DNA of 64,000 nucleotides from Candidatus Nomurabacteria bacterium (lineage in GTDB: Bacteria > Patescibacteriota > Minisyncoccia > Phycocordibacterales > UBA2100), in assembly GCA_943356775.1 (NCBI GenBank), contig CALRFU010000003.1, forward strand, positions 22,308 to 86,307, in the 5' to 3' direction. Each line of letters begins with the position of its first letter. Within the stretch, counting starts at the first letter, position 1. The notes beneath the pieces were generated by a model. The model had not been told where the DNA came from and searched no databases. It saw only the letters and a program-made list of their open reading frames with translations. Of this stretch, positions 1-64,000 are shown in pieces. Position numbers and translations under genes: made by a program.

Positions 1-1037
1 GCAATTACCTTCTTTCGGCAGCTCCTTCGCTTTCCAGTGCCACGGACTACGAACGACACGCAATGGCGCTCATGTCCCTCGGCATCAATCCGTATTCTGG
101 TACCGCAACAAATTATATCGCGCCGATAGTGAACGCCTTCGACGGGACGCAGGTTGGTTACACTACCCTAGTGACCGATGATATTTTCGCGCTCTTCCCG
201 CTCTTGCATGCAGGGTATAGCACAAGCGATGACATCATCAAAAAAACAGTTGCGTTTATCCTCTCGGCACAAACTGCCGGCGGTAGCTGGGACGGAAGTG
301 TCGATGTGACGGCAGCTGCCATACAAGCGCTCTCGCTCGTCCCTTCGCTTCCAGGCGTCTCTTCTGCGCTCGCCAATGCGCAGAGCTACCTCCACACGCA
401 ACAGCAAGCAAACGGCGGCTTCGGCAATAGTTTCTCGACGAGCTGGGCTCTGCAGGGAATTGCCGCACTTCAACAAACCGCTTCAAGCTGGGCCCCAAGC
501 AGCATCACCCCAAACGATTACCTCGCATCACTCCAACAATCCGACGGCGGCGTCGACCCAGTGGCGGTAAGTTCAGATAATCGCGTATGGGCAACCGCAT
601 ATGCGATACCCGCAAGCCTCGGCGGAACGTGGGGTTCTCTGCTGTCTAGCTACTCACGACCTACAAATTCTACAAGCGGTAACGGCCTCAGCACGGCAAC
701 GACAAGTGCGACGTCCACAATTGCACTTACTGCGACAAGCACACCGGATATCGCAACGTCGACGCCGGAAATAATCGCGACATCGACGTCTGCCGTAGCA
801 GAAGTCATACAGGCTACGAGTACCGCATCGACGACGATACAAATAAAACCAAAAGCTGAAACTCTAGCACCAAAAAAAGTACCCGCACTTCCTGCAGCAA
901 CGGCTTCGACAAGCTCACCGCAGGCAACATCCACAACAACCCCTACAAATCAAACCGCAGCAGCTGCTAATGCGAATAACGGATTCCTCAGTACTTTCTG
1001 GCGCTCACTCACCTCGTTTTTCTCTCACCTGCTCTAG
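1..1037 (+). CDS. Prenyltransferase/squalene-oxidase-type (alpha-alpha toroid) repeat protein with Thr/Ser-rich C-terminal tail; 5' partial (reading frame open to window start)
   Basis: Repeated Q..GG(F/W)G / GGSWDG motifs typical of prenyltransferase/terpene-cyclase-like repeats. C-terminal ~120 aa is TSTA low complexity. No stop codon between position 1 and the ATG at 63. Confidence 0.45.
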   Translation, partial: NYLLSAAPSLSSATDYERHAMALMSLGINPYSGTATNYIAPIVNAFDGTQVGYTTLVTDDIFALFPLLHAGYSTSDDIIKKTVAFILSAQTAGGSWDGSVDVTAAAIQALSLVPSLPGVSSALANAQSYLHTQQQANGGFGNSFSTSWALQGIAALQQTASSWAPSSITPNDYLASLQQSDGGVDPVAVSSDNRVWATAYAIPASLGGTWGSLLSSYSRPTNSTSGNGLSTATTSATSTIALTATSTPDIATSTPEIIATSTSAVAEVIQATSTASTTIQIKPKAETLAPKKVPALPAATASTSSPQATSTTTPTNQTAAAANANNGFLSTFWRSLTSFFSHLL

Positions 1038-1744
1038 GCAAAGAGAGGGCCGTACATATCGTCTTCGATATCGATGTGGAGTTCTGTGGGGTCTACCGTA
1101 TCTGCAAATTCCACCGGGGCATCTTCGATGATGACCAGCGGCTGCTGCTCTCTTCCTTCGCCCATCACTACGGTCGCGGCGGTCGCGAGTGAATCAGCGA
1201 CATTGGTTTGCGTTATCTTCATGGTGCGCCCAAATATATCGGGAGTTCCGCGATAATCGTGTATACCGCGAAAGCCAGCATGCCCAAGCGCGACGCCGAC
1301 AACTCCCGCACGCAGTGGCGCGACACGGCTATCGGTGACGATTACTCCCAATTCTGTTATTCCGTAATTTTGCAAAAGACTAGAACGAATGTTGCTTGCC
1401 GCAGCGAAGGAATCTTTCGGCAGGAGTACGAGCTTGTTTACCCCGAGCGCAGTCGAGGGGCCCGCATTTGAATCATCGATCCCCGCATTTGCCATCGCCA
1501 TGCCGTCTTTCACGGTGAGCATCACGTATTTCGTCGGGATTGCCCGCTCGCTCTCCGAACGAATAAGTTGTTCCTTTTCTTCGTCGCTCGAGACGACTGC
1601 CGTCCTTCCTTCAGAAAGCGCAACGATTTTTGATGTCACCGCAAGGACAGAACGGTTCTCGAGCGTCGGAACATGCTCAATGATGAATTGCACGAGCAAT
1701 TCATTTTCTTTAAAGACGCGCGTCCGTATCGGCGTTACTTTCAT
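1034..1744 (-). CDS. CofE-like (F420-0:gamma-glutamyl ligase family) protein
   Basis: 236-aa ORF with Gly-rich segments resembling the CofE/FbiB ligase fold (GVVIxDS-like, VALGHAGF). Confidence 0.4.
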   Translation of the reverse strand: MKVTPIRTRVFKENELLVQFIIEHVPTLENRSVLAVTSKIVALSEGRTAVVSSDEEKEQLIRSESERAIPTKYVMLTVKDGMAMANAGIDDSNAGPSTALGVNKLVLLPKDSFAAASNIRSSLLQNYGITELGVIVTDSRVAPLRAGVVGVALGHAGFRGIHDYRGTPDIFGRTMKITQTNVADSLATAATVVMGEGREQQPLVIIEDAPVEFADTVDPTELHIDIEDDMYGPLFA

Positions 1745-1913
1745 GCTGCCTTGTCACGCAAAAGTTTGACTCCTAGGTACGAGAGCGACGCGAGATAAAT
1801 CGTGAGTGCAATGAGTACTTTTTTCTGGGCAGCTTCGCTGAATGTCAGCATAGAAGGCCGCATTGTACGGGATGCATTTCATGAAAGCAATCAGCCTAGG
1901 TTACAATGCTCAT

Positions 1914-2420
1914 ATGCGCTGTAGTGCCATCGTTGCCACGACTATAGACGGGAAAATCGGCCTCGATGCGGGGCATTTCAGCGATTGGACGAGTCCTGAA
2001 GACAAGAATTTCCTGCACCAGATGCTCGACGAATCAGACGTCGTCGTCGTCGGCAATAATACCTACAAGACAGCTCTAGAGCCTCTCTCAAAGCGGAATT
2101 GCATTGTGCTCACGACTTCTGTCGCAATATCCGAGCGCAAGAGCAGCAGACTTTTCCTGGTGAACGCGCAGACCGCGGACATGAGGAAAATTCTCGAGAC
2201 GTACAAAACCATCGCCATCCTCGGCGGCACGCAGACGTATACGTACTTTTTAGAAAACGACCTCCTCGACGAAATCTATCTCACCATCGAGCCGCTCGTA
2301 TTCGGCCGCGGATTGAATTTGTTTGAGTCTGCAAAAAATATCAACGCCACCTTTCGCCTTGAATCAACACGACAACTCAACGAAAAAGGTAGTCTTCTGC
2401 TCCACTACGTCAGAGCCTGA
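1914..2420 (+). CDS. Dihydrofolate reductase-like protein (RibD C-terminal domain family)
   Basis: N-terminus AIVATTIDGKIG and internal VVVGNNTY...ILGGTQTY match the RibD_C/DHFR-like family. ORF track starts at 1863; internal Met at 1914 fits family N-termini better. Confidence 0.55.
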   Translation: MRCSAIVATTIDGKIGLDAGHFSDWTSPEDKNFLHQMLDESDVVVVGNNTYKTALEPLSKRNCIVLTTSVAISERKSSRLFLVNAQTADMRKILETYKTIAILGGTQTYTYFLENDLLDEIYLTIEPLVFGRGLNLFESAKNINATFRLESTRQLNEKGSLLLHYVRA

Positions 2421-2587
2421 AGATTCGTATTATAATATCGGTATGGGAATAAATAACATCACAAAGACAGTGAAAAACGCAATGCAAGCGACAGCCGTAT
2501 TGGGGGGGGGTTCTATCGGGAGCACCCGCGAGTGCTCAAGAGCCGCCTCCAAGACCTCGCGCGGAAGAACCGGACTCATCCTTCCCC

Positions 2588-3031
2588 TTGGGCAATCTCC
2601 CGCTGCCAGGTACATATTTCAAAATTGATGATTTTGTCGCTGCAACCGAAGGAACAGTCGCGGAGCGCAAAAGATTAGCTGAAGAACTTTACAAATTTGT
2701 CTCGGAAAAAGGAGCGTCGAACGAAAAAGGAGATGGAATAGAAATGCTATTCCCACTTAACTTATCCAACGAAAACGTAACAATCAGAGTATCAATTTAC
2801 ACGGACAGAGGAATAGAGATGTGGGTTAGGGTTTTTAGAAATGACAACACGCCAATAGCACTTATAGATCGGGGAATCACAGGGACTCCCACTGAACATC
2901 AATTGCCCGTAGAAGAGGGCGGCAAACAAAGACCCCAAGGATTTGCGGTCTCGGGAGAGCATCCACTTGCAAACAGGATATATCTCGGGCTACTCCGGCA
3001 CATTGAGTTAATTATTAAAGGAGGAAAATAA
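2588..3031 (+). CDS. Hypothetical protein (TTG start)
   Basis: 147-aa ORF with no recognisable motif. A 9-G homopolymer lies upstream at 2502-2510. Confidence 0.3.
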   Translation: MGNLPLPGTYFKIDDFVAATEGTVAERKRLAEELYKFVSEKGASNEKGDGIEMLFPLNLSNENVTIRVSIYTDRGIEMWVRVFRNDNTPIALIDRGITGTPTEHQLPVEEGGKQRPQGFAVSGEHPLANRIYLGLLRHIELIIKGGK

Positions 3032-3038
3032 GACCAGC

Positions 3039-3123
3039 TGGTGGGTGCGGGGAGACTCGAACTCCCAACCCTTGCGGGACACGGTTCTGAACCGTGCGCG
3101 TCTACCAATTGCGCCACGCACCC
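3039..3123 (-). tRNA. tRNA-Leu(CAG), type II with long variable arm, CCA encoded
   Basis: Reverse complement reads GGGTGCGTGGCGCAATTGGTAGACGCGCACGGTTCAGAACCGTG...GGTTCGAGTCTCCCCGCACCCACCA. Anticodon loop TTCAGAA gives anticodon CAG. Long extra arm present. Confidence 0.85.
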
Positions 3124-3135
3124 ATTCCAGCCATT

Positions 3136-3774
3136 CTATTTGATGGCGGACGGAACTACCAGCGTTGTGGAATCTTTGCCGTCCCATCGGATTTTCCCAT
3201 GCACGACCATGTTCGTTATCCTCGGCTGCCATTCGTGCTCAGCATCATTCACCGCCTTTGCTATTTCTTCTACCGACATCCCCTGCTTGAGAGGAATGCG
3301 CTTCTCAAAAAAGGCGGGGCCGCGGTCTATCTCGTCCGTCACGAATTGCATCGTGAATCCCGACTCCGCAATCTCCCCCGCATCAAGCGCCACCTTCACC
3401 GCTTCGTGAATGTGATTCCCGTACATCCCATGTCCCCCAAACTTACCGCCAAACTGCGAGAGAAGTGCTGGATGAATGTTGAATGTCTTTTGCGGATCAA
3501 GGCCTTTCACCTGCCGGAGCCACCCAGAAAGCGCGACCCATTCTGCTCCTGAATCGGCGACGATCTTTTGGTAATGCTCGGCATCATACGGACCTGCGAA
3601 ATAGATACATGGGATGCCAAGCTGCATCGCGCGCTCGTGGACGCCGCCTCGCTCGTGATTCGAAACAACCGCGACAATGTCGGCATCAAGCTCTTTTGAG
3701 CGCGCTAGACTCTCGAATCCAGAGCCGCCGCCGGAGCGTTTTCCGGAGGCAAAAACGATCATGCGCGGCTTCAT
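3136..3774 (-). CDS. purN: Phosphoribosylglycinamide formyltransferase (GAR transformylase)
   Basis: MIVFASGKRSGGGSGFESL N-terminus and NIHPALL...GHG motif are characteristic of PurN. Confidence 0.8.
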   Translation of the reverse strand: MKPRMIVFASGKRSGGGSGFESLARSKELDADIVAVVSNHERGGVHERAMQLGIPCIYFAGPYDAEHYQKIVADSGAEWVALSGWLRQVKGLDPQKTFNIHPALLSQFGGKFGGHGMYGNHIHEAVKVALDAGEIAESGFTMQFVTDEIDRGPAFFEKRIPLKQGMSVEEIAKAVNDAEHEWQPRITNMVVHGKIRWDGKDSTTLVVPSAIK

Positions 3775-3800
3775 GCTGCTACGTTACCATGTCGTGACCG

Positions 3801-4520
3801 TTATTGCTCCAGATAAACGTTCGTCGCCTTACCGCCCTCTTCAACATACACATTTCCATATGGGTTCGGAGAAGTATTCGAAGGATCTCTGCCAGCCTCG
3901 TGCTCAAGCGCATCGACAATGTCTTGCATTTCCGCCGCTCCCCCCGATCCCGAGGCGGTATCGAGTGGATTTTGCAAAATTGAGGCTTCCCAAACAAGAG
4001 TCTCGCGACCGACAGCGCCACTTCCATACATTGATGACCATTCACCCTGCAGGCCGTTCATTGTCACCTGATACGAGACCACTCCCGCATCATTAAAAGT
4101 GCCTGCAGTTGTATCAGTGTACGAGACTGAGAGAATGCCATTTTTTGCAATACCAATTCCTTCTTGTGTCTGATTTCCGATTTGCCAATACAACAAGTAC
4201 ACATCAGACGACTTAACGATCGTCACGGTACCAAAGTACTGGGGCGTGAGGTCTGTGGCTCCGGGAGAAACCCCTTGGAGCGTGTAGACGCCTTCGCGAA
4301 TATCCGACGAGAAGAACGGCATATATGCACCCGAGGTAAAAACGAACGTCGCGATGCCGAGCACGATTGCGCACACGGCGATCGAAAGGAGCGCCTTTAC
4401 GGAAAAGCGTGAATGTCTGGGTGGTGGGAGCATGGAAGGCGGGATCGGGATGTTTGCCGAAGGGGGCATATACACAGTATACACGGTGCGATCCCGTGAA
4501 TCTGACATGGTTGGGGACAC
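3801..4520 (-). CDS. Hypothetical membrane-anchored extracytoplasmic protein
   Basis: One N-terminal TM helix ([19 protein letters not shown]) followed by a Gly/Thr-rich soluble domain. No family recognised. Confidence 0.4.
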
Positions 4521-4528
4521 ATGGTACG

Positions 4529-5728
4529 ATGCCTTCCATGAAGAAGTTCGGAACCCCCTTCACCCCGTCCTCCGTCAAGCTGATGCTCCTTGGCTCAGGA
4601 GAACTCGGTCGCGAGGTGGTCATCGAGGCAATGCGGCTTGGGGTGGAGGTCATTGCGTGCGATAGATATGAGAACGCGCCAGCGATGCAATTCGCGCACC
4701 GCAGTCACACCTTCAACATGCGCGACGGTGCAAAAATTCGTGAGGTGGTGGAAATGGAGAAACCGACCTACATCGTTCCTGAGATTGAAGCCATCGCGAC
4801 CGACACGCTTGTCGAGCTTGAAAAAGAGGGCTGGACGGTCATCCCGACAGCGCGCGCAGCACGCCTTACGATGGACAGACAAGGTATCCGCCAGCTTGTG
4901 GCAGAAAAACTCAAGCTGCCGACATCAGCGTATCGTTTTGCCGGAAGCCTCGCCGAACTCGAAGCGGGCGCAAAGGCCGTGGGCTTCCCCTGCTACATCA
5001 AGCCGACGATGTCATCTTCAGGACACGGACAGAGCATGGCTCGGAAACCGCAAGATCTGGCGAAAAGCTGGAAATTCGCAATGGAAGGTACGCGCGCACA
5101 GACGGGCAAGGTCATCGTTGAAGGCAAAATAAATTTCGATTACGAAATTACGCTGCTTACGGTGCGACACGCGGGCGGAATAAGTTTCTGCGCACCCGTG
5201 GGGCACATTCAGATAGACGGAGACTACCGCGAAAGCTGGCAGCCACATCCGATGACGAAGACGGCACTCAAGAAATCTCAAGACATTGCACGAAAGGTGG
5301 TCAACGAACTCTGCGGTAAGACGGGTCGCGGGCTCTTCGGCGTCGAGCTTTTCATCAAAGGTAACAACGTGTGGTTCTCAGAAGTCTCCCCTCGCCCGCA
5401 CGATACCGGTATGGTCACGATGGTCTCGCAGACGATGAGCGAAATGGAGCTGCACGTGCGTGCAATTCTTGGGTTGCCAATAGGAGAAATCCCATGCCGA
5501 CCCGGTGCGAGCGTTCCCATTCTTGCCGAAACCAAGATCGACAACCCCGCCTACACTGGCGTTGACAAAGCACTCAAAACCCCCGGCACCTGGATCCGCC
5601 TCTTCGGCAAACCAATGTCCCCCGGCCACCGCCGCATGGGCGTCGCGCTCGCGATAGGCAAAGATATAAAAGAAGCTCGCAAAAAGGCGATGGCTGCGGC
5701 CAAAAAAGTTCGAGTTGTCGAAGGGTAA
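4529..5728 (+). CDS. purT: Formate-dependent phosphoribosylglycinamide formyltransferase (ATP-grasp)
   Basis: [27 protein letters not shown]-terminus and ATP-grasp architecture typical of PurT. ATG at 4529 chosen instead of the track start at 4367, which would overlap the convergent gene. Confidence 0.8.
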
Positions 5729-5730
5729 TC

Positions 5731-7035
5731 TTATTCTACTGACTCAATGGAGGCGCCGAGTTTTTGGAGGCGCTCGGAGAGATTGGCATAGCCGCGATTT
5801 ATTGGATAGACGTTGCGAAGCATTGATTCCCCTTCTGCCGCGAGCATGCCGATGAGGAGGAGCGTGGCGGGACGGAGTGCAGGTGGAGCCTCAATATCAG
5901 CGGCGTGAAGCGGAGTCGGACCTTCTATCTCCACGCGATGCGGGTCGAGGAGAGTCATCTTTGCCCCGAGCTTTTGCATCTCCATATACCATTTCGCTCG
6001 ACCATCGTAGACCCAATCGTGGATGAGCGTGCGGCCCTTGGCCTGTGTCGCGATAGGTACGAAAAACGGCAGGTTGTCGATATTGATACCCGGGTATGGA
6101 CGGGGAGCAATTTTCTCCGGTGGTGCCGTGAATTCCGACGGCTTGATGGTGATGTCCCGTAAGACGGTGTGGCCGTTTTCTGACGAATACGCTTCACCGC
6201 GCTCGTAGCTCAGCCCCATTTGCTGGAGCGTATAGAGCTCAAGCTCGAGAAAGTCTATCGGGCAGCGCTCGATGGTTATTTCCGAACGAGTCGTCGCGGC
6301 GAGTGAAATGAAGAACATGGATTCGATAGGGTCCTCGCTCGGATGCCCGTGGACTTCGGAATTGATGTCGGAGAGGCCGTGTACGACCAATGTAGATGTG
6401 CCCACCCCTTCCACCTTGACCCCGCAGTGACGCAAGAAGACGCAAAGGTCTTGGACCATGTAATTGGCGCTCGCAAATTTGATAGTGGTCGTACCGGGAA
6501 TCTTTGCCGCCGCCATAAGCACGTTTTCGACACCGGTGTCCGAAGCTTCGTACATGATGATTTCCGCAGGATGCATTTCTTTTGTCTCAACGTGGTACGT
6601 ATGCGCGTCCTCATTTGCGCTAACTGCGATGCCGAGCTTGGCGAGCGCGTCGATATGCGCGCCGAGCGTCCGCTTCCCCAAATCGCAGCCTGCGGGCGCG
6701 GGCAAATCGAATGAGCCGATGAGGTGCGCGAGCGGTGCGATGAAAAGCGCGATGGAGCGCGTGCGCTGCGCGGACTCGACATGGATATTGGAGAGGTCAA
6801 TCTTTGCGGGCGGCGTGATGCGCATGTCGCCACTTGCATCCCACACGATTTTGACGCCGATACTTTCCATGACCTCGATAAGCCGCTTTACCTCTTCAAT
6901 GCGCGGCATACGTTTGAGAACCGTCTCACCTTTATTCAAGAGTGATGCGCACAAAAGCGCCACTGCGGCATTCTTGGAGATATTGGTTTGTACCGTTCCC
7001 GTGAGCTTCTTGCCGCCGATTACTTTGTAATTCAT
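5731..7035 (-). CDS. murA: UDP-N-acetylglucosamine 1-carboxyvinyltransferase
   Basis: MNYKVIGGKKLTGTVQTNISKNAAVALLCASLL N-terminus and overall EPSP-synthase-fold pattern typical of MurA. Confidence 0.85.
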   Translation of the reverse strand: MNYKVIGGKKLTGTVQTNISKNAAVALLCASLLNKGETVLKRMPRIEEVKRLIEVMESIGVKIVWDASGDMRITPPAKIDLSNIHVESAQRTRSIALFIAPLAHLIGSFDLPAPAGCDLGKRTLGAHIDALAKLGIAVSANEDAHTYHVETKEMHPAEIIMYEASDTGVENVLMAAAKIPGTTTIKFASANYMVQDLCVFLRHCGVKVEGVGTSTLVVHGLSDINSEVHGHPSEDPIESMFFISLAATTRSEITIERCPIDFLELELYTLQQMGLSYERGEAYSSENGHTVLRDITIKPSEFTAPPEKIAPRPYPGINIDNLPFFVPIATQAKGRTLIHDWVYDGRAKWYMEMQKLGAKMTLLDPHRVEIEGPTPLHAADIEAPPALRPATLLLIGMLAAEGESMLRNVYPINRGYANLSERLQKLGASIESVE

Positions 7036-7096
7036 AGCGCACACGTATGGTATGCGTACCGCAGCGCGTATGCAACGGATACCTTCATATTAATGA

Positions 7097-7615
7097 CTAG
7101 AGGCCTTGAGTCCGCGCGGTTTTCGCCCTACGAATCAAATCGTCACGAAGTTGTTCGGCCACTTCTTTTGCAAGTCCAGGTACGCTTCCCTCCGCTCCCG
7201 TACCGACCATACCCCATGCACCATAGGAGGCGCCAGATGAACCGGCCGTTTGAATCTTAAGATCAGAGAGTCCCAGTATGCGCGCGATTACACCGCGATT
7301 AATGTCGACGTTTTGAATTCTGTCGTACGGAATCGTCGTGTAAGTCTTCCAGATAATGCCCGATTCTTTGCGAAACCCATCATCCGTTAATTCGTAAAAG
7401 TAGAATTTGTGCGAGAGAACGCCGTACCCCCATGCAATAAGAAAGGGCACTACCACCACAAAAGGAATCCAGAGCGTACTGAATCCACCCAGACCAAGTT
7501 CCTCAAAGAGGAAGAACCCTTGGAAACTGATGACGATAATCGCAATAAGCCAACCAAAGAAAGAGCCAAGCGCAAACTGCCAAACCGCCCTAGAGTCTAG
7601 TTGTTGTTGTGCCAT
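7097..7615 (-). CDS. Bacterial PH-domain (YdbS/bPH_2-like) membrane protein
   Basis: Two TM helices followed by a YELTDDGFRKESGIIWKTYTTIPYDRIQNVDINRGVIARILGLSDLKIQTAG segment typical of the DUF304/bPH_2 family. Confidence 0.5.
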   Translation of the reverse strand: MAQQQLDSRAVWQFALGSFFGWLIAIIVISFQGFFLFEELGLGGFSTLWIPFVVVVPFLIAWGYGVLSHKFYFYELTDDGFRKESGIIWKTYTTIPYDRIQNVDINRGVIARILGLSDLKIQTAGSSGASYGAWGMVGTGAEGSVPGLAKEVAEQLRDDLIRRAKTARTQGL

Positions 7616-7661
7616 ATGGATGGATTATAGCAGGTGGTCACAGAGTTGCCCCCTGTCTTTG

Positions 7662-7735
7662 TGCGCGCACTAGGGATCGAACCTAGGACCTCCCGAGTAT
7701 CAGTCGGACGCTCTACCAGCTGAGCTATGCGCGCA
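7662..7735 (-). tRNA. tRNA-Ile(GAT), no CCA encoded
   Basis: Reverse complement reads GCGCGCATAGCTCAGCTGGTAGAGCGTCCGACTGATACTCGGGAGGTCCTAGGTTCGATCCCTAGTGCGCGCA. Anticodon loop CTGATAC gives GAT. Confidence 0.85.
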
Positions 7736-7779
7736 AACGAGGAGCAAGGTGGGAAAGTGTACTTTCACCCCTTCTCCGA

Positions 7780-8286
7780 GTGCCGCGTGCATACGAACAT
7801 ATGCGCGCGTGCGCAAAATATAGCAAAAACAGGGCTTACACGCCACAGTCGACCAAGCGTTATACTATGCCGATGGATAAAGCAAAAGAGTGGCTGAGAC
7901 GATACCTCCCACTCGAGATTGTCGCAACCATCACCGCTATCGCAGGTGCGTTTGCAGCAAGTATTTTTACAGACAACGGAATCACTATCGCCTACGTCGG
8001 AACGTAGGCTGAGAACTTCGGGTACTATGGTCTCGCTTTTTCACTTGAAATGAGAATCGTGTCTAAGCATCGTGACGCTTCACAATCTCACCTTTCTGCG
8101 ACTGCAAAAGTGATGCGGAATATAATTTGTGAATTTGGACCGGCAGAATTTTTCGACAGTTTTATAGTGCGACCGTTCTTTATGTATCTGATGCAGCGTC
8201 TTACGGGAAGTTTGGCAGTCGGTATATTCGCCGGTAAAATCTGCGCCGACGCAACATTCTACGCTATCACGATCTTCTTTTACTAA
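7780..8286 (+). pseudogene. Small multi-TM membrane protein ORF interrupted by an in-frame TAG at 8005-8007 (two ORFs 7780-8007 and 8050-8286 in the same frame)
   Basis: Both ORFs share one frame and both encode hydrophobic helices. Only a single TAG separates them. Confidence 0.3.
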
Positions 8287-8314
8287 ATGCGTAAGAGAGT
8301 TTCGTAAAATATCG

Positions 8315-9733
8315 TTACCACCCAAATTGTTTTCCCACTTCTTCTGGAGTTTCGCGCTTGCGAACAACTTTTACCTCGCCATTTGCAGCCATAAGTTTCA
8401 GTGGTGAAGAAAGCAAGCAATGATGTGAAGAGAGCGAATCTTGATACGCGCCCGTATCAAGAAAAGCAACATACAACTCATCGTGATCAGATAATTTAGG
8501 GACTGAGACATACAAGCCCCCATGTGTGTATTTGTCGTCACTATCGCACGAACTCCCCGCGAACCACACCTTCTCCAACTTTGGATGAGCCAAACCGTTG
8601 ACAGGGATTACGTGCCATTTTTGCTTGAGCGCCCACGTGTCGGTGAGGTCGTTCATAAAGCTGCCGTCGACGATATACCATTTGTATCCTCCTTTGTTCT
8701 GCACTAATTTTTCTGCAGTGACTCTATAAATCGTTATCTGCGCAGGAGCCATTACGTAACGCCCCCATTCGGTAATTAGATTCGGATGTTTGATGCCGAG
8801 CGCATCAGATTGGACTTTCGCCGTCTTAATTATTTTCTGAATTAAATTTTTTGCAGAATAAAATTTCTTGTACTTGTTGTAGGGCACACCAGCTCCTCCA
8901 CCCATATCTATCGTGTCCAACCCCGGATTCTTTGTTTTCATCTTTGCAAATAGTTGCAACGCGCGCTTCAACGGCTCAATGAAACCATTAATCTGCTCGG
9001 TCTGACTTGAGATATTGTAGTGGAGAACTGTCAGGTTACGTATTTTACCAAGTTCCAGAAGTTCTGTTTCTGTAAATCCGAAGCGATTGAATTTCTTATT
9101 CCAGTGACCTTTCACATTGATATTGATGTCTACCCTAATACCCACAGGTCCCTTGAATTTCTGCATTCGCTCAAGCTCTACTCGATCTTCGATGATTGGT
9201 ATCACGATCAGTCCTTTTCCATTGAGCTCTTCGATGAGCTCCATGTAGCGCGCCGTTTTTGGACCATTACAAATTACGCGCATCTTGCTGTGGAATTTTT
9301 CCTGTTCCAACATTCGTTTAACTAAATAAAGTTCGTTGGCTGAAGCAATATCAAGATTTGCGCCTTCAGCCACGGCTGGAAGCACAAATTCACGATTCTG
9401 ATTCACCTTCATCGGATAGTGATAGTGATAACGCCCCTTGTATCCGAGGATCTTTATATACGCGTTGAAGGTCTCTATAAGGTCACGTGCACGGTGCTCA
9501 ATCACCGTTGGGAAGAATATCTCAGTTGGCGAACCGTATTTCTTAACAATGTCGTAAATGTTGTATTGGTAGTTCCCTTCTCGAGCCACCAATTCACCGT
9601 CTTTACTTATTTCGAACGCACCCGTATTAAACTCCTCCATTCCGAGGCGCCAAAATTTCTTGAAGCCGTTCTTTTTTTTTATTTTGGTGGATTTTCGCTT
9701 GCGCTTAAGCCGAGCAGGAGCTTCTGTTGCCAT
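8315..9733 (-). CDS. PLP-dependent fold-III decarboxylase (arginine/ornithine decarboxylase family), candidate arginine decarboxylase
   Basis: Orn/DAP/Arg decarboxylase-like barrel plus C-terminal domain (HYHYPMKVN, GGGAGVPY, CDSDD motifs). Context with agmatinase/CASDH/CASDC suggests ADC. The gene is about 41 percent GC, markedly AT-richer than its neighbours. Confidence 0.65.
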   Translation of the reverse strand: MATEAPARLKRKRKSTKIKKKNGFKKFWRLGMEEFNTGAFEISKDGELVAREGNYQYNIYDIVKKYGSPTEIFFPTVIEHRARDLIETFNAYIKILGYKGRYHYHYPMKVNQNREFVLPAVAEGANLDIASANELYLVKRMLEQEKFHSKMRVICNGPKTARYMELIEELNGKGLIVIPIIEDRVELERMQKFKGPVGIRVDININVKGHWNKKFNRFGFTETELLELGKIRNLTVLHYNISSQTEQINGFIEPLKRALQLFAKMKTKNPGLDTIDMGGGAGVPYNKYKKFYSAKNLIQKIIKTAKVQSDALGIKHPNLITEWGRYVMAPAQITIYRVTAEKLVQNKGGYKWYIVDGSFMNDLTDTWALKQKWHVIPVNGLAHPKLEKVWFAGSSCDSDDKYTHGGLYVSVPKLSDHDELYVAFLDTGAYQDSLSSHHCLLSSPLKLMAANGEVKVVRKRETPEEVGKQFGW

Positions 9734-9865
9734 TTCTGATGTTTCAGTCTATTTCGCTGATTAGACACATACCGTACCACAAGTCTCAAAAAATGCACGT
9801 GTGCATGCGGAATACGGTCTATTGAAGTTATGAGAACTCCGCATATACTGCCCTGGATGCGAGTA

Positions 9866-11179
9866 ATGAAATTCGGCGGGACGTCCGTGGGCAATGCAGA
9901 AAGCATTCAAGCTGTTTGCGCCATCGTGCGCAGTGCGCTCAAGGCGAGACCAGTGGTGGTTGTCTCCGCGGTTGCGGGCGTTACAAACGCGCTTATCAAG
10001 CTCGCAAAGACCACATCGGCAACAGAGCGCGTACGCGCTCAGAAAGGAATTCGCCGCACTCATGAAAAGATCCTCAAGGACTTGAGGCTCGATCCGACGC
10101 TACTTGAGAATGAGTTCAACGAACTTGCAGACCTAAGCAAAAAAACAAAGAAACAGGATAAAAAGACGCTCGATCACTTTGTATCATTTGGCGAGCGACT
10201 TTCCGCCCAGATTGTCGGCGCGGCCCTGCAAAAGATGGGTGTCTCCTCCGAAGCTTTACCTGCGTGGGAAATTGGCATGATCACCAATGACGAGTTTGGT
10301 GACGCCACACCGCTCCCCGCTTCACCTGCGCTGATAAAGAAAAAGATCTCCGCGCTCAAAGTTGTGCCAGTCGTTACGGGATACATCGGCAAAACAAGAA
10401 AGGGACGCATTACAACGCTCGGTCGAGGCGGATCAGACTACACAGCAGCGATCATTGGTGCGGCGATCCATGCAGAGGTGATTCAAATCTGGAAAGAAGT
10501 TGATGGATTCATGACGACTGACCCGCGCCTCGTACCCGAGGCGCGGATTGTCCCGGAGCTCGCATTTGAAGAGGCATCAGAACTCGCCTACTTTGGCGCA
10601 AAAGTCTTGCACCCCCGCACCATGCTCCCCGCGATGAAAGCTGGAGTACCCGTACAAATTCTGAATACGTTCAACCCCAAGGAAAAAGGAACGATGATTG
10701 TCAGCAATTTTAACGAACGAAAAAAGTCGAGTCGGGTGATAGATGCGCTTACGTACAGAAAAAATATAACGGTCATCCACATTTATTCTCCGATGTTTTT
10801 TGATGGAAACAAAATTATTGCCGATATCTTTGATCTCTTCGGCGATTACAATGTCAACATCGGTGATATCGCACTATCGGTCGCGAGCGTATCGCTCGTC
10901 ATGGATAGCAATGAGCCACTGCCACGACAGGTGCGGAGCGGTTTGCAAAAAATGGGCGACGTGACTATCGACACACGTAAGGCAGCGATTTGCGTTGTCG
11001 GAGGGAGTATAAACACCGCCGGCGTTGCCGGTCGAATGTTTAGTGTGTTGGAGAAGAATCGCATCCACGTTGAAATGATCGCGCAGGCTTCGGCCGGATA
11101 CAGCATCACATTCCTCGTTAAGAAAAAAGATGCGGAAAAAGCTGTTAAGATGCTTCACAAAGCATATATAAGCGTATAA
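9866..11179 (+). CDS. lysC: Aspartate kinase
   Basis: MKFGGTSVGNAESIQAVCAIV N-terminus, amino-acid kinase fold and C-terminal ACT-like segments. ATG at 9866 preferred over the track start at 9830. Confidence 0.8.
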   Translation: MKFGGTSVGNAESIQAVCAIVRSALKARPVVVVSAVAGVTNALIKLAKTTSATERVRAQKGIRRTHEKILKDLRLDPTLLENEFNELADLSKKTKKQDKKTLDHFVSFGERLSAQIVGAALQKMGVSSEALPAWEIGMITNDEFGDATPLPASPALIKKKISALKVVPVVTGYIGKTRKGRITTLGRGGSDYTAAIIGAAIHAEVIQIWKEVDGFMTTDPRLVPEARIVPELAFEEASELAYFGAKVLHPRTMLPAMKAGVPVQILNTFNPKEKGTMIVSNFNERKKSSRVIDALTYRKNITVIHIYSPMFFDGNKIIADIFDLFGDYNVNIGDIALSVASVSLVMDSNEPLPRQVRSGLQKMGDVTIDTRKAAICVVGGSINTAGVAGRMFSVLEKNRIHVEMIAQASAGYSITFLVKKKDAEKAVKMLHKAYISV

Positions 11180-11189
11180 CATCGTATCT

Positions 11190-12416
11190 ATGAAGGGAAC
11201 TGTACTCATCATCGGTGCGGGGGGCGTCGGATCTGTTGCTGCACACAAATGTGCGATGAATTTGGATGTGTTTAAGAAGATTCACCTCGCAAGTCGGTCG
11301 AGTGCAAAGCCGAATGCGATAAAGAAAGACGTCAAGAAGCGCTGGGGGGTGGACATCACGACGCATGTCGTGGACGCAGACAAAACGAAAGAAGTAGTCG
11401 CGCTCATCAATAAAGTGAAGCCGGAGATTTTGATTAACCTCGCCCTTCCTTACCAAGACCTTGCCGTCATGGACGCATGCATCGCGGCGAAGACGAACTA
11501 TATTGATACCGCAAACTACGAGCACCCGGACAAAGCGCATTTCGAATACAAAGAACAGTGGGCGCGACACGGGGCGTTTAAAAAGGCGGGCATCATGGGC
11601 GTCTTGGGCGCGGGCTTTGACCCAGGTGTCACCAATGCATTCATCGCCTACATTGCCAAAAAGTACTTCGACAAAATTAAGTATGTGGACATTCTTGATG
11701 CCAACGCCGGCAGCCACGGCAAATCGTTTGCTACAAATTTCAATCCAGAGATAAATATCCGCGAAGTGACGCAAGAAGTAAAAGATTGGAACAAAGGAAA
11801 GTGGGTCAAAACTCCCGCGATCATGGAAAAGGGCAGCGTACACTTTACATTTAACTATCCCGTAGCTGGCAAACACGAAAGTTATCTACTCTTTCACGAA
11901 GAGATGGAATCCTTGGTCAAAAACTTTCCGACAGTTGAACGTATGCGCTTTTGGATGACGTTTGGCGAGAATTACCTCACGCACTTGCGCGTGATGGAAT
12001 CAATCGGTATTTCGCGCATTGACCCAGTGATGTTTGAGGGTCGTCCCATTATTCCGATTCAATTCTTGAAAGCACTTCTTCCCGACCCTGCGTCCCTCGC
12101 AACGGGCTACAGCGGCAAGGCGGTCATCGGCTGCATAGTCACCGGTGTAAAAAATGGAAAAGAGAGCACTAAGTACATCTACAACGTCTGTGACCACGCA
12201 CAATGCTTCCGCGAAGTTGGCTCACAGGCAGTTTCGTACACCGCTGGCGTGCCACCGGTAATCGCTGCCATGATGGTGATGAAGGGAATCTGGAAAGGTA
12301 AAGGCGTCTTCAACGTCGAGCAACTCGACCCAGAGCCATTCTTGAATACGCTCGCCAAAAACGGTTTGCCGTACAAAGTGGTCAACTACAAGCCCCTCCC
12401 GGCAAAAATCGGATAG
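11190..12416 (+). CDS. Carboxy(nor)spermidine dehydrogenase (saccharopine dehydrogenase family)
   Basis: MKGTVLIIGAGGVGSVAAHK Rossmann N-terminus. About 408 aa with architecture typical of CASDH. Adjacent to CASDC. Confidence 0.7.
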   Translation: MKGTVLIIGAGGVGSVAAHKCAMNLDVFKKIHLASRSSAKPNAIKKDVKKRWGVDITTHVVDADKTKEVVALINKVKPEILINLALPYQDLAVMDACIAAKTNYIDTANYEHPDKAHFEYKEQWARHGAFKKAGIMGVLGAGFDPGVTNAFIAYIAKKYFDKIKYVDILDANAGSHGKSFATNFNPEINIREVTQEVKDWNKGKWVKTPAIMEKGSVHFTFNYPVAGKHESYLLFHEEMESLVKNFPTVERMRFWMTFGENYLTHLRVMESIGISRIDPVMFEGRPIIPIQFLKALLPDPASLATGYSGKAVIGCIVTGVKNGKESTKYIYNVCDHAQCFREVGSQAVSYTAGVPPVIAAMMVMKGIWKGKGVFNVEQLDPEPFLNTLAKNGLPYKVVNYKPLPAKIG

Positions 12417-12417
12417 A

Positions 12418-13644
12418 ATGAACGCAATGAACAAAAGACCTGCTTCGGCCGTTGACGTGTCGAAGATGCAGACGCCTGCCTTTGTGATTGAAGAAACGCT
12501 TCTTCGACACAATTTGGGTATCTTGAAGTACATCCGTGAGAAAACAGGAGCAAAGGTACTGCACGCACTGAAAGCGTATGCGACATGGGAACTCCTCCCG
12601 ATGGAGCGTGAATACATTGATGGCACAGAAGCCAGTTCGTTAAACGAAGCGCGATTAGGCTACGAGGAATTTGGCGCTGAAGTGCATATGTTTGCGCCGG
12701 CGTATAAAGAAGAGGAATTCGAGGACGTGATGAAATACTGCAGCACCATTATTTTCAATTCATTTGCGCAGTGGAAAAAATTCAAGCCACAGGTTGAGGC
12801 ATACAAAGCAAAGGCTGGAAAAGAAATCGAGTGCGGTTTGCGCATCAACCCTGAATACTCGGGACCCTCTGAACATGGCAACCTTTGGAGTCCGACTGCA
12901 CCTGGCTCCCGCCTTGGTGTGCGTATCAGCGAATTTAACGCCGGGCTTGCCGCAGACCCAAACGCTCTAGCCGGCATTTCCGGTCTTCATTTCCATATTT
13001 TCTTTGAGAAAGACTTGGCGGATTTACGTGCAGCGCTTCCGGTCATCGAAGAAAAATTCGGTGAGTATTTCAAGCACATGGAGTGGGTTAACTTTGGTGG
13101 CGGACTCAAGCTGACCGATGATTCGGCTGACGTCGAAGGATACATCGAGACTATCAATGCATTTCAGAAAAAACATGACGTGCATGTGCACCTCGAGCCC
13201 GGTGCGGCGATCGCGTGGTGGGCAGGCTCGCTTGTGGCAACTGTTTTGGACATTATCGAGCGCGATGATGTGCCCCATAAAATCGCTGTTCTTGATATTT
13301 CGTTTGAAAACCACTTGACCGACTTTTTTGTGAGTCCTGATATAGATCTTAAAGTTCGTGGCGCGGACATTGAAAGAGACGATTCGAAATTGGCAGGCAA
13401 AAACGCCTACAAACTCGGCGGCATGACGTGTATCGCCGGTGATCAGATGCCGTATGCCCACATCTTCCCTTCTCAGCTAAAAATCGGCGACAAAATTGTG
13501 ATTGATGATGCGATTCAGTACACACTGATTAAATGCACAATGTTTAATGGCGTACAGCATCCCGCAATACAGCTTTGGAAGGATGGCGCACCAAAGACAC
13601 TGCGCGAGTTTACGTACGAAGATTACCGGGCTAGGATGGGCTAA
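12418..13644 (+). CDS. nspC: Carboxy(nor)spermidine decarboxylase
   Basis: QTPAFVIEETLLRHNLGIL N-terminal motif and fold-III decarboxylase architecture, about 400 aa. Start may be an internal Met. Confidence 0.7.
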   Translation: MNAMNKRPASAVDVSKMQTPAFVIEETLLRHNLGILKYIREKTGAKVLHALKAYATWELLPMEREYIDGTEASSLNEARLGYEEFGAEVHMFAPAYKEEEFEDVMKYCSTIIFNSFAQWKKFKPQVEAYKAKAGKEIECGLRINPEYSGPSEHGNLWSPTAPGSRLGVRISEFNAGLAADPNALAGISGLHFHIFFEKDLADLRAALPVIEEKFGEYFKHMEWVNFGGGLKLTDDSADVEGYIETINAFQKKHDVHVHLEPGAAIAWWAGSLVATVLDIIERDDVPHKIAVLDISFENHLTDFFVSPDIDLKVRGADIERDDSKLAGKNAYKLGGMTCIAGDQMPYAHIFPSQLKIGDKIVIDDAIQYTLIKCTMFNGVQHPAIQLWKDGAPKTLREFTYEDYRARMG

Positions 13645-14687
13645 TGGACTCAAAAGACTTTGATCCGAACGGCGTGGGACAAGAAGGAAGCGGGATTTTT
13701 GGGCTACCGTATTCGCCCGATGAGGCTCAGGTGGTTTTGATTCCAGCGCCATGGGGTGTCACCGTTTCGTACGGAGGCGGTACGCACAATGCACCAAAAG
13801 CGATATACGAAGCCTCTCCTCAAATAGACTACGCGCATCCGAGCTATGGAAATGACACATGGAAAGTAGGCGTTTCAATGCTTCCCCTTCCAGAATGGGA
13901 CGATGCCTACACGCAAGGGGTTGCGTTGCGCGAACAGGCAAAGGCACACATTGAATCCCTTGAGCATGGCAACTCCGAGAAGGCGCCCAAAACGATTAAT
14001 GATGCGTGCGAACAATTCCATGCGCGTGTAGAAAAAACCGCGACAGAATTGCTCGAACAAAATAAATTAGTGGGACTTGTAGGCGGCGATCACTCGACAC
14101 CGCTTGGACTCATGCGCGCACTCGCGAAAAAGCATGAGAATTTCGGCGTTTTACAGATTGACGCACACTGTGATTTGCGCGAGAGCTACGAAGGATTCAC
14201 GTATTCGCACGCATCTATTATGACGAACGCACTCAAATTGCCGCAGATTGAAAAACTTGTCCAAGTCGGCGTACGCGACTATTCAATCGGCGAAAGCGAC
14301 ACCATCAAGAACTCGGGCGGAAGAATTCAAACTTTCTTTGACGCAGATATAAAAAAACGCCAGTTTGAAGGTGGTGCGTGGGCTACACTCGTGAAAGGTA
14401 TTGTGAGCGCGCTTCCTGAAAAAGTGTATGTGAGTCTCGACATCGACGGCTTAAACCCCTCGCTCTGCCCCAATACCGGCACTCCCGTCCCCGGCGGACT
14501 CCAATTTGAAGAAGCCGTGTACTTGCTACAAGCGGTCGCAGAGAGTGGTAAGAAAATCATTGGATTTGATGTAAACGAGGTAAGTCCGTCTGATACTACC
14601 GAGTGGAATGAAAACGTCGGCATGCGCATTCTGTGGAACCTCGCCCTGTGGGCAGCGAAGTCGAACAACATCAAACCCCTGCTTTAA
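13644..14687 (+). CDS. speB: Agmatinase (arginase/ureohydrolase family)
   Basis: GGDHS, DAHCD and SLDIDGLNP manganese-binding motifs of the arginase family. Gene context is polyamine synthesis. Confidence 0.7.
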   Translation: MDSKDFDPNGVGQEGSGIFGLPYSPDEAQVVLIPAPWGVTVSYGGGTHNAPKAIYEASPQIDYAHPSYGNDTWKVGVSMLPLPEWDDAYTQGVALREQAKAHIESLEHGNSEKAPKTINDACEQFHARVEKTATELLEQNKLVGLVGGDHSTPLGLMRALAKKHENFGVLQIDAHCDLRESYEGFTYSHASIMTNALKLPQIEKLVQVGVRDYSIGESDTIKNSGGRIQTFFDADIKKRQFEGGAWATLVKGIVSALPEKVYVSLDIDGLNPSLCPNTGTPVPGGLQFEEAVYLLQAVAESGKKIIGFDVNEVSPSDTTEWNENVGMRILWNLALWAAKSNNIKPLL

Positions 14688-14900
14688 TCTTATCCACACA
14701 CCCCCAACCCAAAAACACCCGTTGGTTTCGTGCCGGGGTGTTTTTTGTTTTTCAAGTACCAACTCCCTCTCTCATTACAGGTGTGTGTCAAGCTCCGCAT
14801 TCACGCCACGGGCGCGTACACCTCTAGCTACGCGTCAGTCGGCTTCAACGGCTTCGCCCCCTTGCCGACGTACTGGATCTAACAATTACTTACCAAACAC

Positions 14901-14926
14901 AAAACCGCCCCTCCCGGGGCGGTTTT
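14901..14926. terminator. Bidirectional rho-independent terminator hairpin (AAAACCGCCCC-TCC-GGGGCGGTTTT)
   Basis: Perfect GC-rich stem flanked by an A-tract on one side and a T-tract on the other. Confidence 0.6.
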
Positions 14927-14948
14927 GTGTTTGCACAAGAATATAAAA

Positions 14949-15224
14949 TCAATCCATGGGATATGCCGTCCAGCCTTCGACTCCGCCGTAATTCTGCCAC
15001 TCTGCCGTGTAGGTTGAGCCGTATGCTCCGTCAACGAGCTTGTACTTCAATTCAGGTCGACCAGTTACCTTACTCATTGACATACCTACAACTTCCGCCT
15101 TTCTGGGTTCGCTCAGTTTTCCGTCGTTCCCTATAACACGTATGTCCACCACTCCGGGAGCTTCCTTTCCCTCTTTCATACCTTTCCTCTCGGGCGCTTT
15201 GGGTCCTCGGCTTTCTAACGACAT
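14949..15224 (-). CDS. Small hypothetical protein (91 aa) downstream of the 16S rRNA gene
   Basis: ORF only. No SD sequence. Sits between the 16S processing stem and the terminator at 14901-14926. Confidence 0.25.
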   Translation of the reverse strand: MSLESRGPKAPERKGMKEGKEAPGVVDIRVIGNDGKLSEPRKAEVVGMSMSKVTGRPELKYKLVDGAYGSTYTAEWQNYGGVEGWTAYPMD

Positions 15225-15627
15225 ATAGCGTACATGATTACTATTATTGAATAATTATTGCACGGACAAGAAATCTCGCAACTCCCCGTATCAACAACCA
15301 AAAAAACACCGTGCCCATAAGGGTCGGCGTTTTTTGTAATTGTCGCAATCGAGAAACAAACACTCAGACACAGTAAACAGTTTTATCCCCAAAGGGGACT
15401 GCGATTTGTAACCAAGCTAAAGCTTGGACAAATCGGGAGCATTCTTTTGTTCCGTCCATCTGTAATCGTCTTTGCGATCTGTCAGGCATCAGTTGAGGTG
15501 TGAATGCCATTACCTCTTGTGCGCTCGATCGAGACGCACAAATCGACGATAAGCTTCTCTCCCGAAGGAGATCAGCAGATCTTTTTTGAATGATTCCACG
15601 ACCAGCTTCCGCTAGCCGTGCCTTGTT

Positions 15628-16291
15628 CTTTGTGTTAGCTCTATGTCGCCATAGAGTTCGGACTATATCTTCATCCGCTTTTTGCGGAGATTGGCGTGTA
15701 GTCTCTGAGGATTCTACCGTGCATTGCCTTTGCGAGCTCTTTCATTTCTTCGAATCCTTTATCCGTGAGATGAGTTTGAGCTTCAAAACGCTTTGCGATA
15801 TCCACGAACCTCTCGAAAGCAAACTTCTTGCTTTTAAAAAGCAATGGGTGCTTCTGAAAGAACGGGATAATCTTTGTCTTGATATCTTTGTAATTCTTTA
15901 CCTGATATTCAAGACAGTTCGAGAATGTTGGTCTTTCATCGATCTTCTTATAAACGATTCCGCAACGGAAGAAGTCACGAATTTCATACAAGATCATTCC
16001 ATCATCCTCTTTCAACTTAACTCCAAACATCAGTCGTACTCTCAAAGACTTGTATGTCTTCGAAAGATCTTGGCTCACGCTGACGGAAAAGTATCCTTCT
16101 CCATCAATGATGCCGACGACATAGTCGGGTGTTAATTTCGGTAGCCTTTCCTGCTGATTGCCTGCACTCAAAGCATTGTCACTCACGGGTACATTTTACC
16201 ACGTGAGTAGCCTGAGATTCTCAGATATTCCAGCATATAGCCAATTTTTTCTCCGGAGATTGCTCTCCGTGGTCGCAACAATTTAATCATA
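15628..16291 (-). mobile_element. Group I intron in 16S rRNA at the position equivalent to E. coli 1506 (GTCGT|AACAAGG)
   Basis: Exon sequence resumes exactly across the insert. Group I R element (TCAGAGACTACA, rc at 15706-15718) and S element (AAGATATAGTCC, rc at 15660-15671) are present near the 3' end. The 5' exon ends in U and the intron ends in G. Confidence 0.75.
15671..16186 (-). CDS. LAGLIDADG homing endonuclease encoded in the 16S intron
   Basis: VVGIIDGEGYFSVSVSQD LAGLIDADG motif. 171 aa. AT-richer than the host genes. Confidence 0.75.
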   Translation of the reverse strand: MSDNALSAGNQQERLPKLTPDYVVGIIDGEGYFSVSVSQDLSKTYKSLRVRLMFGVKLKEDDGMILYEIRDFFRCGIVYKKIDERPTFSNCLEYQVKNYKDIKTKIIPFFQKHPLLFKSKKFAFERFVDIAKRFEAQTHLTDKGFEEMKELAKAMHGRILRDYTPISAKSG

Positions 16292-16844
16292 ACGACTTAC
16301 TCTTTGTCATTGAGTTTGCCTTGGTACATTACGAGAATGTCCTTCGGGCACTCCCAACTTCCCTGAGTTGACGGGCGGTGAGTACAAAGCTTGAGAACGT
16401 ATTCACCGCGGTATGGCTGACCCGCGATTACTAGTGATTCCGGCTTCATGAGGTCGGGTTGCAGACCTCAATCCGAACTGGCGCCGCTTTTGAAAGATTT
16501 GCTCCGGGTTACCCCATTGCGCCTCGTTGTAACGGCGATTGTAGCGCGTGTGCAGCCCAGGACATCAGAGGGACATGCTGACTTGGCGTCATCTCCACCT
16601 TCCTCCCCCGTGAGGGGGCAGTCTCGCCTGATACGTGTAACAGGCAACGAAGGTTGCGTTCGTTACCCCACTGAAGGGAACGATTCAAACCACGAACTGA
16701 CGACAGCCATGCATCACCTGTCCTACACCCTCGAAGGCTTCCTAGCTTTCGCTAGGCGTGCAGTAGGATTTCTAGCCCTGGTAAGGTTCTTCGCTTAGCG
16801 ACGAATTAAGCCACACGCTCCACCACTTGTGCAAGCTCCCGTCT

Positions 16845-16876
<32 letters not shown>

Positions 16877-18180
16877 ACCCAGGCGGTCCGCTTAACGCGT
16901 TAGCTTCGCCTCAGAGAGGGTCGATACTCCCTAAAGCCAGCGGACATAGTTTAGGGCGTGGACTACCGGGGTATCTAATCCCGTTCGCTACCCACGCTTT
17001 CGTGCTTGAGTGTCAGGAACGCGCCAGTGCACTGCCTTCGCTTTCGGTATTCCCCATGATATCAACGGATTTCACCCCTACACCATGAGTTCTATGCACC
17101 TCTCACGCCCTCAAGTCGTGCCGTTTCGCCCGCGGATCCAGGGTTGAGCCCTGGGTTTTGACGGACGACTAACACGACCACCTACGCACTCTTTACGCCC
17201 AGTAATTCCGGGTAACGCTCGGGGCCTCTGTATTACCGCTCCTGCTGGCACAGAGTTAGGAGCCCCTTATTCATGAGGTAATGTCAATAACTTCTTCCCT
17301 CATAAAAGATGTTTACGCGCCGAAGCGCTTCATCCACCACGCGGTATCGCTCGATCAGGCTTTCGCCCATTGTCGAATATTCTCGGCTGCGGCCCCCCGT
17401 AGGGGTATGAGCCGTGTCTCAGTCTCATCGGTGGGGGTCAGCCTCTCAGCTCCCCTAAACGTCATAGCCTTGGTGAGCCATTACCTCACCAACTAGCTGA
17501 TATTACGCAGGCCGCTCCCAGAGCGAATTGCTCCTTTACTCTTACGAGACTATCCGGGATTACCTCACCTTTCGGCGAGCTATACCAGACTCTGGGGGAC
17601 GTTCCTACGTGTTACTACCTCGTCTGCCGGTGACCTTGCGGTCCCCTTGACTTGCATGCCTTATCCATACCGCCAGCGTTCACCCTGAGCTAGGATCAAA
17701 CTCTAAGTAAAGAATGACTCTCGTCATTCCCTCGCGTTTTCACTCGGGCGAAAATGAAAGCATAGCTCTCACCTCGTCTCCTCGCTATTGCGCAATTTAG
17801 AGATGTTAATGCTCTATTTAAGGATGGACGGAACAAAAGAATGTCGAAATCTTCTTTGCAGAAAATTTCGTCTCTCGTTCCAATTACTGTTTATTTACTT
17901 AACCATGAAATCCTCCTGAGACTCCATGATTATTTTCTGTTGTCTTGCTTTACCCTTCGTAGTCACGTCTAGATACACGTGACGAAGTAGGGCTTGTGTG
18001 TGTTTTCTTACCAATACTTTGGTTATGTATTGCGTACAATTGTTCTATTCAGTTTTCAATGTTCGTCCGAAGTCATTCATAGAAGTATTTCGGTGCATCA
18101 GCTCCCTCCCCCTATTTGGGGTCAAGTATGTAGAGGTTCGAGTGAACCTCAGACAAGCCATCAGGAGCGATGGTCGGAAG

Positions 18181-18209
18181 AGTATAGGCGGTCTGCCATA
18201 TAGTGTCAA
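18181..18209 (-). promoter_or_regulatory. Candidate sigma70-type promoter of the 16S rRNA gene (TTGACA-N17-TATACT on the minus strand)
   Basis: rc of 18181-18209 reads TTGACACTATATGGCAGACCGCCTATACT. Same hexamers and spacing as the 23S promoter candidate. Confidence 0.5.
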
Positions 18210-18251
18210 GCAATTCTGCCTGCCTGTGGAAAACAGACAGCCGCCGGACGA

Positions 18252-18632
18252 TTAATAATCGACCGGCGGCATCAATGACGTCTTTTGTCTGGAAATCGAT
18301 GAGCTCATCACAGCCAGCGGAAGCGTGCCACAGGGCGTCTTGCAGGGCCGGCGCGTAATCATATTGGCTGCCATCGCCCTACGCAATAACGCAATTTCCT
18401 TCGCCGTGCAGTCACGCACATACAGGCAACCGGTCGCGGCAGAGGCCTTGGAATCAAAACCTTCGATCCTGACGATCTCGAAGACGCCCATTTCAAGATC
18501 GATATGCACTTTTCCCTCCTCGCTTACTACGAGGGATTTTACGTCCTTGGTCGATACTCCTGACATCGGAGTCATCCTTCTCTCTGGAGAACAATGCGGA
18601 AACGGAAATCTCACCATGAGAATTCCTCGCAA
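18252..18632 (-). CDS. Hypothetical protein (GC-rich island)
   Basis: ORF with protein-like composition (KDVKSLVVSEEGKVHIDLEMGVFEIVRIEGFDSK). The overlapping plus-strand ORF is low-complexity. No family recognised. Confidence 0.3.
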   Translation of the reverse strand: MRGILMVRFPFPHCSPERRMTPMSGVSTKDVKSLVVSEEGKVHIDLEMGVFEIVRIEGFDSKASAATGCLYVRDCTAKEIALLRRAMAANMITRRPCKTPCGTLPLAVMSSSISRQKTSLMPPVDY

Positions 18633-18804
18633 TCAAACCCTAACAGAAGCGCTATGCCATTGTCAAAAATGTTGATATCGCCTTGACACTCACGCAACGC
18701 AGATATACCCTTGTAGTAATGAAAGTGATGCAGAACTCAGGCCTCCTTCTTAGTCTCTCTAACCTCCGAGGGGCTGTCGCCTAGTACACAAAAATAAGAC
18801 AGAA

Positions 18805-18838
18805 AAACAAACGGCCCCTCACAGGGGGCCGTTTTCGT
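18805..18838. terminator. Bidirectional terminator hairpin (GGCCCCTCACAGGGGGCC with flanking A/T tracts)
   Basis: Stem at 18813-18830 with a T-tract after it on both strands. Confidence 0.45.
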
Positions 18839-18954
18839 TGACTGGAATCTGCTCCGAAAATATCGAATCAGATTCTAGGTAACGAGATCGCTGAAATCTC
18901 ATCACCTAGAAGCCGTGCGTACTGGCGGCGGAGTTCTTTTCGGAAAACAGATCA

Positions 18955-19260
18955 ATGGGGAGAAAAAAAGTGAGCGGAAAGACTGTCGATAAGCTGGCTG
19001 CCCGAGTTGCAGCCATTTCCGGACGCGTGGACGGAATCACTCAACTCACCATCGGCGCAGTGACGGCAAAGGGTTCCGGCGGTCACACACGCAAAGTACG
19101 ATTCGCCGATATGGTGGGCGGATTCGAACTTCGGGTGAAAAACGGGAACGTAACTCAACCTGTCTACGTTTACACGCCAGACGTGCAAGCGGTACGGCTC
19201 GCCGTCTCGCGTGCTCTGCGCAACCAAGACATCAGCATCTGCTTTACTGGCAATGACTGA
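18955..19260 (+). CDS. Hypothetical protein (GC-rich island)
   Basis: ORF followed by a plus-strand terminator-like hairpin at about 19270-19330. The antisense ORF 18952-19347 is judged spurious. Confidence 0.35.
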   Translation: MGRKKVSGKTVDKLAARVAAISGRVDGITQLTIGAVTAKGSGGHTRKVRFADMVGGFELRVKNGNVTQPVYVYTPDVQAVRLAVSRALRNQDISICFTGND

Positions 19261-19621
19261 GTCAGCCCAAGACCGCCGCATCTCTAATTCTTCGGAATTA
19301 TGGGGTGCGGCGGCCTTACTTTTGTTCCCCTCAGACCTATTGGACAAATCCGCGAAAAGGATTACTGTTGGGGAAAGGCTTATGATTTAAATCGCTCCGG
19401 AAATCCACCCTAAGCATCCGAACATGGTGTTCGTGATGTGGGGTGGCTTTTACATTTGTTTTCCGGAGCGTGTGCCCCACCTTCCCCATTTCTAGATTCT
19501 CGGAGACATACCTTCCGGAACGCAATTCCGCGTTTTCGGATGCAGGCGTGAAGAGCCGCATTGATCTTTTGATCTTTGACTCTTTTCGTCTGCATCATGC
19601 CGGAAACCTGAGGAGGCATAT

Positions 19622-19913
19622 CATGAGACTGCACATTTCTCCGTTGAACGGTTCGCGCGAAAAGGTCGAGGCGTATCTAAAGCAGGCCCTGCCGACCATC
19701 GAAATCAACTTCGATGGGTCGGATAAGGCAGGCTACGACGCTGTTGGAGTTCTGGAGGTGTCGGAATTCGATCGCTTCCAGGAATTCCCGCAGATCCTCG
19801 AGCTAGCCGGCCGCAACATCGTGCAGGCGATCGGCAACCGTGCCCATGTACTCTGTCACGTCGGCAGAAACCCGGAAATCAAATGGGTGAACGATCCGAA
19901 CGAAGACTGGTAA
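19622..19913 (+). CDS. Hypothetical protein (97 aa)
   Basis: ATG preceded by a strong SD GAGGAGG with 6-nt spacing. Followed by the terminator at 19942-19972. Confidence 0.45.
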
Positions 19914-19941
19914 AGGCTGACCTGGATGAATCATCGAAGAG

Positions 19942-19972
19942 GGCGGCGATTGCAAAATCGCCGCTTTTCCTT
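19942..19972 (+). terminator. Rho-independent terminator (GGCGGCGATTGCAAAATCGCCGC + TTTTCC)
   Basis: Perfect hairpin followed by a T-run. Confidence 0.5.
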
Positions 19973-19975
19973 TAC

Positions 19976-20004
19976 TTGACGATACGAATCGATGCGGTTA
20001 CACT
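19976..20004 (+). promoter_or_regulatory. Candidate promoter TTGACG-N17-TACACT driving the T-box leader
   Basis: Hexamers with 17-nt spacer, immediately upstream of the leader. Confidence 0.45.
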
Positions 20005-20009
20005 CGACG

Positions 20010-20250
20010 CAGTTAAATCCATTGAGCTAGTTCCTCGCGCAAGCGGGGGTTGGGGCTAGTGAGGAGGTTGCTGCTTGTCCTGAGCGAAGTCGAAGGACGT
20101 GTGGTAATCCGGGCTCTCCCGTAACAGAGATAACCAGTGTCGCTATTAGTTATTTTTGCGGAGCTGGTGAGAAACAATTAAGGTGGCACCGCGAGAAAAT
20201 CGCCCTTATTACACAATTTATTTTTGTGTAGTAAGGGCGGTTTTTGTTTT
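20010..20250 (+). promoter_or_regulatory. T-box riboswitch leader (tRNA-sensing transcription attenuator)
   Basis: Conserved T-box sequence AATTAAGGTGGCACCGCG at 20177-20194, against consensus AAUUAGGGUGGNACCGCG. It is followed at once by a terminator: 14-bp stem CGCCCTTATTACAC/GTGTAGTAAGGGCG at 20201-20239, then GTTTTTGTTTT. The variable base is C, implying a tRNA discriminator G73. The Stem I region (20035-20150) contains candidate specifier loops with Asp codons (GAU at 20129-20131, GAC at 20094-20096). Confidence 0.75.
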
Positions 20251-20336
20251 GGAACTGCGAGTCTGCAACCCGAACGAAAGCGCCGCCAGTGGTTCTTTCG
20301 TTCTTTGAGATGACCATAAACCTTGGGAGTGACCCG

Positions 20337-20618
20337 ATGACAACCTTGTTGGACTGGACGAATCATGGAGGTATCGCATTCATCCTCGCATTCATAGCAG
20401 TCGTGACCGCATTGAGCGGTATCTATGAAAGAACGCGCCCAGTCCGTATTATCGGCAGTGCCCTCGCACTTGCCGTTCTTGCGGCCTTGGCGTACTCGCC
20501 CAAGATGGAGACGACGGCATTCATGATCTATGTCGTATTCTTTTTTCTTGCAGCCGCCGGCGTCCCGCTCCTTCTGCGCGCCATCAAAAAGGCACCGGCC
20601 CACGACTGGGGAATTTAA
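20337..20618 (+). CDS. Small integral membrane protein (93 aa, 3 predicted TM helices)
   Basis: SD GGGAGTG upstream of the ATG. Hydrophobic helices throughout. First gene after the T-box leader. The track ORF 20244-20618 begins at a TTG inside the terminator T-tract and is less likely. Confidence 0.45.
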   Translation: MTTLLDWTNHGGIAFILAFIAVVTALSGIYERTRPVRIIGSALALAVLAALAYSPKMETTAFMIYVVFFFLAAAGVPLLLRAIKKAPAHDWGI

Positions 20619-20631
20619 GGAGGGACTCGTC

Positions 20632-21063
20632 ATGAAAGCAATGCTCTACCACGCAAGCCGTTTTGGTTACGGGGTCGAAAGTCCTTCTGAAAGACTCGGA
20701 GGAGTCGGTCCAGAGAGGGTGAACGGCTCTGCGTCTCTCCTTGTCGAGGAGTGCTACGTTGCGCTCTTCCACGTGGAGGAGGGCGATGGCGAGGCACAAA
20801 TCGGCCGCTTCTGCCATGACGCCCAACGTTTTGCAAAGAAACTGGGGGCGACGAGGTTGGTGGTGGCCGCGTTTGGCCACCTCTCCAGCAACTACGCCCC
20901 AATGGAGATCGCCATCGCGACTTCCGGCCTAATCGTCAACAAATGTCGCGAGGAGTGGACAGGAAAGGGTGGCGAATTCCACACTTCACCCTTCGGCCAC
21001 AATAAAACGCTCACCCTTGAGACAAAAGGTCATCGCGATTCCATCAGGTTTCGCAGCTACTAA
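20632..21063 (+). CDS. Free-standing archaeal-type threonyl-tRNA synthetase editing-domain homolog (DTD-like fold, tRNA-Thr_ED-like)
   Basis: Strong SD AAGGAGGG. Motifs MKAMLYHASRFGY, VALFHVEEGDG, VVAAFGHLSSNYAPMEIA and SPFGHNKTLTLETKGH align with the MRxLLIHSDY / VVFxSVEKxD / YPFAHLSSxLAxP / APFGxYKxFxISCKGHP pattern of archaeal ThrRS N-terminal editing domains. This alignment is recalled from memory, not searched. Confidence 0.5.
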   Translation: MKAMLYHASRFGYGVESPSERLGGVGPERVNGSASLLVEECYVALFHVEEGDGEAQIGRFCHDAQRFAKKLGATRLVVAAFGHLSSNYAPMEIAIATSGLIVNKCREEWTGKGGEFHTSPFGHNKTLTLETKGHRDSIRFRSY

Positions 21064-21125
21064 AAAGTTGGGTTGCTGAGTGATACTATACTCAGCAACC
21101 CGACACCAATACCTCAACACACACT

Positions 21126-21800
21126 ATGAAAACTTTAGGCATTTTAGGAGGAATAGGACCAGAAGCGAGCAGTTATTTTTATGCTGAGGTCATCCGACGT
21201 CTGCGCGAAAGCGGCGCAATCCGTCGGAATACGGATTACCCGCAAATTTTCATCAACAGCATCAATGCGCCAGAACTCGTCTCGTTGGAAGTGACTGATG
21301 AACTGCTCGAGCCGTATGCACGAGGAATCATAGAGCTCGCGTCATTAAAGCCTGATTACATAGTGATGGTATGTAACACCATTCACCTTTTCCGCGAGCG
21401 ACTCATACGAGCCTCGGATTATGAAAAGATTTCAGATCTTTCACAAATTGTGGGGGCCGCGCTTGCCCACATGCCTGGAACGACTTGTGTCGTCGGAACA
21501 GCCGCGACGGTTACTTCTGGCCTTTACCATGTACCTGGTCGTATATATACCAACCCCGACGATACCCAACTCGCAGAGATAGGAAACATCGTTATAAGTT
21601 ACAACGCCTCTGGTGAAGTAGAAAATAATAGAGCTGCACTGCAACGAATAATCCAAGAGCGCCACATTGCGGGAGCAGATATATTCATTGCGGGTTGCAC
21701 CGAAATATCAGAACTACTACGGGGCGTGAAGGGATTTACTATCCTAGATACACTGGAACTCATCATACAAGACACGGTACAGCGAATACAGACTATTTGA
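21126..21800 (+). CDS. Aspartate racemase (Asp/Glu/hydantoin racemase family)
   Basis: LGILGGIGPEASSYFY N-terminus plus two catalytic Cys contexts, MVCNTIHLF and IAGCTEISEL, as in aspartate racemases. Confidence 0.7.
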   Translation: MKTLGILGGIGPEASSYFYAEVIRRLRESGAIRRNTDYPQIFINSINAPELVSLEVTDELLEPYARGIIELASLKPDYIVMVCNTIHLFRERLIRASDYEKISDLSQIVGAALAHMPGTTCVVGTAATVTSGLYHVPGRIYTNPDDTQLAEIGNIVISYNASGEVENNRAALQRIIQERHIAGADIFIAGCTEISELLRGVKGFTILDTLELIIQDTVQRIQTI

Positions 21801-21935
21801 CAAACTACTACCTCTGCCCTACCATCCCCTTATGAGTAACGGTCGAATCGCAGCAACCTCTTTCTTCTTTTTCTTTACATCCCGAGAAGGGGTATCTGTG
21901 TCGTTGCTCAAATAAACCAAAGCAACAAAGCAGAC

Positions 21936-21966
21936 AAGCCCCTCCCCGGAGGGGCTTTCTGTTTGT
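21936..21966 (+). terminator. Rho-independent terminator (AGCCCCTCCCCGGAGGGGCT + TTCTGTTTGT)
   Basis: GC hairpin plus T-rich tail after the racemase gene. Confidence 0.5.
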
Positions 21967-22129
21967 AGCCTGCGACGTGCGCCCCAAGGACTCACATCGC
22001 AGGCCGCAAGAAGCGTCTGCACCACCCCAAGCGAAAACGGCAAGGGGCTCGAGTATAGCTCTTTTGAGTCATGTAATGGCTCTTTGCTCTTTCCGCTTCC
22101 CATAGCAACCAACGAGAGGGACTACGTTC

Positions 22130-22786
22130 ATGCTGCGCGATAAGACAGGGGCTTCGTTCATCGCAAACCCCGGCGACGAAATTTCCCGCACGACCCCCGC
22201 TACAACGACCGGAAAAGTGCTGCGTATCGGTGTCGCCGGTGTCGAGGGTAGCTTTACCGAAATGGCTGCCAGGATGCACTGCAACGTGGGCGGGCTCAAT
22301 CTCTTCGAGCTGGTCTATCTGACCGCCACCGACAACGTGCTCGTGTCGCTCGAGACCGGCGGCATCGATCGCGCGATTTTCGCGATTGAAAACAGCATCG
22401 GAGGCGTCGTCAGGGAATACCTGCCGGCAATCCTGAAGCACCGTTGCAAATTCGTGACCACCTTCGACTTCGAAGTCGAGCAGGTCTTGATGGTCAATCC
22501 GAAGGTGATGGGCGGGCAGGTCACGGTAATTATTTCGCAAGGACAGGCACTGGCACAGTGTCAGATCCACCTTCGGGAAAACTATCCTGACATCCCCCAG
22601 CGTGACTACATCGACACCGCAACGGCGGCGCGAGACTTGCGCGGAGGCAAGCTCCCCCGCACGGCGGCGGTCGTCGGTTCGCGTGCGGCTGCCAGGCTCT
22701 ACGACCTCGACGTGCTCGCCGGCCCTATCCAGGACAATCAAAAGAACTACACGACGTTCATCGTAGCGGAACGACTGGCGGAGTGA
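22130..22786 (+). CDS. pheA: Prephenate dehydratase catalytic (PDT) domain protein lacking a C-terminal ACT domain
   Basis: AIENSIGGVV, SQGQALAQCQ and KNYTTFIVA match PDT motifs (IENSIEGSV, SHPQALAQC, NxTRFLVL). Only 218 aa, with no ACT regulatory domain. Confidence 0.65.
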   Translation: MLRDKTGASFIANPGDEISRTTPATTTGKVLRIGVAGVEGSFTEMAARMHCNVGGLNLFELVYLTATDNVLVSLETGGIDRAIFAIENSIGGVVREYLPAILKHRCKFVTTFDFEVEQVLMVNPKVMGGQVTVIISQGQALAQCQIHLRENYPDIPQRDYIDTATAARDLRGGKLPRTAAVVGSRAAARLYDLDVLAGPIQDNQKNYTTFIVAERLAE

Positions 22787-22815
22787 GCGCACTCAAGCTG
22801 TGTAAGCAAACCTTC

Positions 22816-22858
22816 AGCGGGCGGCAGGTCTTATGACTCTGCCGCCCGTTTGCTTTTT
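22816..22858 (+). terminator. Terminator hairpin GCGGGCGGCAG...CTGCCGCCCG + TTTGCTTTTT
   Basis: Stem-loop plus T-tract directly after pheA. A second hairpin at 22872-22912 serves the convergent tyrA. Confidence 0.5.
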
Positions 22859-22923
22859 ATATACAAAACAAAAAGCGCCGGCGGGGGTTGGACCCGCTCG
22901 GCGCTTTTGCAGAAGAATCGGAC

Positions 22924-23676
22924 TCACTCCGCAGATCTTGACTGAAGTACTTGCGCTTCCGCTCGGGCAAGCGCGACGTCCACTTCGGCACAAAACCTGT
23001 TGTACCGCCGGACATCGTTGAACAAATCAGTGTCCTCTTCCACCATCTCCGCGCCGTCTTTCATGGAAGAAAATGACGTCGTGTCGAAAGTGGTCCGCTG
23101 GACACCGGCGGCTTTCCAGATTTGTGAGGTACGGTGTGCGAGATAGAGCGTCCACGCAGATATCCTGTCGTGCTCTTCTGCCGTCATCAACTCGACGACA
23201 AAGCCAAGCCTTTTGACGAACATGAGGAGCGACGCAACAACGTCGGCAGGCATTGAGTGGTCAACCAGCGCTATCTTAAAACCTCGCACGTTGCCGCGGC
23301 GGTTCTTGTAGGCGCCGGGGCCGAAGTTCGGATGACAGCACAGCCAGAAAATCCCTTCCGCGTATTGCCTGAGCAAATTGCGGGTGTGCTCCTTGACCGT
23401 TGCGATGTCGACGATGATTGCAAGCGGATTAAGCCGCTTGATGATAGGGACAATCTCGCGAATCACGTTTTCATATGCACGCGGCGGCACCGACAGCACC
23501 ACCACATCACACATGCAAACCTGTTCGAGAGTTGTGAATACGCCCCCATTTGCCTTCTTCGTGACATCGAACGCACACACTTTTACCTTCGACGCAAAGC
23601 GCCGGATGAGCCGTCGGGCATGACGCCCGAAGTGACCGTCTCCGCCGATAATGCCGATGGTTTTCACCATGACCAT
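22924..23676 (-). CDS. tyrA: Prephenate/arogenate dehydrogenase
   Basis: KTIGIIGGDGHFGR Rossmann N-terminus and TyrA-like core. GC-rich, like pheA. Confidence 0.65.
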   Translation of the reverse strand: MVMVKTIGIIGGDGHFGRHARRLIRRFASKVKVCAFDVTKKANGGVFTTLEQVCMCDVVVLSVPPRAYENVIREIVPIIKRLNPLAIIVDIATVKEHTRNLLRQYAEGIFWLCCHPNFGPGAYKNRRGNVRGFKIALVDHSMPADVVASLLMFVKRLGFVVELMTAEEHDRISAWTLYLAHRTSQIWKAAGVQRTTFDTTSFSSMKDGAEMVEEDTDLFNDVRRYNRFCAEVDVALARAEAQVLQSRSAE

Positions 23677-23811
23677 AACCCTCTCTCTGTGAGTGAAGAA
23701 TCTTTTTGTGCAAATGTAAAGAGCTTTGCAAGCTCCTTACGCTTGCAACCAGTCGCAGGATTGCGAGCTAGAAGCTAATGAGAAAAAGGCAGGTTCCAGA
23801 CAACAATCATA

Positions 23812-23840
23812 GAAAAAGCCCCGTGCGGGGGCTTATCTGT
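23812..23840 (-). terminator. Terminator hairpin downstream of secF (AGCCCCCGCACGGGGCT + TTTTCT on the minus strand)
   Basis: Hairpin plus T-tract on the minus strand. Confidence 0.4.
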
Positions 23841-23931
23841 CTCAAACGTGATGTCGCGACAGAATTACCCCCTGGGGCTTCGATATGCGTAGGTATATGT
23901 CGTTTGGAAATGCATACGTACACAGTAGACG

Positions 23932-24840
23932 TTATTTTTTCTTTTGTCCACGCCACTTCTCAACCGCGACCAAAAGCGGTGTCGCCAAGAATATCGAGGA
24001 GTAGGTACCGGCAATGATACCGACCAGGAGCGTAAGGGCAAAGTCACGGGTAGATTCGGGCCCGAACACGAAGAGTGCGAGAAGTGCGAGCGCCGTCGTC
24101 AAGGAGGTGTTGGCAGAGCGTACCATTGTTTGAGTAAGCGCCCGGCCGGCTGTTTCCGCAAAATCTTCTTTGCGGTTCTTATCGTGATTGATACGGAGGT
24201 TCTCGCGGGTTCTATCAAACACGACGATGGTGTCGTGTATCGAGAAGCCGAGGATAGTGAGCACGGCGGTGACGAATAGTGTGTCCACCTGCGCACCGTT
24301 AAAATGTCCGAGCGCGGCAAAAAAGCCTATCGGCACGATGATGTCAAAAACAAGCGTTACAAGCGCAATGAGCCCGTAAGCCCATGAAGAGATGGGCTCG
24401 GAGACTTTACGAAAGGCAAAAGCTATGAAGAGGAGGATGCACAGCAAGACGAGGCCGAGGGCAATGAGTGCTTTGTTGCGAAGCTCAAGACCGATGGTAG
24501 GGCCCACTTCGGTGAGTTGGTCGATGTGTGCTGTTCCTCCCTGATACGAAAATATAGCCGGGAGATTTCCGCGCTGTTCGTCAGTAAGCAAAGCGCTTCG
24601 GAGTATGTACGTATCTGTCCCCGATTCGCGGAGCGAGAACCCTTCGAAGCCGGCATCCTCCAGATTACGCGTCATCACCTCTCCCGCAGGTCGCGCGCCG
24701 TCATACCGGATTTCTACCAAGCTCCCGCCCGTAAAATCCGTACCGAGACGCAGTCCGTAGAATCCGAGCGAAGCGAGCGCGACAAGCGTAATGAGCCCGG
24801 TAAGCGCAAAGAACCATATTCTGTGTCGTACGATAATCAT
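23932..24840 (-). CDS. secF: Protein translocase subunit SecF
   Basis: FTGGSLVEIRY motif and 6-TM SecF architecture. Confidence 0.85.
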   Translation of the reverse strand: MIIVRHRIWFFALTGLITLVALASLGFYGLRLGTDFTGGSLVEIRYDGARPAGEVMTRNLEDAGFEGFSLRESGTDTYILRSALLTDEQRGNLPAIFSYQGGTAHIDQLTEVGPTIGLELRNKALIALGLVLLCILLFIAFAFRKVSEPISSWAYGLIALVTLVFDIIVPIGFFAALGHFNGAQVDTLFVTAVLTILGFSIHDTIVVFDRTRENLRINHDKNRKEDFAETAGRALTQTMVRSANTSLTTALALLALFVFGPESTRDFALTLLVGIIAGTYSSIFLATPLLVAVEKWRGQKKK

Positions 24841-24842
24841 AA

Positions 24843-26198
24843 TTATGCTTTGATGCCTGAGCCGAAAAGGAAGCGTGTGAAGCCGCTTTTCGCATTAATG
24901 CCGAGCGCAAAGAGGAACGTACGCGAAACGGAGATGGCAGTCAACATTGATACGAGAACGCCCAGTCCGAATACGAGTGCGAAGCCTTTGATGAGCGAGG
25001 TGCCGAACCAGAAGAGAATGACTGCCGTTATCATTGAAGAAATGTTGGAGTCTCGGATAGACGGCCATGCGCGTCCGAATCCGTCGTGAAGAGCCTCGTT
25101 CGTATTTTTCCCCCCGCGCAACTCTTCTTTTATACGCTCGAAGATAAGCACGTTGGCATCTACCGCCATACCCACCGAGAGTATGAGGGCCGCGATTCCC
25201 GCCGCAGTAAGCGTTACGGGAATAAACTTGAAGAGCAGGAGGACAGCGACTATGTAGAGCATGAGTGCGACCGCCGCGAGAAGCCCCGGCAAGCGGTACC
25301 ACAAGACCATGAACAGCATGACCGCTCCCACTCCCCAGAGTCCCGCCATGATGCCATCTTGTACCGCCTTTTCTCCAAGAGTCCCGGAGACTGTTTGCGT
25401 AGATATGAGCTCGATGGGAACGGGCAATGCTCCGTAATTTAGATTGCGCGCGAGTTCTTTCGCCTCAACAGGAGTGAAGCCTCCGGAGATGACGGCCGTA
25501 CCGTCGGGAATCGCTTCACGGATGACCGGGACGGAAATTGCAGAACCATCAAGGAACATACCGAAACTACGTCCGATATTATTTTTGGTCAGATCTGCAA
25601 AGATCCGTGCACCTTCATCATTAAACTGGAGAACGACAACCGGCTCGGTCACCGCACCTGTCCCGCCTTGGAATTCAAGCTTTGCGCTTTTCAAATCTTT
25701 GCCGGTGATTGCAGCGGCTTCGAAGAGGTCATTCACAGTCGAAGAAGCGGTGCCGGAAGTCTCCGCACCCACCTTCAACATACGGAATTCTAAAACCGGC
25801 GTCTCTCCGATAAGCGCTATCGCCTTCTGCGTATCGGTGACACCCGGGAGTTCGACGAGCAGGCGCTCTTCTGAAGTTCCCGCGAGCGTGCCTCCGTGCT
25901 CTGTTTGAACGATAGGCTCGGACACGCCGAAGAGGTTCACACGTCGCTCGATGGTATCCCGGAGCGATGCCATCGAATCAGCAACGTCGCTTCCCTTGAT
26001 AGCGTTGAGGTCGGCGCGGTACACGAGTTGGGTACCACCGGAAAGGTCGAGGCCGAGCTTGAATGGGCGGGAGCCATTTACCTGACTACTGTAGATGTAC
26101 CAGCCGATGCCGGAACCGGCAAGAAGGATTACAAGTGCGATAGCCCGTTTCTGCCACATGGCGAGCAGTATACCCGCTGATTGCGAGGGCGCAAACAA
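24843..26198 (-). CDS. secD: Protein translocase subunit SecD
   Basis: LGLDLSGGTQLVY motif. Large periplasmic domain and a C-terminal 6-TM bundle. True start may be the internal Met at 26159. Confidence 0.85.
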   Translation of the reverse strand: MFAPSQSAGILLAMWQKRAIALVILLAGSGIGWYIYSSQVNGSRPFKLGLDLSGGTQLVYRADLNAIKGSDVADSMASLRDTIERRVNLFGVSEPIVQTEHGGTLAGTSEERLLVELPGVTDTQKAIALIGETPVLEFRMLKVGAETSGTASSTVNDLFEAAAITGKDLKSAKLEFQGGTGAVTEPVVVLQFNDEGARIFADLTKNNIGRSFGMFLDGSAISVPVIREAIPDGTAVISGGFTPVEAKELARNLNYGALPVPIELISTQTVSGTLGEKAVQDGIMAGLWGVGAVMLFMVLWYRLPGLLAAVALMLYIVAVLLLFKFIPVTLTAAGIAALILSVGMAVDANVLIFERIKEELRGGKNTNEALHDGFGRAWPSIRDSNISSMITAVILFWFGTSLIKGFALVFGLGVLVSMLTAISVSRTFLFALGINAKSGFTRFLFGSGIKA

Positions 26199-26201
26199 GG
26201 C

Positions 26202-27008
26202 TTAGCTTCTTGCTTTTTCGAGTAGGTCGAACAAATTCCGGAATATCATCGCGACAGCGACAGGTCCTACGCCGCCGGGAACAGGGGTCATCACAGACGC
26301 CTTTGTGGCGCATGACGGATCCGCATCGCCATGAATCTTCTTCTTGAGCTCGCTCGTCCCCGCGTCGATAAGTGCGACTCCTTCTTTCAGATGTTCCGGC
26401 TTAATGAAACCCGGATTCCCTGCTCCTGAGACGATTATGTCGGCGTCTTTTAAATCCTCAATAGATCCTTGCTGAAGAGTAAACAAAGAAACATTTGCGC
26501 CAAGACTTTTGAGTAGCCATGTCGATGGTTTGCCCACTAATCTACCCGCCCCAACGACGACTGTACGAGCGCCCTTAATGGTCACGCCACCGCGCTCTAA
26601 GATCTCGACAGCGGCAAGGGCGACCGGGGCATGAACCAAACGGTCTTCTTCAGAAATCGTGGGATTAAGAGCATCCACGTCTTTATCATTGGGAACAGCG
26701 GAAAGAACCGAATTGATATCAATACCGGCAGGGAGTGGCAATTGTGGAATGACGGCATCTGAACGCGCCCCCACATCCTTGAGCGCTGCGATAATTTCTT
26801 CTTGCGTCGCTGTCTCCGGAAGATCCGCCCGAATCATTTCTACATTGAGACGCGTCGCGTTGCGTTCTTTGGTTCGCACGAATGAATCAATGATTGGATT
26901 CTGTCCTACAACAACGATGCCCAACCTGATATCGCCGCCCAAAAGAACGCGGCGCTTTGCGAGCGCCTGGTACATATCTTCTGCGATAGCTTTGCCGTCG
27001 ATTATCAT
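26202..27008 (-). CDS. folD: Bifunctional methylenetetrahydrofolate dehydrogenase/cyclohydrolase
   Basis: MIIDGKAIAEDM N-terminus, VVVGAGRLVGKP NAD(P)-binding site and C-terminal PGGVGPVAVAM motif. Confidence 0.85.
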   Translation of the reverse strand: MIIDGKAIAEDMYQALAKRRVLLGGDIRLGIVVVGQNPIIDSFVRTKERNATRLNVEMIRADLPETATQEEIIAALKDVGARSDAVIPQLPLPAGIDINSVLSAVPNDKDVDALNPTISEEDRLVHAPVALAAVEILERGGVTIKGARTVVVGAGRLVGKPSTWLLKSLGANVSLFTLQQGSIEDLKDADIIVSGAGNPGFIKPEHLKEGVALIDAGTSELKKKIHGDADPSCATKASVMTPVPGGVGPVAVAMIFRNLFDLLEKARS

Positions 27009-27014
27009 GCCCCG

Positions 27015-27926
27015 TTATGTTATTTGCATTTCCTTCTTAAGCGCCATAATACCATCCTCCAATGTAACCGTCGGATCCCACCCGAGAAGTTCTTTTGCCT
27101 TTCGATTATCCGCAAGCGAGTCATGAGCCTCAATACGCGGTGCCGCATATGCTATTTCACCGCCAAACATGTCCGCAAGCGCCTTGATGGAGACATTCCG
27201 CCCGGCGCCGATATTGATGACTTCGCCTTTGCCCACCTTCGGATTCTCGGCGGCGAGCAGATTGGCGCGAACAACGTCTGAAACGTGTGTGAAATCGCGG
27301 GTGACAGTGCCGTCGCCGAATATCGTTATCGGCTCATTATTCTTGCGGGCCATTGCGAATTTCCCTATCGCAAGCGCATACGCCCCATTGGGATCCATTC
27401 CCGGTCCATACACATTAAAATAGCGGAGGCTCACCGTCTCGATGCCGTACGTCTCGGACCACAACTTGGCAAAGAGCTCGCCGACGTATTTTTGCAAACC
27501 GTACGGATTGACCGGGTTTGCGGCCATCGCTTCGACAAGAGGAAGAACTGTTTGCTCACCGTATGCCGAGCCCGAGGCTGAATATACAAAACGCCGCACC
27601 TTGGCGCGTGCGGCGGCGGTCAGCGCCGAAACTGTCCCCGTGACGTTTTGATCCGTCGTCTCGACCGGATGCTCGAGTGAGTACGGTACCCGCGGCACGG
27701 CTGCCGTATGGAACACGACATCGGCACCTTCCATAACTTTTTGTATGGCATCGGTAGAGCGGACATCAAGCACATGGAGTGCTGCCTCCTTTGGTAGGGT
27801 GTCCTTTCGAAATGACGGGTCGATGTCTATGATGTGCGTCTCCCACCCCGCCTCCACGAGCGCTCGCGAAAGATTGCTTCCGATGAAGCCCGCACCGCCT
27901 GTTACAATCGCTTTTTTGTTTGCCAT
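27015..27926 (-). CDS. NAD-dependent epimerase/dehydratase (UDP-sugar 4-epimerase-like SDR)
   Basis: AIVTGGAGFIGSNL Rossmann N-terminus and YxxxK-type extended SDR. Confidence 0.7.
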   Translation of the reverse strand: MANKKAIVTGGAGFIGSNLSRALVEAGWETHIIDIDPSFRKDTLPKEAALHVLDVRSTDAIQKVMEGADVVFHTAAVPRVPYSLEHPVETTDQNVTGTVSALTAAARAKVRRFVYSASGSAYGEQTVLPLVEAMAANPVNPYGLQKYVGELFAKLWSETYGIETVSLRYFNVYGPGMDPNGAYALAIGKFAMARKNNEPITIFGDGTVTRDFTHVSDVVRANLLAAENPKVGKGEVINIGAGRNVSIKALADMFGGEIAYAAPRIEAHDSLADNRKAKELLGWDPTVTLEDGIMALKKEMQIT

Positions 27927-27933
27927 AGTATTA

Positions 27934-29301
27934 TCATGCGCCTCGCGCAGTCACTAATATCCGCACTGTCTGCAGCATAATAAACAAATCGAGCAAAAGC
28001 GAGCGATGCGCAAGATAGTACAAATCGTAGGATAGTTTAATTTTGGTCTCGACCATGTCGGCGCCGTGGTGCGGGTCCCTATCGTGCCGTACCTGCGCCC
28101 AGCCGGTCAAGCCCGGCGCGATGAGGTAGCGCGCATTGTAATACGGAATGCGAGCGCTGTATTGCGCCGCGAGCGCCGGCAATTCAGGTCGCGGGCCGAC
28201 GAGCGAAAGGTCGCCCCGCAGCACATTCCACAACTGCGGGAACTCATCAAGGCGCAAAAGTCGCAACCAATAACCAACACGCGTCACGGTCAGCTTGGAT
28301 TTGCCACCTCTACCGTAATTACCCTCGTCATTGCCGCTCATGCTGCGGAATTTGAATATACGGATGGGCTTTTGGTATCGCCCGACACGCTGCTGCACGA
28401 TGAAAATATCACCGCCATCGTCGAGCTTGATAGCGAGCATGATGAACGGATAGAAAAGAAGGGATACCGAAGCCCCCACAGCCGCACAAATAATGTCGAT
28501 TACCCGCTTCAGGATATCGTACATTCGCGAGGTGCTTACATTGGCGAGGACCCATTCATAATTGATAAGCGAAAGCGGCTCGCGCTCGAACACTTCTTGA
28601 TACAGCGCCGTCGCATCAAGGAGTGCAAAACGATGTTTATGGAACGCGGCATCGTAGATGATGGGGAGCGCGGCAGAAATCGCCTTATCGGACAGGTCAA
28701 CGACCAAGAACGTCACGTCGTCCTCCTCGGCGACGCGGCACGCCTGCTGTATTACTTCATGCGAAGCCGCGTGCGCGGTATCAATTACATACTCAAAAGC
28801 AAAAGGGTAACGCGCGTCCGATGCGACCTCAAGTGCGAGCGCATGCGCATCCGGACCTGACGCAATAAGAACACCTTTGAGCCGGCGGCGGCTGCGTACG
28901 TGCGGATAGAGACCTATGCGCCAGAAAAAGATGAGGGCGAACGAGACCACGAGGTAGAGAACGAGGATGGTTTTTGGAGCAAGACCGAACGCGGGAATAG
29001 AAAAGAAAAAAAGAGCCGCGAGACCGATGTTAATCATTTGCGTATAGAGAATGGTTGCCGCAAGCCGGCTGCGGAAAAGCCGCGTGTGCCGGCCATAGAG
29101 ACCCGCGAGGAAGAAAATCACTACCCACGCCGCAAAGAGAATAGAGAACGGCACCAAGTGCAGCCGGAAGAGGTCGAAGCTGGGAAAATCGAGGTAGCGC
29201 AGACCAAGAGTCGCCCACAAGGAAATAGCGAATATAAGGACATCGCCGATGAGGAGAACGACGTATTCCCGCTTGGGGACTAACGACATATCAGGTATCA
29301 T
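27934..29301 (-). CDS. Polyprenyl-phosphate sugar phosphotransferase (bacterial sugar transferase, WbaP/EpsL-like)
   Basis: N-terminal TM helices. C-terminal KRVIDIICAAVGA...QQRVGRYQKPIRIFKFRSM...DEFPQLWNVLRGDLSLVGPRPE domain. Confidence 0.75.
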   Translation of the reverse strand: MIPDMSLVPKREYVVLLIGDVLIFAISLWATLGLRYLDFPSFDLFRLHLVPFSILFAAWVVIFFLAGLYGRHTRLFRSRLAATILYTQMINIGLAALFFFSIPAFGLAPKTILVLYLVVSFALIFFWRIGLYPHVRSRRRLKGVLIASGPDAHALALEVASDARYPFAFEYVIDTAHAASHEVIQQACRVAEEDDVTFLVVDLSDKAISAALPIIYDAAFHKHRFALLDATALYQEVFEREPLSLINYEWVLANVSTSRMYDILKRVIDIICAAVGASVSLLFYPFIMLAIKLDDGGDIFIVQQRVGRYQKPIRIFKFRSMSGNDEGNYGRGGKSKLTVTRVGYWLRLLRLDEFPQLWNVLRGDLSLVGPRPELPALAAQYSARIPYYNARYLIAPGLTGWAQVRHDRDPHHGADMVETKIKLSYDLYYLAHRSLLLDLFIMLQTVRILVTARGA

Positions 29302-29311
29302 TACATAAAAT

Positions 29312-30403
29312 ATGGCTCAAAACAACCTCTCCTCACAAAAGAAAATACTCTTCATTATCACCAAAGCTACCTGGGGTGGAGCACAAAGATACGTGTACGA
29401 CCTCGCGACCCACCTTCCCCACGAGAAATTTGACCCGGTCGTCGCATTCGGCGAATCAGGGCAACTTGCAAAATCGCTCTCCGAAGCAAAAGTGGCAACG
29501 CATGAGCTCCCCTCTCTCGGGCGTGACATAGCGCTCATTTCAGACATCGTGTGTTTCTTCCAAATACTCGTCTGTCTGTGGCGAATCAAGCCCGATATCG
29601 TTCACCTCAACAGCTCAAAAGCTGCAGCGCTCGGCGCGCTCGCTGGACGCATTATGTTTGTGCCGCGAATTATATTCACCGTACACGGGTGGCCGTTCAA
29701 CGAAAAAAGAAACGAATTCGCGCGCGTGATGATGTACCTTATCAGCTGGTTCACCGCATTTCTCAGTCATGCGGTTATCGTCGTCTCGAAATCCGACGAG
29801 ATGCAAGGCAAAAAGATGCGATGGGTCGGCGACAAAATCCGCTATATTCGCATCGGTATTGCGCCTCCAAAATTCTTGTCACAAGAAGAGGCGACGGCTT
29901 CCCTTTCCCTCTCAACGGCTGCACTGCATATCGGAACGATTGCGGAACTCACCCCGAACAAGGGGCTTGGATACGCAATCGAAGCGATCTCCATCCTAAA
30001 AGAACAGGGTGTTGACGTCTCATACAGCATGATTGGCGACGGGGAGCAGCGGTGTGAGCTGGAAGAAATCGTAAAGAAATTCAATGTCGAAGACAATGTA
30101 AAGTTCCACGGCTTCAAAACAGACGCCGCACAATACCTCAGAGCTTTTAATGTCTTCCTCTTGCCATCGATCAAAGAAGGGATGCCCTACGTGCTCCTCG
30201 AAGCCGCGTTTGCTGACCTACCAATTGTCACGACGAATGTTGTTGATCCGGAATTTATCCGCCGTTACGCGATACGTCCGATTGAACCTGCAGACCCTAC
30301 CGCATTGGCAACTGCGATTCAGCAAGCAATTGGAATACGGCCACATTACAACGAATATCCAACTCTCGAGAAGATGGTCGCCGACACCATCACTCTATAT
30401 TAG
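29312..30403 (+). CDS. Glycosyltransferase family 4 (GT-B)
   Basis: EGMPYVLLEAAFADLPIVTT motif, the conserved EX7E-type region of GT4. Confidence 0.7.
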   Translation: MAQNNLSSQKKILFIITKATWGGAQRYVYDLATHLPHEKFDPVVAFGESGQLAKSLSEAKVATHELPSLGRDIALISDIVCFFQILVCLWRIKPDIVHLNSSKAAALGALAGRIMFVPRIIFTVHGWPFNEKRNEFARVMMYLISWFTAFLSHAVIVVSKSDEMQGKKMRWVGDKIRYIRIGIAPPKFLSQEEATASLSLSTAALHIGTIAELTPNKGLGYAIEAISILKEQGVDVSYSMIGDGEQRCELEEIVKKFNVEDNVKFHGFKTDAAQYLRAFNVFLLPSIKEGMPYVLLEAAFADLPIVTTNVVDPEFIRRYAIRPIEPADPTALATAIQQAIGIRPHYNEYPTLEKMVADTITLY

Positions 30404-31554
30404 AGTGTCCCCACAATCTCCGTCTCATCGCGCGCCTGTACGGAGGGGCGGGCGTGCCGGCGCATGCCCATCAGGATCCCGAGCGCCAAGTATTCGGTTA
30501 CGAGGTGAGAGCCGCCGTAGCTCATAAACGGCAAGGTTGTGCCGGTAATAGGGAGCCACCCCATATTCATACCCACGTGCACGATGAATTGCGAAGTGAA
30601 ATATATTGCGATACCGGCTCCGAAGAGTACGTCGAAGTTATCGGAACCATGCCTCGCTATTACGAGTATGCGGATAACAAGAATGCCGAAGAGGCCGAAA
30701 AGAAGCACTACGCCGACGAACCCCCACTCTTCAGCATACGCGGCAAAAATAAAATCGGTCTGATATTCGGGGAGGAACCGTAATTTTGATTGCGTGCCGT
30801 ACCCGATTCCCTTCCCCAACCACTCACCGGAGCCGACCGCAATGGTCGATTGGTATGCGTTGTATCCGGTGCCGCGGATATCGGCAAGCGGATGCAGGAA
30901 TGTCATGACGCGTTGTTTTTGGTACGGCTGCAGACCATAACTCCAGAGGCCCGTGAGCACGATGAGTGCGGCTATCGAGAGCGCAACAAGGTGCTTCCAC
31001 GAAATGCCGGCAACGAACACCATTCCAAGCCAGATGCTTCCGATGATAATAGACGACCCGAAATCAGGCTGGAAAAAGACAAGGATAAACAGTGCGGCCA
31101 TATATGCGCCGGAAACTGCGATGTGCCGGAACGCCGCTATTTCCACGTGCCGTCGCGCAAAATACTTTGAAAGCATCATCACGAGAAGGAGCTTGGCCGG
31201 GTCGGACGGCTGCACCGAGAGGAAACCGAGATTGAATCTGTTCTGAGCACCTTTGACAATGGAGCCAAATAAATAAATGAGTGCGAGGGAAAATACCACG
31301 ACGGCGAAGAGCCCGGCTATCACCGGCGTGCGGCGCAAAAATCCGTACTCGGGAATGCTTCCCACAAAGAAAAAAACGATTGCGATACATATCCAGATGA
31401 GTTGTTTGTCGAAGAAAAAATTCTCGGCGGAGAACGAACGCATCGTGAGCAACCCCAAGAGCGAAATGGCGAGCGCACTCGCGAAGACAAACCAATCAAT
31501 ATGAGAGAACAAACGGACGTGATTTTCAGCCGCCCGCCTCAGCTGGGAAATCAT
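30400..31554 (-). CDS. SEDS-family peptidoglycan glycosyltransferase (RodA/FtsW)
   Basis: KGAQNRFNLGFLSVQPSDPAKL, LPEYQTDFIFA and GWLPITGTTLPFMSYGGS motifs. Confidence 0.75.
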   Translation of the reverse strand: MISQLRRAAENHVRLFSHIDWFVFASALAISLLGLLTMRSFSAENFFFDKQLIWICIAIVFFFVGSIPEYGFLRRTPVIAGLFAVVVFSLALIYLFGSIVKGAQNRFNLGFLSVQPSDPAKLLLVMMLSKYFARRHVEIAAFRHIAVSGAYMAALFILVFFQPDFGSSIIIGSIWLGMVFVAGISWKHLVALSIAALIVLTGLWSYGLQPYQKQRVMTFLHPLADIRGTGYNAYQSTIAVGSGEWLGKGIGYGTQSKLRFLPEYQTDFIFAAYAEEWGFVGVVLLFGLFGILVIRILVIARHGSDNFDVLFGAGIAIYFTSQFIVHVGMNMGWLPITGTTLPFMSYGGSHLVTEYLALGILMGMRRHARPSVQARDETEIVGTL

Positions 31555-31557
31555 AGG

Positions 31558-32376
31558 TCAATACTGCTCCGCAGTAAGAAGCGAGGGCGCTATGAGAGGA
31601 ATAATATCGATTTTGTTTGGCTGTATGGTAAACGGATCCGGCCATGTGAATACAATCGGAGTGGTCTCACCCGCACCAAGCCTTTGGAGTGAAGTGGCCG
31701 AAGCGGCAAATGCATTACCCATAGGATCAAACATGACTGCAACAAAGGAGATGTTTGTCTGCGGGGCGACAGAGTTGTTCTTCGCAAGGGCGGTGAGACG
31801 GGGAGATTCCAGAATGTCTGAAGGGTCCTTGTTATTGATGGAGATGGCGAGCGCATTATCTTTCATCCTCTCCCAAGTAAACGGCACGGTAAATTCAAAG
31901 TAAGTGTGTGCGACGATGCGGTTACCGGCATTAATTCCCGCCTCAAAGACTGGAGTCGTCGCTCCCGGCAGGATATACATAGTGCCCTCCCGTTCGGCGA
32001 CAAGGATATTTTGAGCATCGTAAAAGCCGAAACGATACCGCGCTTGGCGGACACCCGCATCCTTGTTGGGATTTTGAATATATGCAACGGCATTGTACGA
32101 ACCGTCGCGCACCCGGAAACTCCTGGCCCAGAGCAACGCGTGCGGCTGAAGAGAGCGCTCATCCAATATGAAACATTGACCGCCTTTATCTGTCGCAGTC
32201 TCATCTTGATTTTGAATTCCGTCGGTACATGTCGAGGGAACACTGAAATACATGTATGCGACTGGACCACCTATTACGACGGCAAAAAATATAGTGACGC
32301 CGAAGAGGTATATCGTACGTCGTCGTGATGCCCAAGACATAGTGGAATTGTACCCCACAACAAAAAGAACGCCCAT
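31558..32376 (-). CDS. Hypothetical membrane-anchored protein
   Basis: N-terminal TM helix followed by a soluble domain of unknown family. Abuts the 5S rRNA. Confidence 0.4.
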   Translation of the reverse strand: MGVLFVVGYNSTMSWASRRRTIYLFGVTIFFAVVIGGPVAYMYFSVPSTCTDGIQNQDETATDKGGQCFILDERSLQPHALLWARSFRVRDGSYNAVAYIQNPNKDAGVRQARYRFGFYDAQNILVAEREGTMYILPGATTPVFEAGINAGNRIVAHTYFEFTVPFTWERMKDNALAISINNKDPSDILESPRLTALAKNNSVAPQTNISFVAVMFDPMGNAFAASATSLQRLGAGETTPIVFTWPDPFTIQPNKIDIIPLIAPSLLTAEQY

Positions 32377-32407
32377 CCTAGACGTTCTTTTGTGTTTTGA
32401 GCACTCT

Positions 32408-32517
32408 GTGTTGGCGCCGGCCTACTCTCCCTTGCGAGTACCATCGGCTCTGGAGGGCTTAACTGCCGTGTTCGGAATGAGAACGGGTGTAGCCCCTCCG
32501 ACAAAGCACCAACACGG
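32408..32517 (-). rRNA. rrf: 5S ribosomal RNA
   Basis: rc reads GTGTTGGTGCTTTGTCGGAGGGGCTACACCCGTTCTCATTCCGAACACGGCAGTTAAGCCCTCCAGAGCCGATGGTACTCGCAAGGGAGAGTAGGCCGGCGCCAACAC, with helix I closing and loop C/E motifs. Confidence 0.8.
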
Positions 32518-33674
32518 AATGCTCAAACGATATCCGTGTTCGCGGCTAACTAGAAATATGAGGTGTAGCTCACATCCAGAAAGCACCAACACGGAATGCT
32601 CAAATTGAGATTCCGTTCATTGAAACGAAGAGCGATAAGAAAGATTCGAAAACAATGTACCCTACTACGCTCCTCTCGGAGCTTCGAAGGGCAATGCGCG
32701 ACTCTCACAATTCCTTTCGAGAGTTCTGTCGGCGGATTAGTACACCTCGGCTACACGCATTGCTGCGCTTCCACCTGGTGCCTATCAACGTGGTCATCTC
32801 CCACGAGCCTCAAACGATTTCTGATCTTGGAGTTGGTTTCCCGCTTAGATGCTTTCAGCGGTTATCCTTTCCCGACATAGCTACGGGGCGATGCCACTGG
32901 TGTGACAGCCCCCAGACCAGAGGTCAGTTCATTTCGGTCCTCTCGTACTAGAAACGAATCTCCTCAAAAATCAACGCCTGCAGCAGATTAAGACCAACCT
33001 GTCTCACGACGGTCTGAACCCAGCTCACGTACCTTTTTAAATGGCGAACAGCCATACCTTTGGGACCTTCTCCAGCCCCGGGATAAGATGAGCCGACATC
33101 GAGGTGCCGAACTTCGCCGTCGATTTGGACTCTTAGGCGAAACCAGCCTGTTATCCCCAGAGTAACTTTTATCCGTTAATCTTCGGCCGCATCTAATGCG
33201 GACCGTCGGTTCACTATGCTCCGCTTTCGCGCCTGCTTGTCATGTACGACTCACAGTCAAGCCGCCTTTTGCCATTACACTATCGGCACGGTTTCCATTC
33301 GCGCCTAGGCGACCATAATAGGCTCCTCCGTTACTTTTTAGGAGGACAGCGCCCCACCGAAACTGTCCATCAGGTACTGTCTCTCTTGGGTTTCTCCCAA
33401 GAGGTTAGAACATACAGAAACGTAGGATGGTATTGCACTGGCGACTCCACCACAACCGAGATCATGGCTTCAAAGTCTCCCATCTATGCTACGCAACGCA
33501 CCCGTATATTCAATACCAAATTACAGTAAAGCTTCTGGGGTCTTTTCGTCTTGCTGCAGGAAGGCGGCATCTTCACCGCCCTTGTATTTTCACCAAGCAA
33601 ATCCCCGAGACAGTTCCCAACTCATTATACCATTCGTGCGCGTCTGAACTTACCAGACAAGGAATTTCGCTAGT

Positions 33675-34446
33675 TGTCAATCCACACATCGCTGTGCGGA
33701 ACGAACTCTATCTTCAAACAAGCACCGCTTGTTTGTCTGACGTGTGGTTTCTGGGGATTCTCTTAAAGTCGTCAACGACGTCTTGTTTTTCGTATTTCCG
33801 CTTCCTTCCCTTTCCTTCGTTAAGTTTTTCTCGCAATTCAATGATTCTCATAAACCCCTTGCGAGCAAGATGCTCTCCGGAGTATACGATCATCGCAATT
33901 TGTTTGAACAGCGCGAAGTTTCTGGTTTTGGATTCGGATTGAAAAGGAAACCGCTCAAAGAACGGGAATACCTTTTCTACGAGTTCGACGTAATTTGTCA
34001 CCACAAAGTAATGGACTCCATCACTTCGTCTTTGTAACCTACCGCACTGCAAATGTTTTTGCAAAAGCAGAAGATTGGTGACATCTCGTTGGGCTACATT
34101 GAAGGTGAGAACTACCTGCCATTGGAGTTTGTGATCCGGTCTTTGGCGGAGAGAAACACTGAAGCTTCCCTCGCCATCACTGAATCCTGACAAATACCAA
34201 CCCAAACTTTGGGAATTGATTGGCGGTGTGTTCATACGTCCAATTATAGCACCTGATTTCAAGAGTCTTTCCTGCTGATTGTCCGCACTTCAAGATTGTT
34301 ACTGTCTTGCGACTAGTACTTGAAGATACTCGGATTTCCCAGCATATGGTCAGATGTTTAAAGACATTTTGCTTTCGCAAAATAGGCAGCGTTCATGAGG
34401 ATAACCGTCCCAGTCCTTCCGCCACCCTCGTATTGAGAGGGGCGAA
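33675..34446 (-). mobile_element. Group I intron B in 23S domain IV (about E. coli position 1931, between CCTAAGGT and AGCGAAATTCC), carrying a LAGLIDADG ORF
   Basis: Exon segments CGTCCTAAGGT (34447-34457) and TAGCGAAATTCC (33661-33672) flank the insert. Degenerate R/S-like elements sit near 33730-33790. Shares the 90-bp 5' element with intron A. Boundaries are good to about 5 nt. Confidence 0.65.
33714..34262 (-). CDS. LAGLIDADG homing endonuclease encoded in 23S intron B
   Basis: LGWYLSGFSDGEGSFSVSLRQRPD LAGLIDADG motif, 182 aa. Confidence 0.7.
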   Translation of the reverse strand: MKSGAIIGRMNTPPINSQSLGWYLSGFSDGEGSFSVSLRQRPDHKLQWQVVLTFNVAQRDVTNLLLLQKHLQCGRLQRRSDGVHYFVVTNYVELVEKVFPFFERFPFQSESKTRNFALFKQIAMIVYSGEHLARKGFMRIIELREKLNEGKGRKRKYEKQDVVDDFKRIPRNHTSDKQAVLV

Positions 34447-34460
34447 ACCTTAGGACGATT

Positions 34461-34913
34461 CTCCTTTGTTAATCTGCTCGCGAATTAACAGTAGCTACGA
34501 GCAACTCTCTATGTCGCCATAGAGGCCGGACTATATCATCTCTGCTTTTGCAGAGTCCGACGTATAGTCTCTGAGGATTCTTGTGAACTTCAGTGAAAAA
34601 ACTATGCCTGTTTGTCCGGGTACATTAAATGAGTAACCACTGCTGCGATTGCAAGCGCAGCAAACGATACCCACGAACCCCTCAAACCTAAGAAATAGGA
34701 AACAAGAAGTAATCCTGCGCCAACCGCTCCAAAAATGAGCGATTTCTTCCAGGTTATTTTCATGTTTCTACTCTAGCACACTTTTCTCAATGAAGTTCAC
34801 AAGTCTTTCCTGCTGATTGTCCGCACTTCAAGATTTTCACTGCCTTGCGGCTAGTACTTGAAGATACTCGGAGTTTCCAGCATTTGGTCGGATTTTATAA
34901 CTACAATCATCTT
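34461..34913 (-). mobile_element. Group I intron A in 23S (about E. coli position 1915-1917, after AACTAT), no intact endonuclease ORF
   Basis: Exon GCGATAACTAT ends at 34914. Exon resumes as AATCGTCCTAAGGT at 34460-34447. R element TCAGAGACTATACG and S element AGATGATATAGTCC are present (rc of 34506-34582). Only a 53-aa hydrophobic ORF lies inside. Confidence 0.6.
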
Positions 34914-36338
34914 ATAGTTATCGCCGACATTGACCGGGGCTTATGTAGCGCCAGCCTTCATTCTTGCGAACGAAGACCGACCACATTTGACCTTCCGGCA
35001 TTGGTCAGGCATCACCCCCTATACATCCTCTTACGAGTTCGCAGGGAGCTGTGTTTTTGGTAAACAGTTGGTTGGGAAATTTTAACTGCGGCCCTTCTTG
35101 CGAAGGGCGGACCTTATCCCGAAGTTACGGTCGCTTTTTTGCCGAGTTCCTTGGGGATCTCTCACTTGTTCGCCTTACTCTACTCGAGCTGAACACCTGT
35201 GTCGGTTTGCGGTACGGTCCGCGCATGTTTATGCTTAGAGGTTTTTCTTGGAAGCGCGCTCTCTTGAATCTGCTTCGGCCGAGGCCTCCACATTTCCACT
35301 TCGCTCGGACTATAGGAACCGGATTTACCTGGCTCCCATCCTCACGACATGAACCCAAAACCAATAATGGGCCCAAGATACAGCACTCCGTCCCCCCGTC
35401 GCAACATGCGCAGGTCATGGAATATTAACCATGTGTCCATCGCCTTCGGCATTCGCCATCGGCTTAGGCCCGACTAACCCTTCGATGATCTCCATTGCGA
35501 AGGAAACCTTGTTCTTTCGGCGTGCGAGAATCTCACTCGCATTGCGGTTACTCGTGCCAACATTTTCACTTCTGTACGCTCCAGCATGGGTCACCCCTTT
35601 GCCTTCATTGCAAACAGAACGCTCTCCTACCACTTCACTTTCCCGAAGGAAAGAAAAATCCGCATCTTCGGTATCACGCTTAGCCCCGATCATTTGTGGC
35701 GCAAGATCTCTAAGTGAGTGAGCTGTTACGCTTTCTTTGAATGGTGGCTGCTTCTAAGCCAACATCCTCACTGTCTCTGAAATCTTACCTCCTTATTTGC
35801 ACTTAGCGTAAATTTTGGGACCTTAGATGGCGATCTGGGCTGTTTCCCTTTTGACCAACGGAGCTTCGCCCCCGTAGTCTAACTGCCGCGCTATTACCTC
35901 TGGTATTCGGAGTTTGATAGAGGCAGTGGTCTTTCGACCTATCCGCTTCTTCCAGTGCTCTACCCCCAGAGGGAACACACGACGCAAGCCCGAAAGCTTT
36001 TTCGGAGAGAACCAGCTATTACAACGTTCGATAAGCTTTTCACTCCAACCCACAAGTCATCCCAGGATGTTGCACAATCCAAGGGTTCGGCCCTCCATCT
36101 CTATTTCTAGAAACTTCAGCCTGCTCATGGGTAGCTCACGTTGCTTCGGGTCTGATACAAACGACAAACGCGCTATTCACACTCGCTTTCGCTACGGCTC
36201 CATGCTTTGTCGCACTTAGCCAAGCCGTTTGCATCAACTCGTTGGCTCATTCTTCAATAGGCACGCTGTCGAGGACATTGCTGCCCTCTTCAACTCCTTG
36301 TAGACATGTGGTTTCAGTTCTATTTCACTCCCCTCACC

Positions 36339-36381
<43 letters not shown>

Positions 36382-37319
36382 ATCTGAAGAAGTATGTAGC
36401 ATTACCGGTTAGTCCCGGCGAATTCACCCGAGCTATTCATGTCTCGAGCTACTCAAGAACTACAGCCATAGAGATGCTTTGATTTCGAGTACGGGGCTAT
36501 TACCCTCTGGGGCTCTGCTTCCCAGCAGATTCCTCTATCTAAGCATTTTTTTACTCTACCTATTGCTAGCGCTGTAGCCTTATAACCCCCATCCCCAAAA
36601 TCGACTCGCAAAATCTACTTTTGGTAAACTTGTGCGCTTCGATTTTGTGGCTGAGTTTGTGCTTTTCCCGTTTCGCTCGCCGCTACTAAGGGAATACCTA
36701 TTGGTCTCTTTTCCTCTCGGTACTGAAATGTTTTACTTCCCGAGGTCTGCTCTCTCAAACGTTTAAGTTGAGAGTTATCAAGGATTACTTGATAGGGTTG
36801 CCCCATTCGGAAATCTCCGGGTATAACGATTGCTTGGCATCTTACCGGAGCTTATCGCAGCTAAGCCGCGTCCTTCATCGCCTTCTTCAGTCTAGGCATC
36901 CACCACACGCCCTTACTCAGAACTCCCGCTAGGAATTCTAAGAACCGCGTATTGCACGCATCCCCTACAAGAGGGACACGTGACTTTGTTTTCTTGCCGC
37001 TTTTTTAGAAAGGAACGGCATCCTTTTTTGCTTTGTGTTTTTACAGCTACGTCTCATTCAGCAGAATGACCTACTGGGTTAAGACGCAGCATCCTGCATC
37101 TCACTTCGGTAGACTACACCGAAATAAGATTTTATTCTTCTTGTCCACCGTAGCCTTTCGACCACAGCGGATTTCTTTCTTTCTCGCTCTTCAATTTTCA
37201 ACGATCTACGTACAAGTCACGAAAAAAGCCGCTTGAAAGCGGCCTGGTCGCAGAGCTTGGGAGCTCGGCTACCTGTGCCACTTCGTGAAGCTTTTAAGCG
37301 ATAACATATACGTCGAAAG

Positions 37320-37348
37320 AGTATATGCGAGCAGCCATGGCATGTCAA
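37320..37348 (-). promoter_or_regulatory. Candidate promoter of the 23S-5S rRNA unit (TTGACA-N17-TATACT on the minus strand)
   Basis: rc of 37320-37348 reads TTGACATGCCATGGCTGCTCGCATATACT. Hexamers identical to the 16S promoter candidate. Confidence 0.5.
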
Positions 37349-37433
37349 ATTTGAGGCTTCCCCTCCCTTCGGGGATAACCTGTGGGTTAGTACCCAAAAA
37401 CGCCCGCTTGTAGTCTGAGCCGTTTTTCAGTCT

Positions 37434-38135
37434 TTATTTCTTGGCTTTTTGGAGGATTTCGACCGCTTTTACCAGGTCCTTGGGAGAAGTTATTTGTATC
37501 CATTTGTCTGTAAAAACGGGCTCGAACCGGATTCCAAGTTTCTTTGCCCCCTGCACGACGGTCTGGGGAAGGCCAAATTCTAGGCTATCGGGCTGCTTGG
37601 GCACAAGCGGGCATGAAAAAATCCGTGTATCGAGAAGGTACATATTGGTACTCGCAAGTCCTTTTTCCCTGCTCTTATCGCCTTCGATAATATCGGCAAT
37701 GAGAACGTTTTCATCCAACTGAATACTCCCGGCGCGATGCAGCTCAGGAGTTTCTTGGACGAGGAGACGCCACACATCCCCGTCTGCGATACATGCGCTT
37801 ACATCTTCTTGCGTATAAATATCGTCACCCATCATGACCAAGAAACGGTCGTGCAGGACGGACTGTGCAGACCAGAGCGCGCCGGCGGTACCGTTCATTT
37901 CTTTTTGTTCAACATACACAATGCGCTTGTCATTATATCGACTGCCGAAATGGCCTTTGATCACATGCGCCAGATATCCGACAACGATGACGACCTCATC
38001 AATGTCACCCGGAAGTGCTTCGAATTTATATTCGAGTAGGGGTTTGCCCGCGACGTCGAGCATCGGCTTTGGTATTGCCTGCGTCAATTCCTCCATCCGT
38101 GTGCCGTGACCGGCCGCCAGAATGACTGCTTGCAT
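37434..38135 (-). CDS. Sugar-phosphate nucleotidyltransferase (glucose-1-phosphate thymidylyl/uridylyltransferase-like)
   Basis: MQAVILAAGHGTRM...PKPML N-terminal NTP_transferase signature. Confidence 0.7.
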   Translation of the reverse strand: MQAVILAAGHGTRMEELTQAIPKPMLDVAGKPLLEYKFEALPGDIDEVVIVVGYLAHVIKGHFGSRYNDKRIVYVEQKEMNGTAGALWSAQSVLHDRFLVMMGDDIYTQEDVSACIADGDVWRLLVQETPELHRAGSIQLDENVLIADIIEGDKSREKGLASTNMYLLDTRIFSCPLVPKQPDSLEFGLPQTVVQGAKKLGIRFEPVFTDKWIQITSPKDLVKAVEILQKAKK

Positions 38136-38247
38136 ATATACGTATTGTAGCAAACGCGAAACCGCCCGCAGAGAGGTTGGGCGACGGAGATTTTGTGCGA
38201 AAGTCTCGACGTCGTCCGGCCTTTCTGCGGGCGGTTGTACTTACAAG

Positions 38248-38940
38248 CTAATCCCGATGATGCGCGATTTCAGAACGGATGCGTTCTATTGTGCGTGAAG
38301 CAGCCTCTTTACCTCCCAAGCCGAAAGCAAGACCGAAGGCGAGAGAGAGTGCGACCACAAATCCGGTGAAGAGCGTCTGGACGAGCGCGCTCGCAACCTG
38401 AAGCTGGTCGAGTGCCGCCATGATGGCGAAAATCCATATCGCCCACTTGGCGACAGCCCCAGCAAGATTTGCGGCGTGTGCTCCTGCGGCGCGTGCAGAA
38501 CCGCTCACCAACCCCCTCACAACCTCAGCGACAATCGCACCGAGAATGATGATGAGGACTGCCACAATGACCTGCGGCAAGTAGAGCAATACGACTTGCT
38601 GCAAGAAGATGGTGACGCTGTTAAGGCCGAGGATGTCCAGCGAAGCGACGAGGAACACCAAGACCATGAACCACATGACCAAAGTGCCGAGGAACCGCCC
38701 GATGTCGAGCGTGAAGCCCGCCTCTTTGGCAGCTTCGTTGAGGCCGGCGGCTTTAAGTGCATCGTCAATTCGAAGCACTTTGACCACCTCGACCACAATG
38801 CGGTAGAGAATGACCCCGACTATCCAACCGATTACGAAAACAATGACTGCCGCGAGAATCGCAGGTAAATACTGGGCGACGGTGTACCAGAGACCCGTAA
38901 ATGAGCTCTGTACCACATCCGCCGATTGGGTAACTATCAT
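38248..38940 (-). CDS. Integral membrane protein with conserved-TM-helix repeats (MscS-associated TM_helix-like)
   Basis: Repeated amphipathic/TM helices (VVEVVKVLRIDDALKAAGL..., IFLQQVVLLYLPQVIVAVLIIILGAIVAEVV...). Confidence 0.4.
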   Translation of the reverse strand: MIVTQSADVVQSSFTGLWYTVAQYLPAILAAVIVFVIGWIVGVILYRIVVEVVKVLRIDDALKAAGLNEAAKEAGFTLDIGRFLGTLVMWFMVLVFLVASLDILGLNSVTIFLQQVVLLYLPQVIVAVLIIILGAIVAEVVRGLVSGSARAAGAHAANLAGAVAKWAIWIFAIMAALDQLQVASALVQTLFTGFVVALSLAFGLAFGLGGKEAASRTIERIRSEIAHHRD

Positions 38941-39094
38941 AAATAATGAACGAATTATGGATAATGTTTATAAAGGATGTTCGACCCCTGTACAGCTGTA
39001 ATGATAGCACCCACGCCTTTTCGGGAAGGGTTCTCATGAAGACCGTGTGGATTACAGAAAAAGCCCGATTTTCGGGCTTTTTCTGTAATTTTAC

Positions 39095-39718
39095 CTACAA
39101 AAGCCTTGTTTTATCGAGCAACACGAGGTGCGGAAAATCCAAAGTATCCCGGATTAGTCTGTCCTGAACGGTCATACGGTAGCGGAATTCTGAACCCGAA
39201 AAAGCCGCGTACCGTATTTCACGTCCGAATTGCCGCTCGAGCGCACGCACTGCCGTTTCCAAGCGCGCCTCATTCAGGCCATCGGCAGCGACGACGAGGT
39301 CGGCCGGGCGCGATGCATCTCCCACAAATGAACCCGAAAGTATGACTGTCACAAGGCGCCCCGAACCTTTGAGACCGGAGAGAATACTTTTGTACTGCAC
39401 GGGAGAAACTTCATGCACAAATTTCGAAAGTGCCAAGGAATACTTGAAGGCCGGGTTGACGGTCCATGCAACTTCCTTTTGTTTTCCTCCGACAGCACGC
39501 TCTGTCCCGTTGGCGAGTATGATTGCAAACTTGGCCGGCTTTACTATCCCCCACTTTTCGAGCACGGCAATTTCTTTAAGAACCGTACGTGAAGACATGC
39601 CGGCGCGCTTCGCGGCAAGCGGAGCGGAAAAGACGCACGACTGGTCGAGGAAGAAGACGCGAAGTACCTTTGCTCGGGATGTGCTGCCCATCAATTTTCC
39701 CAAGAAGTCATCGGTCAT
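39095..39718 (-). CDS. Hypothetical protein: N-terminal winged-helix plus C-terminal minimal nucleotidyltransferase-like domain
   Basis: wHTH-like SRTVLKEIAVLEKWGIV. C-terminal ILSGSFVGDASRPADLVVAAD resembles Pol-beta-type NTase GS...D.D. Confidence 0.35.
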   Translation of the reverse strand: MTDDFLGKLMGSTSRAKVLRVFFLDQSCVFSAPLAAKRAGMSSRTVLKEIAVLEKWGIVKPAKFAIILANGTERAVGGKQKEVAWTVNPAFKYSLALSKFVHEVSPVQYKSILSGLKGSGRLVTVILSGSFVGDASRPADLVVAADGLNEARLETAVRALERQFGREIRYAAFSGSEFRYRMTVQDRLIRDTLDFPHLVLLDKTRLL

Positions 39719-39750
39719 AGGGGTTCATTATCCTCGGACTGTGGTGGGAG

Positions 39751-40593
39751 TCAAATGCGACGCCACGGGGGCATTTCAGTCGCTCCGACCTCCTCTATAG
39801 CTTTTTGTGTAGCCAAAGCCTGATGAAGAGAGCGCACGTCGTGCGTGCGGATGTAGTCGGCTCCGTGCGCGGCCGCAAATAATTCGGCCGAGAGAGTCCG
39901 GCTTTGTATGTCGCAGTCATGCGACTGTGCGAAATTGCGGAGGAACGATTTGCGAGAAACCGAGACCATGACCGGAAGCTCATAGTACCGCTTGAAATCA
40001 GCGATGTGGGCGAGTACGGCAAGCGAAGGCTCCGGATTGCTTGCAAGAAAAAATCCCATGCCAGGGTCAATGATAATGCGCTCCCTTGGAATACCGTGGT
40101 CCGACAATTTCTTCAGCCGTTCGTCAAAAAATACTCGGACCGAGTCGAAAACTTCTCCCGGAGTTTTTGATACTCGCACGGCTTTATCGAGGCCTGAGAT
40201 GAAATGCATCACGACGAGTTTGGTAGTGGAATCTCGCAGCTCTCCGTAGAAATCCTCATCGGGAAATCCCCGGATGTCGTTGAGGAAATCCACTCTCTGC
40301 TCCAGCGCAAAGCGTTGGACTTCTTTTTTGGTGGTATCAATCGAGATGTGGCACTCAAGATTCTGAAGCTCGGCAAGCACAGGGGCAAGGCGTTCAATCT
40401 CGACCTCGGGGGGTACGTGTTCCGAGTATGGATTGCTGGAAGCCGCGCCAAGCTCGATGCTATCCGCGCCATCAGCGAGGAGTTTTTTGGCATGCGCTAG
40501 GGCGGCACCGGGCTCAAGGCAGATCCCCCCATCGGAAAACGAATCAGCGGTAATGTTTACAATACCGACTATCTTGGGAGCTACGGGCCGCAT
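39751..40593 (-). CDS. folP: Dihydropteroate synthase
   Basis: IVGIVNITADSFSDGG pterin-binding signature. Confidence 0.8.
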   Translation of the reverse strand: MRPVAPKIVGIVNITADSFSDGGICLEPGAALAHAKKLLADGADSIELGAASSNPYSEHVPPEVEIERLAPVLAELQNLECHISIDTTKKEVQRFALEQRVDFLNDIRGFPDEDFYGELRDSTTKLVVMHFISGLDKAVRVSKTPGEVFDSVRVFFDERLKKLSDHGIPRERIIIDPGMGFFLASNPEPSLAVLAHIADFKRYYELPVMVSVSRKSFLRNFAQSHDCDIQSRTLSAELFAAAHGADYIRTHDVRSLHQALATQKAIEEVGATEMPPWRRI

Positions 40594-40660
40594 AGAAGAG
40601 AGATTTTAACACAAGATGCCTTTTCTTCGGGCTTTGGAGAGGCTCTGCTAGTATGCTCCC

Positions 40661-41017
40661 ATGGATGAAATTCACATTGACCGTGTGTCATTTTTTGGCA
40701 AACATGGCGTGGAAGAAAAAGAACGCCGTACCAAGCAAGAATTCGTTATCTCAGTCCGCCTCGGCTTCAAAACACGTAAAGCTGGTGCGAGCGACCGCCT
40801 TGCCGACACTATCGATTATGGAGAGACGCGCGAACTTATCCGCACGGTAATCGAGGGCAAAAGCTGCAAACTACTCGAAACGCTTGCCGAAAAGACGTGC
40901 TCGGCGATTCTTAAAGATGGACGTGTAAGGACGGTTGAATTCAGTATTCGGAAAACGACGATGTGGAAGAATGGCGTACCGGGCATTACCGTACGTCGTG
41001 AGCGAGGCCGACGATAG
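40661..41017 (+). CDS. folB: Dihydroneopterin aldolase
   Basis: IHIDRVSFFGKHGVEEKERRTKQEFVISVRL matches FolB pattern. 118 aa. Confidence 0.7.
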   Translation: MDEIHIDRVSFFGKHGVEEKERRTKQEFVISVRLGFKTRKAGASDRLADTIDYGETRELIRTVIEGKSCKLLETLAEKTCSAILKDGRVRTVEFSIRKTTMWKNGVPGITVRRERGRR

Positions 41018-41474
41018 AGCGACTCTCCTGCGGGAGTGCCTCCCAAAGCTCGCACATCGTTTTTCCTGATATCGGTTCTCGAAGCTCTGATGTAATGTCA
41101 CAGAGTGGTTTCAATACGAAATCCCGTTCTCGGAGGCCTGCATGTGGAATGGTCAATTCCGGCGAATCAATGATTTCATCCCCATAGAGCAAAAGATCGA
41201 GGTCGATAACGCGCGGTGCATTATGCTCGTGCTCTCCCATCTTTTTTTCTATCATTTTGATCTTCTCGAAAACCTGCCATGCCGATAATTCTGTCGTGGC
41301 TTCGCAGACTCCATTTAAAAAGTTCGACTGGTCGATAGTATACATGGGCTTGGTTTCATACACAGGCGAGATTTCTGTGACCAGGATTTCGGGTGCGAGC
41401 AGAGCGACCGCCCGCTTGAGATTCGCTCCCCTGTCGCCCACATTCGACCCCAGTCCGAGATAGAGCGTCTTCAC
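40986..41474 (-). CDS. folK: 2-amino-4-hydroxy-6-hydroxymethyldihydropteridine pyrophosphokinase
   Basis: LYLGLGSNVGDR N-terminus and VIDLDLLLYGD motif. Probable GTG start near 41474. Overlaps the folB 3' end convergently. Confidence 0.7.
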   Translation of the reverse strand: MKTLYLGLGSNVGDRGANLKRAVALLAPEILVTEISPVYETKPMYTIDQSNFLNGVCEATTELSAWQVFEKIKMIEKKMGEHEHNAPRVIDLDLLLYGDEIIDSPELTIPHAGLRERDFVLKPLCDITSELREPISGKTMCELWEALPQESRSIVGLAHDVR

Positions 41475-41504
41475 GAGCGCATAGTATCGTGCGTACAAAA
41501 GAAA

Positions 41505-41532
41505 ACAACGACCATACAGTCGTTGTTTTCTT
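41505..41532. terminator. Bidirectional terminator hairpin AAAACAACGAC-CATACA-GTCGTTGTTTT
   Basis: Perfect 11-bp stem with an A-tract and a T-tract. Confidence 0.4.
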
Positions 41533-41627
41533 GGGCGTAATATTTCCTCCCGGTCGCATGCGACTGCATGCGACACCTCTTGTAAGGCCGCTTTTATACG
41601 GCATCACTCAAGAAATTAGAAGTTGGA

Positions 41628-41990
41628 TTATTTCAAGGTCACCTTACCTCCCACGTCCTCAATCTTCTTCTTCCATGCTTCCGCGTCTTCCTTCTTCACA
41701 TCGGCCTTCATAAGTACCGGTGCGCTTTCTACCATGGTCTTAGCTTCCGAGAGACCGAGGGCGAGGACTTCTTTCACAATCTTGATGACTGCGATTTTCT
41801 GTTCACCAAACGAGGTGAGCTCGACGTTGAATTCAGACTTTTCTTCAGCTGCTGCACCACCGGCTGCAGGACCTGCGGCAGCGACTGCCGTTGCGGAGAC
41901 TCCCCACTTCTCTTCGATGGTCTTGACCAACGTGTTCAATTCCAACACCGTCATTTTTTCGACTGCTTCAATGATTTGTTCTTGTGTCAT
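41628..41990 (-). CDS. rplL: 50S ribosomal protein L7/L12
   Basis: [31 protein letters not shown] and C-terminal [17 protein letters not shown]. Confidence 0.9.
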
Positions 41991-42010
41991 ATGTTAATTA
42001 ATGATTATTA

Positions 42011-42502
42011 CTATTTCTTTTCTGCAACCTGACCCAATACCACGGCGAATCTCGCACGCGGTGAATTGAGAAGCTGCGCGAACATCGCACGCAATGTCGC
42101 CATCGGCGGAATTGCCGCGATTTCCTGCATCTTTACTCCGTCCACAAGCTTTCCCTCGAAGATACCTCCGATGATAGAGAGCTTGTCGGCAAACTTCTTC
42201 CCGAATTCGTGTACGAGGCGTGCTGCGATGGTGGAGTCTTCCCCGCCGCCGTAGGCGACAGCTACCTCCCCTTCGAGCGGCAATGTCTCATCCGCATGTC
42301 CGAGCTTTTGGAGTGCGCGGCGCATGAGCGTCTTCTTCGCGACAAAGTACAATACGCCATCAGCACGAAGTGCCCGGCGCATTGCCGACTCCTCCGCTAC
42401 AGTGACTTTTGAGAAATGCACGAATACCGACGATGCTCCTGTCTTAAAGGCATCCTCGAGCTTATCGATGATGACGCCTTTTTCTGCTTTTGTTTTTGCC
42501 AT
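42011..42502 (-). CDS. rplJ: 50S ribosomal protein L10
   Basis: MAKTKAEKGVIIDKLEDAFKTGASSVFVHFSKVTVAEES typical of L10. Directly upstream of rplL. Confidence 0.85.
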   Translation of the reverse strand: MAKTKAEKGVIIDKLEDAFKTGASSVFVHFSKVTVAEESAMRRALRADGVLYFVAKKTLMRRALQKLGHADETLPLEGEVAVAYGGGEDSTIAARLVHEFGKKFADKLSIIGGIFEGKLVDGVKMQEIAAIPPMATLRAMFAQLLNSPRARFAVVLGQVAEKK

Positions 42503-42645
42503 ATATCAATTGGACAAAATGCCTCTAAACCAAGGCCCCAGGGTTTCCCCTTTGGAGTTTCGACCTCGGCAGGCGTCTTATGACTTGAAGGCTTTCGCCA
42601 CCCGCTTTCTCTGGCCTTGTGCGGTGCATAGTACAGATTTAAAGC
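42503..42645 (-). promoter_or_regulatory. rplJL promoter (TTGACG-N16-TACTAT at about 42618-42645) and roughly 105-nt structured leader, a possible L10 autoregulatory leader
   Basis: Good -35/-10 on the minus strand. GC-rich leader GCACCGCACAAGGCCAGAGAAAGCGGGTGGCGAAAGCC... The leader function itself was not verified. Confidence 0.3.
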
Positions 42646-42709
42646 TACGCGTCAACCTGAGCTTTGTTGCGTTCACTTGATTCCGGCGTCGGGCCCCAGC
42701 CCGGCGCCG

Positions 42710-42982
42710 CTATTTTTTATACTCAAGCATCGTAGCAGCGGCAGCCGCTTGCTGCTTCTCGGCATCCTGTCCAGAGGTGTATTTTTGTACCGCATAAGTC
42801 ACGCCAAAACTTATTGAAATAAGCAAAGTGAATCCAAAAAGGAAGCGTGTGAACCCACTGAGTGGAGACGGGGACATTGGGTAATTGTATACGAATTTTG
42901 CCCTATACTGTAGGTATCCATGCATAGAGTGTTTGCAATCGCAGGGCTCGTGTGCGCGCTTCCCCTCTTCGCGAGTGCGCAA
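42710..42982 (-). CDS. Small hypothetical membrane peptide (questionable)
   Basis: ORF only. Overlaps the start of the 42920 plus-strand gene. Confidence 0.15.
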   Translation of the reverse strand: MRTREEGKRAHEPCDCKHSMHGYLQYRAKFVYNYPMSPSPLSGFTRFLFGFTLLISISFGVTYAVQKYTSGQDAEKQQAAAAATMLEYKK

Positions 42983-43696
42983 GCGGGGTTCCCCAATAAG
43001 CCCTTATGGCTATCCGTTACCAAACCAGTGGCGGGGGAAGAAATCTCACTCTCTACCGTCCTCTACAACGGCACCGAGACGGCGGTTGGCGGCACGCTGA
43101 CCTTCTTCGTCGATGATGCAAAATTGACGTCGCAAGACGTCTCGCTCGCGGCACAATCGAGCGATGCGGTCTCGGCAAAATGGACCGCGGTCTCCGGCAC
43201 GCATTCTTTCAGTGCAAGATTCACCACGGCAAGCGGCACCGCATCGACGCTCCCGCAGCAGACAAGCGCAATTCGAGTGACTGTCGCGGAGCCACCCCCT
43301 CCACCTCCCCCATCGGCACTACAGAAAAATGTAGAGCAGGTCACCGCCGTCGCTGGACAACTCGCATCATCTTCCGCGCCTTTTGTGCAAAAAGGGGTGC
43401 AGGCGGTATTCACACAAACCGAGGCTTTGAGAAACTCAGGCATCGCATACCTTAAAACAAAAGTGGAGGCAAAGAATGCTAATCCAAACGATTCGTCCAA
43501 CACCACAGGATTCGCAAGCACTACCGCAAAGTCATCTGGTACGACCTTACACAACATCAGCCAAACAGCGCTAGCAGCAGCGCTCTTCTCAATGCGCTCA
43601 TTATATATTTTCTATCCCGTCATCGGCATCGCATTTCTCTTCGCGCTCTACTGGGCGGCGAGAAAAGTCCGCCGCCCCCGCACTTACACCCCATAG
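42920..43696 (+). CDS. Secreted protein with signal peptide, poly-Pro linker and C-terminal TM anchor
   Basis: MHRVFAIAGLVCALPLFASAQA signal peptide, PPPPPPP run, C-terminal hydrophobic helix plus KVRRPR stop-transfer. Confidence 0.5.
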   Translation: MHRVFAIAGLVCALPLFASAQAGFPNKPLWLSVTKPVAGEEISLSTVLYNGTETAVGGTLTFFVDDAKLTSQDVSLAAQSSDAVSAKWTAVSGTHSFSARFTTASGTASTLPQQTSAIRVTVAEPPPPPPPSALQKNVEQVTAVAGQLASSSAPFVQKGVQAVFTQTEALRNSGIAYLKTKVEAKNANPNDSSNTTGFASTTAKSSGTTLHNISQTALAAALFSMRSLYIFYPVIGIAFLFALYWAARKVRRPRTYTP

Positions 43697-43734
43697 CCCC
43701 TTCTTCCAACCTGCTCGACTTTCCGAATTAAGGC

Positions 43735-43776
43735 ACATACATAATAAGAATGCGGTCGCATTTTTATTATGTATGT
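43735..43776. repeat. 40-bp near-perfect palindrome, copy 1 (ACATACATAATAAGAATGCGGTCGCATTTTTATTATGTATGT)
   Basis: One of three copies of the ACATAATAAG-n-TGCGRYCGCA-n-CTTATTATGT element. Lies between convergent genes. Confidence 0.6.
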
Positions 43777-43781
43777 TGATT

Positions 43782-46649
43782 TTAAGGTCCGTATACCCAC
43801 GGAATCATAAAGTAGTTGCTGTGCGGCGGCGTACCGGCGCCGGTAGTGAAATAATTTCTGAATCGAGTATTATCGTCAGTTGGATAACTATCGAACGAAG
43901 AGCCGACACGCGCCTCGTAGATTGCGATGAAGAAGTGCTCGCCTACCTGCGGGTTTGATATCGAATCCGATTGGTTCGCACTCATGTATGCACGCCCGAG
44001 GAAATGTCCGTTCACGATAGTCGAACTAGCGACATCGCCCCGGTACAAATCTCCATATCTATTTGCCTGCGTGCTGATAGCGCGCATGAGGTATGTGCAA
44101 CTTGAAGACGTGGGCGTGTACTGTGCGCCATTTGAGATTGAGACCGTATCCGGGCTGCAGAACCATCCCGCACTCGGATTTCCATTTGAATTGTTTGCCC
44201 CCAGTGTTCCATAGATAACACTTGAGATACGGTCAAAAGCGCCTAGGGTATACCCATCGGCCGTATGCCAGCTTGCCGCAAGCGAACCGTCGAGCGAATT
44301 GTCCTTCCGCTCCATTGTGAATTGCGCGGTAGTTGTACCCGACTGCACTGAGTATCCGGCGGAACCCAGAGTAGCTCCTGCGCACCAGCCGCTACACACT
44401 GCGACAGGAGGTGTGGTATCGATTGTCGTCGTTGCGATACCATTTCCCCACTGCAATAGAAGCTGCTCTCCTCCGTCCGAGAGCTGCGTAAAATTCACGG
44501 TAACAGCATTCGGCGAACCTGCTGTTGTCGCCTCAGCATTCCGCTCAACTACGAAAAAGTCGTGCCCGGAGTTGTCTCCCGCGGCAGCTGCGGTTCCGGA
44601 GAGTTGGATGACACGACCCCCATCGGGAGTTGTGAGGACAAAGTGCGAGAGGTCGAGAATCGAATTCGTCATATTTCTCAACTCAATCGCCTCGTCTTCG
44701 GTAGATGCATTCGTGCCCGCCCACGCTATCTCATTGATGAGAAGCGGTTGTGTTGTGACGAACACGGCCTTTTCCGTTGATGTCGCCGCCATGCCATTTG
44801 ATTTATATGCGACTACGGAAAAGGTGGTCGTCGCCGCATTATTGATATTACTTGCCGTTGAGGTTGCGGTCGTTGTCGCCAAGGTTACGCCGTTCTTTAC
44901 CACTTCATAATATGTGGCGCCGGAGACGCTGCCCCATACAACGGCTACGGTGGTCGTCGCGATAGTGCAGTTTGTGGTAATGAACGATCCCGAACATTCG
45001 CTGATGGACACATCAGGTGCGCCGGGCGGAGTAACGTCAACAACGGCGGTGCGTGTCGATGTAGCGCTCGTCTCGGTAGAGGTTGCCGCCGAGAAAGAAA
45101 CCGTCGTTGTGCCCGAAGAAAGCAAAAAATTAAGTGCCCAATTTCCGCCGCTATCAGTTGTCGTTGTCGCGAATATGGAGCCATATGCCGCCGAAACTAC
45201 TGAGGAGGCGGACGTGGTGCCCGTAAAGGTAACGCTCGTCGTTGCAAAGAGCCTGTTTTCCTCCGGCGAAAGTATCGAGAGGGAAAGTGTCGATGATGAA
45301 GGGGTGTCTGTAGTTTGCGTGGGACTCCTGCCACCCGAACCTCCTGAACTACTTGCCGAAGATGAAGGGGCGCTTGTTTGCGGTTCAGCCGGAATCGAGG
45401 GCACAGACGAATCTTGCCTCGTCGTTTCCTCTGAAGGAGATATCGAAGCTCCTAATACTTTTGGCGCACTTTGCTTTTGTTGCTTATTATTCTGTTTCAC
45501 CTGCGGCGCAGGATCTTTATTTGATACCGTATTCTGCTGTGGTGGCGGATTGTTGGAAGTGGCAAGCGCGGCGGCACCGGCTTGCCCCGCGTTACGATTC
45601 AACAAATCCTCTACATCACTTTGCTCCAAACTCGAACCATATATTGCCTTTACAAGTGAGAATCCCGACGAGATTTCCTTATTACGCTGCTTGAGCGGGC
45701 TCAAATCCTTCTCTTTAAGTACTCCAGTCTGTTTCTCTTTTTCTACTTCACGAAAGAAGAGGTCGATGACCCCGATACCAGACTCAACCGCATGTCGAGA
45801 CAGGACGTTCCAGTAGTCGGACGAAACGGAGTTTGTTGGGTCATCCATCAAGTATTCGTATTCGATTACTATTCTTCCGTCTTTTCTATTTCGTGCCTCT
45901 TGAAGAAAAGCGAGCCTATATCCGCGTGTCGGATGATATGCGTAAGAGTTTTTCACGATTGCGGAGTCCTTGTCAGGCTGGACATAGCCTGCAAACAGAG
46001 TATCGTCACTCACAAAATTTTCATTAGTAAATCTCGCCGTAACATCAAATGCTTCCGCGGCAGTAGAAAATGTCTTGGGGACAACTTTGCCTGTAATGAT
46101 TACGTCCCCCTTAGTAAAAATACCCGAATATTTCTCATATGTGTCAGGGTCTCCAACCCCCAAGAGATTACCATGTGCATCATTCCTCACGTGTGCCGGC
46201 ACGGATGCATCCTCGATGAGGTGGAGCACGTGGCCCAGAGCCTCAGCAGCCCGGACAGTATCGCCATACGCATAATCAAATACTGCACGGTCCCACGTAT
46301 AGTCGTCGGGGCGCGCGAAATATGACTGCCAAGAATTGAGTGAGCCTCCCTGAGCCGTCTGATCGTTGACCCACTCCTTGGAAGACCTGAGGCGACCCCA
46401 TAGCCCCCTGTTGTTTATTGGATCGTAGAAGTGATATTTGAAGCGAAAGCTATCATCCTCTTCGTTGCTTCCCCGGACAATCGCGGTCTCCTGCTCTGAA
46501 GTGAATACGTCGCCGCGTAGCTTTTCATACTTTTGAACTAATGTGTGAGTAAGACCTTCGTGTGCTGGTACAGGATATGCGAAACAGACATTAGGTGCCC
46601 CAACTATCACCGCTACGCAAGTAGCGATTAGAGCTCGACGATTTTCCAT
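43782..46649 (-). CDS. Large secreted protein: N-terminal Zn-dependent phospholipase C / P1-nuclease-like domain, long Ser/Thr/Pro-rich linker, C-terminal lamin-tail-domain (LTD)-like region
   Basis: Signal peptide. HVLHLIEDASVPAHV matches the HxxxDxxxPxH zinc motif of the PLC/S1-P1 nuclease family. More than 300 aa of S/T/P low complexity. LINEIAWAGTNASTEDEAIELRNMTNSILDLSHFVL resembles the LTD NEx...EWIEL.N...DLSGW pattern. Confidence 0.6.
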   Translation of the reverse strand: MENRRALIATCVAVIVGAPNVCFAYPVPAHEGLTHTLVQKYEKLRGDVFTSEQETAIVRGSNEEDDSFRFKYHFYDPINNRGLWGRLRSSKEWVNDQTAQGGSLNSWQSYFARPDDYTWDRAVFDYAYGDTVRAAEALGHVLHLIEDASVPAHVRNDAHGNLLGVGDPDTYEKYSGIFTKGDVIITGKVVPKTFSTAAEAFDVTARFTNENFVSDDTLFAGYVQPDKDSAIVKNSYAYHPTRGYRLAFLQEARNRKDGRIVIEYEYLMDDPTNSVSSDYWNVLSRHAVESGIGVIDLFFREVEKEKQTGVLKEKDLSPLKQRNKEISSGFSLVKAIYGSSLEQSDVEDLLNRNAGQAGAAALATSNNPPPQQNTVSNKDPAPQVKQNNKQQKQSAPKVLGASISPSEETTRQDSSVPSIPAEPQTSAPSSSASSSGGSGGRSPTQTTDTPSSSTLSLSILSPEENRLFATTSVTFTGTTSASSVVSAAYGSIFATTTTDSGGNWALNFLLSSGTTTVSFSAATSTETSATSTRTAVVDVTPPGAPDVSISECSGSFITTNCTIATTTVAVVWGSVSGATYYEVVKNGVTLATTTATSTASNINNAATTTFSVVAYKSNGMAATSTEKAVFVTTQPLLINEIAWAGTNASTEDEAIELRNMTNSILDLSHFVLTTPDGGRVIQLSGTAAAAGDNSGHDFFVVERNAEATTAGSPNAVTVNFTQLSDGGEQLLLQWGNGIATTTIDTTPPVAVCSGWCAGATLGSAGYSVQSGTTTAQFTMERKDNSLDGSLAASWHTADGYTLGAFDRISSVIYGTLGANNSNGNPSAGWFCSPDTVSISNGAQYTPTSSSCTYLMRAISTQANRYGDLYRGDVASSTIVNGHFLGRAYMSANQSDSISNPQVGEHFFIAIYEARVGSSFDSYPTDDNTRFRNYFTTGAGTPPHSNYFMIPWVYGP

Positions 46650-47179
46650 TTTTGAGTAAATGGATTTAGTAGGAATCGAACGGAGAAAGGAACGCGTTCT
46701 CCCTGCGGGTACATTTCAATTGTAAATTTGCTCGCATCGACATGAGATATCGACCCTCTTTTCCCTTTCCTATATGCGTCAATAATATACTGATTAGCGC
46801 CTCCACCCTCTCCCAGAGTGTTCTCTTCGAGTGCCTCCTCTCGCTTCTCAACAATGAAATACTTACTCGCAAGTTCGTAATTCTTCGCCTCCAGAGCCTC
46901 GATAAAAAGATCGAGTGTCTTTTCCGGAGTAGAACCGCCGTACACGTCATTTCTGTACGCATCGGCGAGAGCCTCATTCTCGGCTTCATATTCTTCCCAG
47001 ATTGCCTGTTCTTCTCCGCGCAGACGCTCTATACCCCATTGCTCGACTTTCCATGGAATATACCAGGGCAAGTACAAAGCGGCCGGTACAAGTACAATCA
47101 CGATTCCCATCCAAAACCACCATTTCCTGTAAATTTTCTGCATATACAAAAAATTATCCCACAACCCTAACCTCTTCAT
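46628..47179 (-). CDS. Hypothetical membrane-anchored protein
   Basis: N-terminal TM helix (WWFWMGIVIVLVPAALYLPWYIPW) plus a charged soluble domain. Divergent from the PaaX-like gene. Confidence 0.45.
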   Translation of the reverse strand: MKRLGLWDNFLYMQKIYRKWWFWMGIVIVLVPAALYLPWYIPWKVEQWGIERLRGEEQAIWEEYEAENEALADAYRNDVYGGSTPEKTLDLFIEALEAKNYELASKYFIVEKREEALEENTLGEGGGANQYIIDAYRKGKRGSISHVDASKFTIEMYPQGERVPFSVRFLLNPFTQKWKIVEL

Positions 47180-47218
47180 GAAAACTTATCCCCACCCCCA
47201 GACTTTCCGCCAAATTTG

Positions 47219-47258
47219 ACATACATAATAAGCGTGCGACCGCACGTTTATTATGTAT
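47219..47258. repeat. 40-bp palindrome, copy 2 (ACATACATAATAAGCGTGCGACCGCACGTTTATTATGTAT), overlapping the ATG of the PaaX-like gene
   Basis: Same element as 43735-43776. Sits in the divergent promoter region. Confidence 0.6.
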
Positions 47259-47799
47259 GGGACTTGAAGCAGAACTCAAACAGGAAATACGGATGACTCG
47301 ACTCCGGAAGGCTATTTTGGCGACCGTTCAGATTGCCGGGATAATTACGCTCACTGCAATGGCCCCCAATATGCTTTCCCTACTCGGTAAGGTACCCCGA
47401 CGCAACCAAGAGAAATTAAAGTCGGCAGTCCGTAGACTTCAAGAAAAAGATCTCCTCCATGTCGGACCGGACGGTATACGTCTCACAGCCAAGGGAGAAC
47501 GATACATCCATACGACTGCACTGCGCCCTGTGCAACCTTGGCTCTGGGATAAAAAATGGCGCGTGGTTATCTTCGATATTTCGGAGAAAAAAAAGAAGCA
47601 ACGGAACCTCTTGAGATATACATTGATACATGTAGGTTTCCAGAAGCTTCAGAATAGCGTTTGGGTATACCCGTACGACTGCGAAGAATTGATTCTCTTG
47701 CTGAAAACCGACTACCGACTCGGGAAGGAGGTGCTCTATATGATTGTCGATAAGATTGAGAGAGATCTGCCGCTTAAGAAGCATTTTGAACTTACATAA
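47257..47799 (+). CDS. PaaX-family-like small transcriptional regulator
   Basis: WDKKWRVVIFDISEKKKKQRNLLRYTLIHVGFQKLQNSVWVYP matches the PaaX C-terminal signature W..W..v.FD.PE....R..LR..L...GFg.LQ.SVW. N-terminal helix-rich region present. Both its start and stop codons lie inside copies of the palindrome. Confidence 0.5.
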   Translation: MGLEAELKQEIRMTRLRKAILATVQIAGIITLTAMAPNMLSLLGKVPRRNQEKLKSAVRRLQEKDLLHVGPDGIRLTAKGERYIHTTALRPVQPWLWDKKWRVVIFDISEKKKKQRNLLRYTLIHVGFQKLQNSVWVYPYDCEELILLLKTDYRLGKEVLYMIVDKIERDLPLKKHFELT

Positions 47800-47829
47800 T
47801 AAGCATGCGACCGCATGCTTATTATGTAT
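47794..47829. repeat. Palindrome copy 3 (ACATAATAAGCATGCGACCGCATGCTTATTATGTAT) followed by a TTTTTTGGGGGG tract
   Basis: Contains the TAA stop of the PaaX-like gene. Could also act as a terminator. Confidence 0.6.
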
Positions 47830-47885
47830 TTTTTGGGGGGTCACGCGATTTCAGGGAATCCGGAAATCCCAGAAGAAGAGGGTTG

Positions 47886-50129
47886 TTAGGAGCCGAGGGA
47901 TTGGAGGAAGACGGGATCGGTTTCGACGAGACCGGGAGATTTGAGCCTTAATTCTTGGACCATCTGGAGCGCTCTTGCGCGGTTGCCTGTGAGCAATTCC
48001 GCCTTGGCGAGGTCGTAGAGAGATGGGTAATCTGTCGGATTATCTGCGACGATGTCCGCGAGGAAGCGCCTTACGTTCTGCCAGTCTTCGACAGCAATGT
48101 AGTAGCGGAGGGCTTTGCGTGCGACATTGGTGCCGCCTCTATAAAACGGAAGTCCCTCATCCGCCCAATGCTTCGCTGATGCGCTATCCCCTAGTACCAT
48201 GTAGAGCGACGCGAGAATGAAACGGGGCTCGGCGAGATTCGGGACCCTTCTCGCATATTCTTCCAACATACCTATTGCTTCACGATAGTACTGATTCCTT
48301 TCAGCAGCCTGCGTCGCTTGGTCTCCTTTTTTCAGCGCGATATTTGCCAAAATATAATTTGCTTGCGCGCGCTTCGGAGAGAGCTCGACGGCGCGTGCGA
48401 GAACCGAACGTAAGAACGCTTCGTCGACAGGCACGCCATCAGGTGCTGAATCGAGTACGTGCGCGAGGTACGTCGCGGTGCGCGCATCGTATGGGTAACG
48501 CTCAAAATTTGCTGTGAGAGTTTCTAGCGCATAGCGATACGCATCAACACGCTCTTGCCCCGCAAGCATAGTCTGCTGATGATCCGTATACATTGAATAT
48601 GCTTGGTATCCGTATTCGATATCGGCGTAGGTGTGGAGAGAAAGACCCTTCTGAAATGAGGAAATTGCACGAGTGACATCGGTCACATGATAGGTGTATC
48701 CATCCGCCAGAAGTATGTTTGCGCGCAGCGGTTGAATGGCTACGGGATACAAGAGGATGAGTATCACAGTGGCGATGCCGTACGAGAGTATCTGGGGTGT
48801 CCGTAGGCGTAGTGCGGATGGAGCCTCTTTATGTAGACCATCTTGGGCGCTTGCGTACGCAAGCGCAGCGGACAGCGTCGCGAGCAAGAGCCACAGCGTC
48901 ATCGCGGTGTCGAAGACGAAGAAATTTTGTATCGCGTATGTGCCCGCAAGCAGCAATAGATAGACTCCGTATCGCTCCTTGCGGTGGAATAGGCGAATAC
49001 CGACATAGCCCAGCGCCGCAATCAGCGAGGCATAGAGAATCGTTCCCGATATCCCGAACTGCACGAAGTAGTCGAGAAATGCATTGTGCGTACGGTCAAA
49101 CCACTGCTCGAGAATGGCGCCGGGGTCGTACACTCTGTCGAATATCATTTCAATCTGCTCTGCACCGTAGCCCGTAAGCGGACTCTTCAGCGCCTCGGCA
49201 AACACGTGCTGCCAGATGAAAAGACGGCTTGAGACCGTAGCATCTGCGAGTGATATGGAAGCGACGCGGCGCACCGGCTCAAACGAGAAGCTGGCCAATT
49301 GTGCACGGAATGAGAAAAACAAGCCCGAAAAAACGAGAAGTCCCGCGAGACCAACTCGAGAGCCCGCCTTCATTCTTCCCTCCCCTTTCCACGCGAGGTA
49401 GAGGAGAGAGAGAAAGCCGACCGCAAGAAGCGCGAGTAAGGTACCGCGCGTAGCTGCAAGCACGATGGCGATGAATTGAAGCGCTGCTCCGCTGTAATAT
49501 GCCTTTTTCCAAAATCCCCGCGACTCGCTCGCGATTAGAAGTGTGCCCCACACGGCCATTCCGAGATATCCCGCCAAAAATGCAGCGTTGCCGAGTGTGC
49601 CGCCGACACGACCGCGAGCCTCTTCTATCAATGCGAAATTAATTCCCGAAACATCCGCGAGCCATTGAAGTATCACGTATGCGGATACGGCAGTTGCAAC
49701 CCATGCAACGGCCTTGAACAGCCGCGGCAAGAATTGGCGGTCGACAGAGAGTAGTGTGAGGTAGAAAAAGACGACTGCTGTCGTCAACGTGAGTAAACCG
49801 TCACCACGGTCATAGACGGACCAAAAGCTGTGATAGAAATCGTTGCCGAGAAGCGATGCCGCATATGCAACGGCGAGCAGCGCGGCAGGAATCCACGCGA
49901 GTCTTTGGCGCAATCTGCTCCAATAAAACTCCCGCCCCGAAAATGCGAGGTAACAAAACGCGGCAAGTACAATAATGCCGAGCGCACGGAAAAGCAGCGT
50001 CTTCGGTGCCACGAACGGATACAAAAGCCCGTCGATGTATATCAGGGGTATGAGTGCCGGGGCTAAGAGGAGCCAACGGAAAGATTGAGCAATATATTGC
50101 TTCATATGTCTCCGACCTCTCACTACCAC
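47886..50129 (-). CDS. O-antigen ligase/Wzy-like polytopic membrane protein with C-terminal TPR repeats
   Basis: About 12 TM helices with an O-antigen-ligase-like loop. C-terminal 280 aa with TPR-like helical repeats. Internal Met at 50105 is a possible start. Confidence 0.6.
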   Translation of the reverse strand: MVVRGRRHMKQYIAQSFRWLLLAPALIPLIYIDGLLYPFVAPKTLLFRALGIIVLAAFCYLAFSGREFYWSRLRQRLAWIPAALLAVAYAASLLGNDFYHSFWSVYDRGDGLLTLTTAVVFFYLTLLSVDRQFLPRLFKAVAWVATAVSAYVILQWLADVSGINFALIEEARGRVGGTLGNAAFLAGYLGMAVWGTLLIASESRGFWKKAYYSGAALQFIAIVLAATRGTLLALLAVGFLSLLYLAWKGEGRMKAGSRVGLAGLLVFSGLFFSFRAQLASFSFEPVRRVASISLADATVSSRLFIWQHVFAEALKSPLTGYGAEQIEMIFDRVYDPGAILEQWFDRTHNAFLDYFVQFGISGTILYASLIAALGYVGIRLFHRKERYGVYLLLLAGTYAIQNFFVFDTAMTLWLLLATLSAALAYASAQDGLHKEAPSALRLRTPQILSYGIATVILILLYPVAIQPLRANILLADGYTYHVTDVTRAISSFQKGLSLHTYADIEYGYQAYSMYTDHQQTMLAGQERVDAYRYALETLTANFERYPYDARTATYLAHVLDSAPDGVPVDEAFLRSVLARAVELSPKRAQANYILANIALKKGDQATQAAERNQYYREAIGMLEEYARRVPNLAEPRFILASLYMVLGDSASAKHWADEGLPFYRGGTNVARKALRYYIAVEDWQNVRRFLADIVADNPTDYPSLYDLAKAELLTGNRARALQMVQELRLKSPGLVETDPVFLQSLGS

Positions 50130-50824
50130 GTGGAGGCGCTCAAGTCGGCTTCTGCTTTCTTGATGGCATCTGTGTCTTCGGGCATGTGCGCTTGGAGGAA
50201 TTCAAGACGGGCTCGTAGGTATTGCGTTGTTGATTGCACTTGAATCATGCGGTCATAAGCTACGCGCGCGCTTTTGTAAGCGCCGAGCTTCTCCAATAAT
50301 TTGCCCATGTTGTGCCATGCGAGCCCGGTCTTCGTAGAATCAATCGCGAGTGCGTAGTTGAGGTATGTGTATTCTTGCTTCCCGTCACCCAAAAGTTCGT
50401 ATTGATTTGCGATGCTCACATAGAGTTCGTAGTTGGTGAATGTGCCTGAATTGAGCAATCCTTTCATGCGCTGTATTTCAGAAGTCGCACGAGCTTCGAA
50501 CTCTCCCCCATCATTGTACGTACCCACAAAATACCAAGAGATTGGTTCGTCTCCCGGCACGAGAGAAAATGCCGGTTTTGCCGCCGGAGACGGTGTCGGC
50601 TTTTGTGCGACAACAAGCGATGGTGATGTCGGCGTTGAAGCCGAAGATGTCGCGGCCTGCGGTGAGCTTGTCGAATCCGTAGATGTCGCAACTGTCTCTG
50701 TCGGGGCATCAGATGTTTTGCTTTTTTGTGTCCACCATATGCCAACCACAAGGGCGGCAAAGACTAAAGCCATCGCTGCGTACATTGCGTATTCTTTCTT
50801 CATATACGGAAGAGTGTACCCCAT
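50123..50824 (-). CDS. Membrane-anchored TPR-like protein
   Basis: N-terminal TM, Ser/Thr/Pro linker and a C-terminal helical repeat domain. Confidence 0.4.
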   Translation of the reverse strand: MGYTLPYMKKEYAMYAAMALVFAALVVGIWWTQKSKTSDAPTETVATSTDSTSSPQAATSSASTPTSPSLVVAQKPTPSPAAKPAFSLVPGDEPISWYFVGTYNDGGEFEARATSEIQRMKGLLNSGTFTNYELYVSIANQYELLGDGKQEYTYLNYALAIDSTKTGLAWHNMGKLLEKLGAYKSARVAYDRMIQVQSTTQYLRARLEFLQAHMPEDTDAIKKAEADLSASTW

Positions 50825-50904
50825 GAGATACCACCAGTCGAGTGAACGTTTTAGGCTTGATTTCTTATCTCACGGGGTAAACCCCCAAAATGTTGCAAAA
50901 CAAA

Positions 50905-50927
50905 AACCACCCCTTTCGGGGTGGTTT
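50905..50927 (-). terminator. Terminator hairpin (ACCACCCCGAAAGGGGTGGT + TTTTG on the minus strand) after the giant surface protein gene
   Basis: Hairpin plus T-tract on the minus strand. Confidence 0.5.
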
Positions 50928-50998
50928 CTGCTTTGCCGGATCGTTCTCTTCCGGCCAGAGGACTAGCAACGAGAGTTGCTTGTCAAACGACTTACTCG

Positions 50999-53900
50999 TT
51001 AGAAGGCAACTGATCTGTTGCCGACCGTGAGAGGAAGCGCCTTTACGAGGAAGTCACCCGTCCAGTCAGCTGTCGAAGCTCCCGTTGCACTCGAAGAGTG
51101 ATCGGAGAGGTCGGACCAGTCAGACCAAGCGAAGGACGCCGCGGTGCTTACACCTTGCGTACCAGCGGCTGCGCCGAAGATTGCCGTTGAAGAGGCAGTT
51201 GTCTGCGGATTAGCGATGGATGCGCTGATGTTGCTACCTGCTGCAAGACCACCAACAGTTCCACGAAGTTCGTATGTCCTCGTGGTTCCTGCCTCAACCG
51301 TCTCAACTGTCGTTGGGCGGAAGTGGATCAGACATGTCGTCTGGTTTAAACAGGCGTCGAGACCTCCCAAGAGAGAGCCGGATGTCGTCGCCATCGAACC
51401 AGCGATCTGATTCGCGCCACTCCATATTGCAAGAGTAGTCGTAGCGCCGGTAGTTACAGCTGCTGTCTTGTTGAGGGTGATGACGACAGAGCCCCAGTCG
51501 ATTTTGCCTGCAGAGTCAGCTGCGACCGAGAAGCGTCCGATGACCTGATCGGATCCTGCGGAGAGCGTCGTCGAATCAAGAGCGACTGCTCCGAGTACCG
51601 GCTTGGACTTGCGGACGTACATAGTACCTTTGCCGCTTACGCTTGCCGAGCTGAGGTTTGCGAAGGAAGCCATCGTTGTCGATGCTGTGCCTGAGCTATC
51701 CACTGCTTTGAAGCCAGTAATCCAGCTGAGTGATGCAGTGATTGCTGCACCCGATGTCGCACCGTTTGCAATCGTTGGAACGTTGACGTAGACATCAACT
51801 GTCTTCGTCTCGTTCATCGGAATACCGAATGTGAGACCGGTGAATGTCGCTGTCGAGTTTGCCTGCGTTCCAGAAGAGAGTGCGAGCGCCTGCGAGACGC
51901 CATCTGTATTGCCCGGCCACTTGAGAATGACGGACGAGACAGATGTCGCTGCGTTTGCCGGAATGGTGACCGCAAGCTCTTGAACCGTGAAGGCCGAGTT
52001 GATTGCTGTGAAGTTGAAGGAACCAACTTTGACGTTGTTTGAGCCTGCAACGACATTGACATTGTCAGGTGATGTTCCCGTCGACTGTGTGAGCGAGCCC
52101 GTACCGACGGTGATGGTCTGGAGAGTAACGGTGCTTCCGATTGTAACAGAGTTGCCCGTGTCCAATCCTGTACCACCTGACGTTGTGTCGAGGTCAGCTG
52201 CCCATGAACCAATGTTGGAACCGGACTTGATAGTACCGACGACGTCAATCGTCTTGGTCGAAGAGGTGGCGATGTTGATGTTGACTGAGAACGAGTTGGC
52301 AGTTGAAGGTGCAGCTTTTGCTGTACCAATCTGCGCGCCCGTTGCAGTGTCGACGAGGCGGAGGTCCGTGATGGATGCCGCTTCATCAGACGAGAGGTTC
52401 ACGAGAATCGTGTTCACATTTGTACCTTCCGTCGAGCCCGACGAGAGGGTGAATGCGCCGAGACGAGCGTTGCTCGTACCCGGGATTATCGTTTGGTTGC
52501 CGTAGCCCGAGAATTTCGTCGCCGTCAATGTGGCTGACGAAACAGTAAGGGTGTTACCCGAAACGTTCGCGCTCGGCACGTTCACAGCCGTGAGCGAGAT
52601 CTGGCCAAACGCATTGGAAGCGCCCGTCGAGAGCCGAACAACAACTGTGTCGCCAGTGGTGTAGGCAGCACCAGACGTTGACTTTGCGTCTGCATAGATG
52701 TCAACGATGTGTACTGCTCCCGCCTTCGCGATGAAGGAAGAACCGAACGTGAAGTTTACATCGGTAGCGTCGGTCAGGTCCTTGGTAGAACCAACCTGTA
52801 CGCCATCGACGAATACTTTACCATTGTCGAGACCGCGTGTGCCCGCAGATGCGGTTGCCATCACGTTGAGGGACTCGACTTTGACATCCTCGCCAGAAGC
52901 GCGGACTTCAAAGCTCGCGAACTTGACGTTGGAGCCACCGAGAGTGACGTTTGATGTAGGCGAGTTGTTCGCTTTCACGAGCGTAACTGCAGCAGCGCCG
53001 ATTGTCTGGACGCCTGATGTTCGAGCAGAGAAGGCGCTTCCGTTTGCTGTCGAGAGAATCGGCTGGTTGAGCTCTGTGTCGATGAAGCGAGCATCTGCTG
53101 CGCGACGAAGCGACAATTGAACCGTCAAGCTTGAACCACCGACGACGTCGGCGACGATCTTGATGACACGACCACCCGTTTCGAGACGCTTCGGTGTTGC
53201 TGAGAGATCCCATGCGACAGACGTTTCGCCTGCCGAGAGGTTTGCTACCGCACTTCCGACTTGAACACCGTCTACGTAGAGGCGAAGGTTCCTGATGTCG
53301 GTGACCGCGGTAGAACCGAGGTTACGAAGCTGGAACGAGTTCAAATTGACCGCGCGTGTGCCAATCGTCGCCGTGTTCTGCCAGAGAACGACGTCGCTAG
53401 CAGGCGTGAGATTGGTGTTGGTAGAAGGAAGTGTCGTTGCACCGAAGTCAACCGTCGCGAGAGTCGCCGAAGAAATCAAGAGCGCTGAGCCCGTGATTGG
53501 GAGGACGACAGACGAGTCGAGAAGACCAGACGCGCTGACATTGGTGAGCTGGACGCCGACCTGTTGGCCGTTGGTCGAACCTGCGATGTCAGAGCGGACG
53601 GAAATCGTGACCGAACCACCGGCTGCCACTGTGAAGAGGCCAGTCGAGGCGTTGTAGTTGAAGGCAGTGTTGCTGACTCCTGCGGAATCAGTAATGCGTG
53701 TGTTGCCTTGGAAGAGGTAGACGTTGGCCAAGGTCGAATCAGACGACACGCCGATGCGCTTAAACGCAAGGTTGGTGACCGTGATTGGAGCAGCCGTCGG
53801 GTTCGAGAAGGTAAACTTCGCGATCTCGGCGATTGCCTGACCCTGGACGAGTGCACCGTACGTCGGGTTGTCCGAAGCGAGTGCGACCTTGAGGCCGTTA

Positions 53901-54403
53901 CCCGTTATCGGAGTTCCTGGTACGACTGAGCCCGGTGTGCCTGCGCACATCGAGTTCGCCTTTGCGCGAGTCATTGGACCCCAGATGCCGACCGACGAGA
54001 GGCCGTTGGCAGACTGGAACTTCGCGACTGCTGCCTTGGTCTTAGGACCGAAGGAAGACGATTCGTTGCCTGGAGAACCGGCACCTGTTGCTGACACTAC
54101 TGCTCCGTGACTGTTAAGGAATTTCTGCACCCACGCCACTTCACCACCAGTAGTACCTACGGTGATGTTCTGCGTGAAGGTGTAGCAGCCTGCGCCGGAG
54201 CTCGCCGAAGACGAGCCACCTTGCAATGCTGAGATTTGTGCGAGCAATGCCGTGATCTGTGCTTGGAGATCAGAGAGCGTGTCCGCCTTTGCCGGAGCGG
54301 CAAAAGAAAACGCGAATCCGAAGACCATAACAACAGCCAAGAGAATTGCCGCAACGTTTTTTGTTGCTAATGCTTTACTCATAGTTTGTTTTGAACTTTT
54401 CAT
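50999..54403 (-). CDS. Giant cell-surface protein: signal peptide, peptidoglycan-binding-like domain, then about 8 Ig-like/adhesin-type ~110-aa repeats
   Basis: MSKALATKNVAAILLAVVMVFGFAFSFAAPAKA signal peptide. GEVAWVQKFLNSHG...FGPKTKAAVAKFQSANGLSSVGIWGPMT resembles the PG_binding_1 fold. Repeated modules with (L/V)YVDGVQVGS... motifs. Thr/Ser/Gly/Asn-rich, 1134 aa. Confidence 0.6.
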   Translation of the reverse strand: MKSSKQTMSKALATKNVAAILLAVVMVFGFAFSFAAPAKADTLSDLQAQITALLAQISALQGGSSSASSGAGCYTFTQNITVGTTGGEVAWVQKFLNSHGAVVSATGAGSPGNESSSFGPKTKAAVAKFQSANGLSSVGIWGPMTRAKANSMCAGTPGSVVPGTPITGNGLKVALASDNPTYGALVQGQAIAEIAKFTFSNPTAAPITVTNLAFKRIGVSSDSTLANVYLFQGNTRITDSAGVSNTAFNYNASTGLFTVAAGGSVTISVRSDIAGSTNGQQVGVQLTNVSASGLLDSSVVLPITGSALLISSATLATVDFGATTLPSTNTNLTPASDVVLWQNTATIGTRAVNLNSFQLRNLGSTAVTDIRNLRLYVDGVQVGSAVANLSAGETSVAWDLSATPKRLETGGRVIKIVADVVGGSSLTVQLSLRRAADARFIDTELNQPILSTANGSAFSARTSGVQTIGAAAVTLVKANNSPTSNVTLGGSNVKFASFEVRASGEDVKVESLNVMATASAGTRGLDNGKVFVDGVQVGSTKDLTDATDVNFTFGSSFIAKAGAVHIVDIYADAKSTSGAAYTTGDTVVVRLSTGASNAFGQISLTAVNVPSANVSGNTLTVSSATLTATKFSGYGNQTIIPGTSNARLGAFTLSSGSTEGTNVNTILVNLSSDEAASITDLRLVDTATGAQIGTAKAAPSTANSFSVNINIATSSTKTIDVVGTIKSGSNIGSWAADLDTTSGGTGLDTGNSVTIGSTVTLQTITVGTGSLTQSTGTSPDNVNVVAGSNNVKVGSFNFTAINSAFTVQELAVTIPANAATSVSSVILKWPGNTDGVSQALALSSGTQANSTATFTGLTFGIPMNETKTVDVYVNVPTIANGATSGAAITASLSWITGFKAVDSSGTASTTMASFANLSSASVSGKGTMYVRKSKPVLGAVALDSTTLSAGSDQVIGRFSVAADSAGKIDWGSVVITLNKTAAVTTGATTTLAIWSGANQIAGSMATTSGSLLGGLDACLNQTTCLIHFRPTTVETVEAGTTRTYELRGTVGGLAAGSNISASIANPQTTASSTAIFGAAAGTQGVSTAASFAWSDWSDLSDHSSSATGASTADWTGDFLVKALPLTVGNRSVAF

Positions 54404-55092
54404 CCAACTCATTTTTTGAAAATGATTTGAACCGCACACTCCACCCTTTCGACGAGGAGTCGTGTACGTTTGTGTGCCTTCTGCTAAATAATGTCCAACT
54501 ATCTAACTGCGACTAATAACTGAAGACAACTAATAATTTGGCTCGTCCTTACCGGCTTGGTAAAGCTGAGGCCACAAACTTTGCTAGCCCGCGCATTTTG
54601 ATGCACGAGGTTAGCAGCGAGGAATGAATGGGAGTTGCAGACATGCGACCGTAACCGGACGAACAGAAATTCAGGAACGCTTCTTTTTTAAAGAAGCGAG
54701 CGACTACACAAATTAAACTTTTGTAGTCTTTGTTTTTTCTCTATTCAAATGTCAACGAACTACACAGAAGGCACCCGCCCTCATGCGTACACACGACATC
54801 CCAAAAGAGATATCGTTGCACAATTATATACTAGGGACCTCGCAGCACATAAATGCAGCGCTCCCCCATTTGTGGATAACTTGTGAGCTACAAAAGGCCT
54901 TCGCCACGCGGCGGATGAGTCATTTGTAAGCCAGTCGTTATCGCGAACCACAATACCCTAGTGCGTAGGGGGAGTCAATTGATATAGACGCCTTGTATCC
55001 GGAAATCTTTCAGAATCCATCACGGTCGATTCATCATATAGATGGTAGCCTCGGCACGCCTTATCCTCGGCAGGGAATACGCCCCAAAATGG

Positions 55093-55851
55093 CTACCTCC
55101 CGACAGAGTAGCGACTCCAGCGCTTAAGCCCCGTCTTTTGGACGCGGCCCGCCTCTATCAAGTCAACCAGGTGGCGCTGAATCATCTTCTCACTGTATTC
55201 AGGGAGATTCGCGGCAATATCACGAATGCCGAGCTCTCCCCCGGAACGAAGCACGGCGATAATACCATCCTCTCGGACATGCAGTCCCTTTTTAAGTGAC
55301 GCGATATCAGACATCACATTCATGTCCTTTACAATATCTCTGTCCTTTATCATGTGCGTGTCCTTTACATGTCCCTCACGGATATCCGTGAGACTTTCCT
55401 GAGATAATGGAAACGTATCGGACAACGGTGAATTCTGTGAAGCATTCAAAAAAGCACCGAGGTCATCCAAGCCCTCAATCATGATGTTTGCGTTCTGTAT
55501 CGATAGGAATCCTGCAACAGAAAGCGTCCGCACAAGAGATATCTGGTGCCGGATTGATGCTCGAGATGCAATAACGTTCTGCGAATCGGTCCTCATCTCA
55601 TTTCTGAGAGCGAGAAAATTTTCGAGCATGAGCAGCGCCCCTGTACGCACAGAAATTTTGATAGGTTCGCCCTGCTGAATATGGTTCGTCACCAAATAGA
55701 GAGCGGCGACCAGACGCTCTGCGCGACGGTATGCCCGGTCAGCAGATTGGTTACCGCCAAATGGATTCGTACGGATCGTCTGCTTATCGAAAAAACGGAC
55801 CAGGGGGTTTGATTTCTGTGTCTCTCTCAGTATGTCTTTTCTTTCGTCCAT
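55093..55851 (-). CDS. Hypothetical protein with C-terminal winged-helix DNA-binding domain
   Basis: C-terminus GELGIRDIAANLPEYSEKMIQRHLVDLIEAGRVQKTGLKRWSRYSV is wHTH-like. Central KD-rich repeats. Confidence 0.4.
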   Translation of the reverse strand: MDERKDILRETQKSNPLVRFFDKQTIRTNPFGGNQSADRAYRRAERLVAALYLVTNHIQQGEPIKISVRTGALLMLENFLALRNEMRTDSQNVIASRASIRHQISLVRTLSVAGFLSIQNANIMIEGLDDLGAFLNASQNSPLSDTFPLSQESLTDIREGHVKDTHMIKDRDIVKDMNVMSDIASLKKGLHVREDGIIAVLRSGGELGIRDIAANLPEYSEKMIQRHLVDLIEAGRVQKTGLKRWSRYSVGR

Positions 55852-56106
55852 TATATGTCCTTAGTATGTACTATATGCGTAAAGTACACCCTGACGTCCG
55901 TGAGTATATAAAGGACATGATTGATGCGCAATCCCCCACTCACGAAAGATTGGAGCACGTCATCTGGTCGGCGGGTACTCCCGCCGACACCTTCGGCGCT
56001 CACGTGCCTGCGGCCTGCGAAGACCGCACAGAGGACCGCCCCTCGCTCCGGTTAAACGTTTTCAAACATGCCCTAAGCGGTGAATGAGGGATGATATGAT
56101 GTCTCC

Positions 56107-58356
56107 ATGAAAGCAAAGCGGAAACGCAGTAAAGAAAAAAATACCGACAAAGATAAGGGGTTCGAGGATGTGGTCAGCTACGTAAGCACAGAAGCGGTGC
56201 GGGGTGTCTTTGCAATCTTTTGTATCGCCGTCGCAGGATTCCTCATCCTGGCACAGCTCGGCGGAGGTGGAGCTATCGGTGGCACACTCTATGAGTGGCT
56301 CTCCTGGCTCTTGGGCGTCGGATACCTCCTCCTCCCACTTTCGCTTGTACTCCTCGCCACACTTATCTTCCGTTCTTTTGAGAGAAATTTCGGATGGGTG
56401 CAGTTCACCGCGATGACGGTATTTTTACTCGCGGGGCTTGGTCTCATCAATCTCGCATTTGCGGGTCAGGGCGGCATCCTCGGCATCAGCATATCGAACC
56501 TCATCGTCTCTGGAGTCGATACGACCGCAACCGTTATCTTTCTCGTCGCCTTCATTATCGCGTCGCTCATCGTTGCGTTTGATATCCATCTCGGTGTCCT
56601 CGCGGCAAGTATTGTAAATCGCTTCCGTGCCAAAACTCCGGACGATGCAGAAAATGAGAACATCGACGTGCCGGTCACCGGACTCCCGGAAGAGACTCCG
56701 CAACCTGAAGAGCCCGAAGAAAACGAGGGGGAGTCTGAGACTCTCGAAAAGACACCAAAGGAGTCCGGTACCTCTCTGACAAAATTCTTCAAAGGCGGAG
56801 ATACTCCTGTGGATGGGTTCCCTATTATCGCGGCACTCGGAAGTGTCTACGTCCCTCCCCCGGTATCGATTCTCGCCAAGAATAAGGGTAAGCCCGAAGT
56901 TGGTGACGTGAAGGCAAATATGAACATCATCAAGCGCACTCTGCAAAACTTCGGCATTCAAGTAGAAATGGATGAAGCTGCTATCGGACCGACGGTGACA
57001 CGGTACTCGATGAAGCCTGCCGAGGGCGTCCGCCTCTCCAAAATCATCGCTCTGCAGAGTAATCTCGAGCTCGCACTCGCCGCATCCCCCGTCCGCATTG
57101 AGGCGCCGATTCCGGGCAAATCGCTCGTCGGCATTGAGGTCCCGAATATCGCGCGTACGACTCTCGGATTGGCACCGCTTGTCTCAGACGAGGCGTATGT
57201 CCAATCTGACAAACCGCTTTTGATAGCGCTCGGCCGCTCTATCACCGGGTCGGCTCATTTCGCAGACCTCGCTCGCATGCCGCACCTCCTCGTCGCCGGC
57301 ACAACCGGCGCGGGGAAATCCGTCGCCATACACGACTTCATCGTATCGCTCCTCTATCGCTGTGGGCCGGAGCGTTTGCGCTTCATCATGGTGGACCCAA
57401 AGCGCGTCGAACTAACTGTCTACAATTCCATCCCCCATTTGCTCACCCCCGTCATTACCGACGCAAAGAAGGCCATCCTTGCACTCAAATGGCTCGCAAA
57501 AGAAATGGAACGCCGGTACAACATCCTGGAGAGCGAGGCCGTCCGCGACATTGCTTCGTATCATACGAATGTCGTGGCGCCCGCACTTGAAAAGGCCGCC
57601 AAGAAAGAAAGCGACAAGCCGCTGCCCGAGGCTATGCCGTACATCGTGCTCATCATCGATGAATTGGCCGATATCATGACTTCATACCCTCGCGAGCTGG
57701 AGAGCGGCATCGTACGCTTGGCACAGATGAGTCGCGCGGTGGGAATTCACTTGCTCCTCTCGACCCAGCGGCCGAGCGTAAAAGTCATCACGGGACTCAT
57801 CAAGGCCAACATCCCTGCGCGCGTCGCGATGCAAGTATCATCACAAATTGATTCGCGAACCATTCTCGATACAGGTGGGGCAGAAAAACTCCTCGGCGCA
57901 GGAGACATGCTCTTCCTTTCGGGAGAAATGTCGAAACCGCGCCGCATCCAAGCACCGTTCATATCGGAAGATGAGGTTAAGAAGGTAGTCGCACACATAT
58001 TGAAGACAAGCGAGGGAACGCTTCCAAGTGAAATTGACCTTACCGACTCACGGGCAGGACAAGGGCCTGACCCAATATTTACCTCCTCATTCGGAGAAGA
58101 CAGCGACGATGAAGACGACGAACTGTACGCTGAAGCGAAGCGCACTGTGATAGAAGCAGGTAAAGCCTCCACATCATACCTGCAGCGCAAGCTTGGTGTC
58201 GGCTACGCACGGGCGGCACGGCTCATGGATATCCTCGAAGAGCGCGGCGTGATTGGTGCCGCAGATGGTGCAAAGCCGCGCGGCATCATCGGAGAAGGAA
58301 ACGCGGACGAATTGGCGGCTGAACCCGCTGACGAGGCAGAGGAAGACCGCGCATAG
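56107..58356 (+). CDS. ftsK: DNA translocase FtsK/SpoIIIE
   Basis: N-terminal TM helices. LVAGTTGAGKSVAIHDFIVSLLY Walker A. FtsK alpha/beta/gamma (wHTH) domains present. Confidence 0.85.
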   Translation: MKAKRKRSKEKNTDKDKGFEDVVSYVSTEAVRGVFAIFCIAVAGFLILAQLGGGGAIGGTLYEWLSWLLGVGYLLLPLSLVLLATLIFRSFERNFGWVQFTAMTVFLLAGLGLINLAFAGQGGILGISISNLIVSGVDTTATVIFLVAFIIASLIVAFDIHLGVLAASIVNRFRAKTPDDAENENIDVPVTGLPEETPQPEEPEENEGESETLEKTPKESGTSLTKFFKGGDTPVDGFPIIAALGSVYVPPPVSILAKNKGKPEVGDVKANMNIIKRTLQNFGIQVEMDEAAIGPTVTRYSMKPAEGVRLSKIIALQSNLELALAASPVRIEAPIPGKSLVGIEVPNIARTTLGLAPLVSDEAYVQSDKPLLIALGRSITGSAHFADLARMPHLLVAGTTGAGKSVAIHDFIVSLLYRCGPERLRFIMVDPKRVELTVYNSIPHLLTPVITDAKKAILALKWLAKEMERRYNILESEAVRDIASYHTNVVAPALEKAAKKESDKPLPEAMPYIVLIIDELADIMTSYPRELESGIVRLAQMSRAVGIHLLLSTQRPSVKVITGLIKANIPARVAMQVSSQIDSRTILDTGGAEKLLGAGDMLFLSGEMSKPRRIQAPFISEDEVKKVVAHILKTSEGTLPSEIDLTDSRAGQGPDPIFTSSFGEDSDDEDDELYAEAKRTVIEAGKASTSYLQRKLGVGYARAARLMDILEERGVIGAADGAKPRGIIGEGNADELAAEPADEAEEDRA

Positions 58357-58359
58357 CAT

Positions 58360-58812
58360 ATGTTGCCGTACCGAGATAGCAGATTGACGTATATTGCACT
58401 CGGTATTTTTTTTCTCATTGTCCTCGGCTACGCCTACTACGAAGCGCGGGGCTTATTGTTCGGCCCTTCCATTACCGTAAGCTCAGAAATGACAGAGTCG
58501 CGTGAGTCTTTTGTCACGATACAGGGGCACGCTGACCGCATCTCCTCACTTTCAATGAACGGCAAGAGTATTCCCGTCACCGAGAACGGCGCTTTCGAGG
58601 AGCCGTACCTGCTCTCGCCCGGGTACAACCGCATCATCCTCGACGCGACCGATAAATACGGGCGTACACGGAGGCAAGCTATCGAGATTGTCTATACCCC
58701 CTCCTCGGATTCGACCCATTCGAATGACTCAGGGCAGGCAAGCTCACCGCAAGCCACAACGACAAGCCCCGTTTCGTCTTCCACACCCTCAGTAGCGCCT
58801 CTACAACAGTAG
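58360..58812 (+). CDS. Hypothetical membrane-anchored protein
   Basis: N-terminal TM helix. Ser/Thr-rich C-terminus. Confidence 0.4.
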
Positions 58813-58837
58813 GATATACTGCTCTGAACAATATACT

Positions 58838-59908
58838 ATGGTCGGATTCACAAAGAAAGTAAAAGCTCCTCCTAAGACGACCGGCTCCGGAAGCGACGCG
58901 GATATTGAGCGCGCAATCTCCCAGATAAAGACAAAATTCGGTGACGAGTCCATTATGATGCTCGGCGCACAGCCGAAAGTGGATGTGAACGCCATTCCGA
59001 CCGGCTCTATCGGCATTGATTGGGCACTCGGCATCGGCGGCCTGCCGCGCGGGCGCATCATCGAAATATTCGGACCTGAGTCATCCGGCAAAACAACACT
59101 CTCATTGCATGTCATCGCAGAAGCTCAGAAAAAAGGCGGTGTGTGTGCGTTCATCGACGCGGAGCATGCGGTAGATCCTGAATACGCAAAAAAGCTTGGT
59201 GTCGACACCAGCTCACTTCTTATTTCGCAACCTGACACAGGCGAACAAGCGCTCGAAATAGTGGAATCGCTCGTACGAAGCGGAAAAATCGACGTCATCG
59301 TCATCGACTCGGTCGCCGCGCTTACACCAAAAGACGAAATCGAGGGTGACATGGGAGCACAGCACGTGGGTAAGCAGGCGCGCCTCATGTCGCAAGCTCT
59401 GCGCAAGCTCACCGCCATTGTCTCGAAGACCAAGACCGTCATTATCTTCATCAACCAAATCCGTATGCAGATAGGCGTCATGTTCGGAAATCCGGAGACA
59501 ACCCCCGGCGGCAAGGCACTCAAATTCTACACATCGGTGCGTATCGACATCCGCCGCATTGCACAAATAAAGAAGGGGGAGGAGACGATGGGCGGCAGAC
59601 ACCGCGTAAAGATAGTGAAGAATAAGGTCGCAGCTCCCTTCCGGCAGACTGAATTCGACATGCTCTACGGCGAAGGTATTTCAAAAGAAGGCGAGGCACT
59701 CGCACTTGGAGAAAAACTCGGGTTCGTCGCGAAATCTTCGGGCGGCGCGTATTCTATAGGCGAAGCAAAACTCGGCCGAGGCTACGATGCCGCGCGCACA
59801 TTCCTGAAAGAGAACAAGCCTGTTTTGAACCAACTTCTGAAAGACATCAAGAAGGCGTTGAGCGATGGCGGTGTTCTGGCAAAGAGTTCGAGCACGAACG
59901 AAGAGTGA
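58838..59908 (+). CDS. recA: Recombinase RecA
   Basis: [20 protein letters not shown] Walker A and the L1/L2 loop regions are present. Confidence 0.9.
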
Positions 59909-59909
59909 T

Positions 59910-60371
59910 ATGGGAAAAGAAAGCTCCCGCCGCATGCACGACATCAAAAAAAGGGTTGCGGAAGTACTACCAAAGCAGCTTGCCGAGAAATGGGAGGGAC
60001 GAATTCGTAGAAACACACTCGAAAAGGAGGGGTTCACTCCCCTGAATGAGATGGTGAGTTTTGGCCTTGAACCTGAATTTCCCGGTGAGGTCGGAATTCA
60101 CATTCACGAGAATCTGACAAAGACTCCCATAGAGGCGAACCGGCTCATGTTGTCGGGATTAAAATTACTGGCCGAGCGGCTGAAAGCGGATGAAACGCTC
60201 GCCCACACTGAAAAAATCTCTGGGTACTCGTGGATAGTTTATAATTCGCCAGATATATTACAGAGACTGGGCTTTACGGTGAGCAAACAGGACCACAAGA
60301 AAAAAATCGCTCTTGCAACCATGGACAAGGAAGATTTCTTGCATCGGTTCGGGTCTAGGGTGGACAAATAG
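59910..60371 (+). CDS. Hypothetical protein downstream of recA (no clear RecX similarity)
   Basis: ATG directly after the recA stop. No recognisable motifs. Confidence 0.35.
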   Translation: MGKESSRRMHDIKKRVAEVLPKQLAEKWEGRIRRNTLEKEGFTPLNEMVSFGLEPEFPGEVGIHIHENLTKTPIEANRLMLSGLKLLAERLKADETLAHTEKISGYSWIVYNSPDILQRLGFTVSKQDHKKKIALATMDKEDFLHRFGSRVDK

Positions 60372-60474
60372 ATATTATTGAATAAACCGAAGTTTTCAGA
60401 CTCCTCGGCTCGGCAATATGCGGATTAATCCGCATATTGCGCTCGCCCCACGTCGCCTGTAGAATGCTCGAAAC

Positions 60475-61035
60475 ATGTTGTCATACAATGAAGTAAAGCC
60501 CGGGGTCGCCGTCCTTATCGAAGGCGAGCCCTATGTCTGCACGTGGAATAACATCATGCAGAAGCAGCAGCGCCGTCCGGTCAACCAGACGAAGATGCGT
60601 CATATCATTAAAGGTAATTCCATCGAGCACTCGTTCCAACAGAATGACAAACTGACCGAGGCCGACATAGAGAGGCGAACTGCGATGTTTATTTACGAAC
60701 GCAACGGCGAGTGGATATTCCATGACCTCAACGACAAATCGAAGCGCTTTTCAGTCACCGAAGAAATGATGGGAGGTTCCGGAAAATTCCTCAAAGGAAA
60801 TACTGAGGTCGAAACCTTGTGGTTCGACGAGAAACTCTTCCGCGTTAAACTCCCTATCAAAATTGAGCTCAAGGTCACCGAAGCGCCACCAAACACTCGC
60901 GGAAACACGGCCCAAGGCGGCAGCAAGGTTGTAACACTCGAAACAGGTGCGCCTCTCGATGTACCCATGTTCATCAATCAGGGCGACGTCATACGCGTCA
61001 ACACTGAAACGGGAGAGTACGCTGAGCGCGTCTAG
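60475..61035 (+). CDS. efp: Elongation factor P
   Basis: KPGVAVLIEGEPYVC N-terminal KOW-like region. C-terminal GNTAQGGSKVVTLETGAPLDVPMFINQGDVIRVNTETGEY. Confidence 0.85.
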   Translation: MLSYNEVKPGVAVLIEGEPYVCTWNNIMQKQQRRPVNQTKMRHIIKGNSIEHSFQQNDKLTEADIERRTAMFIYERNGEWIFHDLNDKSKRFSVTEEMMGGSGKFLKGNTEVETLWFDEKLFRVKLPIKIELKVTEAPPNTRGNTAQGGSKVVTLETGAPLDVPMFINQGDVIRVNTETGEYAERV

Positions 61036-61616
61036 CTTACGAGGACTTGGGCGGTCACCGCGATGATATAGATGCCGATGGTATTCATCGTGTAGATCAG
61101 GAGTGCGAAGCTCCAAAGCCGGAGCCCCGAAAGCCCCATCATTAGAAGGCCGATTTCGTCGGGAAGCGGCGAGGCGATGACAATTGCCCCGAGAAGCGGT
61201 ACTACCCACCACAAGGCACTCTTCTCAAGACGCGCTCCCAGGCGGCGTAATCGCAGACTGAACGCAACACGGATGATGTAATTCGCGAGCGGGCTGTGGA
61301 GGTACCTGAAAATGAGTATGTCTCCGCAGACGGCGCCTGCGCCGCCCAAAAGGGCAACCTTCCACGGTTCAATGTGCTGCCCAAGTTCTCCGAGCGCGAC
61401 AATTGCAGGGACTGTCGTAAGCACCGAGGTGAAGAATATTCCTGCAATAAAGCTGCTGATTTCCTCGAATTCAGCCGCATGCACAATGAACGCCCCTATG
61501 ATATCGCCTTTGGCCAGCCACACCGAAAGAAGAGTGCCCGCCACTAACACCCACGCCTCAAGCGTAATCGCGATCGGTATCGCGCGCGGGTGTGTCTTGC
61601 GGACGAGGTGTGTCAT
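61032..61616 (-). CDS. Integral membrane protein (DedA/VTT-like?)
   Basis: Five or six predicted TM helices. No firm family assignment. Confidence 0.4.
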   Translation of the reverse strand: MTHLVRKTHPRAIPIAITLEAWVLVAGTLLSVWLAKGDIIGAFIVHAAEFEEISSFIAGIFFTSVLTTVPAIVALGELGQHIEPWKVALLGGAGAVCGDILIFRYLHSPLANYIIRVAFSLRLRRLGARLEKSALWWVVPLLGAIVIASPLPDEIGLLMMGLSGLRLWSFALLIYTMNTIGIYIIAVTAQVLVS

Positions 61617-61646
61617 CCCGCATAGTATATCCCGCTTAGATGCGGT

Positions 61647-61880
61647 TTATTTCTGAATGAAAGGCAGGAGCCCCATGAAGCGCGCGCGCTTAATCGCAGC
61701 CTCTACTGCGCGCTGCTGCTTTGCCGTAAGACCACTCTTCGTGCGGCCCATAATACGGCCGTGCGGATTGATGAACTGCTTCAAAAGGTCGATGTCTTTG
61801 TAATCGACGTGCTGGATGTCATTTTGCGTAAGAATGTTGTTGCTCATATAATTTTGCGAAATTATGCCGCGTACCGTCAA
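61647..61880 (-). CDS. rpsR: 30S ribosomal protein S18
   Basis: KSGLTAKQQRAVEAAIKRARFMGLLPF. Confidence 0.85.
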   Translation of the reverse strand: MTVRGIISQNYMSNNILTQNDIQHVDYKDIDLLKQFINPHGRIMGRTKSGLTAKQQRAVEAAIKRARFMGLLPFIQK

Positions 61881-61896
61881 TTTTTACGCGGCGCTG

Positions 61897-62364
61897 CTAA
61901 AATGGAATATCATCCGGATTTATATCATCTTTCGGATAATCGATACCTGCTCCTCCCCCACCTCCCGAAGACATGTCGTCCGGAGGAAGTTCGTTTCCCT
62001 GACCACCTTGTCCCGCGTCAGCCGAACGGGCGCTTCCGCTACCCTTGGGACCGAACTGCACACGATCAGCGACGACCTCGGTGCGGTATTTCTTCTCCCC
62101 GTCCTTCTCCCAGCTTCGTGTCTGCATGCGACCTTCTACAAAGACAGAGCTCCCCTTCTTGAGGTACTGATTGACGATGTCCGCCTGACGGCCGAAGACA
62201 ACGACGTTGTGAAAATCCGTCTGCTCCTGCTTCTTACCGTCGCGGTCTTTGTAGGTGCGGTTGGTAGCGATGGAGAAATTGACGACGTTCATGCCTGATG
62301 GGAGCGCCCGGAGCTCGGGATCGCGAGTCAAATTGCCGAAAAGCATCGCCTTGTTGATATACAT
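61897..62364 (-). CDS. ssb: Single-stranded DNA-binding protein
   Basis: MYINKAMLFGNLTRDPELR OB-fold N-terminus and acidic tail DDIPF. Internal ATG at 62364 chosen as start. Confidence 0.8.
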   Translation of the reverse strand: MYINKAMLFGNLTRDPELRALPSGMNVVNFSIATNRTYKDRDGKKQEQTDFHNVVVFGRQADIVNQYLKKGSSVFVEGRMQTRSWEKDGEKKYRTEVVADRVQFGPKGSGSARSADAGQGGQGNELPPDDMSSGGGGGAGIDYPKDDINPDDIPF

Positions 62365-62386
62365 ATTGAATAGAGAAATTCTAGCA

Positions 62387-62905
62387 CTACTCGGTAGTGA
62401 TGTCCTGGAGAGCCTTTTCAAGGTCTTCTTCGGAAACAGGGGCTGAGACCTCCTCAACACGTCGTGGCACCCGCTTGATAACATCAGTACGCTTGACCTC
62501 GCGGAGCTGCGGAGCCTTCATCTTGGCGCGCGTGTCCTCGCGGACGGTCTGGAATACAATGAAACGGAAGAAGCTCTTATTTTGCTTGAGAAATGCCTCG
62601 ATGGTCTGCGCGATTGCAATAGGGGCTTCAAATTTTATCCAGCCGAAGTAGCCCCGGTCGTATTCAACGCTCTTTTCGCCTTCGCGGATGAAAATCGGAT
62701 ACGCGAGTTTCATCAAAGATGGCGCGCCCTCTGCGATGAACGAGCCGCTCGATTTTTCTATTTCTGCACGAAGAGCGCCGACAACCTTCTCCAATTCCTC
62801 TTCTTTTGTATCAGGGATGATGTGATAGCCGACTTCGTAGATGCGGAGCACAGCTGTATCGGCCGCGTCGGTTTCGTTCATTTCTAGCACTACATCATCT
62901 GCCAT
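62387..62905 (-). CDS. rpsF: 30S ribosomal protein S6
   Basis: LRIYEVGYHIIPD... matches the S6 pattern (RHYEIVFMVHPD). rpsF-ssb-rpsR gene order. Confidence 0.75.
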   Translation of the reverse strand: MADDVVLEMNETDAADTAVLRIYEVGYHIIPDTKEEELEKVVGALRAEIEKSSGSFIAEGAPSLMKLAYPIFIREGEKSVEYDRGYFGWIKFEAPIAIAQTIEAFLKQNKSFFRFIVFQTVREDTRAKMKAPQLREVKRTDVIKRVPRRVEEVSAPVSEEDLEKALQDITTE

Positions 62906-62949
62906 ATGTTGGGGCACTCTATCACAGCGGCCCAGGCGCCGCAAGAATC

Positions 62950-63762
62950 CTAGCTAATCCCGAATACCCGACGCGCATTCAGAAGAATCTGCCCGCGTAC
63001 CCCCTCAAAGTCCTCACCCCGTATTTCTGCGATTTTTCGGACAACGAGCTCTACGTACGCAGGCTCGTTGCGCTTCCCGCGATGGGGTGCGGGGGTGACA
63101 TACGGGGCATCGGTCTCGGACAGCAGCATGTCGAGGGGGGTGTTTTTGATGACTTCGTCATAATCGTGGGTAAAGGTAACAACACCCGTAAATGAAAGCG
63201 TGAACCCAAAATCGAGAAATTTCTTGGCCGTATCCCAGTCTCCCGCAAAGAAATGCACATCGCCCTTTACCTTGGCATGGGCCTTCAAGACTTCGAGCGC
63301 ATCGTCGTATGCCTGGCGGATATGTAACATCAGAGGCTTTCCGAGCGTATTCGCAAGTTCAATCTGCTCGATAAATGCCTCCTTCTGAACTTCTTTGCTC
63401 CCCTCATCGTTACGATAGTAATCCAACCCGCACTCGCCGACGGCGATGACTCGTGGCGAGGAGCCCAACTCCGTATACGCCGCCTTATCGAACACTTCGC
63501 CGCGGGAAGTAAATTCTTTCCCGCCCTCGCCCAGCTCTTTCACGTCGTGATAGGATTTTGTCGTGTGAACCGGGTGTAACCCTATGGTCGCATATACGTG
63601 GTTGTACTTCTCAGCAAGCGCGACAGCCGCCTTGGAAGTATCCAGTTGGGTACCGACGATATTCATCCCTACCCCGGCATCTTTCGCCCGCAAAATTGTT
63701 GCCTCACGGTCATCGGTATATGCGACAAAGTTTACATGCGTATGTGCATCGAAGTATTTCAT
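62950..63762 (-). CDS. tatD: TatD-family metal-dependent hydrolase/DNase
   Basis: MKYFDAHTHVNF N-terminus and GECGLDY and SETDAPY motifs. Confidence 0.8.
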   Translation of the reverse strand: MKYFDAHTHVNFVAYTDDREATILRAKDAGVGMNIVGTQLDTSKAAVALAEKYNHVYATIGLHPVHTTKSYHDVKELGEGGKEFTSRGEVFDKAAYTELGSSPRVIAVGECGLDYYRNDEGSKEVQKEAFIEQIELANTLGKPLMLHIRQAYDDALEVLKAHAKVKGDVHFFAGDWDTAKKFLDFGFTLSFTGVVTFTHDYDEVIKNTPLDMLLSETDAPYVTPAPHRGKRNEPAYVELVVRKIAEIRGEDFEGVRGQILLNARRVFGIS

Positions 63763-64000
63763 GAGGTGATTGTTTCAGACTCCTCGTAAAGCAATATCGC
63801 CGGAGAATCCGCTCTCGCGGAAAATGTATTATGTACTTGCAAACTTCTGATGTTTTCCTCATTGATAACAGACCGCTTACCAGGTTCGTTTATTTTCATG
63901 TACCTTAGCCTGTCCTTTGCCCATCCGAGAAATCTGCTCCGTTCCAATAGTGCGTCTGGATTAGTATCATTCCCTTGCCAAGGCAATTGCCCTTCAACGG
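63759..64000 (-). CDS. 3' end of a gene that starts beyond the window (C-terminal fragment only)
   Basis: ORF runs off the window end. C-terminal 75+ aa only. No assignment. Confidence 0.25.
   Translation of the reverse strand, partial: VEGQLPWQGNDTNPDALLERSRFLGWAKDRLRYMKINEPGKRSVINEENIRSLQVHNTFSARADSPAILLYEESETITS

Follow-up and report, generated by a model that had tools for sequence, protein, structure and literature searches.

A divergent T-box leader with a predicted tryptophan specifier upstream of an editing-domain homolog and a racemase in a CPR bacterium

Transcriptional T-box riboswitches generally need the distal platform of Stem I; its absence is normal for translational T-boxes of the intermediate-Stem-I type and unusual for transcriptional ones, and the F-box has a role in the Stem IIA/B pseudoknot (PMC7583486). 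For the assignment of the specifier, TBDB applies a '+0' frame rule, and the discriminator of tRNA-Trp is given as G73 in the same source (PMC7778990). On the protein side, the archaeal ThrRS N-terminal editing domain (NTD) has Pro80, Phe81, Ala82, His83, Tyr120, Lys121 and Glu134 (Pab numbering) close to the scissile bond, and the side chains of Tyr120 and Glu134 are dispensable in it (PMC4491819). A RacX from the same superfamily as the racemase described below, racemises L-Trp with a kcat/Km of 140.6 s-1 mM-1 (PMC12838360). A full-text literature search returned no report of a T-box regulon with deacylase or racemase genes, in agreement with an earlier note on this DNA, in which the arrangement was called undescribed; the papers mentioning both a T-box riboswitch and a deacylase deal with other topics, as far as titles and abstracts tell.

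The window, that is, the whole stretch of 64,000 nucleotides analysed, carries at 20010-20255 (+) a leader that can be assigned to a divergent T-box class. For the Rfam comparison proposed in the earlier note, RF00230 ranked first when the leader was scanned locally at permissive settings (20013-20210, 40.7 bits, E 1.1e-7), but the gathering score of 93 was not reached by this leader in a gathering-threshold scan. The class sample consists of the window leader and seven more leaders from six other loci, and RF00230 is the top Rfam family for all eight, at 27-48 bits and thus always below 93. The elements of the leader are as follows.

19976-20004 (+): sigma-70-like promoter TTGACG-17-TACACT from a promoter scan; conserved leader sequence begins about 6 nt downstream
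20010-20255 (+): T-box leader of the short-Stem-I class; RF00230 match, nhmmer match to the class alignment over this span, fold z-score -5.0
20019-20064 (+): Stem I, with K-turn, lower helix, specifier bulge and upper 6-bp hairpin, without distal platform
C20019-20/G20063-64, with G.A pairs 20024-25/20061-62 (+): Stem I K-turn
20027-31/20055-59 (+): Stem I lower helix
20033-38/20043-48 (+): Stem I upper hairpin of 6 bp with a GCAA loop, directly above the specifier bulge
20051-20053 (+): predicted specifier UGG (Trp), followed by the purine G20054, which adjoins the lower helix
20066-20109 (+): Stem II hairpin, in both the MFE and the centroid fold; the region varies among loci
20110-20130 (+): Stem IIA/B pseudoknot with F-box-like CCCGUAA; IIA 20110-12/20119-21, IIB 20115-18/20127-30
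20134-20167 (+): Stem III; base helix CCAG/CUGG, with compensatory changes in 3/4 base pairs
20179-20208 (+): antiterminator; A1 20179-83/20204-08, A2 20191-94/20200-03; high posterior probability in the Rfam alignment
20184-90 (+): 7-nt T-box bulge UGGCACC, of which UGGC (20184-87) would pair with the 3'-GCCA of a G73 tRNA
20197-20253 (+): intrinsic terminator with a stem of up to 20 bp and a U-run; hairpin 20197-20243 (+10), its 5' arm overlapping the 3' strands of A2 and A1

The eight leaders were registered by hand into a structural alignment, a step that tilts pair counts in favour of the structure; in this alignment all 18 pairs considered form in 100% of cases and 11 show compensatory changes, while slid controls pair in 32-53%. 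In this hand-registered alignment, covariation is strong in Stem I, the IIA/B pseudoknot and Stem III: compensatory changes occur in 9/11 Stem I pairs with 100% of cells pairing, and in the pseudoknot, with the sequence CCGGGCUCUCCCGUAAC-AGAGA, 2/4 IIB pairs switch from U-A to C-G in a compensatory manner and IIA is invariant. The antiterminator (UAAGG-UGGCACC-GCGA...UCGC-CCUUA, 20179-20208) is near-invariant across the eight leaders, and the T-box core AATTAAGGTGGCACCGCG is present as previously described, its coordinates being 20176-20193, one nucleotide off the 20177-20194 given before. The interdigitated T-loops that form the distal platform for the tRNA elbow are absent from Stem I in the Rfam alignment, where 25 nt stand against 76 in the model. 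With RF00230 as top family, the T-box sequence, the 7-nt bulge, the competing terminator and the covariation, the T-box claim of the earlier note is borne out.

The promoter claimed at 19976-20004 was likewise recovered as a promoter-like site, with comparable -35 and -10 hexamers at equal distance in 8/8 class leaders, and a transcription start at about 20010 from this predicted promoter is strongly supported. Upstream, the unit is insulated from the preceding gene by a terminator-like hairpin (19939-19968). Every one of the eight class leaders folds a terminator, at -36 to -41 kcal/mol; in the window, a hairpin and T-run do follow the T-box at once, as had been stated, but the stem extends to as many as 20 pairs instead of 14. 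The terminator overlaps the 3' strand of the antiterminator, and the two structures are mutually exclusive.

The specifier bulge lies between two helices at a constant length and position among the leaders, and its 3' strand reads R-Y-U-G/C-G-G, with UGG in seven of the eight and UCG in one. Read in the TBDB '+0' frame (PMC7778990), an R-Y-U-G-G-G bulge yields the specifier UGG, for Trp, and the bulge GCUGGG at locus L016 excludes the UUG frame. The T-box bulge holds UGGC in 8/8 leaders, at 20184-20187 in the window, so the previous deduction of a G73 tRNA stands. Specifier and bulge together predict uncharged tRNA-Trp (anticodon CCA, discriminator G73) as the effector, an assignment that is strongly supported; no tRNA-Trp gene turned up in the part of this genome that was searched, and anticodon and discriminator are those expected of tRNA-Trp. 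The Asp codons formerly put forward as specifiers fail on position: GAU at 20129-20131 sits in helix IIB (20115-18/20127-30) and is not conserved there in other leaders, and the GAC nearest to the 20094-96 given before lies at 20096-98, where the 3' arm of Stem II is base-paired, and is not conserved either. Because both are paired and outside the bulge, and the covariation-supported Stem I bulge carries UGG, an Asp-specific T-box was rejected. The leader is thus very probably a transcription-attenuating T-box that senses tRNA-Trp.

By analogy with known T-boxes, uncharged tRNA-Trp would pair with UGG and dock its free GCCA-3' end on UGGC; docking would stabilise the antiterminator, and RNA polymerase would read into the three genes below. 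Charged tRNA would be unable to dock, so that the terminator would form. With no elbow-binding platform in Stem I, Stem II and the pseudoknot would have to supply the affinity for the tRNA, as they do in the ileS T-boxes of actinobacteria.

20337-20618 (+): 93-aa ORF from the ORF list, lineage-specific, with three hydrophobic segments read from its sequence
20632-21063 (+): free-standing protein of 143 aa, homologous to the archaeal ThrRS NTD and with a DTD-like fold (hereafter ED)
21067-21104 (+): intercistronic hairpin without U-tract, then a C/A-rich spacer without SD; -24 to -32 kcal/mol in 5/5 ED-racemase loci of the class
21126-21800 (+): PLP-independent racemase of 224 aa with two catalytic cysteines, from the Asp/Glu/hydantoin racemase family

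The three hydrophobic segments of the 93-aa product accord with its former description as a TM protein; no Pfam or NCBIfam family matches it, and no homolog was found at the other loci. The strong SD once ascribed to each gene applies to ED (AAGGAGG); that of the 93-aa ORF is weak (GGGAG), and the racemase has none. ED matches PF08915 (tRNA-Thr_ED) over residues 1-135 of 143 with 60.8 bits against a cutoff of 30.2, and the PDB profile 1Y2Q with E 4e-20; its AF2 model (pLDDT 89.6) superposes in Foldseek on the P. abyssi and A. pernix NTDs (2HL1, 4RR6, 1Y2Q) at TM 0.86 and rmsd 1.8-1.9 A, and on DTD and ATD at TM 0.66-0.71. These values confirm the reading of the 143-aa protein as ThrRS-editing-domain/DTD-like, and from its profile matches and predicted model it is confidently placed as an archaeal ThrRS NTD homolog. 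Among the active-site positions, the equivalents of Phe81, His83 and Lys121 are invariant in ED (also listed as F81, H83 and K125), with Ala for Pro80, Gly for Ala82 and Asn for the Ser-contacting Tyr120; the Glu134 position, just beyond the printed alignment, is apparently Val/Ile.

The racemase scores 49.4 bits against PF01177 (cutoff 31), and its best PDB sequence match is 1JFL, P. horikoshii aspartate racemase (PhAspR), with E 8.5e-13; the CNT.H and GCTE motifs are retained, MVCNTIH and AGCTEIS aligning to PhAspR Cys82 and Cys194. However, its former name of aspartate racemase holds for the Asp/Glu family (PF01177) and not for the substrate: NCBIfam asp_race TIGR00035 gives 75.9 bits, short of the 93.1 cutoff, and PhAspR Arg48 and Lys164, basic residues to which we ascribe the binding of the carboxylate on the side chain of the substrate, are replaced by Leu51 and Ala in the window racemase and its whole subfamily. 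The subfamily found under the T-box is at least 60% identical and has the distinct pocket motifs NSINAPEL and YNATGE.

Neighbours of the operon are EPSP synthase, prephenate dehydrogenase and prephenate dehydratase, the last with a Phe attenuator:

21797-21966 (+): Phe leader-peptide attenuator for prephenate dehydratase (pheA), with promoter-like site, leader ORF and terminator
21797-21825 (+): promoter-like site of the attenuator
21832-21915 (+): 27-codon leader ORF with FFFFF (MSNGRIAATSFFFFFTSREGVSVSLLK)
21936-21957 (+): terminator hairpin of the attenuator, with T-run
22130-22786 (+): prephenate dehydratase (PDT) ORF, PF00800

The leader peptide is conserved at locus L015, and the attenuator reaches 28.4 bits against RF01859, under the gathering score of 55. 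The terminator at 21936-21966 that had been taken to close the racemase unit exists as the hairpin 21936-21957, but with its own promoter-like site and FFFFF ORF ahead of prephenate dehydratase it is primarily the Phe attenuator terminator.

ED adjoins a PF01177 racemase in nine of the ten CPR loci, and so strong a linkage, seen in several CPR phyla, suggests a role as chiral proofreaders for the free-standing NTD-like proteins of bacteria. The operon is tentatively read as a chirality-handling module for tryptophan, in which Trp starvation induces both D-Trp to L-Trp racemisation and D-Trp-tRNA-Trp clearance, a role to which we give somewhat less than an even chance. When L-Trp is scarce, the racemase would draw on whatever D-Trp, or related hydrophobic D-amino acid, is available to form L-Trp, and ED, with its NTD/DTD fold, would hydrolyse the D-Trp-tRNA-Trp that TrpRS may form more readily at a high D:L ratio. 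D-Trp-tRNA-Trp is reportedly a DTD substrate, as Soutourina et al. are said to have found in 2000. The UGG specifier turns the earlier scheme of D-Asp import, racemisation and deacylation into one that would centre on Trp. The combined reading, a Trp-sensing transcriptional T-box together with the proposed enzymology, is moderately probable. In its favour are the neighbouring EPSP synthase, prephenate dehydratase and prephenate dehydrogenase genes, the ED-racemase linkage and the L-Trp activity of a RacX; against it stand the Rfam score under the gathering threshold, the absent distal platform of Stem I, the identical ED pocket at loci with and without a T-box, and loci L016 and L020, where a terminator-like hairpin lies upstream of the racemase and ED is missing.

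Alternatively, the T-box may be Trp-specific while ED keeps its archaeal task, editing L-Ser-tRNA-Thr in trans for a ThrRS without editing domain, its place in the operon being neighbourhood history. ED resembles ThrRS NTDs (TM 0.86) far more than DTD (about 0.66), it retains His83 and Lys121, and Crenarchaea have ThrRS-editing proteins that stand alone (A. pernix ThrRS-2; PDB 4RR6; PMC4491819). The replacement of Tyr120 and apparently of Glu134 counts against Ser editing, though both are dispensable according to PMC4491819. It is further weakened by a leader that senses tRNA-Trp rather than tRNA-Thr and by a linkage of ED, in 9/10 loci, to the racemase and not to thrS, which is absent from the window and from locus L022; on balance this alternative is unlikely.

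Under Trp scarcity, ED might instead proofread L-amino acids mischarged on tRNA-Trp, such as Phe- or Tyr-tRNA-Trp, with the racemase as a separate salvage enzyme. Induction by uncharged tRNA-Trp would coincide with the moment at which TrpRS would mischarge, and to our knowledge TrpRS has no editing domain. Members of the DTD fold have also evolved relaxed chiral selectivity, for example ATD (PMC5802732). Since the pan-CPR pairing of ED and racemase, including loci without any T-box, is left unexplained by such L-mischarging, we regard it as decidedly unlikely.

In a further account, the D-amino acid made by the racemase would serve the cell wall or signalling, while ED would protect translation as a general DTD substitute, the Trp T-box being a lineage-specific addition without meaning for the substrate. 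ED-racemase pairs without a T-box are present, among other groups, in Liptonbacteria, Saccharibacteria and Nomurabacteria, and the ED pocket residues are identical at loci with and without a T-box, so that ED in itself is probably not Trp-specific. The T-box, however, is tied to one racemase subfamily: the leader was found at none of the loci with the other subfamily, though it is also missing at L018 and L019, which carry the T-box subfamily. Inducing a D-amino acid during Trp starvation also lacks an obvious logic, and this account is improbable.

An Asp-specific T-box (GAU or GAC, G73 tRNA-Asp) inducing D-Asp import, Asp racemisation and D-Asp-tRNA deacylation would fit UGGC, as G73 is shared by tRNA-Asp, and the best PDB match of the racemase, but it deserves hardly any credence with its codons paired and unconserved in IIB and the Stem II arm, UGG in the bulge, and a racemase under the asp_race cutoff with Leu/Ala for PhAspR Arg48/Lys164.

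The tryptophan reading thus remains the preferred one. In its boldest form, the locus would be the first T-box regulon for translational quality control and amino-acid chirality, in which ED, a bacterial descendant of the archaeal ThrRS editing domain, was repurposed as a D-Trp-tRNA-Trp deacylase beside a dedicated Trp/aromatic racemase, so that CPR bacteria could live on D-tryptophan by a module induced by uncharged tRNA-Trp through an uncatalogued architecture of intermediate Stem I and terminator; this form is doubtful. The leader extends T-boxes into CPR/Patescibacteria, and a transcriptional T-box that lacks the elbow platform of Stem I opens the kinetic argument for this platform to direct test. 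Leaders of this kind fall below the Rfam threshold and are therefore missed by standard annotation pipelines; with a model built for the class, further examples would probably come to light. The locus would link tRNA-charging status to a protein of a tRNA-proofreading fold and a racemase, gene classes absent from T-box regulons in the literature searched, and the ED-racemase linkage points to D-amino-acid use by auxotrophic or scavenging ultra-small bacteria.

Compared with class I T-boxes (B. subtilis tyrS, glyQS; RF00230), the leader shares the K-turn, a specifier bulge with codon and purine, Stem II, the IIA/B pseudoknot with F-box, Stem III, a 7-nt UGGN bulge and the competing antiterminator and terminator; it differs in having a 6-bp hairpin that caps Stem I in place of AG bulge, distal loop and IDTM platform, in scoring less than half the Rfam gathering score, and in its uncultured, CPR-type host. 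The actinobacterial ileS T-boxes of M. tuberculosis and N. farcinica (Sherwood 2015; PMC7583486) resemble it in the truncated Stem I without elbow platform, in Stem II and the IIA/B pseudoknot, and, as the 'intermediate' type, in the specifier within a side bulge; they are translational, acting by SD sequestration, and have an Ile specifier, whereas a strong terminator stands here about 90 nt before the first ORF, with a Trp specifier. ED shares with the archaeal ThrRS NTD and crenarchaeal ThrRS-2 or ThrRS-ed (1Y2Q, 4RR6) the fold (TM 0.86), a full-length alignment and Phe81/His83/Lys121, and with A. pernix ThrRS-2 its free-standing state, but it occurs in a bacterial (CPR) host with Asn for Tyr120, apparently Val/Ile for Glu134, a racemase partner and a tRNA-Trp T-box. 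DTD (1JKE) and ATD belong to the same fold superfamily, and D-aminoacyl-tRNA clearance, the job of DTD, is proposed for ED; ED is distant from both (TM 0.66-0.71, 8-16% identity) and outside the DTD sequence family. Similarly, the racemase shares the CNT.H and GCTE Cys motifs, length and fold family with PhAspR (1JFL) and broad-spectrum RacX/YgeA, and forms a subfamily of its own without the P-D-R and K164 positions of PhAspR. With known Trp T-boxes (trpS, trp operons and transporters; S. suis trpX, PMC9382623; TBDB, PMC7778990) the leader has in common UGG and a bulge base matched to G73, but its targets, an editing-domain homolog and a racemase, include no synthetase, biosynthetic enzyme or recognisable transporter.

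The region ahead of the three-gene operon carries a T-box riboswitch, as the earlier note had proposed: RF00230 is its best Rfam match, and the T-box sequence, an antiterminator and a terminator are all present. At the curated (gathering) thresholds of Rfam, no T-box is called in the window, as the leader falls below the RF00230 gathering score of 93 bits; nevertheless, RF00230 ranks first in a permissive local scan of 19900-20400 (20013-20210, 40.7 bits, E 1.1e-7), with high posterior probability for the T-box sequence and the antiterminator. In that alignment, Stem I has 25 nt versus 76 nt in the model, and the low score arises because an intermediate Stem I, without platform, is joined to a classical terminator. 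The T-box sequence AATTAAGGTGGCACCGCG lies at 20176-20193, one base away from the position first assigned to it, and is directly followed in a sequence scan by a terminator hairpin of up to 20 pairs with a T-run (20197-20243). The same scan located the promoter-like site that had been anticipated, as well as a separate terminator-like hairpin (19939-19968) closing the gene upstream; the leader therefore belongs to a separate transcription unit, with the following elements:

19976-20004, +, promoter-like site TTGACG-17-TACACT (sequence scan)
C20019-20/G20063-64 with G.A pairs 20024-25/20061-62, +, K-turn (structural alignment)
20027-31/20055-59, +, lower helix of Stem I (structural alignment)
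20049-54, +, asymmetric specifier bulge, with G-U-U-G-G-G on its 3' side and one U on its 5' side
Above the bulge, +, upper hairpin of Stem I, 6 bp with a GCAA cap
20066-20109, +, Stem II
20110-12/20119-21 (IIA) and 20115-18/20127-30 (IIB), +, pseudoknot with an F-box-like CCCGUAA
20134-67, +, Stem III
20179-20208, +, antiterminator with the bulge UGGCACC, then the terminator, which overlaps it

The genes behind this leader are those that had been described, namely:

20337-20618, +, TM93, a hydrophobic ORF of 93 aa (ORF list)
20632-21063, +, ED, 143 aa, a free-standing homolog of the archaeal ThrRS N-terminal editing domain (NTD); PF08915 tRNA-Thr_ED, 60.8 bits, cutoff 30.2
21126-21800, +, racemase, 224 aa; PF01177, 49.4 bits, cutoff 31

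Homologs of ED are all free-standing proteins of ~140 aa, the named sources being CPR/Patescibacteria MAGs. Genome and metagenome scans yielded ten ED loci (Paceibacterota, Liptonbacteria, Yanofskybacteria, Saccharibacteria, Nomurabacteria and metagenomes), nine of which have an adjoining PF01177 racemase gene, while the tenth stops at the ED gene. The racemases can be differentiated into subfamily 1, 61-63% identical to the window protein, and subfamily 2, at 23-27%. Leaders were sought in the contexts of further subfamily-1 racemases and by an HMM of leaders (nhmmer), with each locus counted once (L001 is the same as L007 and L021, and L008 the same as L017). As a result, eight leaders of one class were found in seven independent loci (the window, L001, L008, L014, L015 with two, L016 and L020). 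RF00230 recognises all eight, each below threshold (27-48 bits); every one has sigma-70-like hexamers just upstream and ends in a terminator (-36 to -41 kcal/mol) that shares its 5' arm with part of the antiterminator. By Rfam and nhmmer, no leader of this class was found in ED loci with racemase subfamily 2, nor in L018 and L019. The distant subfamily 2 (motifs LPCNTLH and ACTDLQL) pairs with ED in leaderless CPR phyla (L002, L003, L005, L006, L009 and L010); in L003, GGTGGAACTCGC...GCGAGTTTT stands just upstream of the ED gene, and 3850-3952 gives a weak Rfam Trp_leader match (30.6 bits, gathering 41).

For covariation, conserved elements of the eight leaders were registered by hand, with N as a gap placeholder to keep columns in MAFFT, and pairs were then counted. 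In this alignment, which is biased towards the structure used to build it, standard pairing holds in 100% of cells for the 18 counted pairs (lower helix and upper hairpin of Stem I, IIA and IIB), and in 11 of these both partners vary. Covariation scores 0.647 versus 0.26 in shuffles, with none of 500 shuffles attaining it, and sliding the partners by 1-3 columns lowers pairing to 32-53% of cells. Two U-A to C-G compensations occur in the pseudoknot helix IIB, and compensatory changes affect three of the four basal pairs of Stem III. So many double changes, and the drop in pairing on sliding, are hard to explain otherwise than by the structure.

The specifier, by comparison, departs from what the earlier note had suggested. 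Its candidate Asp codons lie in paired regions: GAU (20129-31) consists of G20129-A20130 of helix IIB plus U20131, GAC (20096-98) falls on a base-paired strand of Stem II, and neither position is kept as a codon in the other leaders. Within the bulge, a UUG (Leu) frame is ruled out by the L016 bulge GCUGGG and by A73, and a GGG (Gly) frame, which would call for U73, is ruled out by that discriminator and by the lack of a remaining trailing purine. The 3' strand of the bulge reads R-Y-U-(G/C)-G-G across the eight leaders, and the '+0' frame gives UGG in seven of them and UCG in L015a, the first leader of L015; this UCG (Ser) specifier fits the G73 that tRNA-Ser likewise carries. This '+0' frame is that of the T-box database (TBDB), which puts the specifier 2-4 nt away from the bulge's 3' end (PMC7778990). 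The G73 requirement claimed for the window leader holds throughout, as UGGC is found in all eight leaders, and G is the discriminator of tRNA-Trp in TBDB (PMC7778990). The UGG specifier and the UGGC bulge, together with the paired and unconserved Asp codons, support tRNA-Trp, not tRNA-Asp, as the predicted effector. No tRNA-Trp gene was found in the window, the 16 loci or the 10-kb contig extension. The two leaders of L015 stand in tandem (1663-1877 and 2288-2522), and the first precedes a 92-aa protein without known family, which shares 36% identity with the 96-aa window ORF 19623-19913; the latter lies just upstream of the window Trp leader and has no leader of its own by nhmmer or Rfam.

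The genes that follow the Trp-type leaders are, by locus:

Window: TM93, ED, racemase
L021: 159-aa ORF, ED, racemase
L017: 90-aa ORF, 131-aa ORF, ED, racemase
L014: ED, racemase
L015b (second leader of L015): 83-aa ORF, ED, racemase
L016: 76-aa ORF, racemase
L020: 403-aa ORF, racemase, M20 peptidase

The small leader-proximal ORFs are mutually unrelated across these loci. The interval that separates the ED stop codon from the racemase start holds a conserved hairpin without U-tract in all five ED-racemase loci with a leader (window 21067-21104, +; L001 2498-2529; L008 3431-3466; L014 3940-3978; L015 3304-3341). It is GC-rich (GGGUUGCYG...CRGCAACCC, -24 to -32 kcal/mol), is followed by a C/A-rich spacer and a racemase gene without Shine-Dalgarno in the five loci, and may serve in processing, stability or protein binding. 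In L016 (~2088-2135) and L020 (~3915-3955), a terminator-like hairpin with a U-run separates the leader-proximal ORF from the racemase gene; co-transcription is less sure in these two loci, and the racemase may stand outside T-box control. In place of ED, L018 (636-1862), L019 (2828-3994) and L020 (2688-3896) share a ~400-aa family directly upstream of a subfamily-1 racemase, with the motifs LLYAAAH, GG.P..VFN and VG..P.Y..RD; in L020, this protein stands behind the Trp-type leader. Pfam, NCBIfam and the PDB sequences give no match for it, a word-indexed search returns only itself, and a single-sequence AF2 model gives no usable fold (pLDDT 36).

The proposed identity of the 143-aa protein as a ThrRS editing domain is borne out by PF08915, by a PDB profile search (1Y2Q, E 4e-20) and by structural superposition, in which an alignment-based AF2 model (pLDDT 89.6) matches the ThrRS NTDs of P. 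abyssi, A. pernix and M. jannaschii (TM 0.80-0.87, rmsd ~1.8-2.6 A), whereas canonical DTD and ATD are more distant (TM 0.66-0.71). In the P. abyssi NTD (PabNTD), seven side chains lie near the scissile bond (PMC4491819). The equivalents of Phe81, His83 and Lys121 are invariant in the CPR family, whereas Tyr120 is replaced by Asn and Glu134 apparently by Val/Ile, the latter reading lying one residue beyond the printed alignment. The seryl moiety is contacted by just two of the seven side chains, Tyr120 and Glu134, and both are dispensable (PMC4491819).

The neighbouring protein had been called an aspartate racemase, of which the racemase part stands: it is a PF01177 two-Cys protein that keeps both catalytic Cys motifs of the P. 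horikoshii aspartate racemase (PhAspR). However, it scores 75.9 bits against NCBIfam asp_race, below the cutoff of 93.1, and has Leu and Ala at the positions of PhAspR Arg48 and Lys164, which we take to bind the substrate side-chain carboxylate; judged from these residues and this score, "aspartate" is only a family label. One RacX, of the same superfamily, racemises L-Trp efficiently (PMC12838360), so Trp is by analogy a plausible substrate class for the window racemase.

The operon sits among aromatic amino-acid genes, since the window also encodes EPSP synthase and two prephenate enzymes, one of them behind an attenuator:

5734-7044, EPSP synthase
21797-21825, +, promoter-like site TTGACA-17-TACCAT, ahead of hairpin 21936-21957
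21832-21915, +, 27-codon leader ORF with FFFFF, MSNGRIAATSFFFFFTSREGVSVSLLK, upstream of prephenate dehydratase
22130-22786, +, prephenate dehydratase
22927-23676, -, prephenate dehydrogenase

The FFFFF ORF is followed by a GC hairpin (21936-21957) and a T-run, and the whole unit (21797-21966, +) is a classical Phe leader-peptide attenuator for pheA in a CPR-type bacterium; its Rfam Phe_leader match is weak (28.4 bits, gathering 55), and L015 has a nearly identical leader peptide at the same place (4068-4154). The terminator thought to close the racemase operon hence exists and may double as a stop for transcripts running on from the racemase gene, but it belongs to this attenuator with its own promoter-like site. 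The 10-kb extension just past the window (L022, 1-9421) holds a cluster of ileS, a 442-aa glyS of the dimeric type, and metG; no leader of this class, nor any T-box-like one, was found before glyS or metG, so the organism does not use this class for those synthetases. The rRNA genes are unlinked, with 16S ~15 kb from the 23S-5S pair; the 23S gene spans 4.2 kb and carries several insertions, among them a group I intron (57.4 bits), and a LAGLIDADG ORF adjoins the 16S gene in the L011 gene calls (rRNA, intron and LAGLIDADG region: 16255-17711, 32409-32513, 32716-36928, 34507-34923 and 15671-16186, all -).

In the supported mechanism, uncharged tRNA-Trp would pair with UGG and UGGC, stabilising the antiterminator and permitting read-through. 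The operon would then handle tryptophan chirality: the racemase would convert D-Trp to L-Trp when L-Trp is scarce, and the NTD-like ED would hydrolyse D-Trp-tRNA-Trp formed by TrpRS at low L-Trp. This role is suggested by the pan-CPR ED-racemase pairing, the DTD-type fold, the D-amino-acid editing by archaeal NTD reportedly described in Dwivedi 2005, a paper that PMC4491819 cites, and the DTD substrates D-Tyr, D-Trp and D-Asp. Alternatively, ED could protect generally against the D-amino acid made by the racemase, proofread L-amino acids mischarged on tRNA-Trp, or serve as a trans-editing partner for ThrRS in keeping with its closest fold; however, none of these three accounts for both the linkage to the racemase and the Trp leader, and a role in tryptophan chirality is tentatively preferred.

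The original observation was thus largely real, with the T-box, G73 and the unusual regulon retained and Asp abandoned. The full-text, open-access literature yielded no report of T-box riboswitches in Patescibacteria/Candidate Phyla Radiation, and nothing relevant on a T-box with a racemase, a T-box with a deacylase, or deacylases in CPR. Intermediate or ultrashort Stem I is typical of translational, actinobacterial T-boxes, which cannot do without Stem II and the IIA/B pseudoknot (PMC7583486). The present class has these two elements and an intermediate Stem I, whose specifier sits in a side bulge and which lacks the platform, together with a classical intrinsic terminator ~90 nt before the first ORF, a combination that makes it a structural variant of note. 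Within its known riboswitch class, the leader stands apart in both structure and function, and it is coupled to a bacterial branch of the archaeal ThrRS editing domain that had not been characterised.

Follow-up and report, generated by a model that had tools for sequence, protein, structure and literature searches.

The DTD-like fold has been described with three branches, namely DTD, the N-terminal domain (NTD) of archaeal threonyl-tRNA synthetase (ThrRS) and animal ATD. In the split ThrRS of Crenarchaeota, an archaeal-type editing domain (ThrRS-ed) is separate from the catalytic ThrRS and acts in trans. These ThrRS-ed proteins reportedly keep C-terminal domains derived from ThrRS and serve ThrRS. 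The residues used here for reference are those of the P. abyssi (Pab) domain, where Phe117 stacks on the adenine A76, and His83 and Lys121 lie near the scissile bond (PMC3845328, PMC4491819). Tyr120 and Glu134 are dispensable for the discrimination of Ser and Thr, and it has been argued that the side-chain-independent mechanism of the NTD kept the fold from new functional contexts (PMC4491819). DTD is a stand-alone, trans-acting enzyme with the motifs SQFTL and NxGPVT, the site of a cross-subunit Gly-cisPro (PMC5802732). The Gly-cisPro motif gives DTD its D-selectivity. D-Trp is toxic to E. coli strains lacking dtd, and D-Trp-tRNATrp is a substrate of DTD (PMC1807948). A further relevant system is the famine-induced D-amino-acid cluster of P. 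horikoshii, which comprises the BAR racemase, a transporter and the DARP regulator (PMC13628549).

Here we describe a bacterial gene related to the archaeal NTD that lies next to a racemase gene and behind a T-box-like leader. It occurs in a 64-kb stretch of DNA that was analysed as a whole (the window), and the features around it are collected in Table 1. Our literature searches found no published description of the gene pair, or of NTD homologs in CPR bacteria.

A stand-alone editing domain of the archaeal ThrRS type and its racemase partner

We confirmed that the gene product is a stand-alone bacterial protein that is homologous to the N-terminal editing domain of archaeal ThrRS and has a DTD-like fold. 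A first-pass annotation had proposed this by motif recall, and the homology is real. The protein, hereafter the ED protein, matches the Pfam family PF08915 (tRNA-Thr_ED) with 60.8 bits (E=2e-16; cutoff 30.2) over protein residues 1-135 and model positions 1-129 of 137. A phmmer search against PDB returned archaeal ThrRS editing domains only, with matches to A. pernix (4rr6/4rrl, E~1e-6) and P. abyssi (1y2q, 6e-4).

The annotation had also suggested comparing a predicted structure with the ThrRS editing domains and DTD in PDB. An AF2 model built on an alignment of 49 homologs has a pLDDT of 94.9 (a single-sequence model reached 46 only). In a Foldseek comparison, it superposes on the editing domains of P. 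abyssi, A. pernix and M. jannaschii with E~1e-13, TM 0.82-0.87 and rmsd 1.7-2.7 Å, the best superposition having TM 0.87 and rmsd 1.7 Å (1y2q, 3pd4, 2hl1). DTD and ATD come next in the ranking (TM 0.65-0.70). A Pfam profile search found no match to PF02580 (DTD) in the protein, and the DTD motifs SQFTL and NxGPVT are absent, the corresponding segments being AAFGHLS and KGHRDS.

Residues F121, H83 and K125, which correspond to Pab F117, H83 and K121, are invariant or nearly so among 49 sequences. The residues of the Ser pocket are replaced: Pab Tyr120 by N124, Glu134 by V/I138, Ala82 by G82 and Pro80 by A80. Residues H47, G82, N124 and D136 form an invariant signature that is particular to this clade and suggests a defined pocket. 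Overall, we regard the ED protein as a putative aminoacyl-tRNA deacylase. Given that the archaeal domain has an L-amino acid (Ser) as its target, and that the Gly-cisPro motif is absent here, any D-selectivity of the ED protein is something that we purely infer.

The host had been taken to be a bacterium, in agreement with the bacterial 16S, 23S and 5S rRNAs in the window and with the named relatives, all of which belong to CPR/Patescibacteria. The ED gene family is a small CPR clade of about 55 proteins. PF08915 is found in all 55 relatives, and NCBI names them by this domain (“threonyl-tRNA synthetase editing domain-containing protein”). The first-pass annotation had considered such a bacterial copy, behind a T-box and with a racemase, unusual. 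It is not isolated, but belongs to a pair of genes that is conserved in CPR bacteria. In every locus that is readable on both sides, from ~13 lineages, it adjoins a two-cysteine racemase gene of the Asp/Glu family (PF01177). The pair is present in the window and in loci L005-L008, L010, L013, L014, L018, L020, L022, L023, L024 and L026; scans of metagenomes and genomes contributed 4 and 6 additional loci, respectively. The gene surroundings of the pair are otherwise unrelated across loci.

The racemase partners belong to two subfamilies with only ~25% identity between them, whereas the ED proteins are 40-62% identical. It is thus an activity, that of a racemase, rather than any single racemase gene to which the ED gene is linked. 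The spacer between the two genes is short and conserved. It contains a comparable hairpin in every locus, with compensatory changes in 12/15 pairs (8 loci).

As the first-pass annotation stated, the ED gene of the window shares an operon with a downstream racemase-family gene, and the match to PF01177 (49.4 bits; cutoff 31) upholds the family. Both catalytic Cys motifs are kept (MVCNT and AGCTE, aligned with Cys82 and Cys194 of 1JFL). The more specific label, aspartate racemase, serves as a family name only. The protein scores 75.9 against TIGR00035, below the cutoff of 93.1, so that no equivalog is reached, and a different subfamily is used at other loci. Moreover, Arg48 of the P. horikoshii enzyme (PhAspR) is replaced by Leu, and its PDR motif is aligned to PEL in type A racemases, the subfamily found in the window, and in type B to residues that are not conserved. 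We take Arg48 of this motif, together with Lys164, to bind the beta-carboxylate of aspartate in P. horikoshii AspR. We propose Trp or aromatic amino acids as the substrate. To our knowledge, no racemase of free tryptophan is known in the Asp/Glu superfamily. A homolog of Asp/Glu racemases acts on Trp-derived substrates, e.g., cyclo-Trp-Trp (PMC10156859).

In a search for dtd, thrS, trpS and trpR that covered the 64-kb window and the other loci, none of the four genes was found in the window, and thrS was found in no locus. TrpR-like genes are adjacent to the pair in six loci, and trpS-trpR precedes it in two (L024 and L026). In L023, the pair adjoins an AlaX-like gene for tRNA trans-editing. 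A related stand-alone ED-like protein is encoded after cysS in L027, and some of the related bacterial stand-alone ED-like proteins have faint matches to PF02580.

Table 1. Features of the operon and its upstream region, in window positions
Feature	Position	Strand	Details
Terminator-like hairpin of upstream gene	19939-19968		
Promoter-like site TTGACG-17-TACACT	19976..20004	+	Consensus scan only, 9/12 matches; just upstream of first T-box base
Divergent T-box leader	20013..20210	+	Local match to RF00230; homologous leader in L010
Short T-box Stem I	20026-20060	+	No distal platform
Specifier bulge GUUGGGG	20049-20055	+	UGG (Trp) at 20051-20053
Antiterminator AAGG-UGGCACC-GCG...CGC-CCUU	20180-20205	+	UGGN at 5′ edge of 7-nt bulge
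UGGC bulge of T-box sequence	20184-20187	+	Complementary to G73-CCA
Intrinsic T-box terminator	20197..20243	+	20-bp stem, then T-run; 5′ arm overlaps 3′ half of antiterminator
Second hairpin (GAACGAAAG...CUUUCGUUC, then GUUCUUU)	20268..20312	+	Common to window and L010 (leader alignment)
Small predicted membrane protein	20310..20618	+	Three hydrophobic segments; between leader and ED gene
ED open reading frame	20632..21063	+	ATG start; Shine-Dalgarno GGAGGG 8 nt upstream; 143 aa
Intergenic hairpin in ED-racemase spacer	21067..21104	+	16 bp, no U-tract; dG about -28 kcal/mol
Racemase gene	21126..21800	+	Asp/Glu racemase family, PF01177
Terminator-like hairpin ending operon	21936..21957	+	9-bp GC-rich stem, then T-run

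Leader regions and the amino acid they sense

The first-pass annotation called the leader of this operon a T-box. The leader is T-box-like: it has a T-box sequence, a UGGN bulge, a mutually exclusive antiterminator and terminator, and a covarying Stem I. It does not reach the Rfam threshold: its covariance score against RF00230 in a permissive local scan is 40.7 bits (E=1.9e-7), compared with a gathering score of 93, and the scan of the window found no T-box at the gathering threshold. Stem I lacks the distal platform, i.e., the interdigitated T-loops that contact the tRNA elbow. In its place there are 25 nt, versus 76 in the model, that fold into a hairpin of 6 bp capped by a GCAA loop. A Stem II and a region resembling Stem IIA/B follow on the 3′ side of Stem I. 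The leaders of the window and L010 differ by compensatory changes in 5/11 pairs of Stem I, while the GUUGGGG bulge is invariant. The terminator dominates both the MFE and centroid folds, and the leader as a whole has z = -4.7.

In known T-boxes, the antiterminator bulge obeys the UGGN rule and a purine follows the specifier (PMC7583486). In the window, Stem I contains a K-turn (GA) motif, and its side bulge holds the specifier codon with a purine after it. The tRNAs for Asp, Asn, Ser, Glu and Gln also carry G73, the discriminator matched by the UGGC bulge, but no codon for any of these amino acids is present in the specifier bulge. Formally, GGG (Gly) is another possible reading of the bulge. 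Given that tRNAGly has U73, a UGGA bulge would then be expected. We set this reading aside and favor UGG, because the bulge is UGGC, which matches G73, and because the orthologous operons have Trp leaders. Sequence features together with this comparative evidence thus show a leader that is predicted to sense uncharged tRNATrp.

T-box leaders are confined to the window and one other locus (L010). Instead, about 11-12 other loci have leader peptides with Trp codons ahead of terminators, and six of these peptides contain a tandem WW. Trp accounts for 6.5% of the residues in the leader peptides versus 0.9% in long ORFs, and the probability of finding six WW among twelve leaders is about 8e-9. When the leaders were folded with a ribosome masked as stalled at Trp, the terminator gave way to an antiterminator in 6 of them, or about half. 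In this crude model, no terminator switch was seen in L006, L007, L012, L014 or L022. Rfam searches of a second structured RNA in L018 and L024, and of the leader region in L022 and L026, gave no match. The sequence GTTCTTT recurs after the leader terminators in many loci.

Based on the UGG specifier, the UGGC/G73 match, the Trp leaders of the orthologs and the TrpR-like and trpS neighbors, the evidence points to regulation by tryptophan, and not by threonine, serine or aspartate. The pair would thus be under Trp control by independent devices: a T-box, leader peptides, and neighboring TrpR-like and trpS genes. However, the leader peptide of L023 contains Tyr and Phe but no Trp, and several others have a single Trp beside Tyr (FWYY, YYW). 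Therefore, the signal may be aromatic amino acids more broadly.

The small membrane protein encoded between the leader and the ED gene belongs to no Pfam or NCBIfam family. The start of its ORF is uncertain (ATG at 20310 or 20337; the gene caller chose GTG at 20289). The ORF is absent from most loci. In L007, a 96-aa hydrophobic ORF occupies the same position, but it is not detectably related to that of the window. For this reason, we do not count the membrane protein as a conserved part of the operon.

A candidate module for tryptophan starvation

The most reasonable activity for the ED protein is that of a trans-acting deacylase of D- or mis-acylated tRNA. For the operon as a whole, we tentatively favor a module that is induced in CPR bacteria by Trp starvation and that combines a racemase salvaging D-Trp with a deacylase-fold protein clearing D-Trp-tRNATrp; we would put its probability slightly below an even chance. 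Uncharged tRNATrp would be sensed by the T-box, permitting readthrough into the genes for the membrane protein, the ED protein and the two-cysteine racemase. With L-Trp scarce, the racemase would turn scavenged D-Trp into L-Trp. The intracellular ratio of D-Trp to L-Trp would then be high, and D-Trp could be charged by TrpRS. The ED protein would grip the 3′ end of the tRNA through its adenine-stacking Phe and its His/Lys core, and would hydrolyse D-Trp-tRNATrp by the RNA-assisted mechanism of the DTD-like fold. As an outcome, tRNATrp would be freed and D-Trp would be excluded from proteins. During Trp starvation, such a deacylase would have to spare L-Trp-tRNATrp.

The ED protein would then be an inducible chiral proofreader dedicated to one amino acid and re-specified from archaeal Ser-tRNAThr editing. 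It is possible, although we hold this with somewhat less confidence, that CPR bacteria acquired an archaeal NTD whose specificity shifted from L-Ser-tRNAThr to D-Trp-tRNATrp, and that with a tryptophan racemase it became a starvation-inducible module wired to the charging of tRNATrp.

We also considered whether the ED protein could be a general D-aminoacyl-tRNA deacylase that substitutes for DTD in CPR bacteria and is regulated by Trp only via the racemase for D-amino-acid salvage. The DTD-like fold works by main-chain atoms and the 2′-OH of the tRNA (PMC3845328, PMC4491819), so its specificity for side chains can be low. Such a role would also suit the stand-alone bacterial relatives found elsewhere (e.g., L027), some with faint PF02580 matches, and the leaders that are rich in aromatic residues rather than purely in Trp. 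However, attenuators that sense tRNATrp in ~13 lineages, along with trpS-trpR clusters, are unexpected for a housekeeping proofreader, and the invariant signature of the clade suggests a defined pocket. We consider this explanation unlikely.

Still less probable, in our view, is that the ED protein is not a tRNA enzyme at all, but rather a hydrolase of small aminoacyl or Trp esters, or a protein that assists the racemase in Trp salvage in a structural or regulatory way. Its strict pairing with the racemase across a conserved short spacer fits this idea, as does the Asp/Glu racemase family's activity on non-amino-acid substrates such as cyclo-Trp-Trp. CPR genomes also contain many repurposed domains. 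By contrast, the Phe that stacks on adenine and the His/Lys core, which hold A76 and the catalytic water in position, vary little or not at all, and the pair adjoins an AlaX-like gene in L023 and trpS in L024 and L026.

Another conceivable role is trans-editing for TrpRS, in which the ED protein would clear tRNATrp of L-amino acids or analogs with which it had been mischarged during Trp scarcity, and the racemase would serve unrelated salvage. The archaeal parent domain does edit an L-amino acid, the operon appears to respond to Trp, and mischarging increases when the cognate amino acid is in short supply. However, the obligatory racemase partner, drawn from two subfamilies, would be left unexplained, and we know of no natural near-cognate mischarging problem of TrpRS. 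This role seems very unlikely. Finally, the reading given in the first-pass annotation, a trans-acting Ser-tRNAThr editing factor like those of Crenarchaeota that is co-transcribed with an aspartate racemase, accords with the shared homology and fold and with the retained catalytic core, but it is highly improbable: the specifier bulge contains UGG/GGG and not ACN or UCN, the discriminator is G73, the orthologs have Trp leaders and TrpR/trpS neighbors with thrS adjacent in no locus, the Ser-pocket residues are replaced and the PDR-motif Arg of AspR is missing from the racemase, so that no tie of the operon to Thr, Ser or aspartate is left.

If the Trp-starvation module exists as we envisage it, a bacterial NTD clade bound up with a racemase and with the sensing of tRNATrp would be just such a new functional context as the fold was argued to lack. 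The ED protein would be the first regulated chiral proofreader specific to one amino acid, as well as the first new function of the NTD scaffold, and its partner would be the first racemase of free Trp in the Asp/Glu superfamily. D-amino-acid metabolism and translational quality control would be joined in one regulated operon, giving a hint as to how ultra-small, auxotrophic CPR cells exploit the D-amino acids released by their neighbors. The pair would also provide a candidate Trp racemase and a candidate chiral proofreader with substrate specificity, both open to testing. The operon would also illustrate cleanly how one regulator is swapped for another in nature, as the same genes are, depending on lineage, under a T-box, leader-peptide attenuation or, probably, TrpR.

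Comparison with known systems

The leaders resemble known Trp T-boxes and trp-type attenuators. Like these, the window has a UGG specifier, a UGGC bulge and a terminator/antiterminator pair, and its orthologs have tandem Trp codons followed by alternative hairpins. Compared with known Trp T-boxes, the T-box of the window is transcriptional, has an intermediate Stem I without the distal double-T-loop platform and scores far below the Rfam threshold. The genes regulated here also differ from those under known Trp T-boxes and attenuators, as they are not for Trp biosynthesis, Trp transport or trpS.

The cluster of P. horikoshii is similar in that a racemase is induced when an L-amino acid is lacking, which permits growth on the D-isomer, including D-Trp (PMC13628549). 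In addition, both clusters can include a small membrane protein or transporter. However, the archaeal racemase is PLP-dependent, control is exerted by a protein repressor and there is no deacylase partner.

Among proteins of the DTD-like fold, to which DTD (PF02580), ATD and the ED protein all belong, DTD is constitutive and has neither a racemase link nor Trp regulation, unlike the ED protein. The ED protein shares with the crenarchaeal ThrRS-ed its separation from a catalytic ThrRS, but it is a bare domain and occurs in a Trp context. Its closest counterparts are the archaeal ThrRS NTDs (PF08915; 1Y2Q from P. abyssi, 4RR6 from A. pernix ThrRS2 and 4RRF from M. jannaschii), which have the same fold, approximately the same length and ~23% identity. 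The A76-stacking Phe, His83, Lys121, and the HLS and PFG motifs are common to both. Unlike these NTDs, the ED protein is a domain of 143 aa that stands alone in CPR bacteria, is never found beside thrS, is paired with a racemase and appears to be controlled through tRNATrp or Trp.

Stand-alone editing domains in CPR bacteria

The ED protein, a stand-alone homolog of the archaeal threonyl-tRNA synthetase (ThrRS) editing domain, matches PF08915 ("Archaea-specific editing domain of threonyl-tRNA synthetase") over almost its full length (60.8 bits, E=2e-16; the Pfam cutoff is 30.2). Its NCBIfam matches are confined to the N-terminal parts of two proteins, archaeal ThrRS and the crenarchaeal Ser-tRNA(Thr) hydrolase, and score far under the whole-protein cutoffs; its PDB sequence matches (phmmer) are archaeal ThrRS editing domains only. 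AF2 gave a poor model from the single sequence and one with pLDDT 94.9 on 49 homologs. Foldseek aligned this model with the editing domains of P. abyssi, A. pernix and M. jannaschii (TM 0.82-0.87, rmsd 1.7-2.7 A), next with DTD and ATD (TM 0.65-0.70), and with nothing else significantly. Because the Pfam, phmmer and Foldseek matches agree, the homology that the first-pass annotation had recognised from motifs is correct.

The rRNA genes in the window are bacterial (16S, 23S and 5S), with the 16S gene unlinked from 23S-5S, and the MAG GCA_943355125.1 carries an identical ED protein. Two word-indexed searches yielded ~55 stand-alone proteins of 127-172 aa with 34-63% identity to the query, except for two outliers at 25-27%. 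The named relatives are all CPR/Patescibacteria (Liptonbacteria, Yanofskybacteria, Nomurabacteria, Paceibacterota, Parcubacteria and one MAG labelled Saccharibacteria). Some of the ~55 proteins bear the NCBI name "threonyl-tRNA synthetase editing domain-containing protein". HMMER, run exhaustively on 1.84 billion representatives, returned 659 matches at E<=1e-3 in three tiers: the CPR clade itself (just 7 representatives at E<=1e-30), further stand-alone proteins of ~138 aa, and full-length archaeal ThrRS. One distant stand-alone form belongs to a Woesearchaeota (DPANN) archaeon. Another, of 139 aa and from a separate clade, is encoded on a bacterial contig (L027) directly 3′ of cysS, with an unknown 192-aa gene next and no racemase. 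The scaffold has several stand-alone lineages.

In P. abyssi, Pro80, Phe81, Ala82, His83, Tyr120, Lys121 and Glu134 of the other subunit lie at most 6 A away from the scissile bond; H83A and K121M abolish activity, and Tyr120 and Glu134 of the serine pocket are dispensable (PMC4491819). Phe117 is the fold's invariant adenine-stacking residue (PMC3845328). F81, H83, F121 (F117 in P. abyssi) and K125 (K121) are invariant in the CPR clade, whereas Pro80 is replaced by Ala, Ala82 by Gly, Tyr120 by Asn and Glu134 by Val/Ile. Judging from these invariant and replaced positions, the A76-binding and catalytic core is evidently retained, and the amino-acid pocket has evidently been reshaped toward smaller or hydrophobic side chains. 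We infer that indole could fit this pocket. The clade also has invariant residues of its own, including H47, D52 and D136.

Features of the window and of related loci (L numbers are loci carrying ED relatives in other genomes or contigs)
Feature	Sequence	Position	Strand	Remarks
LAGLIDADG endonuclease ORF	window	~15671-16186		just past 16S 3′ end
16S rRNA gene	window	16255-17711		~15 kb from 23S-5S
Promoter-like site	window	19976-20004		upstream of T-box match
T-box match	window	20013-20210		40.7 bits; Rfam gathering score 93 (sub-threshold)
T-box through terminator	window	20013-20243
Homologous T-box leader	L010	5672-5910
Terminator	window	20197-20243		20-bp stem; competes with antiterminator
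Second hairpin	window	20268-20312		after T-box terminator
Second hairpin	L010	5930-5965		after T-box terminator
Hydrophobic ORF	window	20310-20618
Hydrophobic ORF	L007	5714-6004
ED ORF	window	20632-21063	+	ATG start; GGAGGG ribosome-binding site 8 nt upstream; 143 aa
Spacer hairpin	window	21067-21104		between ED and racemase genes
Racemase gene	window	21126-21800		type A
Prephenate dehydratase gene	window	22130-22786	+
Prephenate dehydrogenase gene	window	22924-23676	-
23S-5S region	window	32409-36928		23S match spans 4.2 kb
Group I intron	window	34507-34923		inside 23S
Chorismate mutase gene	L008	7284-7664
PheRS	L007	7573-10616
AlaX-like gene	L023	6289-6975
Structured RNA	L018	1240-1378		~130 nt
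Structured RNA	L024	3061-3192		~130 nt
Structured RNA	L023	4844-5003		~130 nt
Stand-alone ED-like gene	L027	8001-8420

Pairing with two racemase subfamilies

We retrieved 14 non-redundant loci. A PF01177 Asp/Glu-family racemase gene adjoins the ED gene in all 13 that are readable on both sides, typically 62-89 nt downstream and in L018, L022 and L024 upstream, while the remaining neighbourhood differs. The sole exception to the pairing is L025, a 27%-identical outlier. The racemases are of two types: A (the window, L010, L013 and L020) and B (L005-L008, L014, L018, L022-L024 and L026). The types share only ~25% identity, no closer than either is to the P. horikoshii aspartate racemase, whereas their ED partners are 40-62% identical; the association is therefore with racemase function, not with a single gene lineage. 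Beside orthologous ED genes, either type fills the same place, an apparent non-orthologous replacement.

The neighbour's earlier label was "aspartate racemase". Both catalytic cysteines are present in the window protein (MVCNT and AGCTE). The protein does not reach the TIGR00035 cutoff; among equivalogs, cysteate racemase matches best, far under its own cutoff. The PDR-motif Arg of the P. horikoshii enzyme, which presumably binds the aspartate beta-carboxylate, corresponds to Leu in type A and to no constant residue in type B. "Aspartate racemase" is thus a mere family label.

Every ED-racemase spacer (the window, L005-L008, L010, L013, L014, L020, L023 and L026) folds into a highly stable hairpin of ~15-17 bp that lacks a U-tract, with compensatory changes in 12 of 15 pairs (8 loci). 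This points to a conserved RNA element and supports co-transcription of the pair; the hairpin might bind a protein or act in processing or stability.

Genes for aromatic amino acids are often nearby (prephenate dehydratase and dehydrogenase in the window, chorismate mutase in L008, PheRS in L007). In L023, an AlaX-like alanyl-tRNA trans-editing gene immediately follows the racemase gene and precedes a TrpR-like gene, so that this cluster holds two tRNA-editing-type genes. ORFs of ~100 aa, hydrophobic and predicted to have three membrane segments, separate leader and ED gene in the window and L007; the two have no detectable kinship with each other and no family match.

Tryptophan signals upstream of the pair

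The T-box leader proposed earlier for the ED gene is supported, though its covariance score is sub-threshold: it has the T-box sequence, a 7-nt bulge starting UGGC, a short Stem I and competing terminator and antiterminator. In the homologous L010 leader, 5 of 11 Stem I pairs have changed compensatorily, and the 3′ bulge GUUGGGG is invariant. T-box specifiers lie in a side bulge with a purine next, and the UGGN bulge pairs with the NCCA end of the tRNA (PMC7583486). On this pattern, UGG followed by G fits tRNATrp, and the UGGC bulge demands discriminator G73. G73 is the identity base of bacterial tRNATrp. The alternative specifier GGG was set aside, as tRNAGly has U73.

According to the T-box review literature, transcriptional T-boxes require the distal double-T-loop platform. 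Both T-boxes have a transcription terminator, yet this platform is missing from their "intermediate" Stem I. Each also has a second hairpin after the terminator.

In eleven other loci, a short leader ORF with an intrinsic terminator after it takes the place of the T-box. The leaders of L005, L006, L007, L008, L014 and L026 have tandem Trp codons, that of L012 has W-R-W, and a single Trp, often next to Tyr, is found in L013, L018, L022 and twice in L024; the L023 leader alone lacks Trp and has Tyr/Phe. The Trp share of residues is 6.5% in the leaders and 0.9% in the long ORFs at these loci. WW is found in 6/12 leaders versus 8/550 control small ORFs (P ~8e-9), although these eight probably include the six leaders themselves. 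Each leader was folded with the ribosome masked at the Trp codons and then at the stop codon. In this crude model, Trp-codon masking switches terminator to antiterminator in six leaders (L005, L008, L013, L018, L026 and one of two in L024) and causes no switch in the rest. The heptamer GTTCTTT lies just 3′ of the attenuator terminators in L013, L018, L022, L024 and L026.

A TrpR-like gene (best NCBIfam model TIGR01321, slightly under cutoff) is adjacent in L005, L007, L012, L023, L024 and L026, and the order in L024 and L026 is trpS (TIGR00233, 284 bits), TrpR-like gene, leader, pair. Together, these signals point to regulation that senses tryptophan. Several leader peptides are Tyr/Phe-rich (FWYY, YYW, YYF), however, and in some the signal looks general for aromatic residues, not specific for Trp.

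L018, L023 and L024 share a conserved structured RNA, located 3′ of the leader-peptide terminator and 5′ of the ED start codon. Its parts are a P1 helix (AAAUACGCCA/UGGCGUAUUU), the internal UUGGAGGG and, after these, a hairpin (GAGCCCUCC...GGAGGGCUC). The L018 and L024 copies match no Rfam family. This RNA may be a second, translational riboregulator.

Possible function and known systems

Judged from sequence features and comparison, the operon responds to Trp or tRNATrp; its products include a two-cysteine racemase and a protein of DTD-like fold whose tRNA-end-binding core is intact. Under Trp starvation, the racemase would convert scavenged D-Trp to L-Trp. At a high D/L ratio, TrpRS might mischarge tRNATrp with D-Trp, which the deacylase-fold protein would then strip off. 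We know of no free-Trp racemase in the Asp/Glu superfamily.

The ED might instead be a general DTD substitute; it shares DTD's fold, but its operons carry Trp signals, and we regard this as rather unlikely. A non-tRNA hydrolase or racemase partner would match the constant pairing, but not the retained A76-binding core, and is improbable. Editing of L-aminoacyl-tRNATrp is more doubtful still in operons with a racemase; the archaeal ThrRS editing domain is, however, L-specific and lacks the Gly-cisPro motif, a weak point for the D-Trp reading. The original reading, a Ser-tRNAThr editor, is very improbable despite the homology: the regulatory signals point to Trp, and there is no thrS, Thr/Ser codon signal or Asp signal in the window or any retrieved locus.

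The fold family, the trans-editing idea and the domain-based database labels are already known. Our literature searches found no description of a bacterial clade of this archaeal N-terminal type, of the strict pairing between this clade and two racemase subfamilies, or of operon control by tRNATrp/Trp via interchangeable devices. The significance of the system hinges on biochemical confirmation.

Parts of the D-Trp reading have precedents. D-Trp-tRNATrp is among the substrates of DTD, and E. coli is sensitive to D-Trp when dtd is missing (PMC1807948). NozR, an Asp/Glu racemase homolog, acts on cyclo-Trp-Trp (PMC10156859). D-amino acids, D-Trp among them, can support the growth of P. horikoshii, whose racemase gene is repressed by an L-Ile-bound regulator and freed by D-allo-Ile in L-Ile famine (PMC13628549).

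Follow-up and report, generated by a model that had tools for sequence, protein, structure and literature searches.

The window, which is the whole 64,000-nucleotide (64 kb) stretch of DNA analysed here, contains three near-identical palindromes, P1, P2 and P3, and a gene for a PaaX-like protein of 180 amino acids, which lies between P2 and P3. The palindromes are probably the cognate double-stranded DNA binding sites (operators) of this protein. What was observed are the sites, their low copy number, a family-wide layout, a tripartite palindromy, an overlap with the promoter and a co-variation of protein and site; from these, we infer binding itself, repression, the geometry of binding and the role of the sites at 3' ends.

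Results

The locus is composed of the following features.
43735..43776, no strand: palindrome copy 1 (P1), between the convergent 3' ends of a 258-aa gene (+) and a 955-aa gene (-)
43782..46649, minus strand: gene for a secreted or surface protein of 955 aa, placed second in the divergent operon; its stop codon is 6 nt away from P1
46628..47179, minus strand: 183-aa gene, divergent from the PaaX-like gene; N-terminal hydrophobic segment; no family match
47220..47259, no strand: palindrome copy 2 (P2), in a 77-bp divergent intergenic region; its right end holds the ATG of the PaaX-like gene
47249..47254, plus strand: TATTAT hexamer, the sole TAnnnT near the ATG of the PaaX-like gene, at a gap of 2 nt
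47250..47279, minus strand: sigma-70-like promoter match TTGAGT-18-CATAAT, a consensus match only, whose -10 falls within the right arm of P2 and which is directed at the 183-aa gene
47257..47799, plus strand: gene for the 180-aa PaaX-like protein (Pfam PaaX_M, E = 1.6e-19), the putative binder of the palindromes
47793..47828, no strand: palindrome copy 3 (P3), a perfect 17+17 bp palindrome holding the TAA at 47797-47799 and followed by TTTTTTGGGGGG

The spans of P1 to P3, which are of a 36-40 bp class, take in the outer paired bases. A search with the pattern ACATAATAAGNNTGCGRYCGCANNCTTATTATGT gave hits at 43739-43772 and 47223-47256, each with one mismatch, and at 47794-47827 without mismatch; it gave no match in 100 dinucleotide shuffles. 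The three palindromes reported by a previous, sequence-only reading are thus real, and their placement is also as described there: the ATG (47257-47259) sits in the right end of P2, the TAA in the left arm of P3, and P1 is flanked by the convergent ends of 42920-43696 (+) and 43782-46649 (-). A custom scan that tolerated 9 mismatches in 28 specified positions gave no site in the 64 kb beyond these three, all of which fall inside 4.1 kb. Among 185,579 species representatives, strict matches to the palindrome reach a maximum of 2 per genome. P2 and P3 are 535 nt apart, with the PaaX-like gene between them. Each of the three copies can be folded into a stem of 16-19 bp with a 4-nt loop, GACC or GGTC (z about -5.5 to -7). 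The region has no Rfam family match, and no CRISPR array was found in the window.

P1 stands at the distal end of the operon divergent to the PaaX-like gene. The 183-aa gene is the first gene of this operon and a candidate target of P2, and this divergent arrangement is also present in three relatives (L010, L003 and L007). The protein of 955 residues had been labelled PLC/LTD. This label was not borne out by the domain search, in which LTD was matched below threshold (E = 0.057) and no PLC family was matched.

From its profile and fold matches, the 180-aa protein is a truncated PaaX-like protein: a winged helix at the N-terminus is followed by a central Cas2-like domain, and the C-terminal ligand domain is missing. 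The PaaX_M match given above upholds its earlier assignment to the PaaX family. The PaaX_C profile has no match in this protein, and it scores 28 with TIGR02277, whose cutoff is 265. A profile search matched PDB 3kfw and 8a39; in Foldseek, the top matches were E. coli PaaX (8a39) and Rv0674 (3kfw), with Cas2 proteins next. The AF2 model has a mean pLDDT of 72, which rises to about 90 over the Cas2-like part. TIGR01573 (Cas2) scores 27.9 bits against a cutoff of 24.5, Pfam Cas2 scores 23.1 against 23.8, and homologues are often labelled 'Cas2' by their sources. The Cas2 β1 aspartate, D107, is invariant across the PaaX-like family and absent from E. coli PaaX and Rv0674. Relatives of the protein form 554 clusters at 50% identity (E <= 1e-30). 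Translation probably starts at the ATG at 47257, since the N-terminal MGxLE motif is conserved throughout the family and the differences from L007 in the first 12 codons are mostly at third positions.

To survey the family, about 80 homologous PaaX-like loci from metagenomes were collected. A locus's own upstream element is repeated at the stop codon in 57 of 80 loci (71%), and in 6 of 300 control genes (2%) of the same loci; the downstream copy was counted within -30 to +150 nt of the stop codon, and identities were 84-100%. Windows with at least 14 of 20 palindromic pairs were found in 115 of 156 scanned beside homologous genes, versus 3 of 217 control windows. The site-gene-site layout, with palindromes that are lineage-specific, thus recurs in most homologues from other ultra-small (CPR/Parcubacteria) bacteria, and it is also present in independent assemblies. 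The downstream neighbour is convergent in 25 of the 41 loci that have a downstream palindrome. In L002, L006, L079 and L033, sites lie between convergent 3' ends, where a promoter is not expected.

The element is a fixed palindrome of about 36 bp made of three parts: a conserved GC core, which in the window is GCGACCGC, a relaxed spacer of 6 bp on each side, and outer half-sites of 8 bp, which are lineage-specific and about 29 bp apart from centre to centre. Palindromy varies with distance from the centre: positions 2-4 reach 0.88-0.99, and position 3 is an invariant C; positions 5-10 fall to 0.56-0.74; positions 11-18, which have a low information content, return to 0.85-0.99; and background is reached by position 20. 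Upstream and downstream copies have the same profile. Such discrete zones of contact would fit a protein footprint better than a stem.

The similarity of the outer half-sites correlates with the identity of wHTH residues 48-80 (r = 0.46), also when the Cas2-like domain is taken into account (partial r = 0.445, p = 0.001), while no correlation with the Cas2-like domain is left once the HTH is given (-0.106). Core similarity correlates with the Cas2-like domain (partial r = 0.144, p = 0.001) and not significantly with the recognition region (partial r = 0.029). The half-sites thus appear to track the winged-helix region and the core the Cas2-like domain, in a test that is confounded by shared ancestry; the Cas2-like domain also evolves more slowly than the wHTH region.

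In relatives, orthologous sites changed in concert. The window has arms ACATAATAAG..TGCGACCGCA, while in the P0006 lineage all three positions carry ACATAATAGT..CGCGGGCGCG, and L007 has CTGCAGATATAA arms of its own at the positions of both copy 1 and copy 2. The position of P1 is kept in L003, L007 and L091, and sites keep orthologous positions even between lineages whose proteins share as little as 53% identity. In the P0006 lineage, only remnants of the 955-aa gene are found and all three palindromes are kept. In L003, the PaaX-like gene is absent from the locus; the palindromes and the neighbouring genes are kept, with a single palindrome at the junction.

When 79 upstream regions of the family were aligned at the ATG, a T(-12) A(-11) ... 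T(-7) signal was seen and no Shine-Dalgarno signal. The gap between the -10 box and the ATG is 6 nt in 37 loci, which implies that the mRNA of the family would be leaderless. Of 28 class A sites, 19 have a -10-like hexamer inside the relaxed spacer of the arm on the promoter side; the mirrored arm has one in 7 of 28, and downstream copies have one in 7 of 54. This position suggests that the upstream site overlaps the core promoter, at the -10 box and transcription start or, in class B, at the -35 region. The centre of P2 is 17.5 bp before the ATG, which is the class A register found in 24 of 61 family loci. However, the clade of the window deviates from the family in that TAnnnT stands 2 nt before the ATG (as compared with L010 and L091), where most of the family has its -10 at 6 nt, so occlusion of the promoter is less clear in this clade. 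Promoter-like matches in the region are not more numerous than in shuffles.

Discussion

The operator reading, with a dimer of the PaaX-like protein as the likeliest binder and with autoregulation, had been put forward before and is now supported by comparative evidence: the layout in most loci against few control genes, the overlap with the promoter, the co-variation of half-sites and winged helix, the concerted change of sites, and a geometry like that of the PaaX operator (PMC9493321). Three other explanations have to be weighed against it. Similarity by chance, or a local duplication artefact without function, would be in line with all copies lying within 4.1 kb; but shuffles gave no match, the arrangement is seen in independent assemblies, and its recurrence in dozens of independent lineages, with differing sequences, practically refutes this reading.

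A REP/RAYT-like or cassette-like system, in which structured DNA repeats, as hairpins or cruciforms, are what the wHTH-Cas2-like protein cuts, moves or recombines and the unit is domesticated or selfish and not regulatory, is improbable, although several features recall it. Like RAYT genes between REPs, the gene stands between its own palindromes, and additional copies are extragenic, often between convergent genes. In L003, the gene is missing and one palindrome remains at the junction, as it would after excision from palindrome to palindrome; in L015, the whole site-gene-site unit is duplicated in tandem. D107 is invariant, neighbouring genes vary between major lineages, and some lineages have palindromes that are perfect across 46-52 bp, which exceeds the length needed by a dimer. 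The sites are, however, few in the window and in every genome searched, which also speaks against the REP/MITE-like family that the sequence-only reading had offered as an alternative, and they keep their positions between distant relatives. Identical PaaX-like proteins are always in the same gene context, no target-site duplications were found, ORFs and Pfam matches gave no transposase or recombinase adjoining the gene, and viral contigs hold no relatives of the protein. The profile has a relaxed middle zone instead of a continuous stem, and the upstream copy is tied to the -10 box at a fixed register.

Still less probable are elements acting as RNA, that is, intrinsic and partly bidirectional terminators or protective stem-loops whose similarity is incidental or due to gene conversion. 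Every copy is stable when folded as RNA, P1 and P3 are flagged as terminator-like on the + strand, with T-runs after the stem, and in L002 and L006 the palindrome between convergent genes has an A-run before it and a T-run after it. In the window, P1 and P3 may thus additionally end + strand transcripts, and the earlier proposal that P3 doubles as a terminator is compatible with this; it does not extend to the family, in which a T-run follows only 16 of 53 downstream copies. The stems, AT-rich (GC 0.25-0.45) and of fixed length, are unlike typical terminators, and mismatches in downstream copies (G.T 37, A.C 29, other 60) have no strand-specific G.U excess. Upstream copies precede or overlap the likely leaderless start and would therefore not be transcribed as complete hairpins. 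Moreover, the sequence is conserved and co-varies with the protein, which terminators do not need, and the region lacks an Rfam match. Low copy number, inconsistent T-runs and the lack of a strand-specific wobble bias together argue against REP/MITE elements or pure terminators.

The PaaX repressor of E. coli and Pseudomonas, with its operator, is one of the closest known systems. The E. coli PaaX site is TGATTC-N27-GAATCA, with a 39-bp span, and PaaX represses its own promoter Px by hindering RNA polymerase (PMC9493321). Both proteins have an N-terminal winged helix and a central Cas2-like dimerisation domain, both have a site of 36-39 bp made of a pair of short inverted half-sites separated by about three helical turns, and in both the site overlaps the promoter of the regulator gene itself, a pattern that implies negative autoregulation through steric hindrance. 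The window protein differs in having 180 residues, not about 305-316, and in lacking the phenylacetyl-CoA-binding C-terminal domain; its family adds a palindromic GC core to the site, has the second site after the stop codon in most loci, has an apparently leaderless mRNA and retains the Cas2-type aspartate. No paa genes were noted among the ORFs and neighbours examined.

Controller (C) proteins of restriction-modification systems are also small, autoregulated DNA-binding proteins with a palindromic operator over their own promoter, and C-gene transcripts are often leaderless. Nevertheless, their Xre-type HTH fold is unrelated to the window protein, C-boxes are in tandem and upstream only, with no second site after the stop codon, and no R-M genes were noted among the ORFs examined in the window. 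The likeness to REP/RAYT includes palindrome sequences specific to the protein lineage and copies at convergent gene ends, but the window protein is not a Y1/HUH transposase, and copies number in single digits versus tens to hundreds for REPs; the sites are position-conserved, with the upstream copy built into the promoter. With CRISPR Cas2 the protein shares the central domain, which scores as Cas2, and the β1 aspartate. It differs by its N-terminal wHTH, by the missing array, and in that two palindromes enclose the gene itself and not a repeat-spacer array.

We propose that the PaaX-like protein would bind the operators as a dimer joined through its Cas2-like domain, which would be positioned over the GC-rich core, with one winged helix on each outer half-site. 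P2 would be the main operator, covering both the likely promoter of the divergent 183-aa/955-aa operon and the point where the regulator's own transcript begins; this transcript is probably leaderless or nearly so. Binding at P2 would repress both units, with negative autoregulation through steric hindrance, like that of E. coli PaaX at Px. Control of the 183-aa/955-aa operon by P2 is plausible; the earlier suggestion of a control of surface-protein genes does not generalise, because gene neighbours are not conserved between major lineages of the family. The 3'-end sites are not accounted for by classical operator logic, since several fall between convergent 3' ends where no promoter is expected. 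P1 and P3, which would delimit the two divergent transcription units at their 3' ends, are most likely auxiliary sites; they may bind cooperatively or form loops with P2, or protein bound there may serve as a roadblock or insulator that holds back convergent and read-through transcription.

Three palindromes bracket a PaaX-like gene

The sequence-only reading had described three near-identical palindromes beside a gene for a PaaX-like protein and a gene for a large surface protein, and these palindromes are real. The motif that it gave is found at 43739-43772 and 47223-47256 with one mismatch each and at 47794-47827 with none, and 0 of 100 shuffles of the window yielded a match. The coordinates listed for the three copies include the outer paired bases.

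Features of the window
43735-43776, palindrome copy 1
47220-47259, palindrome copy 2
47793-47828, palindrome copy 3
47257-47799 (+), PaaX-like gene, 180 aa
46628-47179 (-), 183-aa gene of the divergent operon
43782-46649 (-), 955-aa surface-protein gene of the divergent operon
47279-47250 (-), promoter-like site TTGAGT-18-CATAAT, consensus scan
16255-17711 (-), rRNA-region feature
32716-36928 (-), rRNA-region feature
34507-34923 (-), rRNA-region feature
32409-32513 (-), rRNA-region feature

The start codon of the PaaX-like gene (ATG 47257) is inside copy 2 and its stop codon (TAA 47797) is inside copy 3, while copy 1 is placed between two convergent gene ends, as had been claimed. A looser pattern made from the arms alone recovers the identical three sites, and a custom scan tolerating 9 of 28 mismatches found no fourth site in the 64 kb, so that all copies in the window lie within 4.1 kb.

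A perfect palindrome of 28 bp (GCAATATGCGGATTAATCCGCATATTGC, 60413-60440) precedes the ATG at 60475 by about 35 nt; a TAGAAT hexamer lies between the two, and the palindrome looks like the operator of a different regulator. The genome belongs to the CPR/Parcubacteria and its 16S and 23S rRNA genes are unlinked, with about 15 kb between them. A group I intron lies in the 23S gene, which measures 4.2 kb. A 101-nt direct repeat (34258-34358 and 34796-34896, 89% identity) and a 40-nt stretch akin to it that adjoins the 16S gene (16134-16173) suggest a second, related insertion.

A PaaX-type protein without a ligand domain

The reading frame 47257-47799 encodes 180 amino acids. The protein matches PaaX_M (PF20803), the central Cas2-like domain, with 70.2 bits against a gathering cutoff of 24 (E = 1.6e-19), and it has a borderline match to Cas2; PF20803 is present in 120 of 120 homologues among the matches listed. 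Neither the PaaX_C ligand domain nor the PaaX N-terminal domain was matched in a Pfam search of the protein. The PaaX equivalog TIGR02277 scored 28.3 bits against a cutoff of 264.55, over residues 51-144 only, and the protein falls outside the PaaX family proper, which comprises full-length proteins with PaaX_C. When compared with known structures, the family profile was significant for two PaaX-type entries only, Rv0674 (3kfw) and E. coli PaaX (8a39), and this match spans the wing of the winged helix and the Cas2-like domain. Foldseek was run with an AlphaFold model that has a mean pLDDT of 72, about 90 in the Cas2-like part, and a low-confidence N-terminal part; the best hit was 8a39 (3.8e-4), followed by 3kfw (4.3e-4) and then by Cas2 proteins. 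By score and by fold, the protein has a PaaX-like architecture, composed of a winged helix-turn-helix (wHTH) and a Cas2-like domain.

Since the family as a whole keeps the N-terminal MGxLE, the ATG abutting copy 2 is probably the true start; a start at M13 (47293) was dropped, since M13 is not conserved. Residues 18-43 (in window segment 47257-47400) are strongly hydrophobic (ILATVQIAGIITLTAMAPNMLSLL) and have a model pLDDT of 40-44. They are probably the first helices of the PaaX-type winged helix, and a membrane segment is also conceivable. Asp107 (codon 47575-47577), at the Cas2 β-1 position in the segment WRVVIFDI, is invariant in the CPR family (alignment A1), and other residues occupy the equivalent position in E. 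coli PaaX (8a39) and Rv0674 (3kfw). Its retention is compatible with metal binding or nuclease activity.

The family comprises 554 clusters at 50% identity (E ≤ 1e-30), and its members are often annotated as 'Cas2' or 'PaaX' in the source databases. The lake MAG assemblies GCA_943354425.1 and GCA_943357115.1 encode a protein, P0001, that is 99% identical to the 180-aa one. A defence system was considered and rejected: among defence models only Cas2 ones match, via the central domain. The window has no repeat-spacer array and on this count does not qualify as a CRISPR-Cas locus. An association with phages or plasmids was likewise rejected, relatives being absent from viral contigs.

A site-gene-site layout in related loci

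When 185,579 genomes of species representatives were searched with a strict DNA pattern, only 7 sites were obtained, all in four Parcubacteria MAGs. Two of the strict sites, in locus L004, flank a homologue with 45% identity. Three further loci (L007-L009) were retrieved via exact-protein look-ups and 80 more from metagenomes. Nearly every homologue has a palindrome of its own just before the ATG, the sequence of which varies by lineage: ACATAATAGT/CGCGGGCGCG in L091, CAGATATAA in L007 and TACATGTAT/GCTATAGC in the lineage of L058. Core types include GCTATAGC, which is the commonest, GCGACCGC/GCGGTCGC, found in the window, GCGGCCGC, CGATCG, CCTATAGG and CCGACCGG.

Each upstream region of 73 nt was compared with its own locus by blastn-short. 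A second copy, with 84-100% identity, is located between -30 and +150 nt from the stop codon in 57 of 80 loci; the same test on control genes of the same loci gave 6 of 300. Third copies within a few kb are occasional (the window, L007, L058, L086, L079 and L033). In L058, the third copy (1004-1070) and the downstream copy (2048-2120) share about 30 nt of identity outside the palindrome (ggtggttttttgttttggttcacaaaatac), which implies that the duplicated segment was larger than the palindrome. L015 (953-2669) has tandem PaaX-like genes, 1019-1597 and 2052-2627, each with an upstream and a downstream palindrome, and the duplicated unit is therefore site-gene-site.

L003 (Nomurabacteria Ike-100m-40, CALRHH010000002.1, 4868-4981) is syntenic with the window and lacks the PaaX-like gene at the locus. 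It has a single, slightly degenerate palindrome (ATACGTAATAAGCCTGCGACTGCGCGCTTATTATGTA, 4909-4946) between a 185-aa gene and a Wzy-like gene, in which the left flank of copy 2 is joined to a right flank like that of copy 3. From these flanks, the junction looks like a palindrome-to-palindrome deletion. In L002 (6212-6243) and L006 (6227-6258), from two other Parcubacteria MAGs, a window-type palindrome, about 46 bp when extended, preceded by an A-run and followed by a T-run, lies between convergent RelA/SpoT-like and ParB-like genes, as judged from N-terminal sequences alone; there is no PaaX-like gene inside either 8-kb locus. In the lineage of P0006, a homologue with 79% identity (L091 1-345 and 840-970; also L090 and L092), the 955-aa and 183-aa genes are cut to short remnants; all three palindromes are kept despite the loss of the operon, in a lineage-specific sequence. 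Three independent Logan contigs begin in the middle of copy 1, which indicates that assemblers break at the palindrome repeat.

No conserved partner gene of the family was found across the loci. The neighbours in the window are surface and membrane proteins and a Wzy-like ligase. In the 80 other loci they are diverse housekeeping genes, hence there is no conserved target. Neither the window nor these 80 loci showed an association with paa catabolic genes.

Anatomy of the palindrome and its position at the predicted promoter

Alignment by centre was made with 115 clear palindromes (at least 14 of 20 pairs) out of 156 windows adjoining homologous genes; 3 of 217 control windows reached the same threshold. 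The palindromy profile, which is the same for upstream and downstream copies, can be described as tripartite.

Palindromy by distance from the centre
Positions 2-4: 0.88-0.99; invariant C at position 3
Positions 5-10: 0.56-0.74; relaxed spacer
Positions 11-18: 0.85-0.99; information content low
Position 20 onward: background

Positions 11-18 form two outer half-sites, about 29 bp apart centre to centre and with a span of 36 bp; they are lineage-specific, since their information content is low. The family consensus is roughly TACA-NN-AWW-N5-GCKR/YMGC-N5-WWT-NN-TGTA (36 bp, the slash marking the centre), to which the copies of the window conform, and the stems are AT-rich. Their arrangement, as a short inverted pair spaced about three turns of the helix apart, corresponds to the geometry of a PaaX-type operator.

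When 79 distinct upstream regions were aligned at the ATG, a -10-like consensus, T(-12) A(-11) ... T(-7), was seen inside or beside the upstream site throughout the family, and a Shine-Dalgarno signal was absent. The hexamer ends 6 nt before the ATG in 37 loci, and a further 23 have a gap of 7-8 nt. Such proximity, together with the lack of a Shine-Dalgarno signal, implies leaderless mRNAs. Two arrangements can be distinguished. In class A (24 of 61 loci, the window included), the palindrome is centred at about -18, the promoter-side arm has the -10 hexamer in its relaxed spacer and the outer half-site contains the ATG. A -10-like hexamer is at the expected position in 19 of 28 class A sites, in 7 of 28 mirrored arms and in 7 of 54 downstream copies. 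In class B, the palindrome covers the -35 region, upstream of a TATAAT that lies 6-7 nt before the ATG. In the window, copy 2 abuts the ATG, and TATTAT (47249-47254), an instance of the TAnnnT hexamer of the clade, is only 2 nt from it, so that an overlap of copy 2 with the gene's own promoter is less evident here than across the family. The minus-strand promoter-like site at 47279-47250 has its -10 in the right arm of copy 2 and is directed at the divergent 183-aa gene.

Co-variation of the sites with the protein

Similarity of sites and identity of proteins were compared in 59 loci with distinct proteins by partial Mantel tests. Outer half-site similarity correlates with identity in wHTH residues 48-80 (r = 0.46), also when the Cas2-like domain is controlled for (partial r = 0.445, p = 0.001), and does not correlate with the Cas2-like domain when the HTH is controlled for (-0.106). 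The core behaves in the opposite way: its similarity follows the Cas2-like domain with the HTH controlled for (partial r = 0.144, p = 0.001) and not the recognition region (partial r 0.029, not significant). With shared ancestry and unequal evolutionary rates as caveats, this split suggests that the outer half-sites are read by the winged helices, with the Cas2-like dimer over the core. The P0006 lineage has ACATAATAGT..CGCGGGCGCG..ACTATTATGT at each of the three sites equivalent to copies 1-3, and L007, the homologue of which is 53% identical, has CTGCAGATATAA arms at its equivalents of copies 1 and 2. Comparison of these sequences indicates that orthologous sites have changed together across lineages. 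The co-variation of wHTH and half-sites is indirect support for specific binding of the sites by the cognate PaaX-like protein.

Discussion

The sequence-only reading had left a choice between an operator, most likely of the PaaX-like protein, and a structured repeat of the REP or MITE kind. The comparative evidence backs the former, and we consider it probable that the palindromes are operators of the PaaX-like protein. Taken together, the loci support a truncated PaaX-type regulator with its own predicted tripartite operator, widespread in Parcubacteria. E. coli PaaX, the site of which is TGATTC-N27-GAATCA, hinders RNA polymerase and thereby represses its own promoter (PMC9493321). The element described here would follow the same logic, and it has a similar span and a similar distance between the half-sites. 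It differs in its conserved palindromic core, in a protein that is a short form without the effector domain and, above all, in a second site at the end of the gene. This arrangement of sites bracketing a gene is unusual. We found no paper that joins PaaX with Cas2-like proteins or PaaX-like proteins with Patescibacteria/CPR, or that describes the site-gene-site arrangement.

The REP/MITE alternative is rejected on copy number, in the window and in the species representatives, and on positional conservation. The likeness to REP/REPIN-RAYT systems is that the gene is flanked by cognate palindromes; however, the bracketed gene encodes wHTH and Cas2-like domains and not a Y1 (HUH) transposase-like protein, and the 3 copies in 64 kb and the 7 strict sites in four genomes differ from the tens to hundreds of dispersed REP copies per genome. 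Unlike a MITE, each element is a single palindrome of 36-40 bp without a non-coding body, and no target-site duplications were noted in the flanks read. A terminator had been suggested for copy 3, and a lenient scan does flag copies 1 and 3 as terminator-like on the plus strand; a terminator role of these two copies is possible in the window. As a general explanation, a terminator or RNA hairpin fails, because a T-run follows only 16 of 53 downstream copies and there is no strand-specific wobble excess (G.T 37, A.C 29 and other 60 in the downstream copies). These two results and the palindromy profile fit the footprint of a protein on duplex DNA better than an RNA stem. Moreover, upstream copies would not be transcribed whole if the mRNAs are leaderless, and Rfam gave no match at the palindrome sites. 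That the downstream copy is generally the promoter or operator of the next gene is also rejected, since 25 of the 41 loci that have a downstream palindrome have a convergent gene next to it, and in downstream copies -10-like hexamers do not exceed background.

A different role for the protein itself has to be weighed, in which it is perhaps, or also, an enzyme that nicks, resolves or recombines a hairpin or cruciform extruded from its own palindromes, so that these define excisable segments of the size of a gene. Such activity would agree with L003, where the regulator gene is missing and a single palindrome marks the junction, with the tandem unit of L015, with the indel-variable operon between copies 1 and 2, of which the P0006 lineage retains remnants and palindromes, and with the aspartate at the Cas2 catalytic position, which is kept in the family and absent from E. 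coli PaaX and Rv0674. However, the copy number is very low, the site positions are conserved, identical proteins are always in the same context and, across the family, the upstream site is built into the predicted promoter. We regard this activity as unlikely, and the same low probability attaches to site-gene-site being a new low-copy module, REP/RAYT-like or cassette-like, based on a nuclease of the Cas2 fold.

For the operator reading, the role of the copies away from the promoter is less specific. Copy 1 and the sites in L002, L006, L079 and L033 are, like many downstream copies, between convergent genes. The distances between sites, 571-733 bp, have no 10-11.5 bp periodicity, a phasing test that is uninformative for loops of that size. 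Given the many sites at 3' ends, the lack of a conserved target and the lack of phasing, only auxiliary sites are claimed for copies 1 and 3, which might work by cooperative binding or looping, or might serve as a roadblock or insulator.

CPR/Patescibacteria cannot be cultivated on their own, and very few regulators can be recognised in them; to our knowledge, almost nothing is known about their control of transcription. The analysis corrects a common misannotation, 'CRISPR-associated endonuclease Cas2', and displays a PaaX-type scaffold without the ligand domain. The family shows what appears to be a leaderless promoter of recurring design and, as a binding site is predicted for every member, it provides a natural specificity series and a predicted recognition code, in which the winged helix would read the outer half-sites and the core would be tied to the Cas2-like domain. 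The predicted sites offer a handle for reading regulons straight from metagenomes. That a second site is placed right at the stop codon, and often opposite a convergent gene, goes beyond textbook operator logic and may point to a protein roadblock, to insulation or to looping of the gene in these very compact genomes.
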